Part shown: positions 1-64,000 of the stretch, in pieces | Layout of the letters: every line of letters starts with the position of its first letter | How positions within the stretch are numbered: the first letter of the stretch is position 1 | The notes under the pieces: model-generated | The model's input: the letters and a program-made list of their open reading frames with translations, nothing else | Databases searched by the model: none | What the model was told of the DNA's origin: nothing | Position numbers and translations under genes: made by a program | Source: Bacillota bacterium | GTDB lineage: Bacteria > Bacillota > SHA-98 > UBA4971 | DNA length: 64,000 nt | Direction of reading: 5' to 3' | Assembly (NCBI GenBank): GCA_050261335.1 | Contig: JBLNDE010000038.1 | Coordinates: forward strand, 6,102 to 70,101

Positions 1-82
1 GAGGATAAGTGGAGGAGGAGACAGTAGTCTGCGAACGAGGCCGTGACGTCAGCCGGCCGCTACAAAGGAGGTAGTCCCAAAG

Positions 83-1687
83 ATGAAACTCGGAAGGATT
101 GTGTCCACGATCCTGGGTACAATGCTGGTTCTGAGTTTGATGCTCGCGTGGGGCGGCTCCGCGACGCTCGCGAGCGCCAAGGCAGGTGGCATCCTCAACG
201 ACTACTTTGGCGAGGACCCGGGGACTTTCGACGTGCAGGCGGACACCACACTGGCGGTCTATGGTCTTGCCAGGGAGATCTTCAATACCCTCGTCAGGTA
301 CAAGGAAGCGACCCTGGAACTCGAGCCGGAGCTTCTGGCCAAGATGCCCGAGATATCCAAAGATGGGCTCGTGTACACCTTCGAGTTGAGACAGGGAGTC
401 AAGTTCCATGATGGCAAGACCGAGCTCACTTCCGAGGACGTGAAGTTCACCATCGAGCGGATGCTCGGTCCGGTCGGCCTCAGCAAGTGGCTCTTTGACC
501 CCATCAAAGGCGCAGCCGAGTTCATCAGCGGAAAGGCCGCCTCCGTATCAGGTATCACCATCGTCGACAAGTACCACTTCAGGATCACTCTGGCGAAACC
601 TTACGCGCCGTTCCTCGCCAACCTCGCGGTGCCCTCGGCTTCGATTTACTCCAGGAAGCTCGTGACCGAGGCAGGCGACAAGTGGGCGCACGGCCCGGTC
701 GGTACAGGGCCGTTCAAGCTCAAGAGCTACATCCCCAACACCGAGATCGTCCTCGCAAAGAACCCGGACTACTTCGAGAAAGGGCTTCCTTACCTTGATG
801 GCATCAACTACCGGGTGATCGGGGACTACACCACTGCGCTCATGGAGTTCGAGTCGGGCAATCTTGACGTCATAGGTGTGCCGTCCGAAGCGGAAGAGCG
901 ACAGAGGCTCCTCAATACCGGCAAGTACGAGCTTCTGAAGTCAACGCCTCTTGCGACGTACTACTTCTCGTTCAACATGAGCGATCCGGCATGGAAAGAC
1001 GTAAGGCTGCGCAAGGCGTTTGCCATGTGCATCGACAAGCAGGCCATCATCGACTCTATCTGGGGAGGCGACGCGGTGGTGGCCACGAGTTTCGTGACTC
1101 CGGGCATTCCCGGTGCCTTCGAGATGGGCAAAGGACCGGCCCTGCCTTATGATCCCGAGAAGGCCAGGAAGCTTGTCCAGGAACTCAAGGCCGGGGGCAA
1201 ACCCGTGAAATGCGAAGCATGGCAGCGGGGAGGAACCGGCCTCTCGGATACGAACATCGCGATGCAGGAGATGGCGAAGCAAGTCGGTATAGAGCTGAAC
1301 GTGGTCCTTACCGAGAGAGCGGCTTTCGGTGAGGCAAGGTCCAAAGGAACGGTCCCGGCGAACTACGGAAACTGGTGGGCTGACATCCCGGACCCCGACA
1401 ACTATCTGTACACCTACTTCCATCCCACTGAAATGATGTCCACACAGTATCGGAACGACAAGGTCACCAAACTCCTCGAGGAGGCAAAGGTGGAGACGGA
1501 TCCCAGGGTCAGGGCCCGGAAGTACCAGGAGGCGGAGAGCATCATCATCAGGGACGACTGCGCCATCGTTCCGCTGCTCCATCCCATCGACCTGCTTCTA
1601 GTTCAGAAGAACGTGCATGGAGTCATCATGCATCCCACGGGAGTCAACAGCTATAAGCACACCTGGAAGGATGCTCCCGGCAGATAG
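83..1687 (+). CDS. Peptide ABC transporter substrate-binding protein (DppA/OppA, SBP family 5)
   Basis: Signal peptide, family-5 motifs (YTFELRQGVKFHDG, GTGPFKL), AGGAGG RBS, first gene of a five-gene ABC operon. Confidence 0.92.
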   Translation: MKLGRIVSTILGTMLVLSLMLAWGGSATLASAKAGGILNDYFGEDPGTFDVQADTTLAVYGLAREIFNTLVRYKEATLELEPELLAKMPEISKDGLVYTFELRQGVKFHDGKTELTSEDVKFTIERMLGPVGLSKWLFDPIKGAAEFISGKAASVSGITIVDKYHFRITLAKPYAPFLANLAVPSASIYSRKLVTEAGDKWAHGPVGTGPFKLKSYIPNTEIVLAKNPDYFEKGLPYLDGINYRVIGDYTTALMEFESGNLDVIGVPSEAEERQRLLNTGKYELLKSTPLATYYFSFNMSDPAWKDVRLRKAFAMCIDKQAIIDSIWGGDAVVATSFVTPGIPGAFEMGKGPALPYDPEKARKLVQELKAGGKPVKCEAWQRGGTGLSDTNIAMQEMAKQVGIELNVVLTERAAFGEARSKGTVPANYGNWWADIPDPDNYLYTYFHPTEMMSTQYRNDKVTKLLEEAKVETDPRVRARKYQEAESIIIRDDCAIVPLLHPIDLLLVQKNVHGVIMHPTGVNSYKHTWKDAPGR

Positions 1688-1697
1688 GAGACAGACC

Positions 1698-1725
1698 GGG
1701 GTACGCCTGGAAACGGGCGTACCCC
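1698..1725 (+). terminator. Intercistronic GNRA-loop hairpin after the SBP gene (mRNA stabiliser or partial terminator)
   Basis: GGGGTACGCCTG-GAAA-CGGGCGTACCCC, 12-bp stem with one G-U pair; no clear U tract. Confidence 0.5.
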
Positions 1726-1753
1726 CATTCGCATCGTTGCGGGGTGAGGGGCT

Positions 1754-2674
1754 TTGGTGCAGTACGTCACACGGCGGGTCCTCATGATGATACCCGTTCT
1801 CATCGGAGTTACCCTGGTCACGTTCATCCTGATGAACGTGGTGCCTGGCGACCCCGTCATTGAAATGCTGGGCAAGCGGACGGACCCGGAGACCGTTGCG
1901 ATGGTGAGAAAGGAACTCGGTCTGGACGCTCCGCTTCACATCCAATACCTGCGGTTTGTCGCAGGCGCCCTCAGGGGCGACCTCGGCAAGTCATACAAGC
2001 TCCGGCAGCCGGTGACCGCGCTCATCATGAGGACGTTCCCGACCACCGCGAAGCTGGCTCTGTCTGCTGCAGTGGTGGCGATAACACTGGGCATCACCGT
2101 GGGCATCATCTCAGCGGTGAAGCAGTACTCCTTTCTCGACCACACCGCCATGGTCGCGACTCTCACCGCGATATCGGCGCCGGTTTTCTGGGTCGCAATG
2201 GTTGCTCAGCTTGTGTTCGGGTACTACCTCAGGTGGTTTCCGATTTCCGGGTATTACAGCCCGTGGCATATGGTTCTGCCGGCAATCGTGTTAGGGACGC
2301 GCTTCTCGGCGTCGATAGCTCGCCTTACGCGCACCACGATGCTGGATGTCATCAGGCAGGACTACATCAGGACCGCCAGGGCCAAGGGGCTTGCCGAGAG
2401 AGTGGTTACCTACTCGCATGCATTGAGGAACGCGATGATACCCATTGTGACCATCATCGGCATGCAGATCTCGGGGCTTCTCACGGGGTCGTTCTTCACT
2501 GAAACGGTGTTTGCCATACCCGGTCTCGGAAGCCTGGCCGTAAAGGCGATGCAGCAAAGGGACTTCCCTCTCATGCAGGGGACGGTCCTCTTCGGTGCGG
2601 TCGTGCTCTGCGTTGGCATCTTGATCGTGGATATCTCATACGCCTACCTTGATCCCAGGATCCGCCTGGAGTGA
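1754..2674 (+). CDS. Peptide ABC transporter permease (DppB/OppB)
   Basis: PGDP motif, EAA-like loop DYIRTARAKGL, C-terminal LDPRIR. Confidence 0.93.
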   Translation: MVQYVTRRVLMMIPVLIGVTLVTFILMNVVPGDPVIEMLGKRTDPETVAMVRKELGLDAPLHIQYLRFVAGALRGDLGKSYKLRQPVTALIMRTFPTTAKLALSAAVVAITLGITVGIISAVKQYSFLDHTAMVATLTAISAPVFWVAMVAQLVFGYYLRWFPISGYYSPWHMVLPAIVLGTRFSASIARLTRTTMLDVIRQDYIRTARAKGLAERVVTYSHALRNAMIPIVTIIGMQISGLLTGSFFTETVFAIPGLGSLAVKAMQQRDFPLMQGTVLFGAVVLCVGILIVDISYAYLDPRIRLE

Positions 2675-2705
2675 AACCTGCAGTAAGGAGGCAAGAAGAC
2701 GGGAG

Positions 2706-3608
2706 ATGCGGCTACTCACACGCGGAGGCAGAATCCCTGCCGGCAGGACTCTATGGGCGGATTCCTGGAGAAGACTCAAGCGGAATAAGCCAGCTGTGGT
2801 GGGCCTTGTTTTCGTCCTGCTGGTCCTGTTCGTCGGCATCTTCGCGGATCTCCTTGCGCCGGCAAGTCCCACGGATCAAGATCTGCGGGCGCGGTTTGCG
2901 AGACCTGGTTCACCTTCAAAGATAACGAGAAATGGCACGTACATCCTCGGAGCCGATCAGTTTGGCCGCGATATCCTCTCGAGGATAATCTACGGGGCAA
3001 GGGTTTCGCTGACCCTCGCCGTGGTGGTCGAGGCGATCACAAGGATCATAGGTATTACCGTGGGGTCCGTTGCCGGGTACTACGGCGGATGGATAGACAT
3101 GGCCATATCCCGGGTGCTCGAGGTTCTGATGGCCTTTCCCGACCTCCTCTTCTATATCGGGATAAGGTTTGCCCTGGGCTCCAGCCTGCCCGTGCTCATA
3201 CTGGCGTTTTCAGCTTTTGGCTGGGCCGGGACGTCGAGATTCGTCCGCGGGCTCGTGATGCAGCTGAAGGAATCGGAGTACGTGGAAGCTGCTCGTGCCC
3301 AGGGTTTCTCCGATGCCCGGGTCATCGCCCGGCACATCCTTCCCAACTGCCTCGGGCCCTTGATCGTCTCGATTACCCTGAGCATCCCAGGGACCATCAT
3401 GGGCGAGGCGGGGCTCGCCTTCCTCGGTCTCGGCATTCAGCCGCCCGCCCCAAGCTGGGGGAACATGATATACGACTCCAGAGCCTACCTGCGGGTTGCC
3501 CCTTTCTTCGGGATCTGGCCTGGCGTCGCCCTCGTGGTGACGGTGCTTGCCTTCAACCTGTTTGGCGATGGTTTGCGAGACGCTCTGGACCCGAGGCTCA
3601 AGAGATGA
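2706..3608 (+). CDS. Peptide ABC transporter permease (DppC/OppC)
   Basis: LGADQFGRDILSRIIYGAR, EYVEAARAQG, GDGLRDALDP; start chosen at ATG 2706. Confidence 0.92.
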   Translation: MRLLTRGGRIPAGRTLWADSWRRLKRNKPAVVGLVFVLLVLFVGIFADLLAPASPTDQDLRARFARPGSPSKITRNGTYILGADQFGRDILSRIIYGARVSLTLAVVVEAITRIIGITVGSVAGYYGGWIDMAISRVLEVLMAFPDLLFYIGIRFALGSSLPVLILAFSAFGWAGTSRFVRGLVMQLKESEYVEAARAQGFSDARVIARHILPNCLGPLIVSITLSIPGTIMGEAGLAFLGLGIQPPAPSWGNMIYDSRAYLRVAPFFGIWPGVALVVTVLAFNLFGDGLRDALDPRLKR

Positions 3609-3678
3609 GGAACGACCGGAGGTGTACCGGTGCCCGGCGGACAGGCGAGACAAAGAGTAGACCGGGGGTGACTTTTGG

Positions 3679-4668
3679 GTGCCAAAGGATCTGGTTCGAG
3701 TAAAGGAGCTCACCACGAGATTCTTTACCGATGACGGAGTCGTCACTGCCGCAGACAGAGTATCCTTTTGTGTCGGCGAAGGGGAAACCCTGGGCATGGT
3801 AGGGGAATCCGGTTGCGGCAAGTCGGTGACCTCTCTTTCGATAATGCGACTCATCCAGTCTCCCCCCGGCAAGATAACCTCGGGAGAGATCTGGTTTCAG
3901 GGTAAGGATCTCCTGAAACTGTCCCGCGATGAGATGCGGGCCATACGCGGAGACAAGATTTCTATGATATTCCAGGAGCCGATGACCTCGTTGAACCCGG
4001 TGTTCACCATCGGCAGGCAGATCTCCGAAGCGATAATCCTGCACCAGAAAGTTTCGGCACGGGAAGCCAGGGAGAAGACCATTGAGATGCTGCGTCTCGT
4101 CGGGATTCCCCTTCCGGATAGACGGTTCGACGAGTTCCCGCACCAGCTGTCCGGGGGGATGCGCCAGAGGGCGATGATCGCCATGGCGCTTTCATGCAAC
4201 CCCAGGCTCCTCATAGCGGACGAGCCCACGACCGCCCTCGACGTGACCATCCAGGCTCAGATTCTCGATCTCATACGGCGCCTGAAAGACGAGGTGGGAA
4301 TGAGCGTGCTCCTCATTACTCACGACCTGGGCGTCATAGCGGAGATGGCCCAGAGGGTCGTGGTGATGTATGCCGGACAGATCGTGGAGGAAGCTTGTTG
4401 TGACGATCTGTTCTCCGACCCGCGACACCCGTACACCGCCGCCCTGCTGAGATCCATACCCAGGCTCGAAGCGGGCAAAGTGCGGCTTCACGTTATCGAG
4501 GGGTCTGTTCCCAACCTTCTCGAGCTTCCTCCCGGCTGCAGGTTTCATCCGAGATGCACCGAGGCTCAGGACGTCTGCCGGGTCAGGACACCTGCGCTCA
4601 GCGTGATCGATGGCCGCAGGGTGAGATGTTTCCGCCGGGATTCGCCCCCCGAGGAGGTGGCCTCTTAG
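3679..4668 (+). CDS. Peptide ABC transporter ATP-binding protein (DppD/OppD)
   Basis: Walker [26 protein letters not shown]-terminal GCRFHPRC domain. Confidence 0.94.
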
Positions 4669-5679
4669 GTGAGCGTCGCGTTGAAAAGAGATGTGGATAC
4701 ACTCGAGGCCTCGCCGAACCTGGTCGAGGTGGAGGGTCTTGTCAAGTGGTTTCCAGTGCGTGCCGGAGTCTTCCGAGCGGTCGTGGGTTGGATCAAGGCC
4801 GTTGACGACGTGAGCTTCACGATACGTCGCGGTGAGACGCTCGGCCTCGTCGGCGAAAGCGGTTGCGGCAAGACCACGACGGCTCGGGCCATATTGAGAC
4901 TGATAGAGCCCACGAGAGGCCGGATCCTGTTTGACGGGATAGATCTCATGAAGCTCGATTCGCGGCAACTTGCCCGCATGCGCCCTCAAATGCAGGTGAT
5001 CTTCCAGGATCCGTATGGCTCGCTGAACCCGCGCCACACCGTCATGGAGATAGTGGGGGAGGCTCTCGCTTACCACGGAATCGTAAGAAAGGGGAAGGCT
5101 CTCGAAGAGAGGGTCGCGGAGCTCCTGGACATGGTGGGGCTTTCCGCGCAGCACATGCGTCGGTACCCCCACGAGTTCTCCGGCGGACAGAGGCAGAGGA
5201 TCGGCATAGCGAGGGCCCTCGCCACCTCGCCCAAGCTCATCGTGTGCGATGAGCCTGTTTCAGCGCTGGACGTCTCGATTCAGAGCCAGATCCTGAATCT
5301 CCTCGAAGACCTCCAGGCCAGGTTCGGGGTCACGTATCTCTTCATCGCGCACGGGCTGCACGTGGTGAAGCACATCTCCAACAGGGTCGGCGTGATGTAC
5401 CTGGGCAAGCTCATCGAGGTGGCTGACAGCGAGGACATCTACGAAGAGCCGTTACACCCTTACACTCAGGCCCTCATATCCGCGATCCCCGTACCAGACC
5501 CGCGGCGCAAGCGGCAGAGGCTGATTCTCCAGGGGGACGTGCCAAGCCCCTTGAACCCGCCTCCGGGCTGCAGGTTCTGGACGAGGTGCCCCGTGATGAC
5601 CGACGCCTGCAAGAAGACCCAGCCTGTCCTCAAGGACATCGGCAGGGGCCATCAGGTGGCTTGCCTGAGGTATTCCTGA
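4669..5679 (+). CDS. Peptide ABC transporter ATP-binding protein (DppF/OppF)
   Basis: [25 protein letters not shown]-terminal Cys domain. Confidence 0.94.
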
Positions 5680-5823
5680 GGACACAGCGAAGATGCCGGT
5701 CGCATTCCCGGGTCATCCGCCCTGGTAAAGATCGTCAGCGGACGCCGGCATCATGGTTCCTGCGATCTCCTGAGCGGCTGCAAATCGCGATACCGTGCCA
5801 TCCGTTACTCCCTCCGTCAAGTC

Positions 5824-6300
5824 TTATTCCGTCAGGTCCCAAAGGCAGGAAGCCGGTTCCTGCCCTGACAGAGCGACGAGGGCTCGAAGCGCCAGGGCGT
5901 AGCCGAGAGGGCCGAGGCCCGAGATCTGTCCGCGCGCCACGGGGGCGATCACCGAGTGGTGGCGGAACTCATCGCGGGCGTAAATGTTTGAGAGGTGGAC
6001 CTCGATGGTTGGGAGCCCGCTGCCGCCGATGGCGTCGCGGATGGCGACACTGTAATGGGTATACGCTGCAGGATTGATGACGAGGCCGTGGCAGCGGTCC
6101 GCGGCGTCCCATATGAGGCTCACGATCTCCCCCTCATGGTTCGTCTGGTGGATCTCGACCGTCACGCCGAGGGCCCGGGCTTCCTGTTCGATGAGACCGT
6201 TGATGCTGTCAAGGGTTTGAGACCCATAGATACCTGGCTCCCGCAGGCCCAATCGGTCCAGGTTCGGGCCATGAATTACCATGATAGTAGTGTCCGCCAT
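5824..6300 (-). CDS. aroQ: Type II 3-dehydroquinate dehydratase
   Basis: HGPNLDRLGLREPGIYG, INPAAYTHYS, EVHLSNIYARDEFRHHS; GGAGG RBS before ATG 6300. Confidence 0.95.
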   Translation of the reverse strand: MADTTIMVIHGPNLDRLGLREPGIYGSQTLDSINGLIEQEARALGVTVEIHQTNHEGEIVSLIWDAADRCHGLVINPAAYTHYSVAIRDAIGGSGLPTIEVHLSNIYARDEFRHHSVIAPVARGQISGLGPLGYALALRALVALSGQEPASCLWDLTE

Positions 6301-6426
6301 GTTTTCCCCTCCTGTCTCGTGGGCATCTCCCAAAGGTGCTCATCTCGGTATCACGCTTGCACACATCGCGGTCGCCTAAGCCAGGGTGCGTTAGTTCTTG
6401 TCTTCTTGCCAGCAGTTGCCGGAAGC

Positions 6427-6928
6427 GTTCGCCACGTCACGATTAGCGGCTATCGGGCGACGCACATCACTGGTCACGGCCGCCCTACCCGTTCCCAACG
6501 TGACATGTGCCAGGGGACGCGTGACGTGCGTCACTCGTCAGGCTCTTCCCGTTCCGTACCTCACGGATCGGGACCCGATCCGTGAGGTACGTCATCCTTC
6601 CCGCCTTACCCGTTCCCTCCGTCGCACGTTCCTCATGAAGAGTTCCCCACGTCACGCATTCGGGCCTGACCCGCGACGAGCATCATCACTGCCGCCGTAT
6701 TCGCTCCCTGCGCCACGGATCCCCCACGAAGTGTTCCATACGTCACTCGTCGAAACTGGACAGGTGACGGACGTCACGGGTGCTTCCGCAACCGTTCCGC
6801 ACATCCCGCTTGAGAGCCGTCCACTGACGTACATCACCGGTCCGGTCCTGACCCGTTCCCCGTGTCACGCGTGCAGGGGGACCGGTGCTACGCGTCACTC
6901 TTTCCGCCCCACCCGTTCCGTACATCAC
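6427..6928. repeat. Non-coding array of 17 degenerate 14-bp boxes (GT[TC/GA]CNNRCRTCAC) separated by variable spacers, mostly 16-17 bp
   Basis: Box starts at 6427, 6457, 6491, 6521, 6551, 6582, 6612, 6642, 6673, 6703, 6733, 6764, 6794, 6824, 6855, 6885, 6915. Confidence 0.8.
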
Positions 6929-7062
6929 GGGTCTTCCGCGAACGGTTTTCAGGGAACCGCGAGGTCAACTCTAGGGCCACCGGCGCCGGGGGTCGCCCTC
7001 CTAGACAAGCCCGCCAGGTCCACGAGGCCGCGCCGCGGCACTTCGTGTCCGGGAAAGTGGCA

Positions 7063-9039
7063 TCAGTTAGTGGCCAGATCGCCCTGAGGGCCAGCGAGGG
7101 CGATCCCGCTGGGACCAGCTCGCGCGCTCTGGCCAGGCATGACTATCTCCTCCGCCAGCGCTTCCGCGGCCGGATCCTCGCAGACGGAGCATCTTCCTAT
7201 GGAGAGCGGCAGCACGACGCGAAGCTTGCCCCCACGGGCTTTCTTGTCAAGGGCCATAGCGGCCAGGATGGATTTGCGGAGGGCGTCACCGTCCGCGAGT
7301 GGGACCGACGTTGGCAACCCAAGGCCTGCGAGCAGTCGGATCACCTGCGCCGAGGCGTCCTCCTGAAGGTAGCCCAGGCGCGCGGATGCGCGACAAGCCG
7401 CGGCAAGACCTATCGCCACGGCTTCTCCGTGGGTCCAGCGCCGAAAGCCGCCAGCCCGCTCGATGGCGTGGCCGAGCGTGTGGCCGAGGTTGAGGAGCAG
7501 GCGGTCTCCTGTGTCGCGCTCGTCCGTGGCCACGATCTTGGCCTTAACCATGACCGCCCTGCGGACGATGTCCTGCCACAAGGCAGGTTCCTGCTGGAGG
7601 GTCCGGGCTGCGGCGAACCTGGCGGCGCGCGGACGCCGGAGGCCGGCGGTGCGGCGCCCATCGGTCGAACAGGTGTCGGCGCCGTCCGCTACCAGGGCCA
7701 CGTGCTCCAGAGTCTCGAAGAGATCTGGGTCCCCGATGACCGCGGCCTTGACTACTTCTGCGAGACCGCTCGTGAGATCGCGCAGTGGCAACGTCCCCAG
7801 AGTGGTGATGTCTGCTATCACGGCCGCGGGCTGCCAGAACGTGCCGGCGAGGTTCTTGGCGGCCCGGAGGTTGATCGCGGTCTTCCCGCCGACGGCGCTG
7901 TCCACCATTGCCAGCAGCGTGGTGGGCACGTGGACCAGCCTGACCCCGCGCATGTATGTGGCGGCGAAGAACCCAGCCACATCGCCGACGGTGCCGCCTC
8001 CAAGTGCGATCACCAGCGAGTCGCGGCCGGCACCGGAGGCCGCGGCGAGGTCGTACAGCTTCGCCAGGGTTGCAAGGCTTTTCGCTCTCTCTCCCTCGGC
8101 GACCATGGCCCACGCGATGGGCGGGGCGCAGCCAAGCCAGCAGCGAAGGCCTTCTTCGAGTCGCCCGCCGAAGAGCGACCGGAGCAGGGGGGTGGTGACC
8201 ACGATGATCCTGCCGGGAGGCCGCCCGCCGCCGGAGCTTCTGTGGCCAAGGGCCGTGTCGTACGTGCCTGGACGGGGGAGAAGGCCGCGGCCAGCGAGGT
8301 ACGGGTACACTGCGGTTCCCGCGGAGACCTCGAGCAGGTACGGTTCATCGCGATCCGGCTGCGCTTCGTCCCGATGCTCGCACACACCGCGTGAACTCCG
8401 AACCGGGACAGCCTGCTCTCCGGCCGCACCGCAGGTTTCCGAACCGTCCGCGAGGGGCGGGCACGCCGCCGTCCACGCGATCTTGCGGACTATCTCGCGG
8501 ACGATGTCCTCGGGGCGCTTGCCGTCGGTATCGATGGCGACGTGCGCTTGCCGGTATCCTTGCTCCCGCGCGCTCATCAGGGAGCGTACCCGCTCTATGT
8601 CGGCCTTTCCTTGGAGCACCGGCCTTGAATCCATCCCAGGCGCGTGCTCGGAGGAGCCGTCTTCGGAGCTGTCCGGCCACGGCCGCAGGCGGGCGAGGAC
8701 GCTCTCAGGGGACGCGCGCAGCCATACGAGAAGGCCCGCGCGCTTCAGGGCCTTGACGTTTCGCCGGTCCATGAGCGCTCCGCCGCCCACGGAGATGACG
8801 GTGCTGTTGAGCCTCGAGGCCTGCCTCACCGCGCGGGCTTCCATGCGTCTGAACCAGGCTTCCCCGCGCGTCCGGAAGATCTCGCTGATGGTGGCGCCTG
8901 CCTCCGATTCGATGAGGGCGTCGGTATCGAGAAACGCCATCCCGAGCAGCGCGGCAAGGCACGCGCCGACGGAGGACTTGCCCGCCCCCATGAAGCCCGT
9001 CAGTATGATGTTGGTAGCTGTAGTCGGTACGGTCGTCAT
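7063..9039 (-). CDS. aroB: Bifunctional shikimate kinase / 3-dehydroquinate synthase (AroK-AroB fusion)
   Basis: N-terminal GFMGAGKSS and GEAWFRRME (AroK); C-terminal GGGTVGDVAGF, PTTLLAMVDSAVGGKT, LNLGHTLGHAIE (AroB). Confidence 0.92.
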   Translation of the reverse strand: MTTVPTTATNIILTGFMGAGKSSVGACLAALLGMAFLDTDALIESEAGATISEIFRTRGEAWFRRMEARAVRQASRLNSTVISVGGGALMDRRNVKALKRAGLLVWLRASPESVLARLRPWPDSSEDGSSEHAPGMDSRPVLQGKADIERVRSLMSAREQGYRQAHVAIDTDGKRPEDIVREIVRKIAWTAACPPLADGSETCGAAGEQAVPVRSSRGVCEHRDEAQPDRDEPYLLEVSAGTAVYPYLAGRGLLPRPGTYDTALGHRSSGGGRPPGRIIVVTTPLLRSLFGGRLEEGLRCWLGCAPPIAWAMVAEGERAKSLATLAKLYDLAAASGAGRDSLVIALGGGTVGDVAGFFAATYMRGVRLVHVPTTLLAMVDSAVGGKTAINLRAAKNLAGTFWQPAAVIADITTLGTLPLRDLTSGLAEVVKAAVIGDPDLFETLEHVALVADGADTCSTDGRRTAGLRRPRAARFAAARTLQQEPALWQDIVRRAVMVKAKIVATDERDTGDRLLLNLGHTLGHAIERAGGFRRWTHGEAVAIGLAAACRASARLGYLQEDASAQVIRLLAGLGLPTSVPLADGDALRKSILAAMALDKKARGGKLRVVLPLSIGRCSVCEDPAAEALAEEIVMPGQSARAGPSGIALAGPQGDLATN

Positions 9040-9153
9040 GTATGCTCTCCCTCGAGTCCCTCCAATGGCTGCGTGGGTGCGTGGGTGGGCGTTCCTCGGC
9101 TCCTTTCCCCTTTCCCGCGGCTGCGCGGCTCGCGGCGTTGTATGCTCTCAGGG

Positions 9154-10614
9154 TCACCAGGGCCGGCAGCCGCCCTCAGGTCCGGGGGCCCCGCATCTTT
9201 GTGCCACTTCGTCGAGGTACACGCGCAGGCGGGCCGCCATCTCGCCTACACTGTCGCCCCCGAACTTGGCCAGGAAGGCGTCGGCCAGCACAAGGGCCAC
9301 CATGGCCTCGGCCACCACGGCGCAGGCCGGGACTGCGCAGGTGTCGGTACGTTCATAGTGGGCGACACCTTCACGCCCGGTGCCCAGCTCAACTGAGCGT
9401 AGCGGCGCTCTCATCGTGTTTATCGGCTTCATCACCGCGTTGAGCCATAGCGGCATCCCGTTCGTCATCCCGCCTTCGAGGCCGCCCCCGTGGTTCGAAA
9501 GCCGTCGAATTCCTCTTACGCTGCTTACGCTGCCGCTGCGGCCGGCCTCGACCATGGTCCCGGGCCAGGCACTGACACTTCCAGAGCCGTGCACACCGGC
9601 AACGGCGCGGGAATTACCAGCATCGGCATGAGCGTCAGGCACGGCGCCGGCACGGGCATCGGGACCTGCACCCACCGTGGGTTCCAGGGAGCCCGTGCCG
9701 GACCATGCAGCCACCATTTCGTCTGCAGCTGCACCTCCCATGAGTTCAGCCAGACGGAATCCGTCGCCGAGTTCCATGCCCCTGACCCCCGGAATGCTCA
9801 TGACCGCCTGGGCGAGCCTGCCGTCGAGCCGCAGGTCCCACTGGGTATAGGTGCCGAGGCCCGGCGGAAGCCCCCACGCGATGACCTGGAACACCCCGCC
9901 GACGCTTTGTCCCAGGGACGCCGCATCGTCGATGCGCCGCATCATCCTTGCAGCCGCCTCGCCATCCGCACACCGCACCGGGGACGACTCCACGGCTTCG
10001 AGGAGGCCGGGGTCAGGCGGTCCCACCAGGAGGGACTCCCGGAGCGGGGCCCACTCTCCCCCGATGCAGAGGACGTGTGAAGCAACGGTGACACCGAACT
10101 GTGCAAGGAGGCGTTTCACGACGGCGCCAGCCGCCACCCTGGCAGCGGTCTCCCGCGCACTCGCCCGTTCGAGCACATCCCTCATGTCGTCGTGCCCGAA
10201 CTTGAGTGCTCCCGCGAGGTCCGCATGCCCAGGCCTCGGCATGATCACGGGTTCCCGGTGTGCCGTGCCGACCGCGTGCTGTGCGGGCGAACCCTCCCCT
10301 GTCGCGTCGCGGACCTCCCCTGCCAGGCTAGCCCATGGGCTCATGACATCCGCCCAGTTGGGGTAGTCCAGATTGGGGACCTCCATCACGATGGGCGAAC
10401 CCAGGGTTAGCCCGTTCCTGAGGCCCGCCGTGACACGCGCGCGATCACGCTCGATTCTCATGCGCTGCCCGCGCCCGTAGCCGCTCTGTCGCCGGGCGAG
10501 ATCCCGGTCGATGTCCTCGGGCTCAAGGCGGAGGCCTGCGGGGACACCGTCCAGCACCACGGTGAGAGCGGGGCCGTGCGACTCACCGGCAGTGAGAAAC
10601 CTCAGCGAACTCAA
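9154..10614 (-). CDS. aroC: Chorismate synthase, with low-complexity insertions
   Basis: TAGESHG, RPGHADL, ERASARETAARVAAG, GGLEGGMTNG, YERTD. Confidence 0.94.
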   Translation of the reverse strand: MSSLRFLTAGESHGPALTVVLDGVPAGLRLEPEDIDRDLARRQSGYGRGQRMRIERDRARVTAGLRNGLTLGSPIVMEVPNLDYPNWADVMSPWASLAGEVRDATGEGSPAQHAVGTAHREPVIMPRPGHADLAGALKFGHDDMRDVLERASARETAARVAAGAVVKRLLAQFGVTVASHVLCIGGEWAPLRESLLVGPPDPGLLEAVESSPVRCADGEAAARMMRRIDDAASLGQSVGGVFQVIAWGLPPGLGTYTQWDLRLDGRLAQAVMSIPGVRGMELGDGFRLAELMGGAAADEMVAAWSGTGSLEPTVGAGPDARAGAVPDAHADAGNSRAVAGVHGSGSVSAWPGTMVEAGRSGSVSSVRGIRRLSNHGGGLEGGMTNGMPLWLNAVMKPINTMRAPLRSVELGTGREGVAHYERTDTCAVPACAVVAEAMVALVLADAFLAKFGGDSVGEMAARLRVYLDEVAQRCGAPGPEGGCRPW

Positions 10615-11531
10615 TGATATTCACCTCCGGACGCCTCGTCTCGTGCCGCCGCGGACCGAAGCGCCGCCTCCATTACGCTGACAGGCGCGGCCCTCCCGGT
10701 CCATGCCTCGAAAGCCGGCACAGCCTGGTACAACAGGATTTCCAGCCCGGACACGACAGGAAGGCCCAGTGACTGTCCCTGCCGCACCAATCCGGTCACG
10801 ACAGGCCGGTAAACCATATCACAGAAGACGCAGTTCCGCCGTGGGCGGAGGTCAACGAGCACCGCGTCAGGAATGGGGCTTACTCCGGGATCGCGCGTCA
10901 CGGGCGTCGCGTTGACCACGATGCCTGCCCCGTCGATGGCGTCCCGAAGGATGCGGGCGTCGTCGTCGCTGCCAAACCATGAATGAGGCGTGGCGCGAAG
11001 TCGTCCGGCGCTCGAGACGAGCGCCACGTCCACCAGGCGCACGGCCCGGTCGAGGCTACGGTTGAACACCACGAGTTCGCCCACTCCGGCCTGGGCGAGC
11101 GCGGCGGCGGCACCCCTCGCCGCCCCTCCGGCCCCGAATAGCACCGCCTTGCGGCCCACGGGTCCTGCTCCTTTCGCCGCGAGGGCGCGGACGAGGCCCC
11201 ATCCGTCGGTGTTATCACCGACGAGGGCGCCGTCCTTCTTCACAATGGTGTTCACGGCCCCGGCTGCGCGGGCCCTCGGGGTCAGGCCGTCCACAAGAGC
11301 CAGGGCGGCTTCCTTGTGGGGTATCGTGACGTTTGCGCCGACGATGGATGGCGACCTGAGCAGGGCGTGCGCCGCCTCCAGACGGCCTGGCGGGATGTCG
11401 CGGGGCAGGTAGCGCCAGTCAAGCCCGACGGCCCGAAAGCCGGCCTCGTGCATGACGGGGGAAAGGCTGGACCGCACGGGCCAGCCCAGAAGGACTACAA
11501 CTCTCGCCTTCGTTCCTTCTGCTTCACTCAA
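10611..11531 (-). CDS. aroE: Shikimate dehydrogenase
   Basis: SLSPVMH, GANVTIPHK, GAVNT, NTDG, GAGGAARG, DMVY; TTG start after AAAGGGG RBS is inferred. Confidence 0.92.
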   Translation of the reverse strand: MSEAEGTKARVVVLLGWPVRSSLSPVMHEAGFRAVGLDWRYLPRDIPPGRLEAAHALLRSPSIVGANVTIPHKEAALALVDGLTPRARAAGAVNTIVKKDGALVGDNTDGWGLVRALAAKGAGPVGRKAVLFGAGGAARGAAAALAQAGVGELVVFNRSLDRAVRLVDVALVSSAGRLRATPHSWFGSDDDARILRDAIDGAGIVVNATPVTRDPGVSPIPDAVLVDLRPRRNCVFCDMVYRPVVTGLVRQGQSLGLPVVSGLEILLYQAVPAFEAWTGRAAPVSVMEAALRSAAARDEASGGEYH

Positions 11532-13164
11532 GAGAACCAGACCCCCTTTGTGAGGTCTCCGGACTTCCGGCGCCGAGGGATCGCAGGGCGGCGAGGAAGC
11601 CGGGGTACGAGACTGAGACAGCCTCCCAGCCCTCGACAACCGTCGTCCCGCTTGCCATGAGGCCCGCCACGGCAAGCGTCATCGCCATGCGATGGTCGCC
11701 GCGCGCCGACACCCGCGCTCCGTGAAGACGCGAAGGCCGCACGCGAAGCGAGTCTCCGTCCTCAGTGATGCGTGCCCCCATCTTCGAGAGTTCCTCGACC
11801 ACGGCGGTGACCCTGTCGGTCTCCTTGACCCTCAGCTCGTTGATACCGTGGATCGACGAAGGAGTGCTCGCTGCGCAGGCCAGCACAGCCAAAACGGGGA
11901 CCTCGTCGATCATGCTCGGAACAGCGCCGGGCGGGACATCTACTCCGATAAGGCCCCTGTGCTCGACCCGGATGTCCGCGACAGGCTCGGGCCCATCGCA
12001 GCGCACCGGCTCAACCCTAACGGCCGCGCCCATGTGGGCCAGGACGCGAATGAACCCGAGGCGGGTGGGGTTCGCGCAGACTCGGACTGCAGTGACGCTC
12101 GATCCAGGTAGCGCCGCGGCCGCCGCGAGGAGGAATGCCGCAGATGAGGGGTCGCCTGGAATGGTCAGCCTGAACGGTCCAGGACCGTGTCCGCCGCGGA
12201 TGGAGACCTCTCGAGTGTTACCGCTGGCCGGCCGCTCCTCCACGGGGACGCCTGCGAACCGCAGGAGCCGCTCGGTGTGGTCGCGCGACGCGGCGGGTTC
12301 GACCACGGTGGTCTCGCCGTCCGCGTAAAGGCCTGCGAGCAAGAGGCACGACTTCACCTGGGCGCTCGCGACGGGCAGGACGTGCCTCAGCGGGAGCAGG
12401 CCTCCGCCGCCCGCGCCGCCTGCGCCGCGGATCACCAGAGGAGCCAGGGCGCCACCCGCCCGTCCGTCAACCATCGCGCCCATGGCCCGAAGGGGCGCTA
12501 CCACCCTCCCCATGGGCCGTCGCCTCAGAGACTCGTCCCCCGTCAACACGAACATGCCCTCCTGGCCCGCAAGGATACCTGTCAGAAGCCTCATGGTGGT
12601 GCCGGAGTTGCCCGCGTCGAGCACGTCCTCAGGCTCACCCAGGCCGCGCAGGCCGCGGCCCGAGATGATGAGTGACCCGCCGTCCTCGCATACGTTGACC
12701 CCCAGGGCGCGCAGGCACCTCAGTGTGGACGCGCAGTCCTGACCCAAGGGGTAACCACGGAGCGCCGACGCGCCTGCGCACAGACCGGCCAGCATAGCGG
12801 CGCGGTGGGCGATAGACTTGTCGCCGGGCGGCTCGAAAGCGCCACGGAGCAGGGCGCCGCCCTCCACACGAAGCTCCTGCGCTGACGCCGGCGCGCTGCC
12901 TTCCACGCCGGCGTCCTGTGCTGGCGCCAGCACGCCGCCTATCGTATGTGGCCCGGGGGGCGCTTGCGTTCCTCGGGGGGAGGCGGTGTCTGCCGCATCG
13001 TCTATATGATACGGCCCTGCCGGCATAGCCCCTTGCGCGTGCTCTCGCCGCGCGTACCCTTCCCGCACGCGGTCTTCCCATGTGCGCCCTTCCTGCGTGC
13101 ACCCCTGCGACGTGCGTTTTCCCCGGAGCGCGGCCGTCAGTGTATCGGGCTTGCCCACGCACAT
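11524..13164 (-). CDS. aroA: 3-phosphoshikimate 1-carboxyvinyltransferase (EPSP synthase); true start uncertain, possible N-terminal extension of about 95 aa
   Basis: PGDKSIAHR, GNSGTTMRL, ASAQVKS, ELRVKETDR, DHRMAM. Confidence 0.93.
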   Translation of the reverse strand: MCVGKPDTLTAALRGKRTSQGCTQEGRTWEDRVREGYARREHAQGAMPAGPYHIDDAADTASPRGTQAPPGPHTIGGVLAPAQDAGVEGSAPASAQELRVEGGALLRGAFEPPGDKSIAHRAAMLAGLCAGASALRGYPLGQDCASTLRCLRALGVNVCEDGGSLIISGRGLRGLGEPEDVLDAGNSGTTMRLLTGILAGQEGMFVLTGDESLRRRPMGRVVAPLRAMGAMVDGRAGGALAPLVIRGAGGAGGGGLLPLRHVLPVASAQVKSCLLLAGLYADGETTVVEPAASRDHTERLLRFAGVPVEERPASGNTREVSIRGGHGPGPFRLTIPGDPSSAAFLLAAAAALPGSSVTAVRVCANPTRLGFIRVLAHMGAAVRVEPVRCDGPEPVADIRVEHRGLIGVDVPPGAVPSMIDEVPVLAVLACAASTPSSIHGINELRVKETDRVTAVVEELSKMGARITEDGDSLRVRPSRLHGARVSARGDHRMAMTLAVAGLMASGTTVVEGWEAVSVSYPGFLAALRSLGAGSPETSQRGSGSLE

Positions 13165-14108
13165 GCGCCTCCTCTCCCGGCGGCTTCTTCAGTTTCTTGC
13201 GTCCCCATTCCGTCCACAGGCTTCCTCCGGTCAAGCCAGGCCTGCCGGCTTGTCCGGGCCTGCAGGAGGAACTCCCGGACTGCGCCGGCTCCTGCCGGGT
13301 TCGGGTTGATCTGGGTTGCGGCGATCAGCCGGCGGACCTCGTTGATCTCATGCTGGAACTCGTCCAGCGCCTCAAGGATCTGCCCCGCGTTTGCCAGGAG
13401 CATGCCGGCGCCCATCTCCGGGCCGCCGGATGCGACGCGCGTTGTGTCCCGGAACCCGCCGGCCGCGAGGTCCCAGATGGACGGGTGGGCTACGGAGCGC
13501 TTCCCCACCACCTGGGCCAGGCACGCTGCCACGATGAGCGGAAGGTGGCTCGTGGCGGCTACCGTCGCGTCGTGCTCGTCAGGGCCCATGACCTGCGGGA
13601 CGGCCTTCGTCGCCTCGCAAGCCTCCATGACAGCCTTGACGTCGGCGTCATCCGCCCACTCAGCCGGAGTGAGTATGTAACGGCACTCTCTCAGCAGGCC
13701 GGCTGAGGCGTGCTCGATGCCGCTTTGCTCGGTTCCGGCCATGGGGTGGCCGCCGACGAACGGGACATCCGGGGCGAGGTGCGCACGCGCAAGCGCAAGG
13801 ACGTATCCCTTTGCGCTTCCGACGTCCGTCACGACCGGCCGACGGCCGCCGTGGGCGACTTTGAGGGAGCGGCCGAGCCCGGCAAACACAGACGGCATTG
13901 CGAGAAGCGGGGTCGCCACCACCACGAGGTCAGACCCCACGGCCTCATCGAGCGACCTCGCAGCGCGGTCCAGCGCCCCGAGCGCAACGGCCCGGGCGAG
14001 AGAGCGCTCGTCGATGTCGAACCCGTCCACAACGTAGCGCCCCGAGGCGCGAAGAGCCATTCCGAGGGATCCTCCAATTAGCCCGACGCCCACCACAAAC
14101 GCCCTCAT
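13137..14108 (-). CDS. tyrA: Prephenate dehydrogenase
   Basis: GVGLIGGS, TDVGSAK, GGHPMAGTE, HDATVAATSHLP, GGFRDTTRVAS. Confidence 0.92.
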   Translation of the reverse strand: MRAFVVGVGLIGGSLGMALRASGRYVVDGFDIDERSLARAVALGALDRAARSLDEAVGSDLVVVATPLLAMPSVFAGLGRSLKVAHGGRRPVVTDVGSAKGYVLALARAHLAPDVPFVGGHPMAGTEQSGIEHASAGLLRECRYILTPAEWADDADVKAVMEACEATKAVPQVMGPDEHDATVAATSHLPLIVAACLAQVVGKRSVAHPSIWDLAAGGFRDTTRVASGGPEMGAGMLLANAGQILEALDEFQHEINEVRRLIAATQINPNPAGAGAVREFLLQARTSRQAWLDRRKPVDGMGTQETEEAAGRGGACAWASPIH

Positions 14109-15193
14109 TTCCGCTCCCCCTCCCGCTCACTCTCCACGCCCCGCTCTAGCTCTGGCTCTCGCCTTTGCCGGAGCGGCGCGGCGATCCTCCGCCCGACCGC
14201 CCTCGCCACCGGCTCCAGTCGGCGCATCATGTCCGCGAACTCCTCGGGCCGCAGCGACTGCGCGCCGTCAGACAGGGCCGAGGGGGGGTCGTCGTGCACC
14301 TCGACCATGAGCCCGTCCGCGCCGCAAGCTACAGCCGCGAGCGCCATCGGGACGACCATGTCCGCGCGCCCCGTGGCGTGGCTCGGGTCCACGAGGACCG
14401 GGAGGTGGCTCAGTTTCTTCACCACGGCCACGGCCGACAGGTCAAGCGTGTTCCGGGTGGATGTCTCGAAGGTCCTTATGCCCCGCTCGCACAGGATCAC
14501 GTTGTTGTTCCCTGCGGACAGGACGTATTCGGCCGCCATGAGCCACTCCTCGACCGATGACATCATGCCCCTTTTCAGGATCACGGGTTTCACCTGACGG
14601 CCGACCTCGTGAAGGAGGGCGTAGTTGTGCATATTCCTCGATCCTATCTGGAGGGCGTCCGCGTACGCGCCGACCAGCTCGACGTCTTGTGGCGACACGA
14701 CCTCGGTGACGACGGGCAAGCCGGTCAGCTCGCGCGCCTTCGCGAGGATGTGAAGGCCGGGCTCGCCAAGCCCCTGGAAGGAGTACGGGGACGTGCGCGG
14801 CTTGAACGCCCCGCCCCGGAGGACGGCGGCTCCCGCGCCAGCGACGAGGGACGCGATGCGCATCATGGATTCCTCATTTTCAACGGCGCAAGGGCCTGCG
14901 ATCACGGGGACCTCATTGCCGCCGATGAGGACTCCTCCGAGAGGGATGGCGCTGAGGCTGGGTATAAACTCCCTGCTTGCAAGCTTGAAAGGCTGCACGA
15001 TGCGCACCACGCGCTCCACGCCGGGCAGGAACGCGATGGTGTCTGCGTCGAGCCGACGGACGTCGCCGATGAGACCCACGATCGTGCGCTCCTCGCCCCT
15101 TGATAGGTGGACGTTGAGGTGGGCGTTTTCGGCCACGCGTATGACCGCCTGGATTTCATCTTCTGTCGCGCTCTGTCCCATGACGACTATCAT
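14105..15193 (-). CDS. aroF: DAHP synthase type I-beta with N-terminal ferredoxin-like regulatory domain
   Basis: IAGPCAVE, GGAFKPRTSPYSFQG, LCERGIRTFE, DPSHATG; GGAGG RBS before ATG 15193. Confidence 0.95.
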   Translation of the reverse strand: MIVVMGQSATEDEIQAVIRVAENAHLNVHLSRGEERTIVGLIGDVRRLDADTIAFLPGVERVVRIVQPFKLASREFIPSLSAIPLGGVLIGGNEVPVIAGPCAVENEESMMRIASLVAGAGAAVLRGGAFKPRTSPYSFQGLGEPGLHILAKARELTGLPVVTEVVSPQDVELVGAYADALQIGSRNMHNYALLHEVGRQVKPVILKRGMMSSVEEWLMAAEYVLSAGNNNVILCERGIRTFETSTRNTLDLSAVAVVKKLSHLPVLVDPSHATGRADMVVPMALAAVACGADGLMVEVHDDPPSALSDGAQSLRPEEFADMMRRLEPVARAVGRRIAAPLRQRREPELERGVESEREGERK

Positions 15194-15242
15194 GTGTTTG
15201 TCCTCCCGGAGACTCGAGTTAAGTGCGATTCCGAAAGACGGG

Positions 15243-15824
15243 TCACAGGTCATCCGCCTGCGCAGGCGTGAGGTCCGGGCGCAGGGCGGCGGCCTCACCG
15301 AGGTAAACGTGGACAGGACGGCGCAGCCCTGGATCAGCGCGGCCGGGGCCGGAGAGCGTCCGCTGGTGATGCCGGCGCCCGCGGGGCGCAGGAGGCGCGG
15401 CGCTAAGGCCGTGGCGGAGCGGCCGGTGGCGCCGCCAACACAGCGCGGTGGGAGCGGCGAACCCGCTGTCTCGCCCGCTGCACCCCTGTCGACACAGGGC
15501 GCACCAGCGGGCGGAACGGCCGCACTCGGGCCTGCGGCAGAGCAGAAGCACCCGTATGCAGGCTGGAAGCGCCCCTTCCACCGGCACCTCGAGTCCGCAC
15601 ATCATTGGTACCGAACTCCATCCCGCGGCCCTCGCGGCCGCGGCGGGAAAGGCGGCGTTGAGGTCCGCGGTTACGGTGAAGAACGCAAACACGACGCTCT
15701 CGAGCCCGAGGCGGTTCCGGCTCAAAATGGTGCCAAGCAGCTTGCCCGTGGCTTCGAACACGCCGTCCCTGCTGTTCGCGACCGGTGCGATGGCGCCGCG
15801 TATGGCGAAGATGTCGCTATTCAT
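15243..15824 (-). CDS. aroH: AroH-class chorismate mutase with an internal insertion of about 65 aa
   Basis: AIRGA, FTVTADLNAAFPA, EVPVEGALPACIRVLL, HVYLGEAAALRPDL. Confidence 0.85.
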   Translation of the reverse strand: MNSDIFAIRGAIAPVANSRDGVFEATGKLLGTILSRNRLGLESVVFAFFTVTADLNAAFPAAAARAAGWSSVPMMCGLEVPVEGALPACIRVLLLCRRPECGRSARWCALCRQGCSGRDSGFAAPTALCWRRHRPLRHGLSAAPPAPRGRRHHQRTLSGPGRADPGLRRPVHVYLGEAAALRPDLTPAQADDL

Positions 15825-15984
15825 AGTAAACCCCCATGCAAGCGCAGGAAGCTGGTGGAAGGTCGGGTTAGCATGAAGGGGCGACACGCTGACGAGCGAG
15901 CGAGCAAGCGAGCGAGCGGGGGAGCACCTTGGGGCGACGACCCACGGATTACGAAAGACCAAGACCCAAGGAGGGCGAGCGGCT

Positions 15985-16018
15985 AACACAAAAGGGCTAC
16001 CCCGTAAGGGGTAGCCCT
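15985..16018 (-). terminator. Intrinsic terminator (candidate attenuator) in the aro operon leader
   Basis: Minus strand AGGGCTACCCC-TTAC-GGGGTAGCCCT followed by TTTGTGTT, upstream of aroH. Confidence 0.75.
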
Positions 16019-16050
16019 CGCATCCGTCTCGCCCGAGCCCAGTCCTCAAT

Positions 16051-16133
16051 GTCCCCAGCGTTACGTCCCCAGTGTCATGTCCCCAATGTCACGTCCCTGG
16101 CGTCACCAGTCCACGGGATGTCCCGAGTGTCGC
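16051..16133. repeat. Four head-to-tail 14-bp repeats (GTCCCYRRYGTYAY) plus one detached copy
   Basis: gtccccagcgttac, gtccccagtgtcat, gtccccaatgtcac, gtccctggcgtcac at 16051-16106; gtcccgagtgtcgc at 16120. Confidence 0.75.
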
Positions 16134-16289
16134 TGGTTCCGCGGTGCGCGGCAACCTCTCCGGTTCGTTCGCGACCCCGCCCGGACGGGCCCCGAAGGTT
16201 CTGGCCCTGGAGAGCTGCTGCCACGCGGAGCGGGGCACATGACCGCGACGTGTGCGCCACTGGAGGCGCGTTACATGCGATGATCTCCC

Positions 16290-16361
16290 CTACCGTCCTA
16301 CCGTCCTGCTGAAGTAGTATGTAGTTGTCACGCTGTCACTGCCGTCCGGGGCAGGCACCAT
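16290..16361 (-). CDS. Putative aro operon leader peptide MVPAPDGSDSVTTTYYFSRTVGR (alternative GTG start at 16331)
   Basis: Short ORF with consecutive TAC-TAC-TTC (Tyr-Tyr-Phe), between a promoter and a terminator upstream of aroH. Confidence 0.6.
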   Translation of the reverse strand: MVPAPDGSDSVTTTYYFSRTVGR

Positions 16362-16413
16362 GGGCTCTTGCGCGCCCGAGACTACCGTCCTGCTTGCCTG
16401 CCTGTTATCAGGA

Positions 16414-16442
16414 AGTATAGCATCTCCTGCGCGGTTACGCAA
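16414..16442 (-). promoter_or_regulatory. Sigma-A-type promoter of the aro operon
   Basis: TTGCGT-N17-TATACT with an extended -10 TGn on the minus strand. Confidence 0.65.
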
Positions 16443-16819
16443 GTCGCGGGGTCGCCATTACGAGTACTTTCTCCCGTGACGACACGATTCCCCGCTCGAG
16501 TGCTTTTCTACGCGGGGCAACGGGAACCTGTTGAGGCGCAGATGTTGGGGCGCAAGGGGCTTGGTTATCCCCACCGCAAGAGCGGCAATCCAGTTACTAC
16601 CAACGACGGCTATCCCGGGAAGCCCTTGTCATCCGTGACTCGTGTGGTCGAGTCCGCTGGTGTCTGTGGCACGTGAGCAGAGCGAAACGCGTCCGCCGAA
16701 GAAGTATCCGGCGCGGTCGCTGGTTCTGCCGTCGGTGTGTCTGGCACGTGGGCCGACGCCGATCGAGATGCGTCCGAGCCGTGCGACGGTTACGCCGCAA
16801 TGGATCGCGGGAGGCAGGG

Positions 16820-17140
16820 ATGGCTTCGGGCGGCTGCCGCGGAAGGATCCTGTCTGGCCGTGTCGAATCCAGAAGCGTCGCACCCGTTCCAGTCCCGGCC
16901 CGTCCCGGCGAAGCCGAGCCAGTCTCAGCTGGCTCCGGGGGCCACGAGGCTCAGCATGCCGGCAAGGCACCCGCTCCCACCATGAGCGACGAGCGTCTCA
17001 GGGTGATCTGGCAGCGGTGGGTCGCCAAGGCAAGCGATGTGATGGAGAGAAGCGCCATGATCCGTAACCTGCTTCTGTCGGACCTCGAACGCCTGTTCAA
17101 GGAAACGAAGAAGGATGTCCAGGAGACAAGAGCACCTTAG
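16820..17140 (+). CDS. Hypothetical protein with low-complexity N-terminus and helical C-terminus
   Basis: GGGAGG RBS before ATG 16820; overlaps the next gene. Confidence 0.4.
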   Translation: MASGGCRGRILSGRVESRSVAPVPVPARPGEAEPVSAGSGGHEAQHAGKAPAPTMSDERLRVIWQRWVAKASDVMERSAMIRNLLLSDLERLFKETKKDVQETRAP

Positions 17141-17411
17141 GGCAGCTGCCGTCCTGCTGGGGCACGCAGACCTACTCGTTCATAAGCTGACGGACCAGCC
17201 AATAGCAAGGCTCGGGCCGCGGCACAGGTACGTCACACATAACGTGGAGTACCTGCGCGCCATCCGTCAGCTGTTCGGCGGCGAGGCCGCGCTTGAGGCT
17301 ACCCTCCATCTCCTTCAGGACTGGGGGGTCATAAGCGAAGAGGATTACGCGTTTGGCGTGGCGAGGCGCGCTCCTCGAGGTGTTCTGCCTCGTGCCGGCA
17401 GGAGAGCATGA
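17115..17411 (+). CDS. Small His/Asp-rich protein with a DUF6915-like pattern, possible metal-binding hydrolase
   Basis: EH...VHKLTD...RHRYVTH...LFG...HLLQDW; ATGA overlap with the downstream gene. Confidence 0.55.
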   Translation: MSRRQEHLRAAAVLLGHADLLVHKLTDQPIARLGPRHRYVTHNVEYLRAIRQLFGGEAALEATLHLLQDWGVISEEDYAFGVARRAPRGVLPRAGRRA

Positions 17412-18418
17412 CGAGCAGAGCACGACGAGCGGGGTACGACGAGCGGAGGTGGGGTGAGATGGTGGGTTCCAGCGAACCGAGGCCGCGGGTGCTCGAGTAT
17501 GTGGAGCTGAGGCTACCTGATCTTCAGGCGCTCGACCGAGCTACGACGGTGTTCCTCATGAGCGCTAGCCCCGTCGAGGTCCACGGGCCGCACCTCCCTG
17601 TGGGCACGGACGTGTTCATCTCCGAGGAACTCCTCCGCCGCTACGTGGCTGCGCTTGCCAGCCGCCACCCTGAGCTGACCCTCGTGAAGCTGCCGCCGCT
17701 CCACTGCGGGTCCGACGCGCTGCCGGTGCCTGGCTCCCTCTCGGTGCCGGCGCCGCACCTGGAGGGCGTGCTCGTGGCGTATGGGCGCGGCCTTGCGAAG
17801 CAAGGGTTCCGCTACCTCTTCGTGGCGGACAACCACGGCGGCCCGCGCCACCAGATGGCCGTCGAGGCCGCGGCCCGCACGCTCTGGCGCAGGCACAGGT
17901 TCTATCTCATAGACCCGTTCGGCGTGGACTACCGGCTCATGGTGCAGCACGACCCGGGTTTCCTTCGGCGCACCGGCCTCAGGCCGGGGACGTGCGGGGA
18001 CGATGCCGACAACCACGCGGGCACCAACGAGACCTCGCTCATGCTCGCATGCGACCCGGCGCGCGTGTCAACGGACTTTGGCGAAGTCCCGCCGTCTCAT
18101 TTGCCGCAGCGGCGCACGGGAGCGGCGGCGCTGGTGGCCGGGCTTGGCCGGCTTGTGCGTGCGCTCGGCGGGCGCGTCATCGGCCGCGACATCGAGCACC
18201 TCGCGAATACCCTTGCCTGGGTTGGGAATCCCGCGATGAAGCCCTACATGGGCGATCCTGGCAGGGCAAGTGCGGAGGCGGGCGAGGCCATGCTGGCCGC
18301 CCGCGTCGCAATCGGCGTGGACCTTTTCGAACGTGCCCTCGCGAGCGCTGGACGTGCGCCTGTGCACATCACGCCCATGCTCTGGGCCGTGCGCTTCCTG
18401 CGCCGCCTGCCGGAATAG
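17408..18418 (+). CDS. Creatininase family amidohydrolase
   Basis: EVHGPHLPVGTD, NHGG, HAGTNETS motifs; start may be 17459. Confidence 0.88.
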   Translation: MTSRARRAGYDERRWGEMVGSSEPRPRVLEYVELRLPDLQALDRATTVFLMSASPVEVHGPHLPVGTDVFISEELLRRYVAALASRHPELTLVKLPPLHCGSDALPVPGSLSVPAPHLEGVLVAYGRGLAKQGFRYLFVADNHGGPRHQMAVEAAARTLWRRHRFYLIDPFGVDYRLMVQHDPGFLRRTGLRPGTCGDDADNHAGTNETSLMLACDPARVSTDFGEVPPSHLPQRRTGAAALVAGLGRLVRALGGRVIGRDIEHLANTLAWVGNPAMKPYMGDPGRASAEAGEAMLAARVAIGVDLFERALASAGRAPVHITPMLWAVRFLRRLPE

Positions 18419-18439
18419 CTCGCGTGTTGGTACCAGCTC

Positions 18440-18620
18440 ATCAAGTTCTCGGACACGGTCGCCGTTCCGGAGAACGTCAAAGACGCAGCGATCCTTGCTG
18501 ATTATCCCGTGACGACGCGCTACGCCGGCGGCCGGGAGCCGGCGGGCGAAGATGAGTCCCGTCGCGCCCTGAAGCTAGCCGGAAAAGCTTGGGCTTGGGT
18601 CACGAGTATCGTCCCCCAGA
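18440..18620 (+). pseudogene. C-terminal fragment of a HEPN-domain protein
   Basis: ...DAAILADYPVTTRYAGGREPAGEDESRRALKLAGKAWAW resembles the HEPN LxxYxVxxRYP...AxxxA..W tail; no start codon or N-terminal half. Confidence 0.5.
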
Positions 18621-18659
18621 AGTTTGCTCCAAAATCCGCGCGCAGCCTGTACTGCGGCC

Positions 18660-19019
18660 CGCTATCGGCTCTACCTCAATTCGCTACCAGTACGTGTTCG
18701 AGCCGAGGAGCACACAGCCCAGTTGACGAGCGAGGCAGCAGCGGAGCTGCAGAACAGGTTCGTTGAGGGCGACGTGAACGTTCTGAGCTGCTCTACCAGG
18801 TTCGAACTCGGAGTGGACGTCGGAGAGCTCGATGCGGTGTTTATGCGGAACATGCCGTCTTCGGCGGCCAATTACATCCAGAGGGCAGGCCGCGCCGGAA
18901 GGCGGACCGATAGCACGGCGTTCGCGCTTACCTTCGCGCAGCAGCGGTCTCATGACCTTGCGCACTACCGCGAGCCCTGGCGGATGGTATCGGGAAAGAT
19001 CATGGCTCCCCACTTCAAG
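18660..19019 (+). pseudogene. Internal fragment of a large DEAD/DEAH SF2 helicase (DUF1998/DruE-like)
   Basis: EHTAQL, LSCSTRFELGVDVG, RNMP..ANYIQRAGRAGRR, RSHD; only about 120 aa of the helicase C domain. Confidence 0.8.
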
Positions 19020-19181
19020 GATGTGGTGGGACTCCAGACAGGCGGGGGTGTGGCAACAAGACATCCCATGCTGCGAATTTCGGTGCCGTGTGCGTTCATG
19101 ACTTTGCACAGCATTGTGCCTTTAGCCTGTCAGGATGCTGTGGACAGCGACAACATGTGTGGCAGCGCGACTTACCAGGTG

Positions 19182-19844
19182 CTACGGGCGGGGCGTCCGC
19201 TGCAGTATGGCCAAGAGCCGATGAATGACATCCCTGCCGAGGACGACATTATGTCCCGACACGCAGGTGTCAAAATCCAGGTCCAGGTAGCGATGTAGCG
19301 AATCCACATATAGGTCCTTGTCAGTATCAATGCTGGGCACGATCTCCTCCGGGGTGTCGCCTATATTGTCACCCGCATTCAGAACCTTGTCCGCCTCATC
19401 CAGCACGCTGATTGAATCGATGGTATGCCCCGGCGTGTAGACCAGCCTGACCTGATCCTCCGGGAAGTATAGCTCTCTTTCGAAAACCAGACTGGGTAGG
19501 ACCATCTCCACTTCCCCATGGTGATATCTGTGGTTCTTCTCCATCATATCCTGCCAATGCGATTGTATCATCTCCCTGCACAGGCGGTGGGATACGATGG
19601 TGCAGTGCCGGAGTGAACCATTGCCCCAGACATGGTCCCAGTGGTAATGAGTATTGACTACGATAGCGGGTTTGTCATACTGCAGGTATTCCTCCATAGG
19701 GGCAATGCTCAGGGAACCCAGTCCCGTATCGATGATATAGTCGCATCTTTCTCCCCGGATCAAATGCAGATTCAGGTCCCATTCCTCGTGAGGGACAGTA
19801 AAGGTGAAGAGGAAACCCCTGGCGCCAACCTTCTGAACTCGCAT
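19182..19844 (-). CDS. MBL-fold metallo-hydrolase
   Basis: IIDTG, THYHWDHVWGN, TPGHT, AGD, SGH motifs. Confidence 0.88.
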   Translation of the reverse strand: MRVQKVGARGFLFTFTVPHEEWDLNLHLIRGERCDYIIDTGLGSLSIAPMEEYLQYDKPAIVVNTHYHWDHVWGNGSLRHCTIVSHRLCREMIQSHWQDMMEKNHRYHHGEVEMVLPSLVFERELYFPEDQVRLVYTPGHTIDSISVLDEADKVLNAGDNIGDTPEEIVPSIDTDKDLYVDSLHRYLDLDFDTCVSGHNVVLGRDVIHRLLAILQRTPRP

Positions 19845-20403
19845 AGTGCAACTCCTTACCCTGAGCGCTGTTACTAGAAGAGAGCAGAGCAGACTGCCCT
19901 CTTCCCTTTCGCACCTCAGAGCACTTATCGTACTCCGAATTCCTTGCCGTCATCCATACACAAACGCATAATGCTCCATCAGCCGGTGACTAGTACCGCA
20001 TTTCGTGAGTCCTCGTAGCCTTTGGTCTTGGGTCTTGCACCCGGCAGCCCGGTGGTCCGGCCCCAAACCGGGTGATACCCTGTACGGTCTCGCAGAACAG
20101 AGTACCGAAGATCTCTCCAAAGCCGCTTGTGCCTCGCCCATAGGATAGCCGGCACGCTGCCAAGCTGCAGATCCGCTCCGCGGGCGTGCCGCCTCGCAAC
20201 GAAAACCGCCATGCCCTCTAGCTATGGGGTTGTGATGGAAGCGGGCCGCAGTATGGGCCGCGCGCGGCTTTTGCAGCGAGATCCCACGCCGACCGGGACA
20301 CCGTCCGAGCTATTTACCCACTGGCCCGCCGTGTAAGGACGGCCGATTTCCGTGCTCATGATAGCATCCGGACACTAACAACGTCAACGACACAGACTGA
20401 GTT

Positions 20404-20994
20404 TTAGCGTTGTTGACGAGAAGAGGCTTGACGAGACCCGTACCATGTTCTGGAACGGCCGAGTGTTACTCCAACATATCGATTGACCGTTCTCATATAT
20501 CGCTCATAGTCCGCCCCGAACTGTTGAAGACACCATCGCTCTTCGGACAGGATCAACCAATGAACAGATACCTGAAATACGGCGAGCACCAAAAGGTAGA
20601 GCCACGACGCAATGAGGAGCCCGCATCCAAAGAAGTAGATGAAATACGCAACATACATCGGGTTACGGGAGAGGCGGTATATGCCGTTCTGGTTTATGCC
20701 ATTCTCCCTAGGCCGGGAGTAGGCGATCACCGAAGCTGCGTATAGCAGGCAGCCGAAGGTATATAGAGCGAGACCCGCCCAGAACCAGACGGATGCCATG
20801 CGTATCCTGAAGAAGAACAGGGAGAATATGAGGAATAGATTCGTGACCTGATAGACCCAGTATGCGGTGACCTCAGCTCCCTTGAGCGGGGGAAAATAAC
20901 CTGCCCGAGCAAGGGCATCTTTGCTCAGCCAGCCCATAAGCCCGAATCTGATGAGGATGATGGGAATGACGAGGAAAATCGCGTTCAACTGCAT
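20404..20994 (-). CDS. Isoprenylcysteine carboxylmethyltransferase / PEMT family membrane protein
   Basis: GIYRLSRNPMY and EERWCLQQFGADYERY motifs, several TM segments. Confidence 0.85.
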   Translation of the reverse strand: MQLNAIFLVIPIILIRFGLMGWLSKDALARAGYFPPLKGAEVTAYWVYQVTNLFLIFSLFFFRIRMASVWFWAGLALYTFGCLLYAASVIAYSRPRENGINQNGIYRLSRNPMYVAYFIYFFGCGLLIASWLYLLVLAVFQVSVHWLILSEERWCLQQFGADYERYMRTVNRYVGVTLGRSRTWYGSRQASSRQQR

Positions 20995-21340
20995 TCCGTC
21001 CTTTCCAAGCCCACCGTTCTGTGTAGCCTATGGGGTTACATTCGGCCAGAAGCCTGCTCCGAAACTCGTGCACGACTCAAACGACTGCGGGCTCAGACCG
21101 CAGATCCGCAGCTATACGGCGCACCGACTCATCATACATAGGAGGACCCCTTCGTCTCTTGTAGACGAGGCGATGAAAAAAACCACAGCGGTCGTAGGAG
21201 ACCGCTGCCCTCTCCTCGTCGAGGGTCCACGCTGTTTTCTGCCATGAATAGCGTATCACAGAAAGAACCCACAGGCAATGTCCGCTGATCGCCGCGGTGC
21301 GTGAGTTCCCAGAGACCTGGACGCTACACTCCGTCTAGGG

Positions 21341-21464
21341 GAGGGTGCGTTAGTTCTCGCTCCTCTTCAAGTAGTTGCCGGATTGCCGGTGTTGCACTCT
21401 CTTCTTGAGTCACCGGCAACCTCTCCCAAAAGTCGGGAGCATTTCGACACCCTCCTGCACCCTC
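21341..21464. repeat. Dispersed palindromic element sharing sequence with 6383-6423 and with the 51-kb and 63-kb elements
   Basis: AGGGTGCGTTAGTTCT identical at 6383 and 21342; TTGCCGGTG...CACCGGCAA arms; GAGGGTGC...GCACCCTC outer stem. Confidence 0.5.
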
Positions 21465-21466
21465 AC

Positions 21467-21907
21467 TTAGTCTGCTGGCACGGCCCTGTGTGCCACCGCA
21501 AGGCCGACATCGTCAAGGTGGAGGAGGCCGATCTCGAGGAAGACGGCCACTGACAGGTGTTCGCCGCACCGGGCCACGCCCACCTTGCCGCCGACATTGA
21601 AGCCCGCGGCCCTCGGCATGAGCTGGGCCAGGGCTTCACGTGCCGCTCCTGTCACAGCCCCTTCGTGAGGATGTGACGCGGCGATCACGCCCTCACGCTT
21701 CGCTGCCACCAGGATGTTCTCCACGGCCTTCGCGATGGACTGCACGAAAGGCCCGCCGATGTCCACTGCAGCGGCCCTCACCCCGGCCTCAGTGAACGCG
21801 CGCTTGAGGTCCCGCTCCTGGTCGCGCGATGTGGACATGGCCATCTGCACCGCTGCCCTTGCTGCCGCGGCACTCGGTCTCTCGTGATGCGTGTCCGATG
21901 TCTGCAT
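21467..21907 (-). CDS. hutP: HutP family RNA-binding protein
   Basis: AAKREGVI..HPHEGAVTGAAREAL, GKVGVAR.GEHLSVAVF..IGLLHL. Confidence 0.8.
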   Translation of the reverse strand: MQTSDTHHERPSAAAARAAVQMAMSTSRDQERDLKRAFTEAGVRAAAVDIGGPFVQSIAKAVENILVAAKREGVIAASHPHEGAVTGAAREALAQLMPRAAGFNVGGKVGVARCGEHLSVAVFLEIGLLHLDDVGLAVAHRAVPAD

Positions 21908-22052
21908 CCCACAAGCACCACCTTTCAGGCGCGAGACGCGCGCCGCTCCGCAGAAGCGCCGCGTGCCGCGTCGCCCCACTTGTCCCGATGATGCGTGTTC
22001 ATCAACCTGTCCACATTCTATGTGAGTTGCCTGCAGACGTCAAACGAGCACC

Positions 22053-22382
22053 ATGCTTACGTGCATGACGTTCTTTCACGGCAGCCACACCCAGCGTCGC
22101 GAGAAGACGTTCTGCATGGTGTGCGACGCTCCCGACGTCAGCATGATGACGGTGTGGGGAGGCCACGGCGGCGGAGACCCGGTGGGCAGGTTTTCGTGGC
22201 CGGACCGCGTGCCGCTCGCTGAGGTGTCGCTACGCCTCTGCGTCCTTACCACGGGGACAGACGGGATCCCCCTGAACACGTGGTGCTACTGGAAGCCCCT
22301 CCTGAAGGACGAGGACTGGGCGCGCGGGGAGGCGAGTTACGTCTGTGAGGCCCGCCTAGTCCTCCAAAATGCCCGGCTGTGA
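22053..22382 (+). CDS. Hypothetical protein, possibly a fragment
   Basis: 109-aa ORF with plausible composition and no recognisable motif. Confidence 0.25.
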   Translation: MLTCMTFFHGSHTQRREKTFCMVCDAPDVSMMTVWGGHGGGDPVGRFSWPDRVPLAEVSLRLCVLTTGTDGIPLNTWCYWKPLLKDEDWARGEASYVCEARLVLQNARL

Positions 22383-22565
22383 ATTGTCGCATGCGGAATA
22401 TCGGCTGCAGTCGGGATGTGACGTGCCGGGGCGGCGCGGTTGGACTAGAGGCCCATGCTAGCCATCGAGACAGTGTCTCAGAGCGATCAAAAAACGTCCT
22501 TGCGAAGTGGAATCCTGCTGGAGGATTTTCGGGCCGGGCGACGAATACAAGATACGAGACACGGA

Positions 22566-22590
22566 TGTGCACAATAGGGCACAAATGTGC
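22566..22590. promoter_or_regulatory. Candidate operator for the SorC/DeoR-type regulator
   Basis: TGTGCACA followed by GCACA-AA-TGTGC inverted repeat upstream of the regulator gene. Confidence 0.35.
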
Positions 22591-22757
22591 GCCGGCGTGG
22601 AGCCAGGAGTGCTATCGAGTCTGCCAACGCTCGCCCAGTGCCTAGAGGCATGCCGCCGGGGCCACCTACATGCCTGTCAGGCGCGGTTCGGCAACGATGG
22701 CAGGGGATCCCTGGCGGCATCAAGCCTGTCGCGAATGCGAGACCTGGAAGTGGAGAT

Positions 22758-23894
22758 ATGCACGCGACTGTAAATGGCAAGAACATGGAGCTCCTCGTGG
22801 AGATTGCGCGCATGTACTACGAGTATGGCCTTGGCCAACAGGAAATTGCAGAAAGGGTCGGTCTATCGCGCAGCCGCGTCTCCAGGATGCTGACAAGGGC
22901 GAGAGAGGCAGGCATTGTGCAGGTCAGCATCGCCGACCCGTTTCAGGAGGAGTCTTTACTCGCCCAGGAGATCCAGGCGAGGTACGGACTGAAGAGGGCT
23001 GTCGTGTGCCCGGTTCCCCGGTCAAGCCGGGCGCCCCTGGCGTGGCATCTGGCGCAGGCCGCGGCCAGGCTCCTGCGAGAGATAGTCCGGGATGGCGTCA
23101 CCATAGGCGTGTGCGGCGGCACGACGATGCTGGAGGTGGCGAGGGCGCTTAGGCCACTGAAGCGGAAAAGCGTAAATGTTGTCCAGCTTGAGGGAACGTT
23201 GTCCGGGCAGGGCGAAGCGCTCATTCACGGTAACGAGATCGCGCTCCTGTTCGCAAGAGCGCTCACAGCCACCCCATTCTTCCTGAGCGTGCCTGCCATT
23301 GTTGAGCATGAGGAGGTCAAGGAGGCTCTCGTGAGCGACCGTAATGTGGCCAGGGTCCTTGACATGGGCAAAGCGGCCAACATCGCAGCTTTCTCGATCG
23401 GGCGCCCCGACAGATCTTCCCTGCTCGTCCGGGCCGGCTATTTTTCGCCTGAGGAAATGGACTCACTCGTAGCCGCAGGGGCGGTTGGAGACCTTTGCTC
23501 GCGATTCTTCTCAGAGGACGGGTCCATCTGCGATGAGTCGCTGAACAGAAGAACGATCGGACTGGAACTTCAGGACTTCATGCACAAGGATTTCTCGGTA
23601 GCAGTGGCAGGCGGTCGACAAAAGGTTGCGGGAATAAGAGGTGCCCTGCGTGGCCGGTTCGCTAACGTACTCGTCACCGACGAGGCGACGGCAAGGCAGC
23701 TGCTGGATCTGGAGTGCTCTCTGGACCAAGGTCAAGCCGGGTCGCCAGCCGGAGATGAGGCGGGGGCGCGCGTCGAAGTTCGGGAGCAGACACAGACACA
23801 GGTAATTGACACACCCTGCGCTGGCCGTGCCGCAACAAACCACGGCCAGACCGGCCGGATTGCCGAAACCGCACCTGCTGGAAGGGCAAGGTGA
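22758..23894 (+). CDS. Sugar-binding transcriptional regulator (SorC/DeoR/LsrR family)
   Basis: ARMYYEYGLGQQEIAERVGLSRSRVSRML HTH, GGTTM, GAVGD, LVTDEATA. Confidence 0.9.
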   Translation: MHATVNGKNMELLVEIARMYYEYGLGQQEIAERVGLSRSRVSRMLTRAREAGIVQVSIADPFQEESLLAQEIQARYGLKRAVVCPVPRSSRAPLAWHLAQAAARLLREIVRDGVTIGVCGGTTMLEVARALRPLKRKSVNVVQLEGTLSGQGEALIHGNEIALLFARALTATPFFLSVPAIVEHEEVKEALVSDRNVARVLDMGKAANIAAFSIGRPDRSSLLVRAGYFSPEEMDSLVAAGAVGDLCSRFFSEDGSICDESLNRRTIGLELQDFMHKDFSVAVAGGRQKVAGIRGALRGRFANVLVTDEATARQLLDLECSLDQGQAGSPAGDEAGARVEVREQTQTQVIDTPCAGRAATNHGQTGRIAETAPAGRAR

Positions 23895-23901
23895 GATCGC
23901 G

Positions 23902-25755
23902 ATGGCGCTTGATACGGACCTTCAGTCAGTTCAAGAAGCAAGAGACGCAGTGCGTCGCGCCGCCGAGGCCCGCGCGAAGCTGGCATCCCTCACTCAGGAG
24001 CAGGTAGATCGCATTGTTGCGAAGATGGCTGAGGCGGGGCGCGCAAATGCCCGTGCTCTTGCAAAGATGGCCGTCGAAGAAACGGGTTTTGGAGTATACG
24101 AAGACAAGATCACGAAGAACCTGTTTGCCTCCGAACGCGTGTATGAGGCCATTCGCGATCTCAAGACGGTCGGCATCATCCGGTGGGACCCGTCGCGCAG
24201 TGTCGCCGAGATAGCTGAGCCGGTGGGCGTCATCGTGGCCCTGGTTCCGTCGACCAACCCCACGTCAACAGTGATATATAAGAGCCTGATAACCCTGAAG
24301 GCGCGAAACCCGATCGTCTTCAGCCCGCATCCATCCGCGCGCAGCTGCAGTTGTCAGGCGGCTCAGGTCATGATTGACGCGGCTGCCGCCGCAGGAGCGC
24401 CCAGGGGAGCGATCCAGAGCCTGGTCCACCCGACCAAGCAGGCCACCGACGAACTCATGCACCATTCCGACACAGCACTCATCCTCGCCACAGGCGGGTC
24501 GGCGATGGTGAAAGCGGCATACAGCGCGGGCAAGCCTGCCTATGGCGTCGGCCCCGGCAATGTGCCGGCATTCATCGAGCGCACTGCCGACATAAAGAGG
24601 GCCGTATCAGATATCTTCGCCAGCAAGACCTTCGACAACGGCACGATCTGTGCGTCCGAGCAGGCAATAGTGACGGAATCGGTCGTCGAGAGCCAGGTCG
24701 TGGAGGAGGTCAGAGCCCAGGGCGGGTACTTCCTGACCGATGCGGAGGCGACGGCGCTTTCCAAAGTTGTGGTGAGTTCCGGGGGCAACATCAACCCGTC
24801 CATTGTGGGAAGAAGCGCGGAAACCATCGCCAGAATGGCCGGGATCTCCGTGCCGGATGGGACACGCGTCCTGGTGGCCCGCCTTCCAGGCGTCGGGCCA
24901 GACCATCCACTTTCAAGGGAAAAGCTCAGTCCCATACTGGCTTTCTATGTCGAGCCTGACTGGCAGGCGGCCTGCGAACGGTGCATTGAGATCCTGAACT
25001 TCGGCGGGATCGGCCACAGTCTGGTCATCCACTCGCGAAATCCGGCTGTCATCAGGGAGTTTGCCATGAAGAAGCCGGTTTTCAGGATACTGGTCAACAC
25101 GCCCTCCTCGCAGGGGGCCATCGGTGCGACCACCGGCCTCGACCCGGCGCTGACACTCGGTTGTGGCACCTGGGGCGGGAGCATCACCGCCGACAATGTC
25201 GGCCCGCTGCACCTCATCAACGTGAAGCGCGTGGCGTACGGCCTGGCTACGGAGGGTGTTGACGAGCTTTACGAAGAGATGGCCGGGGGTACCACCGGGG
25301 TAGGCGCGATCTGGAGGAGCCGTGAGCTTTCCAGTGTGCCCACGGGGCTAGGGTCGTTATCCCGAAGGGATCTCCCGGCAGAGGCCGGATTGAGACGGTC
25401 TGGACTGGCGTGTGGCTCAGGACAGGATAGAGCCGTGCCGACCGTAATCGGCCCTGCCGCAGCTGTGGACAGGTCCGTCGTGGCGCCGCTGCCCACTGGG
25501 GCCGGGCGTCGAGACATAGGCCAGGCGGGGACGGCGCTGTCAAGTGCGGCCGGCGCGTCGGCCGCCGGGCAACGGAGAGGGTCCGACCGAGAGCGGGGAA
25601 CGCAGGAGGCTCAGAACACCGTGCACTTGACGCGTGGTGAGCGGCAGGTCCGCCAGACCATGCTCGTTACGGATGAGGAGATCCGGGCCGCTGTGGACAG
25701 GTTCCTCTTAGAGCTGAAGAGCGGCGCTGGCAATAGCGGTGGAGGTGGCGGCTGA
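23902..25755 (+). CDS. CoA-acylating acetaldehyde dehydrogenase (EutE/PduP-type) with long linker and C-terminal encapsulation peptide
   Basis: PSTNPTST, ATGG, GVGPGN, FDNGTICASEQ, EKLSP, TLGCGTWG; tail DEEIRAAVDRFLLEL. Confidence 0.92.
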   Translation: MALDTDLQSVQEARDAVRRAAEARAKLASLTQEQVDRIVAKMAEAGRANARALAKMAVEETGFGVYEDKITKNLFASERVYEAIRDLKTVGIIRWDPSRSVAEIAEPVGVIVALVPSTNPTSTVIYKSLITLKARNPIVFSPHPSARSCSCQAAQVMIDAAAAAGAPRGAIQSLVHPTKQATDELMHHSDTALILATGGSAMVKAAYSAGKPAYGVGPGNVPAFIERTADIKRAVSDIFASKTFDNGTICASEQAIVTESVVESQVVEEVRAQGGYFLTDAEATALSKVVVSSGGNINPSIVGRSAETIARMAGISVPDGTRVLVARLPGVGPDHPLSREKLSPILAFYVEPDWQAACERCIEILNFGGIGHSLVIHSRNPAVIREFAMKKPVFRILVNTPSSQGAIGATTGLDPALTLGCGTWGGSITADNVGPLHLINVKRVAYGLATEGVDELYEEMAGGTTGVGAIWRSRELSSVPTGLGSLSRRDLPAEAGLRRSGLACGSGQDRAVPTVIGPAAAVDRSVVAPLPTGAGRRDIGQAGTALSSAAGASAAGQRRGSDRERGTQEAQNTVHLTRGERQVRQTMLVTDEEIRAAVDRFLLELKSGAGNSGGGGG

Positions 25756-25906
25756 GGCGGTGCAAGAGCATAGTCACGTGGCGGAGTGCAGGCGCATGGT
25801 TGCGTGACGTCGCAACATACCCCGACGATGCGCTGCATAAGGTTGATATGCCGCTTGAGCAGGATTGGAGCCACGGAGCACAGCAATGACGGGGGAGGCG
25901 GGACCG

Positions 25907-26182
25907 GTGGTTCAGGATGCATTGGGGATGATCGAGACCAAAGGCCTTGTGGGAGCAATCGAGGCAGCAGACGCCATGGTGAAAGCGGCGAACGTGGTAC
26001 TTATCGGCAAGGAGTACATCGGCGGCGGCTACGTGACCGTCATGGTCCGAGGCGACGTCGGGGCCGTGAAGGCCGCAACCGATGCAGGAGCTGCGGCAGC
26101 GGCAAGGGTCGGGGAGCTCGTGAGCGTGCATGTGATTCCCAGGCCGCATACGGACGTGGACAGGGTTCTACCGAAAGCATAA
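25907..26182 (+). CDS. BMC-H shell protein (EutM/PduA-like)
   Basis: [26 protein letters not shown]...RGDVGAV...VIPRPH. Confidence 0.95.
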
Positions 26183-26386
26183 GGCCTGATCATGCCGCGA
26201 TGGGTGCGGGCCAGATGTGCTCTCGCAGCCTCCCAGGCGTCCCCCTTTCGGGCCATCCACCCCTCAGGCCGGGGCGAAAGCGCCGGACGCCTTTATGGAA
26301 TAAGCCCGGGGTGCCGAGCATCCGGCTGGCAGGGCCAGTGCGGCAGTGAGCGTACACGCGCACGTGCGGGGCAGGGGTAGATCAAG

Positions 26387-27154
26387 ATGGACAATGGCTC
26401 CCTCGAAAACCTGATCGCAAGGTGTGTGAGAGATCTCGAGGCAAATGGCCTTGTGGCTCCTGTGTCCGGGCCGATCCACTCGCCCGCGCCGGCCGCGGGT
26501 GCCAGCGGCGGACAATCGCGGGGCCAGGCAGGCGGCGCCGAGGCAAGGCTGCGCCGTGGACTGGTGGTTCCCGTGGGCGTATCGAACCGCCACGTGCATC
26601 TATGTGAGGAGGACTTCCAGGTGCTCTTCGCACGCGATGCCGCCAGGCGGGGCCTGTCGAAGTTGCGCGACCTTTCACAGCCCGGGCAGTTTGTTGCAAG
26701 CGAGGTCGTGTCCATTGCAGGCCCCAAAGGGAGCATAGGCTCGGTCAGGGTGCTGGGTCCTCTTCGGGCGAGGACCCAGGTCGAGTTGAGCCGGACGGAT
26801 GCGTACACCCTGGGCATCTCGCCCCCGGTGCGCGACTCCGGCGACCTCGACGGCTCCGGGCCCATCGTGCTCATTGGGCCGAACGGAGGCGTGAGTCTGA
26901 ACGAAGGCGCAATCATTGCAGCGCGCCACATTCACATGACTCCGGATGAAGCGTCGCAGTGGGGACTGCGCGACGGCGACCGGGTCGAGGTAGAGGTCAC
27001 AGGACAGCGCGGCCTTGTGTTCCGCGAGGTGCTCGTCAGAGCCGACGAGAGATTTCGGCTCGAGATGCATGTGGACACGGACGAGGCCAACGCGGCACTC
27101 TTGCGTACTGGAGATTCTGTGGAGGTCATCGTGGGTTGCCGGGCGTCGCAGTGA
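26387..27154 (+). CDS. pduL: Phosphate propanoyltransferase (BMC phosphotransacylase) with N-terminal encapsulation peptide
   Basis: VSNRHVHL, LSQPGQF, RHIHM, MHVDTDEANAA; N-terminal LENLIARCVRDL. Confidence 0.92.
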   Translation: MDNGSLENLIARCVRDLEANGLVAPVSGPIHSPAPAAGASGGQSRGQAGGAEARLRRGLVVPVGVSNRHVHLCEEDFQVLFARDAARRGLSKLRDLSQPGQFVASEVVSIAGPKGSIGSVRVLGPLRARTQVELSRTDAYTLGISPPVRDSGDLDGSGPIVLIGPNGGVSLNEGAIIAARHIHMTPDEASQWGLRDGDRVEVEVTGQRGLVFREVLVRADERFRLEMHVDTDEANAALLRTGDSVEVIVGCRASQ

Positions 27155-27242
27155 GCGCGAGAAGAAAGTCGTGCAGGTGCGTCGTGCACGTATAGCGGCG
27201 AAGAACGGCTAGCCTCGGACTGATACCGGAGGGAGGATCCCC

Positions 27243-27791
27243 GTGGGTGCAGCGATAGGCCTTGTGGAATTCGCCAATGTGACCAGAGGGATAGAAGGTA
27301 CTGACGCCATGGTCAAAGCTGCGGACGTGGAGCTTCTGCTTGCGCGCCCAACGTGCCCAGGGAAGTTCACGACCCTCGTCTCAGGGGATGTGGGCGCCGT
27401 AAAAAGCTCAGTCGCGGCAGGCACCGTGATCGGCGCCGATGCTGTGGTGGACGAGTTCGTCCTGCCGAACGTGCATCCTGGAGTGTTCCCGGCCATAACG
27501 GCCACGTCCGACATACGTGAGGTCAGCGCCCTCGGAGTGGTGGAGACCTTTACGGTCGCGTCCGCAATAGTTGCTGCCGACGCAGCGCTGAAGGCGGCGG
27601 CCGTCGAGGCCATCGAACTTCGCCTCGCCATCGGGCTCGGCGGCAAGTGCTTTGTGACCCTCACGGGTGACGTCGGTGCGGTGCAGGCGGCTGTCGCCGC
27701 TGGTAGTGCTGACGCGAGCGCCAAGGGACTGCTCGTTTCGCGAGTCGTGATCCCGTCTCCTGCGAAAGAGCTTGTCGCGGCACTTCTGTGA
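27243..27791 (+). CDS. BMC-T tandem-domain shell protein (PduT-like)
   Basis: Two BMC domains and the TCPGK motif with the PduT-type Fe-S Cys. Confidence 0.9.
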   Translation: MGAAIGLVEFANVTRGIEGTDAMVKAADVELLLARPTCPGKFTTLVSGDVGAVKSSVAAGTVIGADAVVDEFVLPNVHPGVFPAITATSDIREVSALGVVETFTVASAIVAADAALKAAAVEAIELRLAIGLGGKCFVTLTGDVGAVQAAVAAGSADASAKGLLVSRVVIPSPAKELVAALL

Positions 27792-27813
27792 ATGTGGAGG
27801 TACCGGTGGCACG

Positions 27814-28275
27814 ATGCGTGCAGTCATCACCGAGGTTGAACTGAAGAAGCTTGCGGCAGCCTCGAGCGTCATACTGCCTCGCGGTGCGATTGTGACTCCT
27901 GCAGCAAGGGACTACGCAAGGGAACATGGCGTCACGCTGGTCGAGGCGACTGAGGCAGGGGCCACTGCGTTCGCGGAAGTCAGACCGCATAGGAGCGCGG
28001 AAGCCGCAACTGGCTTCTCCAGAGGCGGGGGTGCCCCATCCTGTGTGGCCGGAGCTGCTCTTGACGGGACAGAGAGCATTTCGAGCGCTTCGGTTGGCCC
28101 TGGCCGGTCTCAAGCCTCCATTCAGGTGGACCAGCTCATGGTGAAGATAGCCCGTGCTGCAGCTGCAAATCTGGGGCCGCACGTTGAGCGCGAGGTCCTC
28201 ATTCGGGTGATAGCCGCGGTACTGGCCCGTCTGGGCTACGCAGTCGTGGTTTCCGCAGTTACGCAGCGGGATTAG
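27814..28275 (+). CDS. BMC-associated hypothetical protein
   Basis: VITE...AIVTPAARDYARE motif common in BMC loci; C-terminal amphipathic helix LIRVIAAVLARL. Confidence 0.65.
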   Translation: MRAVITEVELKKLAAASSVILPRGAIVTPAARDYAREHGVTLVEATEAGATAFAEVRPHRSAEAATGFSRGGGAPSCVAGAALDGTESISSASVGPGRSQASIQVDQLMVKIARAAAANLGPHVEREVLIRVIAAVLARLGYAVVVSAVTQRD

Positions 28276-28294
28276 CGAAAGGGGGTGAACCCAA

Positions 28295-28600
28295 ATGGCT
28301 ATGGAAGCGCTTGGAATGATCGAGACCAGGGGGCTCGTCGCGATGATAGAGGCCGCGGACGCTATGGTCAAGGCGGCAAACGTGAGGCTGGTGGGCTGGG
28401 AAAGGATCGGCGGCGGGTACGTGACGGTCCTGGTTAGGGGAGAAGTGGCGGCATGTAAGTCGGCCTGCGATGCCGGCGCGGCTGCAGCGGCGAAGATCGG
28501 TGAGGTCGTGTCGGTGCACGTCATCCCGAGACCTCACTTCGATCTCGAAGGCAAGCTGCCCATTTCCCTGCCGGAGACGAAGAAGGAGAAGGGCCAGTAG
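28295..28600 (+). CDS. BMC-H shell protein
   Basis: [27 protein letters not shown]...VIPRPH. Confidence 0.94.
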
Positions 28601-28780
28601 GCCTTCTTCGCCGCCGAGACCGGGCGCGGCGGCAACGTTGCAAGCGCACGAGATGCGACCTGGTGATGATACCTTGTGCGACAACGCTCGCCGCCGCGGC
28701 GGCACGGCCGCACCCTGGTAGCGGGGCGGGTAAGGGCGCCGGCCCGAGTATACCCCGGTTCGGCAAAAGGGGGGACCTCC

Positions 28781-29074
28781 TTGATTGCGTGCAGAGTGGT
28801 GGGCACCGTGGTGTGCACGAGAAAGGACGAAAAGCTCGTGGGCTCGAAGCTTCAGATCGTGGAGCCGATAGCCCTAGCAGACCAGTCCGCCGATGGCAAG
28901 CCCCTCGTGGCCGTCGACACGGTCGGCGCGGGCGAAGGGGAGATCGTGCTTGTCGTGAGCGGGAGCTCCGCGCGCCAGACGTCGCGGACCCAGAACACGC
29001 CGGTTGACGCGGTCATAATGGCGATCGTGGACTCCATCGAAATGGACAGTAAGCTGGTCTATCGAAAGGGTTGA
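28781..29074 (+). CDS. BMC-P vertex protein (EutN/CcmL family)
   Basis: VVGTVVCTRK, VAVDTVGAGEGE, GSSAR, PVDAVIMAIVD; TTG start. Confidence 0.92.
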   Translation: MIACRVVGTVVCTRKDEKLVGSKLQIVEPIALADQSADGKPLVAVDTVGAGEGEIVLVVSGSSARQTSRTQNTPVDAVIMAIVDSIEMDSKLVYRKG

Positions 29075-29168
29075 GGAATTGCGGGGTTCCTCCGGGTGCG
29101 CGCGTCCGTCTGAAGGGCTTCGCCAGTGGGCCTGCAAGGCGGACCGAGGTCCCGCGGGTGGTGCGAAG

Positions 29169-30578
29169 ATGGCATCGGGAGCAGCACAGGACGTCATACA
29201 AGCCATAAGAGATGCAGGTGTCGTAGGGGCGGGTGGGGCAGGGTTTCCAACGCACGTCAAGCTCTCCGCGACTGTGGACACGGTAATCGCAAACGGCGCG
29301 GAATGTGAGCCTCTGCTTGGAGCGGATCAGGCCGTGATGACGATCGAGCCTGCCACAGTTCTGGCAGGCCTGAAGATCGCCATGAAAGCCACAGGAGCCA
29401 AACGGGGCTACGTGGCTGTCAAAAGGAACCATGAGACGGCGTTCCGCGCGATAGCGGAGGTTGCCAGGGACGAAGACGGGATCGATGCGTTTGCCCTGGA
29501 CGACGTGTACCCCATCGGTGACGAACACGCGCTTGTCCACGAGGTGACCGGCAGGTACGTTCCCGAAGGGGGCCTGCCCCTCGAGGCAGGGGTGGTGGTC
29601 AGCAACGTGGCCACCCTGGCGAATGTCGCTGATGCTGTCAGTGGACGCCCGGTGACCTCCCGCTACGTCACCGTCGCCGGGGCAGTCGCACGGCCAGTTA
29701 CTGCGCGGTTTCCGATAGGCACCCCGGTGGTGGATGCAATCGCATTTGCAGGCGGGCCGCAGGTGGAGCGTTACAGGGTTGTAACGGGCGGGCCGGTCAT
29801 GGGCAAACTCGCGCCTGACACATCAGCGGTGGTGACCAAGCTGACAGGCGGGATCATCGTGCTTCCCGCGGACCACCCGCTGGTGAAGATGCGTGAGGAG
29901 GACATCGCGATCATTATCAGGCGGGCGAGGGCTGCGTGTTGCCAGTGCATGAGCTGCACTGAGACATGCCCGCGGCATCTCTTGGGCCACAGGATAGCCC
30001 CTCACCTAATCATGCGCGCAGTGAGCATGGGGCCTGGAGTACCGCCCGATGTGATTGCCGGTGCGTGGCTGTGTTCTGAGTGCGCGGTGTGCGCCACCGT
30101 CGGGTGTCCCTCGGGGCTGTCGCCGGTCAGAATCAATCAGGCTCTCAAGCAGTCCATGGCAAGGAAGGGAATGAAGAACCCTTACCACGAGAGCCAGATC
30201 GCGGCCCATCCGCTCCGAGAGGCCAGGCGCGTACCTTCATCCAGGATGATAACGAGAACGGGCATCGCTTCTTATGCGGCGCCCCACAGGGATGCCCTGG
30301 GCGAGGCCCGCGAGGCCGGCGAATACGAAGGAAACGCAGGGCGTGCCGAGCATACGCTCGTCACATTCACACCCGACAAGGTGAGCGTCCCACTGCTGCA
30401 GCACACCGGGGCTGCGGCGATGCCGTGCGTCAGGCCGGGCGATGAGGTCAGTGAGGGCGAACCCATTGGCGAAATCCCTGCCGGGAAGTTGGGGGCAAGG
30501 GTCCATGCGAGTATCTCAGGGACAGTCACCGAGGTTGGGGATGCGATAACGATAGTAGCCAGGAGGGGCAGACGATGA
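29169..30578 (+). CDS. pduS: PduS-like flavin/Fe-S oxidoreductase (RnfC-related)
   Basis: GVVGAGGAGFPTHVK, NGAECEPLL, CCQCMSCTETCP, CSECAVC...CP, C-terminal HASISG. Confidence 0.85.
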   Translation: MASGAAQDVIQAIRDAGVVGAGGAGFPTHVKLSATVDTVIANGAECEPLLGADQAVMTIEPATVLAGLKIAMKATGAKRGYVAVKRNHETAFRAIAEVARDEDGIDAFALDDVYPIGDEHALVHEVTGRYVPEGGLPLEAGVVVSNVATLANVADAVSGRPVTSRYVTVAGAVARPVTARFPIGTPVVDAIAFAGGPQVERYRVVTGGPVMGKLAPDTSAVVTKLTGGIIVLPADHPLVKMREEDIAIIIRRARAACCQCMSCTETCPRHLLGHRIAPHLIMRAVSMGPGVPPDVIAGAWLCSECAVCATVGCPSGLSPVRINQALKQSMARKGMKNPYHESQIAAHPLREARRVPSSRMITRTGIASYAAPHRDALGEAREAGEYEGNAGRAEHTLVTFTPDKVSVPLLQHTGAAAMPCVRPGDEVSEGEPIGEIPAGKLGARVHASISGTVTEVGDAITIVARRGRR

Positions 30579-31033
30579 GGATAGTAATCGGCAGCGACCA
30601 CGGAGGATTCGAGCTGAAAGAAGACATCAAGGCCTACCTGGCAGAATTTGGCCACGAATGCGTGGACTATGGAACGTATAGCAAGGAGTCCGTGGACTAC
30701 CCCGACTTCGCCTTTCTCGTGGCCGAGGCGGTGGCCAGGGGGATCTTCGAGCGCGGCATCATAGTGGACGGGGCGGGCGTTGGCTCCGCCATGGCGGCGA
30801 ACAAGGTGCCGGGCGTGAGGTGCGCCCCGTGCCAGGACATATACACGGCCAGGAATAGCCGCGAGCACAACGACGCGAACGTGCTGGCCCTGGGGGACAG
30901 GGTCGTGGGTAAGGGTGTGGCCAGGGATATCGTGAAGACCTGGCTTGCAACGGAATTCGCCGGGGGAAGGCATCTCCGCCGCGTGAACAAGATCATGGAC
31001 ATCGAACGCAGGTTCCTTTCGAGGGGCGAGTAA
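30575..31033 (+). CDS. rpiB: Ribose-5-phosphate isomerase B
   Basis: GSDHGG, SVDYPD, DGAGVGS, ANKVPG, REHNDANVL, FAGGRHLRRV. Confidence 0.92.
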   Translation: MRIVIGSDHGGFELKEDIKAYLAEFGHECVDYGTYSKESVDYPDFAFLVAEAVARGIFERGIIVDGAGVGSAMAANKVPGVRCAPCQDIYTARNSREHNDANVLALGDRVVGKGVARDIVKTWLATEFAGGRHLRRVNKIMDIERRFLSRGE

Positions 31034-31130
31034 GCTCAAGCGACTGAATGAGCGTCGCCAGACCAGCGCGACGCGGAGCAGAAGCGGCAACGCAGGGATC
31101 TCCCCATGGATGCGGTGTGAGGTGAGAGCC

Positions 31131-31430
31131 ATGTTCATCGCGAGAGTGGTTGGCAAGATAGTTGCGACTCGCAAGGATGCGAACCTGGAAGGCGTCAAGC
31201 TGCTCGTCATCGAACCGCTGAAACGAGACGGCACCGCCTGCGGCAAACCGCTGATTGCCGCGGACAGTGTGGGGGCTGGCCCAGGGGATATAGTGCATGC
31301 CGTGAAGGGAAGGGAGGCATCCTTTCCGCTTCCCAGGGCTGGCGCTCCTGTTGACGTGGCCATCGTCGGCATAGTGGATGATGTGCATTGTGATCCCGCC
31401 GGCTATGAGGTTCTGCCGGCGAACGGGTGA
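31131..31430 (+). CDS. BMC-P vertex protein (EutN/CcmL family)
   Basis: ARVVGKIVATRK, AADSVGAGPGD, GREA, PVDVAIVGIVD. Confidence 0.9.
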   Translation: MFIARVVGKIVATRKDANLEGVKLLVIEPLKRDGTACGKPLIAADSVGAGPGDIVHAVKGREASFPLPRAGAPVDVAIVGIVDDVHCDPAGYEVLPANG

Positions 31431-31485
31431 AACGCGCTGCCCAAGTCGAGCTGGCCCAGGTGGCTGACGCGGTTGAGGTGAGGCT

Positions 31486-31773
31486 GTGGTAATCGGAAGG
31501 GTGGTTGGGTCGGTCGTTGCGACCCAGAAGAACGAAAGTCTTGTCGGGTCCAAGATGCTTCTCGTACAGCCGCTGGACCCCGACGGCATTGATTACGGTC
31601 AGGAAATCCTGGCTATCGATACCCAGGATGCTGGCCCCGGCGACACCGTCCTCGTCGTGAGCGAGGGCAATTCCTCACGGCAAGCTATGGGGAAGAGCGA
31701 CGCGCCTGTGGACTCCGTTATCATTGGTGTCGTTGATACGATTCGTGTGTCACGGAATCGCGAAGGGAGGTAG
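31486..31773 (+). CDS. BMC-P vertex protein (EutN/CcmL family)
   Basis: GRVVGSVVATQK, AIDTQDAGPGD, GNSSR, PVDSVIIGVVD. Confidence 0.92.
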   Translation: MVIGRVVGSVVATQKNESLVGSKMLLVQPLDPDGIDYGQEILAIDTQDAGPGDTVLVVSEGNSSRQAMGKSDAPVDSVIIGVVDTIRVSRNREGR

Positions 31774-31827
31774 GCTGTATCCGGCCCGGGCAGCGAGGGG
31801 CGGACGGGCGGGATACAGTGAGGTCCT

Positions 31828-33546
31828 ATGGGAATCGACGAATTGATCGAGAGAGTCACCGACGAGGTGATAGCTGAGATGAGAAGACGCGGCGAGATCC
31901 CAGCGAGCTCGGGGTCGGCGACGAAGCCGTTGCCGCCTGCTGCGGCCTCTCCGGTATCGTCCGCTTGGGCATGGACGTGCGTCCCACGTGTGCTGGTGGT
32001 CCTGGCGGGAGCGGGCGACGGCGCCTCCCTTGAAAACGGGCTGGCCCAGTTGGGGAGGATCGGCGATTCCGGGTTGTCCGTGGCGTGCCTCGTATCGGAC
32101 GAAACGAGGGGAACCTGCGGGGAGGACACTGTGACGCGCATCCTCGGTCCGGTTTCGTTCGTGGGCGAGCACGATGCCATCGTGTCGGCCGCATGCGCTG
32201 ATATCGTGGTGATCCCGGTGCTTCCCTTGCACGTTGCGGCGCGAGTGGCGCTGCTTACGGGGGGCGACGTAATCACCAGGGCTGTTGTCGCGGCGCTCTT
32301 GGGGGGCAGGCGAGTTTATGCCGCTGCCGACTCTATCCTCCCTGCCGCGGCCGGCCATGTCGACGGCGTGACGTGGGCTGGGTCTGGAGATAGTGCCGGG
32401 GTATCCGCTTCCGTCCCCGCGCGCTCTGGCGCCATCAGAGAAAGTGCAGCGCAGAGCCGACACAACTTCGCCGTGTGCCGGCAGGTGGACGAGTACCTCA
32501 AAAGACTACGCGAATATGGCGTCATTCTGGTCGGCGCCAAGGATCTCGGGCGTGAGGTGGAGCGCGGGCTTCGCGTAATCGGGTTTGGGCCCGCAGGTTC
32601 CGTGCCAGGCTTTCCTGGGATGCACGGGGCTCATGGAGTGGAAACACCGACGCCGCATCGTACGGAAGCAGGCAGCGTCGCGTTCGCCGCGGCAGCAAAC
32701 GCTTCGCCCAGGGCTGGCGTGGATGCCGGAACCAGGTCTGCGGCCGGGGCGGTCAGCACGAACTCGACATGCTCGAGACTGTCTGGTGAGTGCTCGGCGT
32801 GCGGGAGGTGTGTTGAGGAGAATCCCGGGGGGACGGCGAGTATCGTTGAGGCCGGCGCGTCCCGAGTTGGCGCCGCGCCAGGCATCGGGGCTGTCTCGAG
32901 CGACCTGGCCGCCATGATAGACCACACGCTTCTCAAGCCCGATGCTACGAGAGACCAGGTCATCAAGTTGTGCGAGGAGGCCAAGCAGTACAGGTTTGCA
33001 TCGGTGTGCGTGAACCCCGCCAACGTGAGCCTTGCTGCTGGGCTGCTTAAGGGCACACCGGTCAAGGTATGCACGGTCATAGGCTTCCCCCTGGGGGCGA
33101 CGACTCCGACCGCCAAGGCCATGGAAACGCGTGACGCGATAGCCAACGGTGCGACCGAGGTAGACATGGTCATCAATGTCGGGGCTCTCAAGTCCGGGGA
33201 TTACGACCTCGTCAAACGCGACATTGAGGCCGTTGCCGAGGCAGCCCGCGGCAGAGCGCTGGTCAAGGTGATCCTCGAGACGGCGCTCCTGACAGACGAG
33301 GAAAAGGTGAAGGCGTGCCTGCTCGCAAAACTGGCGGGCGCGGACTTCGTGAAGACCTCGACAGGCTTCGGTCCTGGCGGCGCCACTGTCGAGGACGTGC
33401 GGCTCATGCGCAAGGTGGTCGGCGCCGACATGGGAGTGAAGGCAGCGGGCGGGATCAGAACTCTTGAAACCGCCCGGAAGATGGTCGAAGCAGGTGCCTC
33501 ACGCATCGGCGCCAGCGCCAGTGTGGCGATCGTGAAGGGGCAGTAG
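31828..33546 (+). CDS. deoC: Deoxyribose-phosphate aldolase with an N-terminal extension of about 355 aa
   Basis: C-terminal [51 protein letters not shown]. Confidence 0.92.
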
Positions 33547-33742
33547 GAAGGGGCGTGCGTGTAGTGATTATGGCACGAAAGGGCTTCCAACGAGGTTGTC
33601 CCGTTCGTCGTGGAAACTCGCGTAGCGCACCCTCGCTTGGTTTTTCATGCGTTTGCTGCCTCGCTCGTGGTGGCGTTGAGAATCTCGCTCTTGGGGCGCA
33701 TCCGCAGGAGCGGTAATTCTCGGTAGCGTGCCACGCGCCGGA

Positions 33743-33964
33743 ACCGTTGATATCGATGCCGAGCGCACAAACCACTGTGTGCTCTGCCACCACGACCCCA
33801 TCGATGTATGGCACCACCAGGTCAATCCCATCCAGGGGCTTGTCGAGAAGTTCGGCCAGCGCCTCCGGCGTCACTCGGGCAAACCTGCGGCTTATCGAAC
33901 CTTTGGAGATGCCGGATGCCACCACGTATTTCAGACGTTGCCGGTATTCCTTCTCGCCTCCCAT
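33743..33964 (-). mobile_element. IS256-family transposase remnant
   Basis: GISKGSISRRF...LLDKPL..IDLVV.YIDG....HTVVCALGIDING; truncated at both ends. Confidence 0.65.
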
Positions 33965-34263
33965 AACTACCTCGGGTTACCTACAGGCTATCTCCTTTCA
34001 GAAGGTGACCACTGTCAGCCGATCTAGGCGCTTCTTCCCAGGGCCTCTCCACGGTTGCTGAGCCGTCGGGCTGGTGGCACGAGGCTTCTCTCGCAGGCCG
34101 GCCAGGCCGGGCCGTCCGCACGAGCTGTTTGACCTTGTCCACCGGTCCACCTCCTTTAGTGGTTCATGTCGCTGTGCCTCCTGACAGAGATGCCCCTCAT
34201 CGTCAAGCAGTGGCGAGTACAGTTTTTGTGATGGCAAGGCAGGAATTCCGCGATCCGCATAGA

Positions 34264-34300
34264 ATTCCTATATGGCGAACGATGTTCTGATATGCGGAAC
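34264..34300. promoter_or_regulatory. Two 17-bp imperfect palindromes (RTTC-N9-GAAC), candidate IclR operators
   Basis: attcctatatggcgaac (34264) and gttctgatatgcggaac (34284), 20 bp apart, just upstream of the IclR gene. Confidence 0.45.
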
Positions 34301-34311
34301 GAGGTGTAACT

Positions 34312-35142
34312 ATGAATGCCGGACCTGATGGGAAAGGCACCCTTCGCATCGCTGACCGGATCTTTGACGTGCTAGAATGCTTCACTGGGGATCGCCGCGA
34401 GTGGGGCGTGACCGAACTAGCCAATCATCTGGGCATGCATAGGAGCGTCACCCACCGAATCCTCTCTTCTCTCGTTGCCCGCGGCTACGTGCGGCGCAAC
34501 CCCCATACCAGGACATACACCCTCGGACTCAGGTGTCTCGACCTCGGATATACAGTTCTGGAGAGAATCGACGTCAGAACCGTGGCTCTTCCCCACATGA
34601 GGGACCTGGTCAGGACAATCAACGAGACGGTGATGCTCCACATTGTCGACGGGGATCAGGCCTTGTGTATCGGGAAGGTTGAGAGCTCACAGGGTCTCAA
34701 GTGTACCTCCAGGCTCGGAAGCCGCGTCCCTCTTCATGCGGGGGCCGTCACCAAGCTGCTTCTGGCTTACCTTCCCGAGGAGCAGGTGGAGGGTATCCTC
34801 TCCCGCCCGCTGAAACGGTTCACTGAGTATACAGTTACCGACCCAGCAGTACTCCGCGCCCAACTTCAGGAGATTCGTCGCAAGGGCTATTGCGTGACCG
34901 CGCAGGAAGTGGACCTCGGGTCCATAGGGCCGGCGGCCCCCATCCGGGACCACACCGGGACCGTGATAGCTTCGATGAGCGTGTCCGCACCCATGTTCCG
35001 GATGCCTGACGAGAAGCTGAATCAAGTAGTCCAGCTCCTTCTGGCTACGGTGGATCAGGTGTCAAGGGAGCTAGGGTATCGCGGGCAGACTTGTGACAGT
35101 GCCCGTGAAACTGCTATTTCACTTGGAGAGACCCAAGACTGA
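34312..35142 (+). CDS. IclR family transcriptional regulator
   Basis: GVTELANHLGMHRSVTHRILSSL HTH, INETV, PLHAGA..K.LLA, IRRKGY, AAPI. Confidence 0.92.
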   Translation: MNAGPDGKGTLRIADRIFDVLECFTGDRREWGVTELANHLGMHRSVTHRILSSLVARGYVRRNPHTRTYTLGLRCLDLGYTVLERIDVRTVALPHMRDLVRTINETVMLHIVDGDQALCIGKVESSQGLKCTSRLGSRVPLHAGAVTKLLLAYLPEEQVEGILSRPLKRFTEYTVTDPAVLRAQLQEIRRKGYCVTAQEVDLGSIGPAAPIRDHTGTVIASMSVSAPMFRMPDEKLNQVVQLLLATVDQVSRELGYRGQTCDSARETAISLGETQD

Positions 35143-35171
35143 TTGGCCGCCCGGCAGGGCGATACCATGCG

Positions 35172-36572
35172 GTGATGAGCACCGAGACGGAGGGGCGTTC
35201 CGTGGATGTGAAGGAAGAGGTAGGGGACAGGCCCGCGGACGTTGATCTTCTAGTAAGTGCGGATGAGATGCTCATCGGCGACTGCGATATAGCGCAGAAC
35301 ATGGCTGTCGCTATCCGGGGCGGGCGCATTGTCGACATGGGCCCACGCGGGGACATCGCAAGGAAGTACAGGGCGCGAGAGACTGTCGACGGCTGCGCGA
35401 AGCTTCTGATGCCCGGCCTCATTGACGCTCACACGCATGTGTGCCAGCAGCTTCTCCGTGGAAGGCTCTTCAACGAACGACCCATGATCTGGACCAGGAT
35501 ACTGGTCCCCTTCGAGAGCAACCTGAGACCTGATGAAGTCCATGCCGGAGCGATGCTCGCAGGAGTCGAGATGATCCGCGCAGGGATAACCTGCTTTGCC
35601 GATTCCGGCGGGCCGCACATGGACCAGGTCGCCGAGGCAATGATAGAACTCGGCCTGAGGGCTGTCTTGTCTCGCTCAACCATGGACACCGGAGACGTCA
35701 TCCCGGCGTCGATGAAGGAATCCACCGACGACGCGATCTCCAGAACTGAGGAACTCCACGCGAAGTATGACGGAGCTGGGGATGGCAGAATCCGAATCTG
35801 GTTCTCGCTCCGGCAAGTCATGACGTCCACCCCCGAGCTGGTCGTGGGAGTCCTCGAAAAGGCGAAAGAGAAGGACACCGGCATCCATATCCATCTCGCG
35901 GAACACCGCGGCGAAGTGGACCATTGTCTTGTCAGATATGGCAAGAGGCCCGCCGAATGGCTGGACGACATGGGTGTGGTCGGCGACCGGCTGCTAGCGG
36001 CCCACTCGGTTCTCCTTGCTGACCGGGAAATCAGAATGCTCGCGGAACGGGGCGCTCACCCGGTGCACTGTCCGAGGGCGAACCTCCAGAGCCACGGATT
36101 CCCTAAAGCCACGCTCTTTCGGGAATTTGGCGCCCAGGTCGGGATGGGCAGCGACGGCGCGGCTGGGGGTCCACTGGATCTCTTCTCGAGCATGCGACTA
36201 CTCCACTTGGCCTCTCTCAGCTACTTCGGCCTTCCTGTGCACGACGCGACGGCAATGACCGCCCGGGACCTGATCGGCTTCGTGACCTCGGGAGGGGCGG
36301 CGGCCGTGCGCATGTCGGATATGATCGGATCGATTGAGAAAGGTAAAGCGGCCGACCTCATTCTTATAGACCTGCACCACTCTCATCTCTTTCCAATCAC
36401 GCCCACCATGGATTCATATGTGAGCTTCATCCAAGCAGCGGATGTCAGTGATGTCATCGTTGCTGGTAGCGTCCTGATGCGCGACCGGCAGATCCTCTGC
36501 GTGGACGAGGAGCGTGTGATGGCGAGAGCACTGGAAGCTCGCGAATCTGTGTTTCGGAGGGCCAGTCTCTGA
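35172..36572 (+). CDS. Amidohydrolase (MtaD/SsnA-like nucleoside or base deaminase)
   Basis: PGLIDAHTH, HIHLAE, AAHSV, HCPRAN, GSDG, GSIEKGKAAD. Confidence 0.88.
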   Translation: MMSTETEGRSVDVKEEVGDRPADVDLLVSADEMLIGDCDIAQNMAVAIRGGRIVDMGPRGDIARKYRARETVDGCAKLLMPGLIDAHTHVCQQLLRGRLFNERPMIWTRILVPFESNLRPDEVHAGAMLAGVEMIRAGITCFADSGGPHMDQVAEAMIELGLRAVLSRSTMDTGDVIPASMKESTDDAISRTEELHAKYDGAGDGRIRIWFSLRQVMTSTPELVVGVLEKAKEKDTGIHIHLAEHRGEVDHCLVRYGKRPAEWLDDMGVVGDRLLAAHSVLLADREIRMLAERGAHPVHCPRANLQSHGFPKATLFREFGAQVGMGSDGAAGGPLDLFSSMRLLHLASLSYFGLPVHDATAMTARDLIGFVTSGGAAAVRMSDMIGSIEKGKAADLILIDLHHSHLFPITPTMDSYVSFIQAADVSDVIVAGSVLMRDRQILCVDEERVMARALEARESVFRRASL

Positions 36573-36719
36573 AGTGTGCGTTCCCCCGTGAACGTGGAGG
36601 TCACCGTGCAATTCAAGGGGGTGATCATTGCACAGGAGAAAGGCGGACTCATCCACTGGTTGGTTTGTTGTCCAGGTCGCAACAGGAGTTCGTCAAGATG
36701 CAAGGGAGGGTAACATACT

Positions 36720-37796
36720 ATGTCTCGTCGTACACTGTCGCTTTTTCTGGCTGCAGTCATGGTATTTGCATTGGTCTTCGATGTCGCTGGTGCGGCGGCC
36801 GCGTTAAAGGCCAAGAGGTACAAAGTTGGACTGCTTGTCAACTTGCTGGGTGACCGCTCTTACTGGGACTCCGCAGCCCGAGGCATCAAGTGGGCCAACG
36901 AGAAGCTTCCGAACATCGACGGTAGGGTTTTTGAGCACAAGGACACCGGCGAGATGGAACTGACTGCTCGTGCCCTCGCGGATCAGGGCTACGACATGGT
37001 CATCGTGATGGGTTGGGGTTCTGAGGACTGGGCCGCGCGTGTGGCCAAGGAATACCCGGATACCCACTTCTTCGGCGCCGCTGTGAAGCTTCCGAATCTC
37101 CCGAACACTTCTAGCGGTGACTTCCTGGAGCACGAGGGCTGTTTTACCGTGGGTATGGTGGCCGCGATGATGACCAAGACCGGCAAGGTCGGGTACATCG
37201 GCGGATCGGACAGCCCACTTCTCAATCGTTTCCGGCTTGGATATATCCAGGGCGTCAAGTACGCTAACCCGAAGGTTGAGGTAGTCACCGGGTGGGTCGG
37301 CGTGTTCAACGATCCGACGAAGGCTAAGGAGCTGGCGCTTACCCAGTACCAGGAAGGTTGCGACATCATCTTCGCCGCGGCGGGCAAGAGCGGCGAGGGT
37401 GTCCTCGCTGCCGCGGCTGAGAAGGGCAAGTACGCGATCGGTGTGGACTCTGACCAGTGCTGGATCCGGCCCGGCAACGTGATCACGAGCATGCTCAAGA
37501 GAGTTGACATGGTTGTATTTAACAAGTGCAAGCAGCTGTCCGAGGGGGCCCTCAAGACCGGCTTCGAGGCGTACGGCCTGAAGGAAGGGTTGGTTGGCGC
37601 CTGCCATCTGTATGGGGAGGACACCGAGTTCCTGGACAAAGGGCCCAAAGACATGGTTGCCAAGCTCAAGAATGAGGTAATGCCCCAGGTGCAAAAGGCT
37701 GTGGAGCGGATCAAGGCCGGCGAGTTCGGAGTGGAGGACTACATGAAGGTGTTCCCCGTCACCAAGACCCCACCGGTCGGCGGCATGATCAAGTAA
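36720..37796 (+). CDS. BMP family nucleoside ABC transporter substrate-binding protein
   Basis: Signal peptide, GDRSY, FNDPTKAKE, DIIFAAAG, IGVDSDQ, SMLKRVD. Confidence 0.92.
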   Translation: MSRRTLSLFLAAVMVFALVFDVAGAAAALKAKRYKVGLLVNLLGDRSYWDSAARGIKWANEKLPNIDGRVFEHKDTGEMELTARALADQGYDMVIVMGWGSEDWAARVAKEYPDTHFFGAAVKLPNLPNTSSGDFLEHEGCFTVGMVAAMMTKTGKVGYIGGSDSPLLNRFRLGYIQGVKYANPKVEVVTGWVGVFNDPTKAKELALTQYQEGCDIIFAAAGKSGEGVLAAAAEKGKYAIGVDSDQCWIRPGNVITSMLKRVDMVVFNKCKQLSEGALKTGFEAYGLKEGLVGACHLYGEDTEFLDKGPKDMVAKLKNEVMPQVQKAVERIKAGEFGVEDYMKVFPVTKTPPVGGMIK

Positions 37797-37819
37797 CAAC
37801 GGTTTCTCCACCGTCCGCG

Positions 37820-37841
37820 GGAGGGCGGAGCACCGCCCTCC
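37820..37841 (+). terminator. Intercistronic hairpin after the BMP gene
   Basis: GGAGGGCGG-AGCA-CCGCCCTCC perfect 9-bp stem. Confidence 0.45.
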
Positions 37842-37870
37842 TTCGGGCTCAGGTCAGGAGGTTGTAGCCA

Positions 37871-39424
37871 GTGCAGCCAGCTGTTGAGATGCGAGGCATC
37901 CGTAAGATCTTTCCTGGCGTTGTTGCCAACGACAATGTGGACTTGACCATCAACCAAGGTGAGATCCACGCGCTCGTGGGCGAAAACGGGGCTGGCAAGA
38001 GCACCATCATGAACGTGTTGTATGGGCTCCATCGCCCAGATGCAGGGACGATCAAGATCAACGGTCAGCCGGTGCAGATCCGCAAGAACTCCGACGCCAT
38101 CGCGCTCGGAATCGGCATGGTTCATCAGAGTTTCAAGCTAGTGCCTTCATTCACCGTTGCCCAGAACATCGTCCTCGGAGCGGAACCTCATCGTCGGATG
38201 TTCGTGGACCTAAAAGCGGTGCACGACAGCGTGGTCGAGATATCGAAGCGGTTCGGGTTGAAGGTCGACCCGGAAGCCCGGGTCAGAGACTTGCCTGTTG
38301 GTGTCCAGCAGCGGGTCGAGATTCTCAAGACACTGTATCGAAACGCCAATATACTCATCCTCGACGAGCCTACCGCGGTCCTGACTCCGCAGGAGACACG
38401 TGAGCTGTTTGGCGTTATTCGATCCCTTGTGGCCAAGGGCAAGACAGTCGTTTTCATCACGCACAAGCTGCGCGAGGTCATGGAGATCTCAGACCGAGTC
38501 ACCGTCATGCGTGCCGGCAAAGTGGTGGGGACGAAGGCCACAAAAGACACCAACCCCACGGACCTGGCTCGGATGATGGTCGGGCGCGAAGTTCTGCTGC
38601 GTGTGAAGAAGGACCCCGCGAAGCCGGGCAAGCCCGTTCTCCAGGTCCAGAACCTGAGGGTACGTGATGACCGGTACCTCATGGCCGTGCGTGGCCTCTC
38701 TCTCGAGGTTCGGGAGGGCGAGATACTCGGCATCGCCGGAGTGGAAGGCAACGGCCAGCGGGAGTTGGTAGAGGCCCTCGTCGGGCTCCGGCCCCTGGTG
38801 GACGGCAAGGTTGTCATCCACGGGCAGGAAGTGACGTCCGCCTCCGTGCGCGACAGGCGCGAGTCCGGCATGGCGTGTGTCCCAGAGGACCGGGCCGTGC
38901 GAGGCCTCGCCCTTCAGGCGAGCATAGAGGAAAACTTGGTAGCGGTTTCTTACTTCAAGGAACCCATGAGCAAGCACGGGATTCTGGACCTCAAGGCCAT
39001 GGGTGAGTTCGCTCGCGATTCCATCAAGGACTTCGACGTCCGGGCGGTTGGGAAGGACGTTCCCGCCTTTACCCTGTCAGGTGGCAACATGCAGAAGGTC
39101 GTGCTCGCCCGGGAGCTCAGCACTGATCCCAAACTCCTTATCGTGGCCCAGCCTACTCGGGGTCTGGACATAGGCAGCATCGAGTTCATGCACTCCCGGA
39201 TAGTGGAGGCGCGGGACCGCGGCGCCGCTGTGCTGCTGGTCTCTGCTGAACTCGGTGAGGTCATGTCCCTCAGCGACCGGATCGCTGTGATGTATGAGGG
39301 CAGGATCGTGGGCGTCATAGACGCCGCGAAGGCCACGGAAGAAGGGCTTGGACTGTGGATGGCGGGTATCACGGATCGAGGCAATACAGGAGTGAAGGGT
39401 GAGGGGCATGAGCAGAGTTGTTGA
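37871..39424 (+). CDS. Nucleoside ABC transporter ATP-binding protein (NupA/YufO type)
   Basis: GENGAGKST, DEPTAVLTPQE, GIAGVEGNGQ, LSGGNMQK, QPTRGLD. Confidence 0.94.
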   Translation: MQPAVEMRGIRKIFPGVVANDNVDLTINQGEIHALVGENGAGKSTIMNVLYGLHRPDAGTIKINGQPVQIRKNSDAIALGIGMVHQSFKLVPSFTVAQNIVLGAEPHRRMFVDLKAVHDSVVEISKRFGLKVDPEARVRDLPVGVQQRVEILKTLYRNANILILDEPTAVLTPQETRELFGVIRSLVAKGKTVVFITHKLREVMEISDRVTVMRAGKVVGTKATKDTNPTDLARMMVGREVLLRVKKDPAKPGKPVLQVQNLRVRDDRYLMAVRGLSLEVREGEILGIAGVEGNGQRELVEALVGLRPLVDGKVVIHGQEVTSASVRDRRESGMACVPEDRAVRGLALQASIEENLVAVSYFKEPMSKHGILDLKAMGEFARDSIKDFDVRAVGKDVPAFTLSGGNMQKVVLARELSTDPKLLIVAQPTRGLDIGSIEFMHSRIVEARDRGAAVLLVSAELGEVMSLSDRIAVMYEGRIVGVIDAAKATEEGLGLWMAGITDRGNTGVKGEGHEQSC

Positions 39425-40529
39425 CGGGCTCAAGAAGCATGTGAAGCGAGCCCTCCACGGCTCGTTCAGGCTGGGCGTAAGCATGGCCATCGCCGTGATC
39501 ATCGGCTCGATTATCATCCTGCTATACGGGCACAACCCCATGGAGATCTACGGGATGCTCATCCAGGGCGCCTTCGGCAGCCGGAGGAGCCTCTTCATTA
39601 CTCTGCAGAGGGCGACCCCTCTCATATTCACCGCCCTCGCGTCGGCGCTCGCGTTCCGAACAGGCGTGTTCAACGTGGGCATCGAGAGTCAGTTTTACAT
39701 CGGTGCTCTGTGTGGGACAGTCGTTGGATATGCGTTCGATCTTCCGGCAATCATTCACTTGCCTCTGACGTTCCTTGCCGCGTTCGTCGGCGGGGCGCTC
39801 TGGGCCGTCGTCCCTGCAATACTCCGGGAGAGGCTCAAGATAAGTGAGATCGTGACTACGATCATGACCAACTATGTTGCCTTCCAGCTCCGCGATTACC
39901 TGCTCATCTACGTGCTCAGAGTGGGGCCGCATCTTGCTGAAACACCTTTCGTCAAGGACAGTGTCAAGTTGCCCCAGTTCACTGAGCTCGTTCCGGGGCT
40001 CGGCAGGGGTAGCCAGGCGCATGTGGGCATCTTCCTCGCCTTCGCCACCGCCATCGTACTGTACGCCGTTCTCAAGTACACCAGGCGTGGGTACGAGTGG
40101 CGAATGGTCGGTGTGTCCTTTCCGTTCTCGGAGTTTGCGGGCATGAACATGAAGCGGGCGTTCATGACCGGATTCGTCGCGAGCGGCGGGATAGCGGCCA
40201 TCGGCGGGCTGGTGGAGATTTTGGGCGTCTGGCGCCGCTACAAGCAGCTATTTGGCGTTGGCTTTGGGTTCAAGGGGAACCTCGCGGCCCTGCTCGGCGG
40301 GCGGACGGTGATCGGCTCGACGGCTGCAGCGTTGTTCTATGGGAGCATGGAGGCGGGATCCGTGGCGCTCGAGTGGAATTCCGGTGTCCCAAGGCAACTG
40401 ATCGACATCCTCATCGGCTTGATCATCTTCTTCATGGCGGCACCCGGTCTGTGGGACTTCCTGAAGAGTGCCAAGCTGATATCTGGACCGATAACGGCTC
40501 GCCGCGCGCCTGCGGGTCGGGAAGCATAG
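39408..40529 (+). CDS. Nucleoside ABC transporter permease
   Basis: ATPLIFTAL..FRTGVFNVG, EIVTTIMTNY, multiple TM segments. Confidence 0.9.
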   Translation: MSRVVDGLKKHVKRALHGSFRLGVSMAIAVIIGSIIILLYGHNPMEIYGMLIQGAFGSRRSLFITLQRATPLIFTALASALAFRTGVFNVGIESQFYIGALCGTVVGYAFDLPAIIHLPLTFLAAFVGGALWAVVPAILRERLKISEIVTTIMTNYVAFQLRDYLLIYVLRVGPHLAETPFVKDSVKLPQFTELVPGLGRGSQAHVGIFLAFATAIVLYAVLKYTRRGYEWRMVGVSFPFSEFAGMNMKRAFMTGFVASGGIAAIGGLVEILGVWRRYKQLFGVGFGFKGNLAALLGGRTVIGSTAAALFYGSMEAGSVALEWNSGVPRQLIDILIGLIIFFMAAPGLWDFLKSAKLISGPITARRAPAGREA

Positions 40530-40544
40530 GAGGGAAGGCAAGCA

Positions 40545-41549
40545 ATGGATGAGGTAATGGTGGCCCAGATAGGGGAAGTACTGGAACGGTACGTCTTCAA
40601 CCTGGCCAATCTCCAGGGGATGCTTCGTCTGTCCACTCCTGTGATCCTGTCTGGGTTGTCCGCTCTCATCACCAGCCGCGCTGGGATCATGAACATCGCG
40701 GCTGAAGGCATGATTAACCTGTGCACATTCGCAGCCGTGGCCGGGAGCTACTTCCTCGGGCACGCCATAGGCGGTGTCGCTGTGGCGCTGCTCACGGGTC
40801 TCCTGGTCGGCGGCTTTTTCGCGCTATTCTCCATCAAGTTTCGCGCGAACACCACTGTCATGGGAATCGCGATCAACATCACCTCCGTTTCGGTGACTAT
40901 GTTCCTATGCAGGGCCATCTTCAAGCAGGCGGGCGCGTTCAGCGATCCGAGCATCATGGGTCTTTCTCCCATCCGCATTCCGATTATCGAGAAGATCCCG
41001 ATACTTGGCCCGCTGGTCAGTGGGTACAGCATCATCACCTACCTCGCTTGGGCCCTCATACCCATCATCACCATATTCCTCTATCGGACGAGGACAGGGT
41101 GGCATCTCCGGGCCGTCGGCGAGAACCCCCAGGCCGCGGAGACTCTGGGCATCAACGTCGAGCGGATGAAGTTCGGGGCCATGGTGGCCAGCGGTGTGTT
41201 CGCGGCTCTGGCCGCGCTGTACCTGTCATTGGCCCACCTTCAGATGTACACAGACGAGATGGCCGCCGGCCGAGGCTTCATAGGCATGTCCGTTAACACC
41301 TTCGGAGCAGGCGAGCCCATAGGCGTATTCCTCTCGAGTCTGTTGTTCGGGTTCGTCGACACCATCGGCTGGCGCCTGCAGGCCGACCGGATCATGCCTC
41401 CGCAGTTCATCACCATGCTACCGTATGTGTCCACGTTAGTCTTCCTCACGGCATTCACTGTCCGCAAGAATCGACGGCTCAAGGCAGCGCTTGAGAAGGC
41501 TGCCCGAGAGGACGCGCAGCAGAGCCAGAGTACAGCCGCTAGCGTGTAA
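40545..41549 (+). CDS. Nucleoside ABC transporter permease
   Basis: RAGIMNIAAEG, LRAVGENPQAAETLGINV, GRGF, MLPY. Confidence 0.92.
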   Translation: MDEVMVAQIGEVLERYVFNLANLQGMLRLSTPVILSGLSALITSRAGIMNIAAEGMINLCTFAAVAGSYFLGHAIGGVAVALLTGLLVGGFFALFSIKFRANTTVMGIAINITSVSVTMFLCRAIFKQAGAFSDPSIMGLSPIRIPIIEKIPILGPLVSGYSIITYLAWALIPIITIFLYRTRTGWHLRAVGENPQAAETLGINVERMKFGAMVASGVFAALAALYLSLAHLQMYTDEMAAGRGFIGMSVNTFGAGEPIGVFLSSLLFGFVDTIGWRLQADRIMPPQFITMLPYVSTLVFLTAFTVRKNRRLKAALEKAAREDAQQSQSTAASV

Positions 41550-41598
41550 GGTGGGCGTCTTTCCCACCGGGGCGCTAACGAAAGGATGGGTGCTCGAA

Positions 41599-42534
41599 TT
41601 GCGGAGAAGAAACGTCATCATTGATACGGATCCCGGCGTCGACGATGCGCTGGCTCTGCTGTTTGCCCTGCGCTCGGACGCGTGGAATGTTCTTGGGATC
41701 ACCACTGTCGCGGGCAACATGAGCCTGGACCAGACAACCCGCAACGCGCTAATCGTGGTCGAGATGTCGGGCGTATCGGTTCCCGTCTTCAAGGGGGCAT
41801 ACCGGCCTCTCAGGGAACCTCTCGAGACCGCTGAGCACGCCCACGGCCATGATGGCCTCGGCGATGTGGGCTTTCCCGATCCTGTCACGGCGGCAAGGCC
41901 AGAACATGCCGTGGATTTTATCGTCAAAACGGTCATGGGGTCGGACGAGCCTGTGGATCTGATCACTCTGGGCCCTCTGACCAACATCGCCCTGGCGATC
42001 ACGGCGGAGCGCGCGATCGAGGAGCGGGTACGCCGTCTGGTGATGATGGTAGGAACGTGGACGGTGGGGAACATCACCCAGGCTGCGGAGTTCAACGCCG
42101 GGGTCGACCCCGAGGCGACTGATATCGTCTTCCGAAGTCGCATCCCCAAGACCATGGTGGCTTTGGACCCGATCCGCGAGGGAGCGCTGATCGAGGCAGA
42201 TGACGTCCCGTACCTTGAGAACACGGATAGTTCATGGGGCAAGATGGCCGGGAAACTACTCCGCAGGAGCCTTGAGCGGTGGAACAGGCCCAGGCTATCC
42301 ATGTGCGACCCGGCCGCCGTGGGTGTGGCCATCGACCCGTCCATTGCCGAGATTCAACGGCTTCCGGTCGGTATAGAGACCAGGGGTGAGTACACCCGAG
42401 GCATGACCGTGGTCGATCTGCGCTTCGGGCGCGGGCACAAGCTCGGGATGATGGAGCCCAACGTCGACGTAGTCATGAGCATAAACCCTGAGCGGTTCCG
42501 TCGCCTGTACATGGATACCATGCTCGGTCATTGA
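41599..42534 (+). CDS. Inosine/uridine-preferring nucleoside hydrolase
   Basis: IIDTDPGVDDA, TTVAGN, HGHDGLG, GPLTN, AEFN..DPEA; start approximate. Confidence 0.92.
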   Translation: MRRRNVIIDTDPGVDDALALLFALRSDAWNVLGITTVAGNMSLDQTTRNALIVVEMSGVSVPVFKGAYRPLREPLETAEHAHGHDGLGDVGFPDPVTAARPEHAVDFIVKTVMGSDEPVDLITLGPLTNIALAITAERAIEERVRRLVMMVGTWTVGNITQAAEFNAGVDPEATDIVFRSRIPKTMVALDPIREGALIEADDVPYLENTDSSWGKMAGKLLRRSLERWNRPRLSMCDPAAVGVAIDPSIAEIQRLPVGIETRGEYTRGMTVVDLRFGRGHKLGMMEPNVDVVMSINPERFRRLYMDTMLGH

Positions 42535-42604
42535 GCCGCCCGTAACGCACGACACGTAGAGACGACGAGACGGGCTGAACCCCACACGAAGGAGTGGACA
42601 CCTG

Positions 42605-43066
42605 ATGGCCAGACTCAAAGCTTACATCGCAAACCCCCTGATCTTCAGCCCAGCCACGCGGGAGTGGTACAAGAACACGATGATTCCTGTGGTCGAGCGG
42701 TACGCTGAGGTCATCAATGCGCCCGGTGTGGCGGATGGCGCCAAGCTCGACGAATCGATGTCCAAAGCTGAGCGCAGCAAGGCGATTTTCGACTGGAACG
42801 TCAAGCGCCTGGACCAGTGCGATTTCGTCATATGCGTTATTGACGGTGTCCAGACCGACGATGGTACCGCCTGGGAAGTCGGGTACGCCTGGGCGAAGGG
42901 CAAGCCGTCCATGGCCGTGCGTTTCGATGCGCGCGACGGATGCAAGGAGAAGGTGAGCCGGTTCACCAACCTGATGATCGAGAATAGCTGCGTGGACATG
43001 GTGGAGGGGCTCGAGGCACTAGACCAGGCTCTAGCCAAGTACGTCGCGGAGCGCTCGGCGGAGTAG
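42605..43066 (+). CDS. Nucleoside 2-deoxyribosyltransferase family protein
   Basis: DDGTAWEVGYAWAKGKP catalytic Glu motif, NLM. Confidence 0.85.
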   Translation: MARLKAYIANPLIFSPATREWYKNTMIPVVERYAEVINAPGVADGAKLDESMSKAERSKAIFDWNVKRLDQCDFVICVIDGVQTDDGTAWEVGYAWAKGKPSMAVRFDARDGCKEKVSRFTNLMIENSCVDMVEGLEALDQALAKYVAERSAE

Positions 43067-43123
43067 ATCCAGCATCGCACCGGCACCATGTCCACCGGCA
43101 TCATTACTGGAGGAGGAGCCTAC

Positions 43124-43864
43124 ATGGCCAAGATACAGCATCACATTCACTGCCAGCCCGAGGACCTCGCCCCTTATGTGTTGGCCCCCGGTGATCACGC
43201 CCGCGTCGACAGGATTGCGGCACGCCTGGAGGAACCCAGGTTGGTGAGCGAGAGCCGCGGGTACCGCATAATAACCGGCCGGTACAAAGGAGCTCCTGTA
43301 ACAGCCTGCTCCACGGGCATGGGATGCCCGCAGGTCGCGATCGCCGTCGAAGAGCTTGCCAACCTTGGAGTTCACACCTTCATCCGTGTGGGGTCGTGCG
43401 GAGCGCGGCAGGACTTCCTAAACATCGGCGACGTCGTTATCACCAACGCCGCATACCGGGACGACGGGACGTCCATGTGTTACCTGCCGGCGCCCTTCCC
43501 CGCCGTCGCACATCAGGATGTAATGGATGTCCTAAGAGACGCCGCACGCAGCGTCGGTATACCTTACCATGTTGGCATCACAGTGTCTGGCGATGCCTTC
43601 TATGGCCGGAAGTACGACAACCACTCTGAGCTTCTCAAGCAAGCCGGTGTCCTCACTGTCGAGATGGAGAGCTCCACTTTGTTTATCGTTGCTCAATGGC
43701 GCAAGGTCCGAGCGGGAACAATCCTGGCCGTGAGCGACAGGCCCGGGCAGAGAGTAACCGATCCTGAGATAGAGAAGATCTTCCGCCGCGGGGAGCAGGA
43801 CATGATACGAATTGCGCTCGAGTCGGTGAAGTTGTTGCACGACAGGGATGCTGCGGCCAGATAG
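43124..43864 (+). CDS. Nucleoside phosphorylase (uridine phosphorylase / NP-I family)
   Basis: PGD..R, STGMG, IRVGSCG, RDDGTS, DAFY, EMESS. Confidence 0.9.
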   Translation: MAKIQHHIHCQPEDLAPYVLAPGDHARVDRIAARLEEPRLVSESRGYRIITGRYKGAPVTACSTGMGCPQVAIAVEELANLGVHTFIRVGSCGARQDFLNIGDVVITNAAYRDDGTSMCYLPAPFPAVAHQDVMDVLRDAARSVGIPYHVGITVSGDAFYGRKYDNHSELLKQAGVLTVEMESSTLFIVAQWRKVRAGTILAVSDRPGQRVTDPEIEKIFRRGEQDMIRIALESVKLLHDRDAAAR

Positions 43865-43913
43865 AAGGTGTGCCCGTCCCATTTGCTATCCAGATACTAG
43901 AGGGGTGCACCGA

Positions 43914-44697
43914 GTGGCAGTATCGAACAGGGCGCTGTCTTGGCGGAAGTCTCTTTCGTACGCTGAGAGTCTTCAAGTATGGACCCTGGTAGGGCCGATA
44001 GTAGTCATGTCTCTTCTGGAGAATGGTCTGCGCTTGTTGGAGATGTGGTGGGTGAAACCACAAGGAACCGCAGCTACTGCGACGCTGCCGGTCGCCACCT
44101 CGATCGCCCTCATCCTCGAGGCTGTCGCGTGCCTCCTGCAAACAGGGAATCTGGGCATCGCCGCCCGCGACGTCGGGGCGGCCGACCCGCAAGAGGCGAT
44201 ATCCGCCTTCTGCCACACCTTCATGCTGGCCATCGGTATTTACACGCTGCTAGGCCCGATTGGGCCGGGAGTGGCCCGTCCGCTCATCCTCCTTCTGGGA
44301 TGGGAGGGGGAGGTGGCAGGTCGCGCGGCGAGTCATATCCGGATCATCCCTCTGGGGTCACTAAGTGTGAGTTCAGAAATCCATGCCGGATCTCGGCGGC
44401 CACCTCCACCGTTGCTCTCATGGCAGCGCCATGGCTGGTCGGGCAGTTCACCCGAGACGCGGAGAATGTCGTAAACGCCGTGGCTTACCTGAGGATGCTC
44501 GCTTCGCTTTTCTGCTCGGGCAACACCTGGGTTTCGGGACCCAGGGCCTTTGGTGGGGGATCGCCATCTCCGAAGCGGTTTTGGGCGTCGCGTACATCTG
44601 GGTCTTCAGGATGGGGTGCTGGAAATATGTCAGGACAACCCAGACCCAGGCGTCCCAGGGCCGATGCAGGGGGGTCACGGCGCCCTGGAGGTCCTAG
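43914..44697 (+). pseudogene. MATE family efflux transporter pseudogene (deleted and frameshifted)
   Basis: N-terminal MATE-like segment, break at 44360, then LVGQFTRDAENV..AVAYLR and, in another frame, GLWWGIAISE; much shorter than a full MATE. Confidence 0.65.
44361..44389. mobile_element. Isolated terminal repeat of the 63-kb MITE at the MATE breakpoint
   Basis: CTAAGTGTGAGTTCAGAAATCCATGCCGG is the exact reverse complement of 63337-63365. Confidence 0.75.
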
Positions 44698-44753
44698 AGC
44701 CGACGCGGAAGACTGGGGTACGGGTGTGAGCCGTGTGCTGGGAGGAGAGGGAA

Positions 44754-45719
44754 ATGAGAATCTACTACGCAAGGCCGATCTTCACCCGCTCGGAACACGA
44801 GTTCAACACAAAGGTGGAGAGGCTCGTGGACGAGGCGGGGATCAGGCGGCAAAGATCGGGTGGCATGAAGGAGAACGACACCCGCACCAGGGCGAAGAGG
44901 GTGTTTGACAACGACTATGCCGGGATCGAAGAGGCCCAGGCTATGCTCACCATCTTGAGTGGGACGGAAGTCGACGACGGAACGGCTGCGGAGATCGGAA
45001 TCTTCCACGCGCTCATGAGGGCGGACAAGGGTAGAAAAGGCATCGTAGCGGTATTGGACGACTGGCGAACCGACACCCAGAACCCGAAGTTCGAGGGGAA
45101 GGGCCTGAGCTATTCGATATTGGGCTGTCTACGGAGATCGGGTGTGATAGTCCAGACTGTCGAGGATGGGATCGAGAAGCTCCGGGAGTGGGATAAGGAG
45201 CTCGAGGTTTCACTCCCGATGCCCGACGCATCGTGCGCAGGCGACGGGACTAGTGAGCCAGCAGGACTTGTCTACCTCACCGGCCCTCTGTATACCCCCT
45301 ATGCGCGGCAATACATCGCCGAGCGCGCTCAGGCCCTGCGGGACAGAGGCATGGAGGTCTATGTTCCTTCCGGGCGAGCCGAAGTGCACCCAACGCTCAC
45401 GCCCGAAGAGGTGTTCGACCAGGACTCTGAGGCGTTGTCGCGCGCGAGCGCACTCGTGGCAGTAATGGATGGTGCACAGGTCGATGACGCGGTGGCCATG
45501 GAAATCGGCATATTCTGCGTGTTGTCCAGGAGAGACCCTGCGAAGAAAGGAATTTTGGGCCTCATGACAGACTCGCGCGGCTTACGCTGGCGAGACAACG
45601 AATTCGGGACCAACCTGTTCGTTGCGGGGGCCATACACGAGTGCGGCCGCATCATGGACAATTTCGACGGGCTCGTCGGGCAGCTCGGTGGCTGGATGAA
45701 GGACGTGACTTGTGGTTGA
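44754..45719 (+). CDS. Tandem two-domain nucleoside 2-deoxyribosyltransferase family protein
   Basis: Two repeats: VDDGTAAEIGIF and VDDAVAMEIGIF, each with a VFD.D motif upstream. Confidence 0.8.
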   Translation: MRIYYARPIFTRSEHEFNTKVERLVDEAGIRRQRSGGMKENDTRTRAKRVFDNDYAGIEEAQAMLTILSGTEVDDGTAAEIGIFHALMRADKGRKGIVAVLDDWRTDTQNPKFEGKGLSYSILGCLRRSGVIVQTVEDGIEKLREWDKELEVSLPMPDASCAGDGTSEPAGLVYLTGPLYTPYARQYIAERAQALRDRGMEVYVPSGRAEVHPTLTPEEVFDQDSEALSRASALVAVMDGAQVDDAVAMEIGIFCVLSRRDPAKKGILGLMTDSRGLRWRDNEFGTNLFVAGAIHECGRIMDNFDGLVGQLGGWMKDVTCG

Positions 45720-45760
45720 TGACCACATAATCCGGACTAGAGGTCAAAGGAAGTCTTGAC

Positions 45761-47011
45761 ATGAGAAGCGTTGTTAAGAGCACGTGTGACTACATGAGAC
45801 GGGTGCGCAGGCTGGACCGCAGCATCGGTCTGTACTTCGCCGCGGTGGCGTTGAGCAGTATCGCGCTAGGTATATTCGGCGTCGCTTTCAACTTGTATAT
45901 CCTCTCTGTCGGGATTGGCGAGGGCAAGCTCGGCGCGATCGTCGGCGCAGGTCCCTTCGCCACGGCGCTTGTGGCGATCCCCGTAGCCTTCGCAGCGGAG
46001 ATCATCGGCTACAAGAGCAGCTTCTTGATCATTCTGGCCATTACCGGGGCCACGCAGCTCGCTCGGGTAGCCACGGCCAGTGTGCCAGTGATACTCGTGG
46101 CCGCCTTCATAGGCGGGCTTGGCTCCGCGGGCGAGTTTGTGGTGAAGCTCCCGTTTCTTGCAGACTACAGCGACGCCTCGAACCGAACCCTCGTTTTCAG
46201 TCTGAACACCCTTCTGACTAGTGTCGCCACAGCCGTCGGCACCGTTCTCGCCGGTTACATGCCGAATATGGAGCGCCTCGCCTTGGTCGACCTCAGCCTG
46301 GCATATCGGTACACCTTGTACTTCGCATCCGCGCTGACCCTGCTTGGGCTGGTGCCTTTGTGGTTCATCAAGGCGAGGAAGCCAAAAGAGAGGAAGAGAA
46401 TAAGCCTCGCCCCTTACCTTTGGGGAATAGACAGGTGCACGGTGAAACTGGCATGCCTGTCATTGTTTCGCGGCTTGAACATGGGATTCGTCAATCCGTT
46501 TCTCAACATCTACTTCATCAACCACCTGGGCACCACCCGAGAGTTCTTCAGCAACGTCTCGGCTCTCGCGATAATCCCGATCATGATCGGAGTTGCCCTG
46601 GGGCCGCAACTGGCGAAACGCATCGGCAGTGTGCGAGCCATTACAGTGCTGCGTTGGGGCATACCTGTCCCCGCCCTGGTAATGGCTCTCACGACCAACC
46701 CGATCACCGCAGCAGTTGCCGAGTGGGTTCACCGGGGGACTTCGATGATGGAGACGCCCTTGTCGTTTTCTTACTCCATGGAGGTGGCCACGGAGCGGAC
46801 CAGGGCGGCGACGGCAGCGTGGCTTCATGTTACTTTTGTACTGGGAACGGCTGCGGCGGCTCCCATCACAGGCCTCTGCCTGGCCCAGGCCAACTACCGG
46901 CTTCCGTTCTATCTGTCTGCCGTGTCCATGGCTGCAGCGGGCCTGCTGAATGAGGTGTTTTTCGGGGTGCGGGCGGCGCGGCAGCAGATGAAGGAGCGGA
47001 CAGCAGCATGA
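45761..47011 (+). CDS. MFS transporter
   Basis: About 12 hydrophobic segments, FNLYIL, LAKRIG motif A. Confidence 0.85.
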   Translation: MRSVVKSTCDYMRRVRRLDRSIGLYFAAVALSSIALGIFGVAFNLYILSVGIGEGKLGAIVGAGPFATALVAIPVAFAAEIIGYKSSFLIILAITGATQLARVATASVPVILVAAFIGGLGSAGEFVVKLPFLADYSDASNRTLVFSLNTLLTSVATAVGTVLAGYMPNMERLALVDLSLAYRYTLYFASALTLLGLVPLWFIKARKPKERKRISLAPYLWGIDRCTVKLACLSLFRGLNMGFVNPFLNIYFINHLGTTREFFSNVSALAIIPIMIGVALGPQLAKRIGSVRAITVLRWGIPVPALVMALTTNPITAAVAEWVHRGTSMMETPLSFSYSMEVATERTRAATAAWLHVTFVLGTAAAAPITGLCLAQANYRLPFYLSAVSMAAAGLLNEVFFGVRAARQQMKERTAA

Positions 47012-47031
47012 CCCGAAGCGGAGGGGTGAAC

Positions 47032-48273
47032 ATGATAAAGGTCAACGTCGTTCCTTTTGCGTCTCCACGAGCTAACAGAAAGAGCATGCAGGACATGGTA
47101 TTGCAGCTCTTCGCGGAAATCGAAGCACTCCCGGGGCTCGAGTGCACGCTGGAGGAGCCCAATGAAAAGCAGCCCGAAGCGGACGTCACGGTGCTTCTGG
47201 CGATGGGCGGCGGGATCGAACCCAGGATGCTGCCGTTCATCGAATGCATGGACGAGCCGGCATTGATCCTCGCAAGGACGGCAGGAAACGCCCTTGCGGC
47301 CGCGCTTGACGTCTTGGCGATCGCAAACGGGGCCGGCCGCCCAGGCCGGATCGTGCAGGCGACGGCAGGATGGCAGGATGAGCTTAGTGAGCTCATCGCG
47401 GTTTTCGCCGCCGGTGCCAGGCTGAAGAGAAGGCACATTGGGGTCATCGGAACCCGAGTGATCGATGTCATGGACGCGTTCCGCCTGGCAATCCAGGTCA
47501 GGAAGGTTTGGGGCCCTCGCCTCGTTCATATGGAGATGCAGGAACTGATCGATGCTACGAGGAGCGTCGACCCTGCTCAAGCCGCGCAAGGAGCAGAGGA
47601 GTTCGTCAGGGGCGCCTCCAAGATCGTCGAGCCAGATGAAGAGACACTCGTCGGGGCGGCACGGATCTATTTGGGCCTGCGCCGAGTGGTCGAGAACCGG
47701 CGCCTGGATGCGGTTACGGTCAAGTGCTTCGACCTCATCCCGGTCCTTGCCAATACCGGATGTTACGCGCTAGCCCGGCTGAACGAAGAGGGAATCCCGG
47801 CAGGGTGTGAGGCGGATGTTCTCTCCACTCTCGGCATGCTGTTCATCCGCGAATTGACGGGTCTTCCTAGCTTCATGGCTAACCCAGTAGTGATAGATCC
47901 AGGTGCGGGGACGGTGACCCTGGCCCATTGCATGATCGCCCGGACCATGACCGCTTCCTACATAATCAGGTCTCATCTGGAGTCCGGGCTTGGCGTCGGC
48001 ATCCAGGCGGATCTCACGCCCGGTCCCGTGACGGTCGTTCGGTTGGGCGGTAAGAAACTGGATCAGGTGTTCGCGGCTCGTGGAGATCTTCTGGGGTGTA
48101 GCTTCAGGAACGACATGTGCAGAACCCAGCTCATGATGCGGCTTGCAGATCCCGAGACTACCAGGTCGATTCTCTCCCGGCCTCTGGGCAACCACCATCT
48201 TGTCGTAACCGGAGACTGGGTGAAAAGGATCCGCGAGTTCACGTCAGTGTTCATGCAGGCGAACGGAGTCTAG
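47032..48273 (+). CDS. L-fucose/L-arabinose isomerase family protein
   Basis: VTVKCF, GCYALA.LN..GIPAGCEAD, AHC, CRTQ, PLGNHH. Confidence 0.8.
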   Translation: MIKVNVVPFASPRANRKSMQDMVLQLFAEIEALPGLECTLEEPNEKQPEADVTVLLAMGGGIEPRMLPFIECMDEPALILARTAGNALAAALDVLAIANGAGRPGRIVQATAGWQDELSELIAVFAAGARLKRRHIGVIGTRVIDVMDAFRLAIQVRKVWGPRLVHMEMQELIDATRSVDPAQAAQGAEEFVRGASKIVEPDEETLVGAARIYLGLRRVVENRRLDAVTVKCFDLIPVLANTGCYALARLNEEGIPAGCEADVLSTLGMLFIRELTGLPSFMANPVVIDPGAGTVTLAHCMIARTMTASYIIRSHLESGLGVGIQADLTPGPVTVVRLGGKKLDQVFAARGDLLGCSFRNDMCRTQLMMRLADPETTRSILSRPLGNHHLVVTGDWVKRIREFTSVFMQANGV

Positions 48274-48330
48274 CGGACGTGGCCAGAGCGGCGCGGCGGA
48301 ATACCCGAGATGCGGGGAGACAACTGACTA

Positions 48331-48923
48331 GTGAGCGTGGGCATTGTGGACAGACTGATACTCGTCCTGATGGACAACGTCGACATCGGCGCGTTGCCGG
48401 ACGCTGACGCGTACGGGGATGTCGGAAGCGACACGCTGCGAAATACCGCGAAGGCGGTGGGAGGGCTCGACATGCCCTTCTTTGCCCGTCTCGGCCTCGG
48501 AAATCTCGCGGAGACCTTCGGGCGAGCCGCTGGGAGGGGTGCCCGCCGTCTCCGCCCCACTTGCTGCTTGCGGGCGCATGGCCGAGAGATCCGCAGGAAA
48601 GGACACCACTCGTCGGGACGCCGGGCAACTTCACAGGGACGGAGGGGCGCCACGAAGGCGACGTGCTTGTCATGACCGCCGGCCACGGCTGCGACCCCAC
48701 GACTCCCAGCACGGATCACTCGCGGGAGTACGTCCCGCTACTCGTATACGGTAGCGCCATACGGCCGGGTGCGTTCGTTGGCACCCGCCACACGTTCGCA
48801 GACCTCGGGCGCACGGTGGCGGATCTCCTCGGCGTGCCTGCCGAGGATCCCGCCGGCGACAGCCTCAAGTCACGAGTGGTTGCTGATGCTCGTCAAGAAG
48901 CCTTTCTGTCTGGTACGAACTAA
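48331..48923 (+). pseudogene. deoB: Phosphopentomutase pseudogene (frameshifts and large internal deletion)
   Basis: Three frames: [17 protein letters not shown]; [13 protein letters not shown]; [23 protein letters not shown]. Confidence 0.85.
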
Positions 48924-49119
48924 CGCAACACGATGCGGCCAGGGGGTGCACACTTCTTACTAGTTGACGGCAACAATGTGGGAAGTGGTTCCCTTGTGAA
49001 TACCGTCCCTCCCCATGCCAGTGACGACGCTCACCCCAGGCGCCGCGGGGCTCCTGGCTATGACGCGTGCGAAGGGAAGGGTTCAGCCACGGCCTGAAGT
49101 CGAATTCCGCGACACCGGC

Positions 49120-49159
49120 ACAAAACACGAGCAGGGGCGGAGGCGCTCCCCCCTGCTCG
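49120..49159 (-). terminator. Intrinsic terminator downstream of the SASP gene
   Basis: CGAGCAGGGG...CCCCTGCTCG stem followed by TGTTTTG on the minus strand. Confidence 0.65.
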
Positions 49160-49214
49160 CTATCGCAAGCGGTTACGAGATCTGCCCAGAGATACGGGCA
49201 CCTATCGCTCCGTG

Positions 49215-49574
49215 TTACTGCTGAAGGCCAGTGGCAGTGAACCCGGCCTGCTGCCCGACGTTCTGCGCCGGAAGGCTGCCAGGCAGGTTATACGTGCCGG
49301 TCGTGCCGAGGTTGGCGCCAAGCCCGGCCCTGAAGCCCGCCTTCACGTTGACTGCGCTCTGCTCGACGAGCGATCTCTCGGCTGCCTCGATCATCCTCTT
49401 GACCATGTGGCCGCCGACCGCGCCGCACTGGGCGGAGGGGATGCTACCCCAGTAGCCACCGACGATCTGGTTGGTGGGGAAGTTGATCTCGTTCGCGATT
49501 TCGTACTTCCACTGGTCCAGGGCGTTGCCCGCCTCGACCACGAGAGCGCGGTTCCTCTTCTGTCCGCGTGCCAT
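49215..49574 (-). CDS. Alpha/beta-type small acid-soluble spore protein with C-terminal extension
   Basis: ALDQWKYEIANE, WGSIPSAQCGAVGGHMVKRMIEAAE. Confidence 0.88.
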   Translation of the reverse strand: MARGQKRNRALVVEAGNALDQWKYEIANEINFPTNQIVGGYWGSIPSAQCGAVGGHMVKRMIEAAERSLVEQSAVNVKAGFRAGLGANLGTTGTYNLPGSLPAQNVGQQAGFTATGLQQ

Positions 49575-49881
49575 TGCTATTTCACCTCGCTTTCCTTTTC
49601 TGCTGCTAGTGTTGCCTTAAGGAAAGACTGTATGTTAGCGAATGTGTGGCAGGGTTGCACATGAAGTTCCATTCCGAGAGCCGAACCAGACTCCATGACT
49701 TGCGCGTCTTGCGCGTCGTGCCTGACTCCTGGTAAGGAGGTTTCTTCAGGATATCTTGTCCAGGAAGGAACGTCGGAGTGTGTGGAGAAGTAACTCGGGC
49801 AGCCCGTTTCGGCAGTCGATCCCGGACTCGTACCTAGCGACAGCCGCAGCAATTCAAGCAGGAGGAGGCAACTCAACCACA

Positions 49882-50586
49882 GTGCGGTTTCTTTTCCAGA
49901 TGTTCTGGTCGTTCTGCAAAATCGGCGCATTTACGTTCGGCGGCGGCTACGCCATGGTCCCTCTCATCCAGAAGGAGGTCGTGGACGCCAGGAGATGGGT
50001 GACAGATGAGGAGTTCATCGATATGCTGGGCCTCGCCCAGACCGCTCCAGGGCCCGTCGCAGTGAACACCTCGGTATTCGTGGGGTACAAGAAAGCACGG
50101 TATGTGGGAGCGATCGCGGCGGTCATCGGTGCGACCCTCCCCTCGTTCCTCGTTATCCTGGCGGTGGCCGCGCTCTTCGCCGAGATCAGGCATCTTCCCG
50201 CAGCCGAGGCTGCCTTTTCCGGTGTGCGGCCGGCGGTCGTCGCACTGGTCGCGGGCGCCGCGTACAAGATCGGCAGGACGGCCATCCGTGACGTCCGCGG
50301 GATCGTCATCGGGGCGGTCGCTCTCGTCGCCATCGCGGTCTTCGACGTCCATCCCATACCGGTGATCGTGGGGTCGGCGATCGTGGGCTATCTCCTCTAC
50401 CGGAAGGACATCCAGGCAGAACCGCAGGCCGTGAGAGCGCGAACGGCCGGACCGCGAACTGAGGTGGGCGGTCCGGGACCGTCAGACCAGGTCTCTGGCG
50501 GCACAGACGAGATCGCCCACGCAGCGTCAGGTGCAGCGGACCCGCTGGACGTCGCCGGCGACGGAAAGGTGGCGAGCGCGGAATGA
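49882..50586 (+). CDS. Short-chain chromate transporter (CHR), first subunit
   Basis: KIGAFTFGGGYAM, AQTAPGP, LPSF, GVRPAVVAL; start approximate. Confidence 0.88.
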   Translation: MRFLFQMFWSFCKIGAFTFGGGYAMVPLIQKEVVDARRWVTDEEFIDMLGLAQTAPGPVAVNTSVFVGYKKARYVGAIAAVIGATLPSFLVILAVAALFAEIRHLPAAEAAFSGVRPAVVALVAGAAYKIGRTAIRDVRGIVIGAVALVAIAVFDVHPIPVIVGSAIVGYLLYRKDIQAEPQAVRARTAGPRTEVGGPGPSDQVSGGTDEIAHAASGAADPLDVAGDGKVASAE

Positions 50587-51101
50587 TGCTCCTCAGGCTT
50601 TTCCTGACGTTTGCCAAACTCGGGCTGTTCACGTTCGGCGGCGGCTACGCCATGATACCGCTCATCCAGAAGGATATCATCGTTGTCAAAGGCTGGCTGA
50701 CGATGAAGGAGTTCGTGGACATAATCGCCATCGCAGAGATGACACCGGGCCCGGTCGCCATCAACTCGGCCACGTTTGTCGGCTATAAGCTGGCAGGGGT
50801 GCCGGGGGCCGCCGCGGCCACCGTCGGAGTCATATTCCCGTCGTTTGTGATAGTGGTGACCTTCGCCACGCTCTTTCTGAGGTATAAGGACGCTCCCGCC
50901 GTGAAGGCCGTGTTCAGGGGTCTCCGCCCGGCGGTCACGGCGCTCATAGCTGCCGCAGCCATTTCGCTCGTGAAGGCTTCTTTTGTGGACGTCGCGGGAC
51001 CCATCGTCGCCATCGCTGTGCTTGTGGGCATGCTCAGGTTCGATCTGCACCCCATTCTCGCGATCGTGCTGGCGGCCGTGGTGGGAGTGGTGCTTTACTA
51101 G
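50583..51101 (+). CDS. Short-chain chromate transporter (CHR), second subunit
   Basis: KLGLFTFGGGYAM, AEMTPGPVAINSATFVG, GLRPAV. Confidence 0.92.
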   Translation: MMLLRLFLTFAKLGLFTFGGGYAMIPLIQKDIIVVKGWLTMKEFVDIIAIAEMTPGPVAINSATFVGYKLAGVPGAAAATVGVIFPSFVIVVTFATLFLRYKDAPAVKAVFRGLRPAVTALIAAAAISLVKASFVDVAGPIVAIAVLVGMLRFDLHPILAIVLAAVVGVVLY

Positions 51102-51318
51102 GTACGGCGCCACGAGTCTGCGCCACTTCTCCTGACGGTGTTGGGATTGCCGGTGCTTGCCAGGGCGGGGCGCCTGGATTTGGCAAGCCTGAATGCCAGA
51201 TCTCGCGAGGCTCACCGCACACGCCGTCCCCGCAGTGCGACACCGGCAACCCTGCAACACCGGCGACCCTGGACAGGACTTCCGCGATGAAAAGTAGCGC
51301 GGATTCATGGCGGTGTAC
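51102..51318. repeat. Long imperfect palindrome whose core is homologous to the 63-kb MITE core
   Basis: 51143-51253 aligns by eye with the reverse complement of 63205-63322; outer arms are self-complementary. Confidence 0.65.
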
Positions 51319-51437
51319 TCAGCACGGCTCATAAGTGATGCAGGGAACAGGCGAGTACGGACGCTTGACATGCCACAACCTCGGCCTCAGGGCGTGATCT
51401 ACGTTAGCTCAGATGTCAGGTGAGGGAGGAATGGCGA

Positions 51438-53702
51438 TTGAAACACCAGGGGCAACGTATCGCTGAGACGGCCGAAGCCGGTGGGGTTGGCAGCGCCGCC
51501 GATACCACGAATACCATGGATACCACGAATACCCTGGAAGCCACGAATGCCGGGAACGCCGGGAACGCCGCGAGGGTCCTCATGTCTGGAAACCAGGCCA
51601 TCGCGCGGGGTGCCTACGAGGCAGGCGTGGGCGTCGCATGTGCATATCCCGGCACTCCCAGCACCGAGATCCTGGAGCACATGCGGGCCTTCAAAGGTAT
51701 CTATGTCGAATGGTCCCCCAACGAGAAGGTGGCGCTCGAAGTCGCGCTGGGCGCCGCCGTAGCAGGTGTGAGGGCGCTTGCCGCCATGAAGCACGTGGGC
51801 CTCAACGTTGCGGCGGACCCGCTGTTCACGGCGGCATACACAGGGGTGAACGCGGGGCTCGTAATCGTGTCAGCGGACGATCCCGGCATGCATAGCTCCC
51901 AGAACGAGCAGGATAGCAGGCATTACGCAAGGTCCGCGAAGATCCCCATGCTCGAGCCGTCCGACTCGCAGGAGGCGAAGGGCTTCGTCGGGCTCGCCCT
52001 CGACATCAGCGAAAGGTTCGACACGCCCGTCATGCTCCGGACCACCACACGCGTATCGCATTCGTCAGGGGTCGTGGCGCTGGGCGCGCCCCAGGCTCTT
52101 CGGCGACTTCCGTATAAGAAGAATCCTCCGAAGTACGTGATGGTGCCTGGGCACGCCAGGTTGCGCCGCATCGAGGTGGAGGCCCGGCTGAAGGCCCTTG
52201 CGGACTTCGCCGAGGATTTCGCACACAACACCATTGAATGGAACAGCTCCCGTGTGGGGATCATCGCCAGCGGGGTAAGTTACCAGTACGCCAGGGAGGT
52301 TCTGGGGGAAAACGCATCCTACCTCAAGTTGGCGCTCACGAACCCGATCCCGGAAGGGGTTATACGGAGGTTCGCTGCGCGGGTCGACCGGCTCTACGTC
52401 GTGGAAGATCTTGACCCCTTCCTCGAGGACCATATCCGCGCGCTTGGTATACGCGTTACCGGAAAATCGCCGCGCCCCTCTACTGGCGAGCTTACGCCGG
52501 AGATGATCAGGCGGGCGATGGCAGCCGAAGGCGTTCTCGATCGTGCTGGCGCGGGGATCTACGCGCTGGGTGGCCGAGAGGGCGGCGCGGACAGGGACAG
52601 CAGCGGGACCGGCGCGCCTGCGACGGGCGGGGGTGAGAGCAGACCGGCCGCGCTCGTCACGAACGAAAGCGCCGGCGTGGAAAGCCCGGGCGCGGGCTGC
52701 GACGGGCGAGATGCTGTCGAAAGCACCTTCGTGCCCGCTCGGCCCCCGGTCATGTGCGCGGGTTGTCCGCACAGGGGCACGTTTTACGTCCTGAGGAAGC
52801 TCAAGACTGTCGCCACCGGCGACATCGGCTGCTACACCCTGGGCGTCGCTCCGCCTCTCTCAGCCCTTGACACGACCATTTGCATGGGTGCCAGCATAGG
52901 CAATGCCATAGGATTCGCTGCCGCTGCGGCCGCTATGGCTGCCGGTGCATCGACATCCGCTGCTACGGCAGCAGCGGCGGGAGCCACCGGTGAGCCGGCG
53001 ACTGCGGCCACTGCTAGGGCCGCAGATCCGACCGTGATGACCGTGTCTCCTGCCAGTGGCGCGGATGGGAATGACGCCGACGGGAAGGCCACCCGCTTCG
53101 ATGCGAGGGTGACCACGGGAGCTCCTGATACGGCGACCGACGCCGCCATTCCACGAAAACCCGTCGCCGTTATCGGCGATTCCACGTTCGTTCACTCAGG
53201 GATCACAGGTCTTGTCGACGCCGTGTACAACCGGGCGTCAATCGTCATTCTCATACTGGACAATGGGACCACGGCCATGACAGGTCATCAGAACCACCCG
53301 GCGACCGGCGTCACGCTGCGCGGCACGCCCACGCACAGGCTCAGCCTGGAAGACCTTGCCCGGGCGTGCGGCGTCGAGCACGTGGCCGTTGTGGACCCGT
53401 ATGACCTCGCCGCTACCGAGCGGGTGCTCCGGCAGGCCATGGACGCACCCGGCCCGGCGGTGGTCGTCGCGCGAAGGGAGTGCGTCCTCCTTCCCGGTGC
53501 AAGACGGTCGGACAGGTATACAATCCGCGACGACCGCTGCACGGCGTGCAAGCTCTGCCTCGGGCTCGGCTGCCCGGCCATCGAAGCCCGCGATGGGCGG
53601 CCGGTCATAATCTCAGGCTCGTGCACGGGCTGCGGGGTCTGCGCCCAGGTATGCAGATTTGACGCGATCGCGTTGCAGAAGGCAGGTGGGGATCATGAGT
53701 GA
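51438..53702 (+). CDS. iorA: Indolepyruvate ferredoxin oxidoreductase subunit alpha
   Basis: GNQAIARGA, AYPGTPSTE, MKHVGLNVAAD, RPPVMCAGCPHR, GDIGCY, GDSTF.HSG, C-terminal ferredoxin; start uncertain. Confidence 0.93.
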   Translation: MKHQGQRIAETAEAGGVGSAADTTNTMDTTNTLEATNAGNAGNAARVLMSGNQAIARGAYEAGVGVACAYPGTPSTEILEHMRAFKGIYVEWSPNEKVALEVALGAAVAGVRALAAMKHVGLNVAADPLFTAAYTGVNAGLVIVSADDPGMHSSQNEQDSRHYARSAKIPMLEPSDSQEAKGFVGLALDISERFDTPVMLRTTTRVSHSSGVVALGAPQALRRLPYKKNPPKYVMVPGHARLRRIEVEARLKALADFAEDFAHNTIEWNSSRVGIIASGVSYQYAREVLGENASYLKLALTNPIPEGVIRRFAARVDRLYVVEDLDPFLEDHIRALGIRVTGKSPRPSTGELTPEMIRRAMAAEGVLDRAGAGIYALGGREGGADRDSSGTGAPATGGGESRPAALVTNESAGVESPGAGCDGRDAVESTFVPARPPVMCAGCPHRGTFYVLRKLKTVATGDIGCYTLGVAPPLSALDTTICMGASIGNAIGFAAAAAAMAAGASTSAATAAAAGATGEPATAATARAADPTVMTVSPASGADGNDADGKATRFDARVTTGAPDTATDAAIPRKPVAVIGDSTFVHSGITGLVDAVYNRASIVILILDNGTTAMTGHQNHPATGVTLRGTPTHRLSLEDLARACGVEHVAVVDPYDLAATERVLRQAMDAPGPAVVVARRECVLLPGARRSDRYTIRDDRCTACKLCLGLGCPAIEARDGRPVIISGSCTGCGVCAQVCRFDAIALQKAGGDHE

Positions 53703-54333
53703 ACCAGCGAGAAATATCCTCATAGTCGGCGTGGGCGGACAGGGGATTCTGCTCGCCAGCAGGCTGCTGGCGAGCGCAGCCATCGAGGCGGGGTTCGACG
53801 TCAAGATCTCGGAGGTCCACGGAATGGCGCAGCGCGGAGGGAGCGTGGTGACACATGTAAGGCTGGGCGCCCGGGTGCACTCGCCCCTGGTCGAGACGGG
53901 TACCGCCGATGTAATGGTGGCGTTCGAGAAGCTGGAGGCGCTGAGGTGGCTTCCCTTTGCGAGGCCCGGGGCGACGCTCATCGTGAACGACGTGGAGATC
54001 CCTCCGCTTCCGGTCATCCTCGGCGCCGAGCGGTACCCGGTGGACATAGCCAGCAGGCTCGCCGCCGGAGGGCGATGCGTCGTCGTGGTGGACGCCGAGA
54101 CGATGGCGCGGGCGGCAGGGAACGCCAGGTGCGCGAACACTGCCATCATGGGGGTGCTCGCCCGACGCCTGGGCCCGGAGATCGCTGAGGAGCGCTGGCG
54201 GGCAGCCGTGAGCCACGTGGCGCCCCGCGGGACTGCCGACGTGAACTGGAAGGCGTTTTCCCTGGGCTACACATACACGAGTCAGAAGCAGACCACTTAT
54301 GAAGGAGCATCGTCAGATGTCTTGCGGCAGTAG
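53695..54333 (+). CDS. iorB: Indolepyruvate ferredoxin oxidoreductase subunit beta
   Basis: GVGGQGILLAS, SEVHGMAQRGGSV, FEKLEALR. Confidence 0.92.
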   Translation: MSEPARNILIVGVGGQGILLASRLLASAAIEAGFDVKISEVHGMAQRGGSVVTHVRLGARVHSPLVETGTADVMVAFEKLEALRWLPFARPGATLIVNDVEIPPLPVILGAERYPVDIASRLAAGGRCVVVVDAETMARAAGNARCANTAIMGVLARRLGPEIAEERWRAAVSHVAPRGTADVNWKAFSLGYTYTSQKQTTYEGASSDVLRQ

Positions 54334-55144
54334 CAACCATTTCGTGTCCCCACTTGTGGACTTCCATGTTCATTCCACCTTCTCTCCCGACGCGAACGAC
54401 ACGATAGATGCAATGTGTGAGGCCGCTGCGAGGGCTGGCCTCAGGGAAATCTGCTTCACAGACCACGTCGACTTCGAGCCCCGGGACGAAAGCCACGGAT
54501 ACCTGCGTTTTGACGCCTATCGGGCCGCGGTGGAGCAGGCGGCAACGAAATGGCAAGGGGTCCTGGAGGTCAGGGCAGGGGTTGAAGCAGACTACCAGAC
54601 CTGGTACACGGGCCAGGTACGGGAATTCCTCGCAGACCGGCGCCTGGACTTCGTTCTCGGGTCCGTTCACTGGGTGGACAGCCTCTCCACGACCGGCGAG
54701 ATCTTCGACCGCTATGGCCTCGAGGAGGCTTGTCGTCGCTACTTCGAGAATGTGCTCGGGCTCGCGCGGTCGGGCCTGTACGATTCGCTTGCGCACCTCG
54801 ATTTCATAAAACGCTATGCCTTCGAAAGATGCGGCGCCCTGCCCCTCGAGGCGTTTTCCGACGAGATCGAGACGATCCTGAGGGCGATCATCGAGCGAGG
54901 GACCGCGCTCGAGATAAACACGTCCGGGCTCAGGCACCCAGTGCGCGAGACTCTGCCCGGCGTCGACACGCTCAGGCTCTACCGGAGGCTCGGCGGGGAG
55001 CTCATAACGCTCGGGTCAGACGCTCATCGCACCCGGGACATGGGATTTGCCATACCGCAAGCGATCGAGCTTGCGAGATCTCTCGGGTTCCGGAACGTCA
55101 CGGTATTCCGCAATAGAAAGCCAGAATTTGTCAACATAGCCTGA
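54317..55144 (+). CDS. PHP-domain histidinol-phosphatase (HisJ family)
   Basis: DFHVHS, FTDH, GVE, GSVH, AHLD, EINTSG, GSDAH. Confidence 0.85.
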   Translation: MSCGSSNHFVSPLVDFHVHSTFSPDANDTIDAMCEAAARAGLREICFTDHVDFEPRDESHGYLRFDAYRAAVEQAATKWQGVLEVRAGVEADYQTWYTGQVREFLADRRLDFVLGSVHWVDSLSTTGEIFDRYGLEEACRRYFENVLGLARSGLYDSLAHLDFIKRYAFERCGALPLEAFSDEIETILRAIIERGTALEINTSGLRHPVRETLPGVDTLRLYRRLGGELITLGSDAHRTRDMGFAIPQAIELARSLGFRNVTVFRNRKPEFVNIA

Positions 55145-55471
55145 TGCGGCCAGCCCGGGTCAACTGTGGCAGGGGAGAGTCTCCGCGCCGCGTCAGGAAG
55201 CCAGCGTCAGGTCTTCCATCGAGCCGGTGGGCAGGCGCAGCGCCTGATGTAGGGTGCGAAATCGTCGGAGCGCGAGGAGACCCGCGGCAGGGTATGGCGC
55301 TTGCAGTAAGGTAGGCAAAGGTAGGGCACCGGTAGCAGGGGAGGACGCTGGTAGCAAGATAGGACGCTGACAGCAGGATTGGGCGCCGGCGGGCATCCAC
55401 CAGCACGACCCTCACATAGGCCGCATGCGAGCCGGGAATCATATGCGTACCAGGTGAAAGGGGGGCTTGCG

Positions 55472-55771
55472 GTGCCGGCCAGAAAGAATCGGCCTGCTAC
55501 GAAGCGCGCGGGGCGCCCGCTCGATGCGCTCAAGTACGAGGTCGCCAGGGAGATGAACCTCCCGGAAGAGGTATATCAGCATGGCTACTGGGGTAATCTT
55601 TCGTCCAGGGAATGCGGTGCCGTCGGAGGACACATGGTCAAGAGAATGATCGAGGCCGCCGAGAAAGCCATCGCTGAGCAAGTGGCAGCCGAGGCAGTGG
55701 CCGGATTCCGATCCGGCCTGGGGCTACCTGTGGGGAAGGAAAATGAAGCGGGAGCGCCACCCGAGTCGTAG
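55472..55771 (+). CDS. Alpha/beta-type small acid-soluble spore protein with C-terminal extension
   Basis: LDALKYEVAREM, WGNLSSRECGAVGGHMVKRMIEAAE; GTG start after AAAGGGGGG. Confidence 0.85.
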   Translation: MPARKNRPATKRAGRPLDALKYEVAREMNLPEEVYQHGYWGNLSSRECGAVGGHMVKRMIEAAEKAIAEQVAAEAVAGFRSGLGLPVGKENEAGAPPES

Positions 55772-56077
55772 CGCCATCCGGACTGTGACGTTACGGCGCT
55801 GCGATAGACCATCACAGGTAGCTGCGGTCCCGGCCCTGGAGAAATCCCCGGGTCGCGCGTAGTGCCGCGCACGATCAGGTTGGGGAGCCGTGGACCGCCG
55901 GAAGGGCCCGGTGCAAGAGCCTTCATTGCACCCGGCCCTTCCTTATGCCGCTGCCGCGGGACCGCCATTATGTCCTACCTTCCGCACGCAGCACTCGGCA
56001 TTGTGGGGTGGTTTCCCCGGGCTGGTGAACGTATCACGATAGGTTAACCCAATCGCGCCCGCCCCATACGTTCCCTG

Positions 56078-56106
56078 GCATATCTTTCGTTCGAAGTGTG
56101 AAACTA
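56078..56106 (+). promoter_or_regulatory. Candidate forespore (sigma-G/F-like) promoter
   Basis: GCATA-N17-GAAACTA upstream of a SASP gene. Confidence 0.35.
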
Positions 56107-56138
56107 TAGGCAGAAAACGCGAAGGGTGGTGAAGAGGA

Positions 56139-56477
56139 GTGGCACGAGGCGCGGGCAGAAGGAACCGTCCGGTTGTCCCCAGCGCCCTCGCGGGCCTCGA
56201 CAGGTTCAAGTACGAGATAGCCAATGAGCTGAACCTGCCCAGCAACATCATCAACTCAGGTTACTGGGGTAGTCTGCCCTCTGCTCAGTGCGGGGCTGTC
56301 GGCGGACACATGGTGCGCAGGATGATCGAGGCCGCCGAGCGGTCCCTCGTGGAGGGCACCGCGGCAAACGTGAAGGCTGGGTTCCAGACCGGGCTCGCTC
56401 AGGCCACCGCCCAGCAGCTCACTCAGCCCGGATATGGCGCCGGCCAGACGCAGACCGGCTACAGCCAGCCCACGTAA
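56139..56477 (+). CDS. Alpha/beta-type small acid-soluble spore protein with Gln/Thr/Gly-rich tail
   Basis: LDRFKYEIANEL, WGSLPSAQCGAVGGHMVRRMIEAAE. Confidence 0.88.
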   Translation: MARGAGRRNRPVVPSALAGLDRFKYEIANELNLPSNIINSGYWGSLPSAQCGAVGGHMVRRMIEAAERSLVEGTAANVKAGFQTGLAQATAQQLTQPGYGAGQTQTGYSQPT

Positions 56478-56503
56478 GCCAAATGTGTGATATCGGTGTT
56501 CGT

Positions 56504-56531
56504 AGCGCCCCTCCCTCGCGGAGGGGCGCTT
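56504..56531 (+). terminator. Hairpin downstream of the SASP gene
   Basis: AGCGCCCCTCC...GGAGGGGCGCT stem. Confidence 0.55.
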
Positions 56532-56704
56532 CCGTTCCGCCGACCATTCCAAGTTCCGCCGGCCATTCCAGGTTGCTTGACAGGGCATGCTTCCCTTTCC
56601 CGTGGGGAATACTGAGACTCGCCGTGAGCCTGCCGGCACGGCGCAGGCGCGCGGTTCAAAAGTCAGGGCTGTACGCGGCCCTGTGGGAAGGAAGGTGAGC
56701 ACGC

Positions 56705-56899
56705 ATGAAGAAAGATGACAAGCGCGAGTGCCCGAGGATGCCCGACAATGCCGAGGAGAGCATCAAGTGCAAGCAGTGTGGGAACATGTTCGCGGTGGGC
56801 GGCGCGTCGACGGAAGAGACGGTGTCGTGCCCTGTCTGCGGGGCGTCCATGAGCGTGGCCGACTCGCTCCGCACGAGGACCTCGAACGAGGACTACTGA
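56705..56899 (+). CDS. Small zinc-ribbon protein
   Basis: CKQC-x16-CPVC; GGAAGG RBS. Confidence 0.6.
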   Translation: MKKDDKRECPRMPDNAEESIKCKQCGNMFAVGGASTEETVSCPVCGASMSVADSLRTRTSNEDY

Positions 56900-56954
56900 G
56901 AGGGCGCGCACACGCCAGGTCGACACCACCTGCATCGACAGGAGGTCGAGAGCC

Positions 56955-58631
56955 GTGGGGAAGCGCATTCTCGTAGTGGGCGGTGTGGCAGGAGGGGCAG
57001 GCGCAGCGGTTAAGGCCCGAAGGACGTCGGAGGATGCGGAAATAGTCGTCTTCGAGCGCACGCCTTATGTCTCGTGGGCCAACTGCGGCCTGCCCTATTA
57101 CATGGGGGGCGTCATCCAAAGACGTGAGGAGTTGTTCGTGGTAAGCCCGCGAAGACTTGCGGCGAGGTTCAACGTGGACGTGCGGACACGCCATGAAGTG
57201 ACGGCCATTGACAGGGCGCGCAAGGCCGTATCCGTCCGGAACCTCGAAACCGGCGATACAAGCGATGAGCGCTACGATGCCCTCATCCTGGCCACGGGGA
57301 GCGAGCCCGCGCGTCCGCCGATACCGAGGCTTGACAGCCCTGCTGTGTTTACCCTCGTATCGGTGGAGGACGCCGACAGGCTGCAGAGTTTCCTCGAGGA
57401 GCGTCGGCCGTCGAGCGCGGTGGTCATCGGGGGTGGGTTCATCGGCCTCGAGACCGTGGAGGCCCTCCTTGAGCGTGGCACTGCCGTTACGCTCGTTGAG
57501 ATGATGGACCATCTGCTGCCGCCGGTGGACCGGGAAATGGCGGAGCCCCTTGCCATTCACCTTCAGGATAAGGGCGTGCGCGTCCTTCTCGGGCAGAAGG
57601 TTTCAGAACTGGTGCGGAATGGCAATAACGACAGAGTCGAGGTAAAGCTGGCGAGCGGCGACACGATCCTGTGCGATTTCGTGCTCTCTGCCATGGGGGT
57701 GGCGCCCAGGCTGGACCTTGTCAGGCAAGCCGGGCTTGCTATTGGGCAGGCCGGCGGCGTGGTCGTAAACGACAGGATGGAAACGAGCGACCCGGATATC
57801 TACGCGGCTGGGGATATCTGCGAGATAAGGCACCTTGTTACAGGCAAGCCTGTGCGGGTCCCCCTGGCGGGTCCGGCCAACAAGCAGGCGAGGGTTGCGG
57901 GAGCGAACGCCGCGGGCGGCAGCATGCGCTATGCCGGCTCGCTCGGCACGATGGTCGTCAAGGTCTGCGACCTCACCATCGCGAAGACGGGCCTATCCGA
58001 GAAAGAAGCGCGCGATGAGGGTATTCCACACTACGTTTCCTACACCCACTCCCAGCACCACGCCGGGTATTACCCGGGCGCCCGGATGATGACAGTGAAG
58101 CTCGTAGTTGACAGGTTCACAGGGAGGTTGCTGGGCGCGCAGATCGTTGGAGGCGCCGGGGTGGACAAGAGAATAGACGTCGTCGCCACAGCCATCCACG
58201 CCCGGATGACCGTGGAGGACCTGGAGGACCTCGACCTCTCGTACGCGCCTCCGTACTCATCCGCGAAAGACCCAGTGAACATCGCAGGGTTCGTGGCCGC
58301 CAACATCCACCGGGGCGAGGTTGACGCCATTACGCCCGATGAACTCGATGCGCTCCTCGAGCGCGAAGACATCCAACTTGTGGACGTCCGGACCCCCGCA
58401 GAGCGCAAGGCGGGCGAGATCCCCGGCGCCCGGCTCATGCCCGTGGACCAGTTGCGCGAGCTTGTCGGGGAGCTGGATCCGCACAAGAAGACAGTGGTGT
58501 ATTGCGCCGTCGGCTACCGCTCTTATCTCGCCTACAAGATCCTCGAGCAGCGTGGGTTCGACGACGTATCCCACCTGGCGGGCGGGTTCGACGCATGGAA
58601 GATGTCCCACGGGGAGCCGCGGATTACCTGA
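56955..58631 (+). CDS. CoA-disulfide reductase-like FAD-dependent oxidoreductase with C-terminal rhodanese domain
   Basis: GGVAGG, SWANCGLPY, GGGFIGLE, IYAAGD, YAPPYSSAKDP, YCAVGYRS. Confidence 0.92.
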   Translation: MGKRILVVGGVAGGAGAAVKARRTSEDAEIVVFERTPYVSWANCGLPYYMGGVIQRREELFVVSPRRLAARFNVDVRTRHEVTAIDRARKAVSVRNLETGDTSDERYDALILATGSEPARPPIPRLDSPAVFTLVSVEDADRLQSFLEERRPSSAVVIGGGFIGLETVEALLERGTAVTLVEMMDHLLPPVDREMAEPLAIHLQDKGVRVLLGQKVSELVRNGNNDRVEVKLASGDTILCDFVLSAMGVAPRLDLVRQAGLAIGQAGGVVVNDRMETSDPDIYAAGDICEIRHLVTGKPVRVPLAGPANKQARVAGANAAGGSMRYAGSLGTMVVKVCDLTIAKTGLSEKEARDEGIPHYVSYTHSQHHAGYYPGARMMTVKLVVDRFTGRLLGAQIVGGAGVDKRIDVVATAIHARMTVEDLEDLDLSYAPPYSSAKDPVNIAGFVAANIHRGEVDAITPDELDALLEREDIQLVDVRTPAERKAGEIPGARLMPVDQLRELVGELDPHKKTVVYCAVGYRSYLAYKILEQRGFDDVSHLAGGFDAWKMSHGEPRIT

Positions 58632-58646
58632 CGGGAGGCGCCGGTG

Positions 58647-59924
58647 CTATACGGCAAGCTCCCCGGCGCCGGCGACTCTGTCCTGCGCAAGGGCTGAGAA
58701 GAGCCTGAGGTAGTCCGCGAGGTGCCGCGTGGAGAGGAAGCGCCGCCTCACGTGCTCTTTCCCGGCGAGCCCCATCTGCCGGGCCTTTTCCGGATTGCTG
58801 AGAAGGTAGAGGATCTTCTCTGCGCACTCCTCCACGGACTTCACGAGGAACCCTGACTTGCCCTCTTCGACCTGCAGTGGAATCCCGCCGACGTCGCCCG
58901 CGACCACCGGCCTGCCTTTCCAGAGCCCCTCCGACACGGTGAGTCCGAAGCCTTCGCGGATGGACTTCTGCACGACGACGTCGGCCGCGGTCTGGAAGGC
59001 GTTCACGTCCGCGTTCCCGACGCCGTTCAGGTTCGAGAGAATGTGTACGTCCGGATCTCCTGCCGCATGCTCCGCCGACATCCGGTAGTACGCGATCCCC
59101 TCGGGGTCGTCAGCGGCCATGGACCCGATTAGGGCAAGCTGCACGCCGGGCATCTCGCGCTTCACCATGCGGTAAGCATCGACGACCCCGAGCGGGTCCT
59201 TCCATGGATCGAACCTGGACACCTGCACCAAGAGAGGCCGCGAGGGATCCACGCCATAGCCGGCCACGATCTCCCTTGCCGTTCCCACCGGCATCCCGAC
59301 GTTCTTCGGGCTCAAGGGGTCGATGGATGGCGGGATCATGGCAAGGCGCGGCACGCGGAGACCCTCCTTGGCGTACGCCGACATCGTGAATATCGCCGCG
59401 TCGTAGCGCTCCACGAAAGGTCTCACGAGGTCCCACGCCTCCTCGGCCGGGCTCGAGAGGTCGATGTGGCATCGCCATATCCATTTCGTCTTTGACCCGA
59501 ACCTTTCCCGAAGGTGGCTTGCGAGTGGGGCGGGCTGGGGGTCGTGGACCACCACGAAGTCCGGGGTTCCCGAGAAGTGGGCGGCCTCATGTTCGTTCGT
59601 GGCGAGGTATCTGTCGAGTCCTGTTGTGAGATCCTGGCCCGCCATGCCCTGGAGCGCGTTGTGAAGCGCCTTCGTGAAATCGAAGAACGCCGGCGGAGCC
59701 TCGATCACCGTCCACGTGGCTGCGAGGCCGACATCCTTCATCAAGGGGACGAGCGTATAGAGGATCTCGGACACCCCTCCGCCGTAGGCGGTGGAGTTGA
59801 TGTGGAGGACCTCTGCGCCCCTGAAGGGGGCCGCGAGCGCTCTTATCTCCTCGATCGTGTGATCTCCCGCGACTCTCCCGTAATCATTGAGTGATCTTGC
59901 TGTGGTCTTGATCGTCTTTGCCAT
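58647..59924 (-). CDS. treT: TreT-type trehalose glycosyltransferring synthase (GT4)
   Basis: HINSTAYGGGVSEIL, TKALHNALQG, HDPQP, WRCHID, QVSRFDPWKDP, REGFGLTVSE. Confidence 0.85.
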   Translation of the reverse strand: MAKTIKTTARSLNDYGRVAGDHTIEEIRALAAPFRGAEVLHINSTAYGGGVSEILYTLVPLMKDVGLAATWTVIEAPPAFFDFTKALHNALQGMAGQDLTTGLDRYLATNEHEAAHFSGTPDFVVVHDPQPAPLASHLRERFGSKTKWIWRCHIDLSSPAEEAWDLVRPFVERYDAAIFTMSAYAKEGLRVPRLAMIPPSIDPLSPKNVGMPVGTAREIVAGYGVDPSRPLLVQVSRFDPWKDPLGVVDAYRMVKREMPGVQLALIGSMAADDPEGIAYYRMSAEHAAGDPDVHILSNLNGVGNADVNAFQTAADVVVQKSIREGFGLTVSEGLWKGRPVVAGDVGGIPLQVEEGKSGFLVKSVEECAEKILYLLSNPEKARQMGLAGKEHVRRRFLSTRHLADYLRLFSALAQDRVAGAGELAV

Positions 59925-60048
59925 TCTCCATCGTCTCCGTATCCTTTCACTTTGTCCGGGCGAGCCCGGCGTCACCGCTCATCTGCCTGCGGCCGACGGC
60001 GCCGGTTGCAGCCCGAAGGCGTCGGCTAGAGGCCGGCCGCGCGGCGCA

Positions 60049-60882
60049 CTACTTGGATACCCATCCGACCATTCCCCTGACGTAGTAGCGCTGCAGGAAA
60101 GCGAACACGAGAATCGGGGCGAGCATCACGATTATAGTCCCTGCGGTCAGGACGCCCCAGTCGATGTGGTACATCCCCCGCAGGAGCGGGATACGCTGGG
60201 TGGCAAGGAGCTTCTCAGGCGAGTAGATGAGGATGAGCGCCAGGAAGAAGTCGTTCCAGACCCACATGAACTGCAGCACCGCTGACGATACCAGAGCAGG
60301 GATGCACATCGGGAGCACTATCTGGAAGAAAACGCGGAGGTCCGACGCCCCATCGACCCGTGCTGCCTCCTCCACTTCGATGGGGAGCGTGGAGAGGAAG
60401 TTCCTCATGAAGAAGAGGATCCACGGAATTCCCCAGGCGGAGTGGACGAGCACGAGTCCAAGAGGCGTGTCGACGAGGCCCAGGTTCTTCATGATCTGGA
60501 ATATGGGGACCGCGATCATCTGTTGCGGGACCGTCATCAGCATCACGATGGTGAGGAAGAGGTAAGTCCTCATGGTGAACCTGAACCTGGCGAACCCATA
60601 CGCTGCGACGGCCGCGACAAGTAGCGGCACGACCGTGCCTGGGACCGCAATCTTCAGCGAGTTCACTACCCCCTGGGAAAGCGGGGCGGCCGGGTGGTTC
60701 CACGCGCCGACGAAGTTGCGCAGGGTGGGGGTGAACGATTCGAACCTCCACCAGCCGTGGATGATCTCGCCAAGCGGCCTTATGGACGCCATGAAGATGC
60801 CGAGGAACGGGACGATCCATATGAGTCCGATGATCCATGCGGTTGTGTCTCTTGATAGCGACGTCAGGACTCTCCTCTGCAT
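60049..60882 (-). CDS. Carbohydrate ABC transporter permease (MalG-like)
   Basis: AAYGFARF, EEAARVDGAS, WVWNDF, FLQRYYVRG. Confidence 0.9.
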   Translation of the reverse strand: MQRRVLTSLSRDTTAWIIGLIWIVPFLGIFMASIRPLGEIIHGWWRFESFTPTLRNFVGAWNHPAAPLSQGVVNSLKIAVPGTVVPLLVAAVAAYGFARFRFTMRTYLFLTIVMLMTVPQQMIAVPIFQIMKNLGLVDTPLGLVLVHSAWGIPWILFFMRNFLSTLPIEVEEAARVDGASDLRVFFQIVLPMCIPALVSSAVLQFMWVWNDFFLALILIYSPEKLLATQRIPLLRGMYHIDWGVLTAGTIIVMLAPILVFAFLQRYYVRGMVGWVSK

Positions 60883-60890
60883 CTCGCGCC

Positions 60891-61766
60891 TCACCTCGCT
60901 TCCCGTGCAGACCTTATCATCATTGGGGCTGCCACAAGGGTCGTCAACGCCATGAGCACGCACGCGACAACCGCCGCGTTATTCGCGTTGAACTCGCGGA
61001 ATGCATAGAAGTACATCTGGAGTGCGAGCACGTTGGATGCGCCGCCAGGCCCCCCCATGGTGGCGGCGTACACCACGTCGAATATCTTCAGATCCCATAG
61101 GAAGGTCATGGTCACGACGACCTCGGTGATCGGCTTGAGCAGGGGGAAGGTTATGTTGAAGAACATGGAAAGGGGCGATGCACCATCTATCATCGCCGCT
61201 TCGTACACTTCTGAAGGAATGGTCTCCAGCCCTGCGGAATACAGCACCATACCGAAGGGGACCCACAGCCACAAAGAGCCGAGGACGAGCGAGAGAAGGG
61301 CGGTCTCCGGATATGCTGTGAGCGTGTGGGGAGTCCCGCCGAAGAGTCGGACGATGCTGGGCACTATACCTATGCTCCCGTCAAACATGAAGCGCAGTAT
61401 GATACCGCCGACGATCATGGGAGTGACCATGCCGAGGAAAACTACGGATTTGATTATCGATCCACCCCTGACGCGTCTCAAGGCGACCGCCAGGGCGAGG
61501 CCCAGGAGCACCGTCAGGGGAAGGTGAATGACGAGCCACATGAGGTTGTGGATGAGCGCCCCGTACGGAAACCCTCTCTGGAACCCCCTTGGGTCCACCA
61601 TCTCGGACTGGCCGAGGACCCTGGCGTAGTTGTCGAGAGCAACGAAATCGCCCTCCGGCGAGAGGAAGCTCAGCCATACAGTGTTCACCACAGGGTAGAT
61701 CACGAAGGCGGCCAGTAACACCAGGGCCGGCACAAAGAAAAGCGGTCGGAAAAAGCTTTCTTTCAT
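60891..61766 (-). CDS. Carbohydrate ABC transporter permease (MalF-like)
   Basis: YP, FVALDNY, EVYEAAMIDGAS, ITFPLLKP, FDVVY..T.GGP. Confidence 0.9.
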   Translation of the reverse strand: MKESFFRPLFFVPALVLLAAFVIYPVVNTVWLSFLSPEGDFVALDNYARVLGQSEMVDPRGFQRGFPYGALIHNLMWLVIHLPLTVLLGLALAVALRRVRGGSIIKSVVFLGMVTPMIVGGIILRFMFDGSIGIVPSIVRLFGGTPHTLTAYPETALLSLVLGSLWLWVPFGMVLYSAGLETIPSEVYEAAMIDGASPLSMFFNITFPLLKPITEVVVTMTFLWDLKIFDVVYAATMGGPGGASNVLALQMYFYAFREFNANNAAVVACVLMALTTLVAAPMMIRSAREAR

Positions 61767-61917
61767 GGTCCGAGCTCCTCTCCTCGCCCACGGCGGATAA
61801 GGCAATCCCCCCGGCTGCCGGGCCGGCCGGGTCCGGCAGCCGGCGCGGACGCGGCTGGGCGAGGGGCCGCGCCCGCATCTCCTGCTGCACGATCCGGGTG
61901 CAGGTGACTCCCCGTGG

Positions 61918-63105
61918 TTACGGAGCCTTCTTTTCCAGTGTCTCGAGGACCTCGACGTACCTGTCCGGCTTCACCCAGAGGAGCTTGAGCTGATCCCAGA
62001 AGGCAGCCTGGAACTCTCCACCGATGGTGTCGTCCATGTCGGCGAGGGCCACGCGGCCAGCAAGAAGCTCCGCCACGCCCCTGTCAACAGGCGGATACGC
62101 ATCCAGCGGGACCTTCGTGTACGTGGCTATGTGTCCGCCCTTCGTCACCTGGACCTCCTGCCCCTTGGTGGCGAGGAACTGGATGAGCTTCTTCGCTTCC
62201 TCGGGGTGCTTGGTGTACGCCGGCACGAAGGCGTAGTCGGCGCCGAAGACTATACCCCGCGCTCCAGGCAGCGAGAACACGCCGAGGTCGCTCGGGTCCT
62301 TCACCATTCCCGTTATCCAGCTTCCCATGAAATAGAGGCCGTAGTCGCCCTGCCACCACAGCTCCAGAGCCTGGGTCCACTCGACGGGCTCGCCGAAGCG
62401 CTTGGCCCTGAGGAGCGGCACGAGCCTGCCTTCGAAGATTCCCTTGACTACCGGGTCGGTCCACGCGATGGTGCCGGCGGTCAGCTCCTTGTGCAGCTGC
62501 GGGCCGCCGAACGTCGCGATGAAGTGCTCGGTCACGTCGGAGAGCGGCCAGCCGACGCCGTTACCGCTCGCGATGGGGGCCTTGATGCCGGGGATCTTCG
62601 CTATCTTGTCGAGAAGCGCGGTGAACTCGTCCCAGGTGGTGGGCGGAGTCAGGCCGTGCTTCTGGAAGAAAGACTTCCGGTACCAGAAGCCGGGTTTCAC
62701 CTTACCCGTGTACGCTATGCCGTAGAGCCTGCCTCCTGCCTTGAGGCCGTCGAGTGCGCCCGGCAGGTAGTCGCTGTCCTTGATGAGGCCCGTGAGATCC
62801 ATCGCGTGTCCGGCCTGGCCCTGCTTGGCGACGAACCACGACCACATGAAGATTACGTCGCCGGGCGCGGTCTTCGCGGAGAACTGTGCCGGCAGCTGGG
62901 CCGAGAGATCTTCGGCACGGTAGATGCGGTAGTCGACCTTTATCCCCGTCTCCTTCTCGAATGCCTGAAGGACCGGCACGAACGCCTCCATCTCCGCTCC
63001 GGACCACGGGCCTATGCACGTCAGGGTCTTCGCTTCAGCAGCGAGTGCCGCGTACGTGGCCACGAGAAACAGCGCGCACGCTACGAGCAGAATCCTCTTA
63101 AACAC
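61918..63105 (-). CDS. Carbohydrate ABC transporter substrate-binding protein (trehalose/alpha-glucoside-like)
   Basis: Signal peptide, GPWSGAE..F, FEKETGIKV, PTTWDEF, GWPLSD; upstream of treT. Confidence 0.88.
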   Translation of the reverse strand: MFKRILLVACALFLVATYAALAAEAKTLTCIGPWSGAEMEAFVPVLQAFEKETGIKVDYRIYRAEDLSAQLPAQFSAKTAPGDVIFMWSWFVAKQGQAGHAMDLTGLIKDSDYLPGALDGLKAGGRLYGIAYTGKVKPGFWYRKSFFQKHGLTPPTTWDEFTALLDKIAKIPGIKAPIASGNGVGWPLSDVTEHFIATFGGPQLHKELTAGTIAWTDPVVKGIFEGRLVPLLRAKRFGEPVEWTQALELWWQGDYGLYFMGSWITGMVKDPSDLGVFSLPGARGIVFGADYAFVPAYTKHPEEAKKLIQFLATKGQEVQVTKGGHIATYTKVPLDAYPPVDRGVAELLAGRVALADMDDTIGGEFQAAFWDQLKLLWVKPDRYVEVLETLEKKAP

Positions 63106-63171
63106 GGTTTTTCGCCCTCCCTTTTCGTTGCAAGATGTCGCAAGTCTCCCCGACCATCAACTCCGGCTCGC

Positions 63172-63365
63172 CTAAGTGTGGGTTCAGAAATCACCGCCAC
63201 TTTTCCAGGGTTGCCGGTGTTGCCCTCCGGGGACGGTGCGCTTGCGGCGCGCCTCGTTCGAATTTGGCACTTAAGGCTAGCCAAATTCTCGACGCCCCGT
63301 CGTGCAAGTACCGGCAACCCGGAGTCTTTCCCCAAACCGGCATGGATTTCTGAACTCACACTTAG
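63172..63365. mobile_element. MITE-like element with 21-bp terminal inverted repeats
   Basis: CTAAGTGTGGGTTCAGAAATC (63172-63192) and GATTTCTGAACTCACACTTAG (63345-63365), 20/21 complementary; internal hairpins. Confidence 0.7.
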
Positions 63366-63475
63366 CTCCATCGGGCGCATGGTACACGCAGTTTCTCCCG
63401 CTGTCACCTCCCCGGCCGGAAGCCATCCGGCGCCTCCGTGCTCTCTGAGTCTCCCCACACCCAAAGCTGAAGATG

Positions 63476-63568
63476 TGCAAGCGGTTGCACGAAATCTGCC
63501 AATGGGCCGCGCCATAATATAGAATGAGGTAAATTGGCCCGCCAATCATGGTGATGCAACCGGTTGCA
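63476..63568. promoter_or_regulatory. Two LacI-type operators flanking the sugar ABC promoter region
   Basis: TGCAAGCGGTTGCA (63476) and perfect palindrome TGCAACCGGTTGCA (63555), both with a central CG. Confidence 0.6.
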
Positions 63569-63670
63569 CTATGTGCGTTTTAACAATTCGCCGTGCGGTC
63601 CCTGAATCCTGCTTTGTGGGGGAGATCCGTGAGTGGTTTTTTTCACGCGCGTGCTCGCACCCGTCTCTGA

Positions 63671-64000
63671 CTACCAGACGATCTTCAGCAGCCAGAATAC
63701 GGTGCCGCGGTCCCAGCCAAGGTCCCACGGCACGTGATAACGGTCGGCGGTGTGGGAGTTGACCACCACGTAGCCGTGGGAGTCGGTGCCGGTCACCACT
63801 GCCATGTGCTCGATGCGTCCACGTTCCTCATAGGCTATGACGTCACCTGGGTGAAGGGCGCCGATAGGACCGTATGGGAGCTTTTCCGATGGTGCGACCA
63901 CGTCGGGGTATGTGCCGCGGGCGATCCTGACGGCGCGGCCGCTGTTGATGAGGAACCCGGCGAGTGCCTCGGCCTGAGCCCAGGCGCGGCTTGCCCCTGC
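63671..64000 (-). CDS. Amidase_6 domain protein, 5' part outside the window
   Basis: GDVIAYE....EHMAVVTG.D..G...VNSHTADRYHVPWDLGW. Confidence 0.75.
   Translation of the reverse strand, partial: AGASRAWAQAEALAGFLINSGRAVRIARGTYPDVVAPSEKLPYGPIGALHPGDVIAYEERGRIEHMAVVTGTDSHGYVVVNSHTADRYHVPWDLGWDRGTVFWLLKIVW

Follow-up and report, generated by a model that had tools for sequence, protein, structure and literature searches.

A phased array of CRP-like boxes between aroK-aroB and aroQ as the probable core of an old MITE-like repeat in uncultured Bacillota

Introduction

Between the aroK-aroB fusion and aroQ of a high-GC Bacillota genome there is a run of short boxes that return every 30 or 31 bp, and the question is what such a regular structure is and whether it has anything to do with the aro genes on either side. 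The original prediction, made from the letters of the window (the whole 64-kb stretch of DNA analysed), offered three readings: an array of protein-binding sites, centromere-like or serving as a nucleoprotein scaffold; a BIME-like mosaic built by recombination; or a precursor cut into small RNAs of ~30 nt. We have compared the array with the rest of the genome that carries it (hereafter the source genome), with the other genomes of the genus and with those of the class. From these sequence comparisons, the array probably forms the inner part of a single copy, old and damaged at one end, of a composite, non-coding, MITE-like element of ~0.6 kb. Its boxes would be docking sites for a dimeric helix-turn-helix protein.

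The array in the window

The presence of 17 phased boxes at 6427-6928 was confirmed. Automatic placement gives box-to-box gaps of 30 and 34 bp, then 30, 30, 31 four times over, and finally 30, 30 (Table 1). The 64-kb window matches the strict box pattern GTKMNNNNNRTCAC 15 times, and ten of these matches fall within 6427-6928 (at eight places, two of them palindromes counted on each strand), while shuffled windows contain 4.61 +/- 2.23 matches and none of 100 shuffles reaches 15, which is far above chance. Two box types can be distinguished, the A type GTTCCnnnCGTCAC and the B type, the palindrome GTGACGnnCGTCAC. Both exist as described originally, but they do not alternate strictly (the triads read ABA, BAA, BAA, BAB and ABA). 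Likewise, the idea of spacers with constant length and variable sequence holds inside the array, where they differ from each other, but not between copies at other loci, where they are conserved. Tandem Repeats Finder at a score of 30 did not report the window array because its units are too dissimilar. The single 34-bp gap represents a gain of 3 bp, since the genome G001, of the same genus, has 31 bp at the same place. One A box, its spacer and the following B box make up a perfect hairpin, the G001 orthologue of which is imperfect at two pairs.

Table 1. Features at the aro locus, in positions of the window.
Feature	Position	Strand	Evidence or remark
aroQ (type II 3-dehydroquinase), downstream in the direction of transcription	5824..6300	-	Pfam DHquinase_II, E 8.8e-56; ATG at 6300, GGAGG upstream
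Fragment of a different dispersed repeat (CTAAGCCAGGGTGCGTTAGTTC...GTTGCCGG)	6376..6422	.	Abuts the array at the expected position of the element's left end
Array, 17 boxes (14 bp) with 16-17-bp spacers	6427..6928	+	Homologous to 34 other arrays of the genome
Box starts	6427, 6457, 6491, 6521, 6551, 6582, 6612, 6642, 6673		
Box starts, continued	6703, 6733, 6764, 6794, 6824, 6855, 6885, 6915		
Perfect hairpin, 18-nt arms (A box, spacer and next B box)	6555..6591	.	Inverted repeat I4, 100% complementary
Putative right terminal region of the element, degenerate terminal inverted repeat	6929..7075	+	By-eye alignment to full-length right ends
aroK-aroB fusion (shikimate kinase and 3-dehydroquinate synthase), upstream	7063..9039	-	Pfam SKI, DHQ_synthase and DHQS_C on one 658-aa ORF

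The aro locus

The array occupies a gap of ~760 bp between two minus-strand genes, and its assignment to the interior of an aro cluster was correct: an aroE-like gene and aroC are found further upstream of aroK-aroB, and the whole cluster (aroE-like, aroC, aroK-aroB, aroQ) lies on the minus strand. The extent first assigned, 6427..6928, describes the array well but not the element, which continues to about 7075, so that the right end of the window copy overlaps the last codons and the stop of aroK-aroB. The left end is missing, and the first box abuts the fragment of another dispersed repeat. Query positions 4-43 of this fragment match many places in G003-G008, and a fuller form of it is present in the gaps of G004 and G006.

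The equivalent gap between aroK-aroB and aroQ measures 762 bp in G001, with the array present and 95% identity, and 0-220 bp in seven other genomes of the genus. At this site G004 retains ~50 bp of the end of the element together with the other repeat and no array, G005 retains one unit and G007 decayed pieces. The simplest reading of these remnants is an old insertion, later eroded in most lineages; the copy would have landed between aroK-aroB and aroQ in the ancestor of this genus of uncultured high-GC Bacillota. A promoter and terminator scan of the minus strand between the two genes gave no match, and read-through from aroK-aroB across the array into aroQ is therefore likely. The array at this locus would be a passenger, probably read through within the aro transcript, rather than a regulator of aro. 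Its connection to the aro operon is incidental and nothing special follows for the operon, the relatives having lost the old insertion without visible consequence.

A dispersed family of intergenic arrays

The scan of the genome for further phased arrays that had been proposed with the original prediction was fruitful. A PWM of the box, combined with nhmmer searches using the window copy, identified 35 arrays with a total of 417 boxes in the source genome (a 3.17-Mb draft of 63.7% GC), a dispersed family and not the single-locus decayed minisatellite that had been named as a possible alternative. All 35 are intergenic according to crude GC3-based ORF calls, with a doubtful overlapping ORF at one locus. 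The rhythm is very constant: of the 382 gaps, 260 measure 30 bp and 101 measure 31 bp (361 together), and with few exceptions two gaps of 30 bp are followed by one of 31 bp. Each array holds from 2 to 22 boxes between common end regions, and the boxes of any one array all score on one strand, the A boxes being directional. Thirteen arrays with the canonical rhythm align free of gaps at a mean pairwise identity of 70%, with the same 15 modules in the same order, and even the spacer columns are conserved at 0.68-0.82 across these 13 copies.

Copies cease to resemble each other within ~250 bp of the arrays, and neither a larger common element nor a linked gene was found. Neither transposase nor Cas proteins appeared among 35 flanking proteins at 20 loci; these were unrelated housekeeping and regulatory genes, and the only recurrent family was that of the LacI-type regulators (three cases). 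A repeat of ~205 bp seen beside some arrays is a separate family.

Ends of the element

Full-length copies are non-coding, measure 609-636 bp and have terminal inverted repeats of 14-20 bp with TA at both flanks. The ends read GTACTGCTCTGT...ACAGAGCAGTAC between the two TA dinucleotides, the right end being the reverse complement of the left. The left end can also be written as TA followed by GTACTGCTCTGTYA, and the ends as TAGTACTGCTCTGT. When pairs of ends were located in the nine genomes of the genus, they were found 609-636 bp apart with an array between them or 137-149 bp apart without it. The short form of ~138 bp is the long form reduced to its two end regions, with no array. At one locus (L143) a long and a short element abut with one TA in common. 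Terminal inverted repeats, TA flanks and a short form are, judged from the sequence, the anatomy of a MITE.

IS630 elements duplicate TA on insertion, and the flanks of the element presumably point to a parent of this type. A parent transposase with matching ends was not detected in the nine draft genomes of the genus, assemblies prone to losing insertion sequences. Searches with DDE_3 in the same nine genomes retrieved short fragments only, two of them below the cut-off and two broken by stops, and none near the ends of the element. In the source genome, pairs of the 12-mer end found 1.1-4 kb apart enclose no transposase-sized ORF. Comparison of filled with empty sites gave no clean empty site displaying the TA duplication. 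A weak box-like 14-mer close to the left end, on its inner side, scores 4-7.8 bits, more than the 99.9th percentile of the background, and its counterpart at the right end only -5.8. As many positions were tried, the left-end 14-mer is no more than a lead, which keeps a transposase among the candidate readers of the boxes.

Copies come and go between genomes, and they also change in length. At the site of one copy of the source genome (C58:126281), G004 has no array and keeps ~150 bp of the end. This junction (in contig C57 of G004) resembles a deletion rather than an empty target because of an AGA microhomology and the retained element end. The copy in contig C57 of the source genome is present in G001 and absent from G003, G004, G005 and G006, where the gaps measure 138-438 bp. 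The G001 orthologue of a 21-box array (C15:51698) is shorter by 182 bp, that is, by 2 x 91 bp. Array length changes in steps of 91 bp.

Distribution in the class and beyond

With the full element as query, 8 of the 22 genomes of the class match. The matches include six of the eight other genomes of the genus (none in G007 and G008) and a weak one in G020. A pattern of three boxes that disregards the spacers recovered arrays in 7 of the 22 genomes and none in the controls; it found no array in G007, G008, any of the eight genomes of the genus g3, G009, G018 and G019, in agreement with the search by the full element. Such a patchy distribution fits a mobile or dispensable element and not an essential site of the host.

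Among the seven genomes are G020 and G021, each a member of another family of the class, with homologous or similar arrays. Those of G020 have module types in common with the genus. In G021 the spacers are different, the GC content is 51% and the boxes are almost exclusively palindromic. In both, the spacing is mostly 30 or 31 bp, with a few gaps of 38 or 60 bp, and the inverted repeats of the MITE ends are absent. The strict 30, 30, 31 order is therefore a trait of the MITE lineage, and the spacing of roughly 30 bp the general trait. Since arrays exist in other families without these ends, the box and the ~30-bp spacing outlive both the spacers and the termini, and the absence of inverted repeats from the arrays of G020 and G021 means that the array may spread or persist by another route.

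A scan with the pattern, in which each species was represented by a single genome, listed 80 loci, 26 of them with at least two matches. Among the loci listed, these 26 belong to three records, all named Bacillota or Firmicutes bacterium, and the single-match loci span many phyla. Collections of plasmids and phages gave no match, and viral contigs gave two single matches with the A-B pattern (the level expected by chance) and none with the B-B pattern.

A candidate reader of the boxes

The consensus of the B box, GTGACGTACATCAC (from 371 boxes), is a GTGA-N6-TCAC palindrome of which the A boxes retain the right half only; the inner YGTACR is conserved. The site of CRP is given as TGTGAN6TCACA (PMC4117774), and the B box does fit the core of this site, as the original prediction had noted for operators of the CRP/FNR type. 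The bases that flank the boxes are mostly C and G, and the T and A with which the full CRP consensus begins and ends are not kept. Another difference with such operators is the series of 15-21 consecutive sites, 30-31 bp apart, within a mobile repeat.

The source genome encodes, in contig C8 (L169:599-1294), a CRP-type protein of 231 aa that matches the solved CRP of M. tuberculosis (3d0s, E 1.3e-38), its recognition helix RETVTR aligning to RETVNK. The gene is found in 19 of the 22 genomes of the class, also in G007 and G008, which have no array, and for this reason there is no co-occurrence of gene and arrays. The arrays contain the sequence GTGAYRNNYRTCAC 56 times, and 8 further copies lie outside them. 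Four of the outside sites are located inside genes and two intergenic ones resemble remnants of the element. As it is nearly absent outside arrays, no host regulon with single sites is visible. In one unrelated contig from a metagenome, a gene of the Crp/Fnr family is directly followed by three such boxes at 31-bp intervals. The metagenomic loci L161, L165 and L166/L168 have few long ORFs, without any family match.

The best reading of the boxes themselves would be an array of protein-binding sites spaced by about three helical turns, because box and spacing are kept across three families while the spacers change and because the core is of the CRP type. The boxes would be docking sites on one face of the DNA, met every ~3 helical turns. 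The docking protein would be a dimeric helix-turn-helix protein, most boxes being GTGA-N6-TCAC palindromes or half-palindromes. The best candidate is the CRP-type regulator of the host, with the transposase of an unseen parent element as a possible alternative. Were the boxes read by the CRP-type regulator, a mobile repeat would be spreading whole batteries of phased transcription-factor sites, and the genome would carry far more such sites in selfish DNA than in promoters, which bears on the titration of regulators and on the seeding of new regulatory DNA.

A different way to arrange the same elements is to consider the array, and not the MITE, as the old and meaningful unit: phased CRP-type sites, one per ~3 helical turns, that would cooperatively load a dimeric helix-turn-helix protein and wind the DNA into a compact nucleoprotein coil, captured in one genus by a TA-targeting MITE that multiplied a few copies to dozens. 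We regard this version as tentative and on the whole unlikely. If it were right, the ~400 high-affinity sites might tie up a global regulator, or they might label DNA to the advantage of the element.

Constraint on the boxes

The information content was calculated from 783 box-plus-spacer units of 72 arrays (855 boxes). The positions of the box, and a T located four bases after it, reach 1-2.5 bits, and the other spacer positions 0.1-0.9. The picture is different in place, i.e., in four arrays that are orthologous between the source genome and G001. Here the boxes differ at 42 of 966 positions and the spacers at 70 of 1104 (Fisher p 0.051), compared with 26 differences among 603 third codon positions in aroQ and aroKB. 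Inserted copies are under no clear purifying selection, their divergence being near neutral and about the synonymous rate. Conservation of the boxes at the level of the lineage together with near-neutral rates in place leads us to read selection as acting on the lineage of the element. The sites would then matter for its spread or retention and not for each inserted copy.

The near-neutral divergence of the orthologues, with boxes and spacers separated only by the p value above, would also be expected if the boxes had no reader at all. In that case the array would be a passenger minisatellite grown by slippage or unequal exchange inside the MITE, and its conservation would derive from youth or gene conversion. 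The length shifts by 91-bp steps and the short form that moves without an array go in the same direction, and a MITE that carries a minisatellite is known, BrickBuilt (PMC4596501). The array varies in length, as a VNTR does, but its units are too unlike each other for Tandem Repeats Finder and their module order is fixed. Against a passenger without a reader, the spacers within one element have strongly diverged and the boxes have not. Only 21 of the 382 gaps deviate from 30 or 31 bp despite a sequence divergence of ~30%, and G021 retains both box and spacing although its spacers are unrelated and its GC content is 51%. We therefore hold such a passenger to be unlikely, and keep to docking sites in a MITE-like element.

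A role for the arrays at the level of the host is improbable. They might be phased CRP-type platforms that wrap DNA, either to organise the nucleoid or to buffer the free regulator like a sponge, and the ~400 boxes per genome (with almost none outside arrays), the CRP-type core next to a CRP-type protein of the host, the spacing of about three helical turns and the conservation of arrays across three families speak for it. Against it stand the patchy distribution, e.g., the absence from G007 and G008 of the same genus, the fact that several species have lost the array between aroK-aroB and aroQ, the near-neutral rates in place and the lack of a consistent strand bias. The centromere-like or scaffold role first suggested thus finds no support, given that patchy distribution and near-neutral evolution in place.

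Coding, RNA and CRISPR readings

The array does not encode a protein repeat, as had been anticipated. In the 13 copies, stops appear in all six frames in 12 and there is no 3-base periodicity, the conservation over the three codon phases being flat (0.820, 0.803 and 0.815). An ORF of 229 aa at 6398-7087 was considered and rejected, as it belongs to no Pfam family and the other copies are full of stops.

An RNA element is very improbable. It would be a co-transcribed array that folds into hairpins stabilising or processing the mRNA, or that yields RNAs of ~30 nt. The read-through made likely by the promoter and terminator scan and the perfect hairpin of the window array, of 18 bp, would suit such a role, and BOX, ERIC and Correia repeats are described as working at the RNA level (PMC3049150). 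Yet adjacent boxes show no covariation: the 283 A-to-B junctions have 1776 Watson-Crick pairs, compared with 1766.7 +/- 10.8 when re-paired (z 0.85), and their G-U pairs are equally frequent on both strands. Folds of whole arrays are weak (z-scores of -2.4 and -1.85 against shuffles), and an Rfam scan of 5800-7600 with E up to 10 produced chance-level miRNA and snoRNA names on the hairpin only. The orientation relative to genes is contradictory as well. With respect to the nearest genes, the GTTCC...TCAC strand is antisense in 12 of 15 co-directional contexts, and within +/-15 kb it coincides with the majority gene strand in 18 cases versus 8, and with the G-rich strand in 16 versus 8. Since the two orientation tests disagree, we claim no strand bias. 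The suggested precursor of ~30-nt RNAs in particular gains nothing from these data, with no covariation, weak folding and few spacer sequences common to all loci.

A degenerate or miniature CRISPR-like array, finally, can be discarded for practical purposes in spite of the regular repeat-spacer layout and of one G020 array located ~440 bp upstream of a Cas6-family gene, because the same few spacers recur at every locus, the boxes are variable and 14 bp long instead of near-identical repeats of 23 bp or more, and no cas gene is found among the 35 flanking proteins at 20 loci or beside the window array (the absence of cas from the window, as originally stated, holds for the genes adjoining the array, the only ones checked).

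Comparison with known repeats

There are precedents for composite intergenic repeats in which end modules enclose an inner array of variable length, such as BOX (PMC3049150) and BrickBuilt (PMC4596501), and the pneumococcal BOX and the P. gingivalis BrickBuilt MITE appear to be, by architecture, the closest known relatives in kind. BOX of Streptococcus pneumoniae, boxA - boxB(n) - boxC, is described as composite, intergenic, non-coding and dispersed, with terminal modules of the inverted-repeat type around variable tandem inner units, found in a few related species only and regarded as parasitic (PMC3049150), all of it as here. BOX differs in that it repeats copies of one 45-bp boxB, whereas here 15 non-identical modules follow a set order with a 30/30/31 rhythm. 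The element described here has, in addition, a high-GC host and TA-flanked ends, the comparison of the two being one of architecture.

BrickBuilt is likewise described as a MITE that has leader and tail subunits, ends in small inverted repeats and encloses a tandem array, with 19 intergenic copies and a limited host range (PMC4596501). Its repeats are given as 23 nt long and without spacers (PMC4596501), whereas those of the array are 14-bp palindromic or half-palindromic boxes separated by unit-specific spacers of 16-17 bp. Unlike BrickBuilt, the array also occurs without MITE ends in other families.

BIME and REP sequences of enterobacteria are built from short palindromic units in alternating orientation, with set linkers and a variable unit number. 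They are described as mosaic intergenic clusters (PMC3049150), and the BIME-like mosaic of the original prediction is right as far as the element is dispersed, composite and intergenic, with a variable number of inner units. Its TA-flanked terminal inverted repeats and its co-oriented boxes, all in the same direction, place it nearer to MITEs and BOX than to BIMEs. Inverted repeats flanked by TA also form the ends of RUP and of other TA-targeting MITEs associated with IS630-type transposases, and RUP has been linked to IS630-Spn1 (PMC3049150). No matching IS630-type transposase was found for our element in the nine genomes of the genus, and its long form carries a 450-bp array. What seems new is that each unit is a box plus a spacer, that the phase is fixed, that the palindrome is of the CRP type and that sister families have the array but not the MITE ends. 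A limited search of the literature on MITEs combined with CRP sites found no paper uniting both.

Assembly and read-level observations

About eight of the 35 loci are at contig ends, and a G001 locus bridges the end of contig C64 of the source genome to the start of C27 by way of an array. The repeat therefore breaks the assembly, and the family does so in short-read assemblies of Bacillota from digesters and oil fields. In public DNA runs, the summed depth over the array was ~2 to 20 times that of the flanks in X1 and X2 and not in X5, the value being a sum over all contigs and hence not a copy number. Contigs of X5 have loose ends, compatible with an array-less allele. A form 3 bp shorter at 6479 prevails in the contigs of the four public runs. 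The 91-bp length steps of the arrays could serve as strain markers.

Internal hairpin and repeats adjoining the arrays

The array in the aro gap, the spacer between the aroK-aroB fusion and aroQ, contains a perfect hairpin that differs from its orthologue in G001, another genome of the same genus, by two changes, and the pairing is better through both of them. Since no covariation is seen across the family of array copies as a whole, this looks less like the outcome of selection than like a quasi-palindrome that has undergone templated correction. The coordinates of this and the other features are collected in the table.

Features within and around the arrays
Feature	Sequence	Position	Remarks
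Perfect hairpin	Window	6555-6591	18-bp arms
Second dispersed repeat, CTAAGCCAGGGTGCGTTAGTTC...GTTGCCGG...	Window	6376-6422	Directly against array
aroK-aroB fusion	Window	7063-9039	One 658-aa ORF
Chorismate synthase ORF	Window	9154-10614	486 aa, long
~205-bp repeat	L106 (G000:C15)	1278-1482	Beside 21-box array
Array	L157 (G020:C52:116400-121500)	2472-2790	Another family of the class
Cas6-family ORF	L157	3233-3985	PF01881, E 5e-8

Other repeated sequences adjoin the arrays. The first 40 bases of the second dispersed repeat have dozens of matches in genomes of the same genus (G003-G008), and fuller copies, of about 75-125 bp, were found in the aro gap of G004 (L011) and in one spacer of G006 (L130). 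The ~205-bp repeat, present in many copies in G001, G003, G004 and G005, adjoins some of the arrays; it does not resemble the array element and is a family of its own. Short tandem runs of 8-12-bp units, e.g. CCCCAAGT/CCGCAAAT as well as CTCCACA-like ones, immediately flank the right side of two arrays in the bacterium's own genome, G000 (the C58:22075 and C49:47643 copies).

The array element has probably also split the assembly of this genome. A single locus of G001 matches the final 727 bases of contig C64 as well as the initial 810 bases of contig C27, with an array in between, and to judge from this alignment the two contigs are probably neighbours.

Neighbouring genes and look-alike arrays

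Within the aro genes upstream of the array, the 327 positions of the Pfam match to the chorismate synthase ORF are stretched across residues 4-448, which suggests that the protein carries an insert. One array of G020, a genome from another family of the class, lies upstream of a Cas6-family gene at a distance of ~440 bp, probably as a chance neighbour.

Arrays of GTGAYnTRTGTCAC-like palindromes appear also in unrelated metagenome contigs of lower GC (L166/L168, L167, L165 and L162). Nine 31-bp units are arranged in tandem in L166/L168, and the 14 boxes of L167 are spaced by 31 or 43 bp. In L162, a Crp/Fnr-family gene is followed at once by three boxes 31 bp apart.
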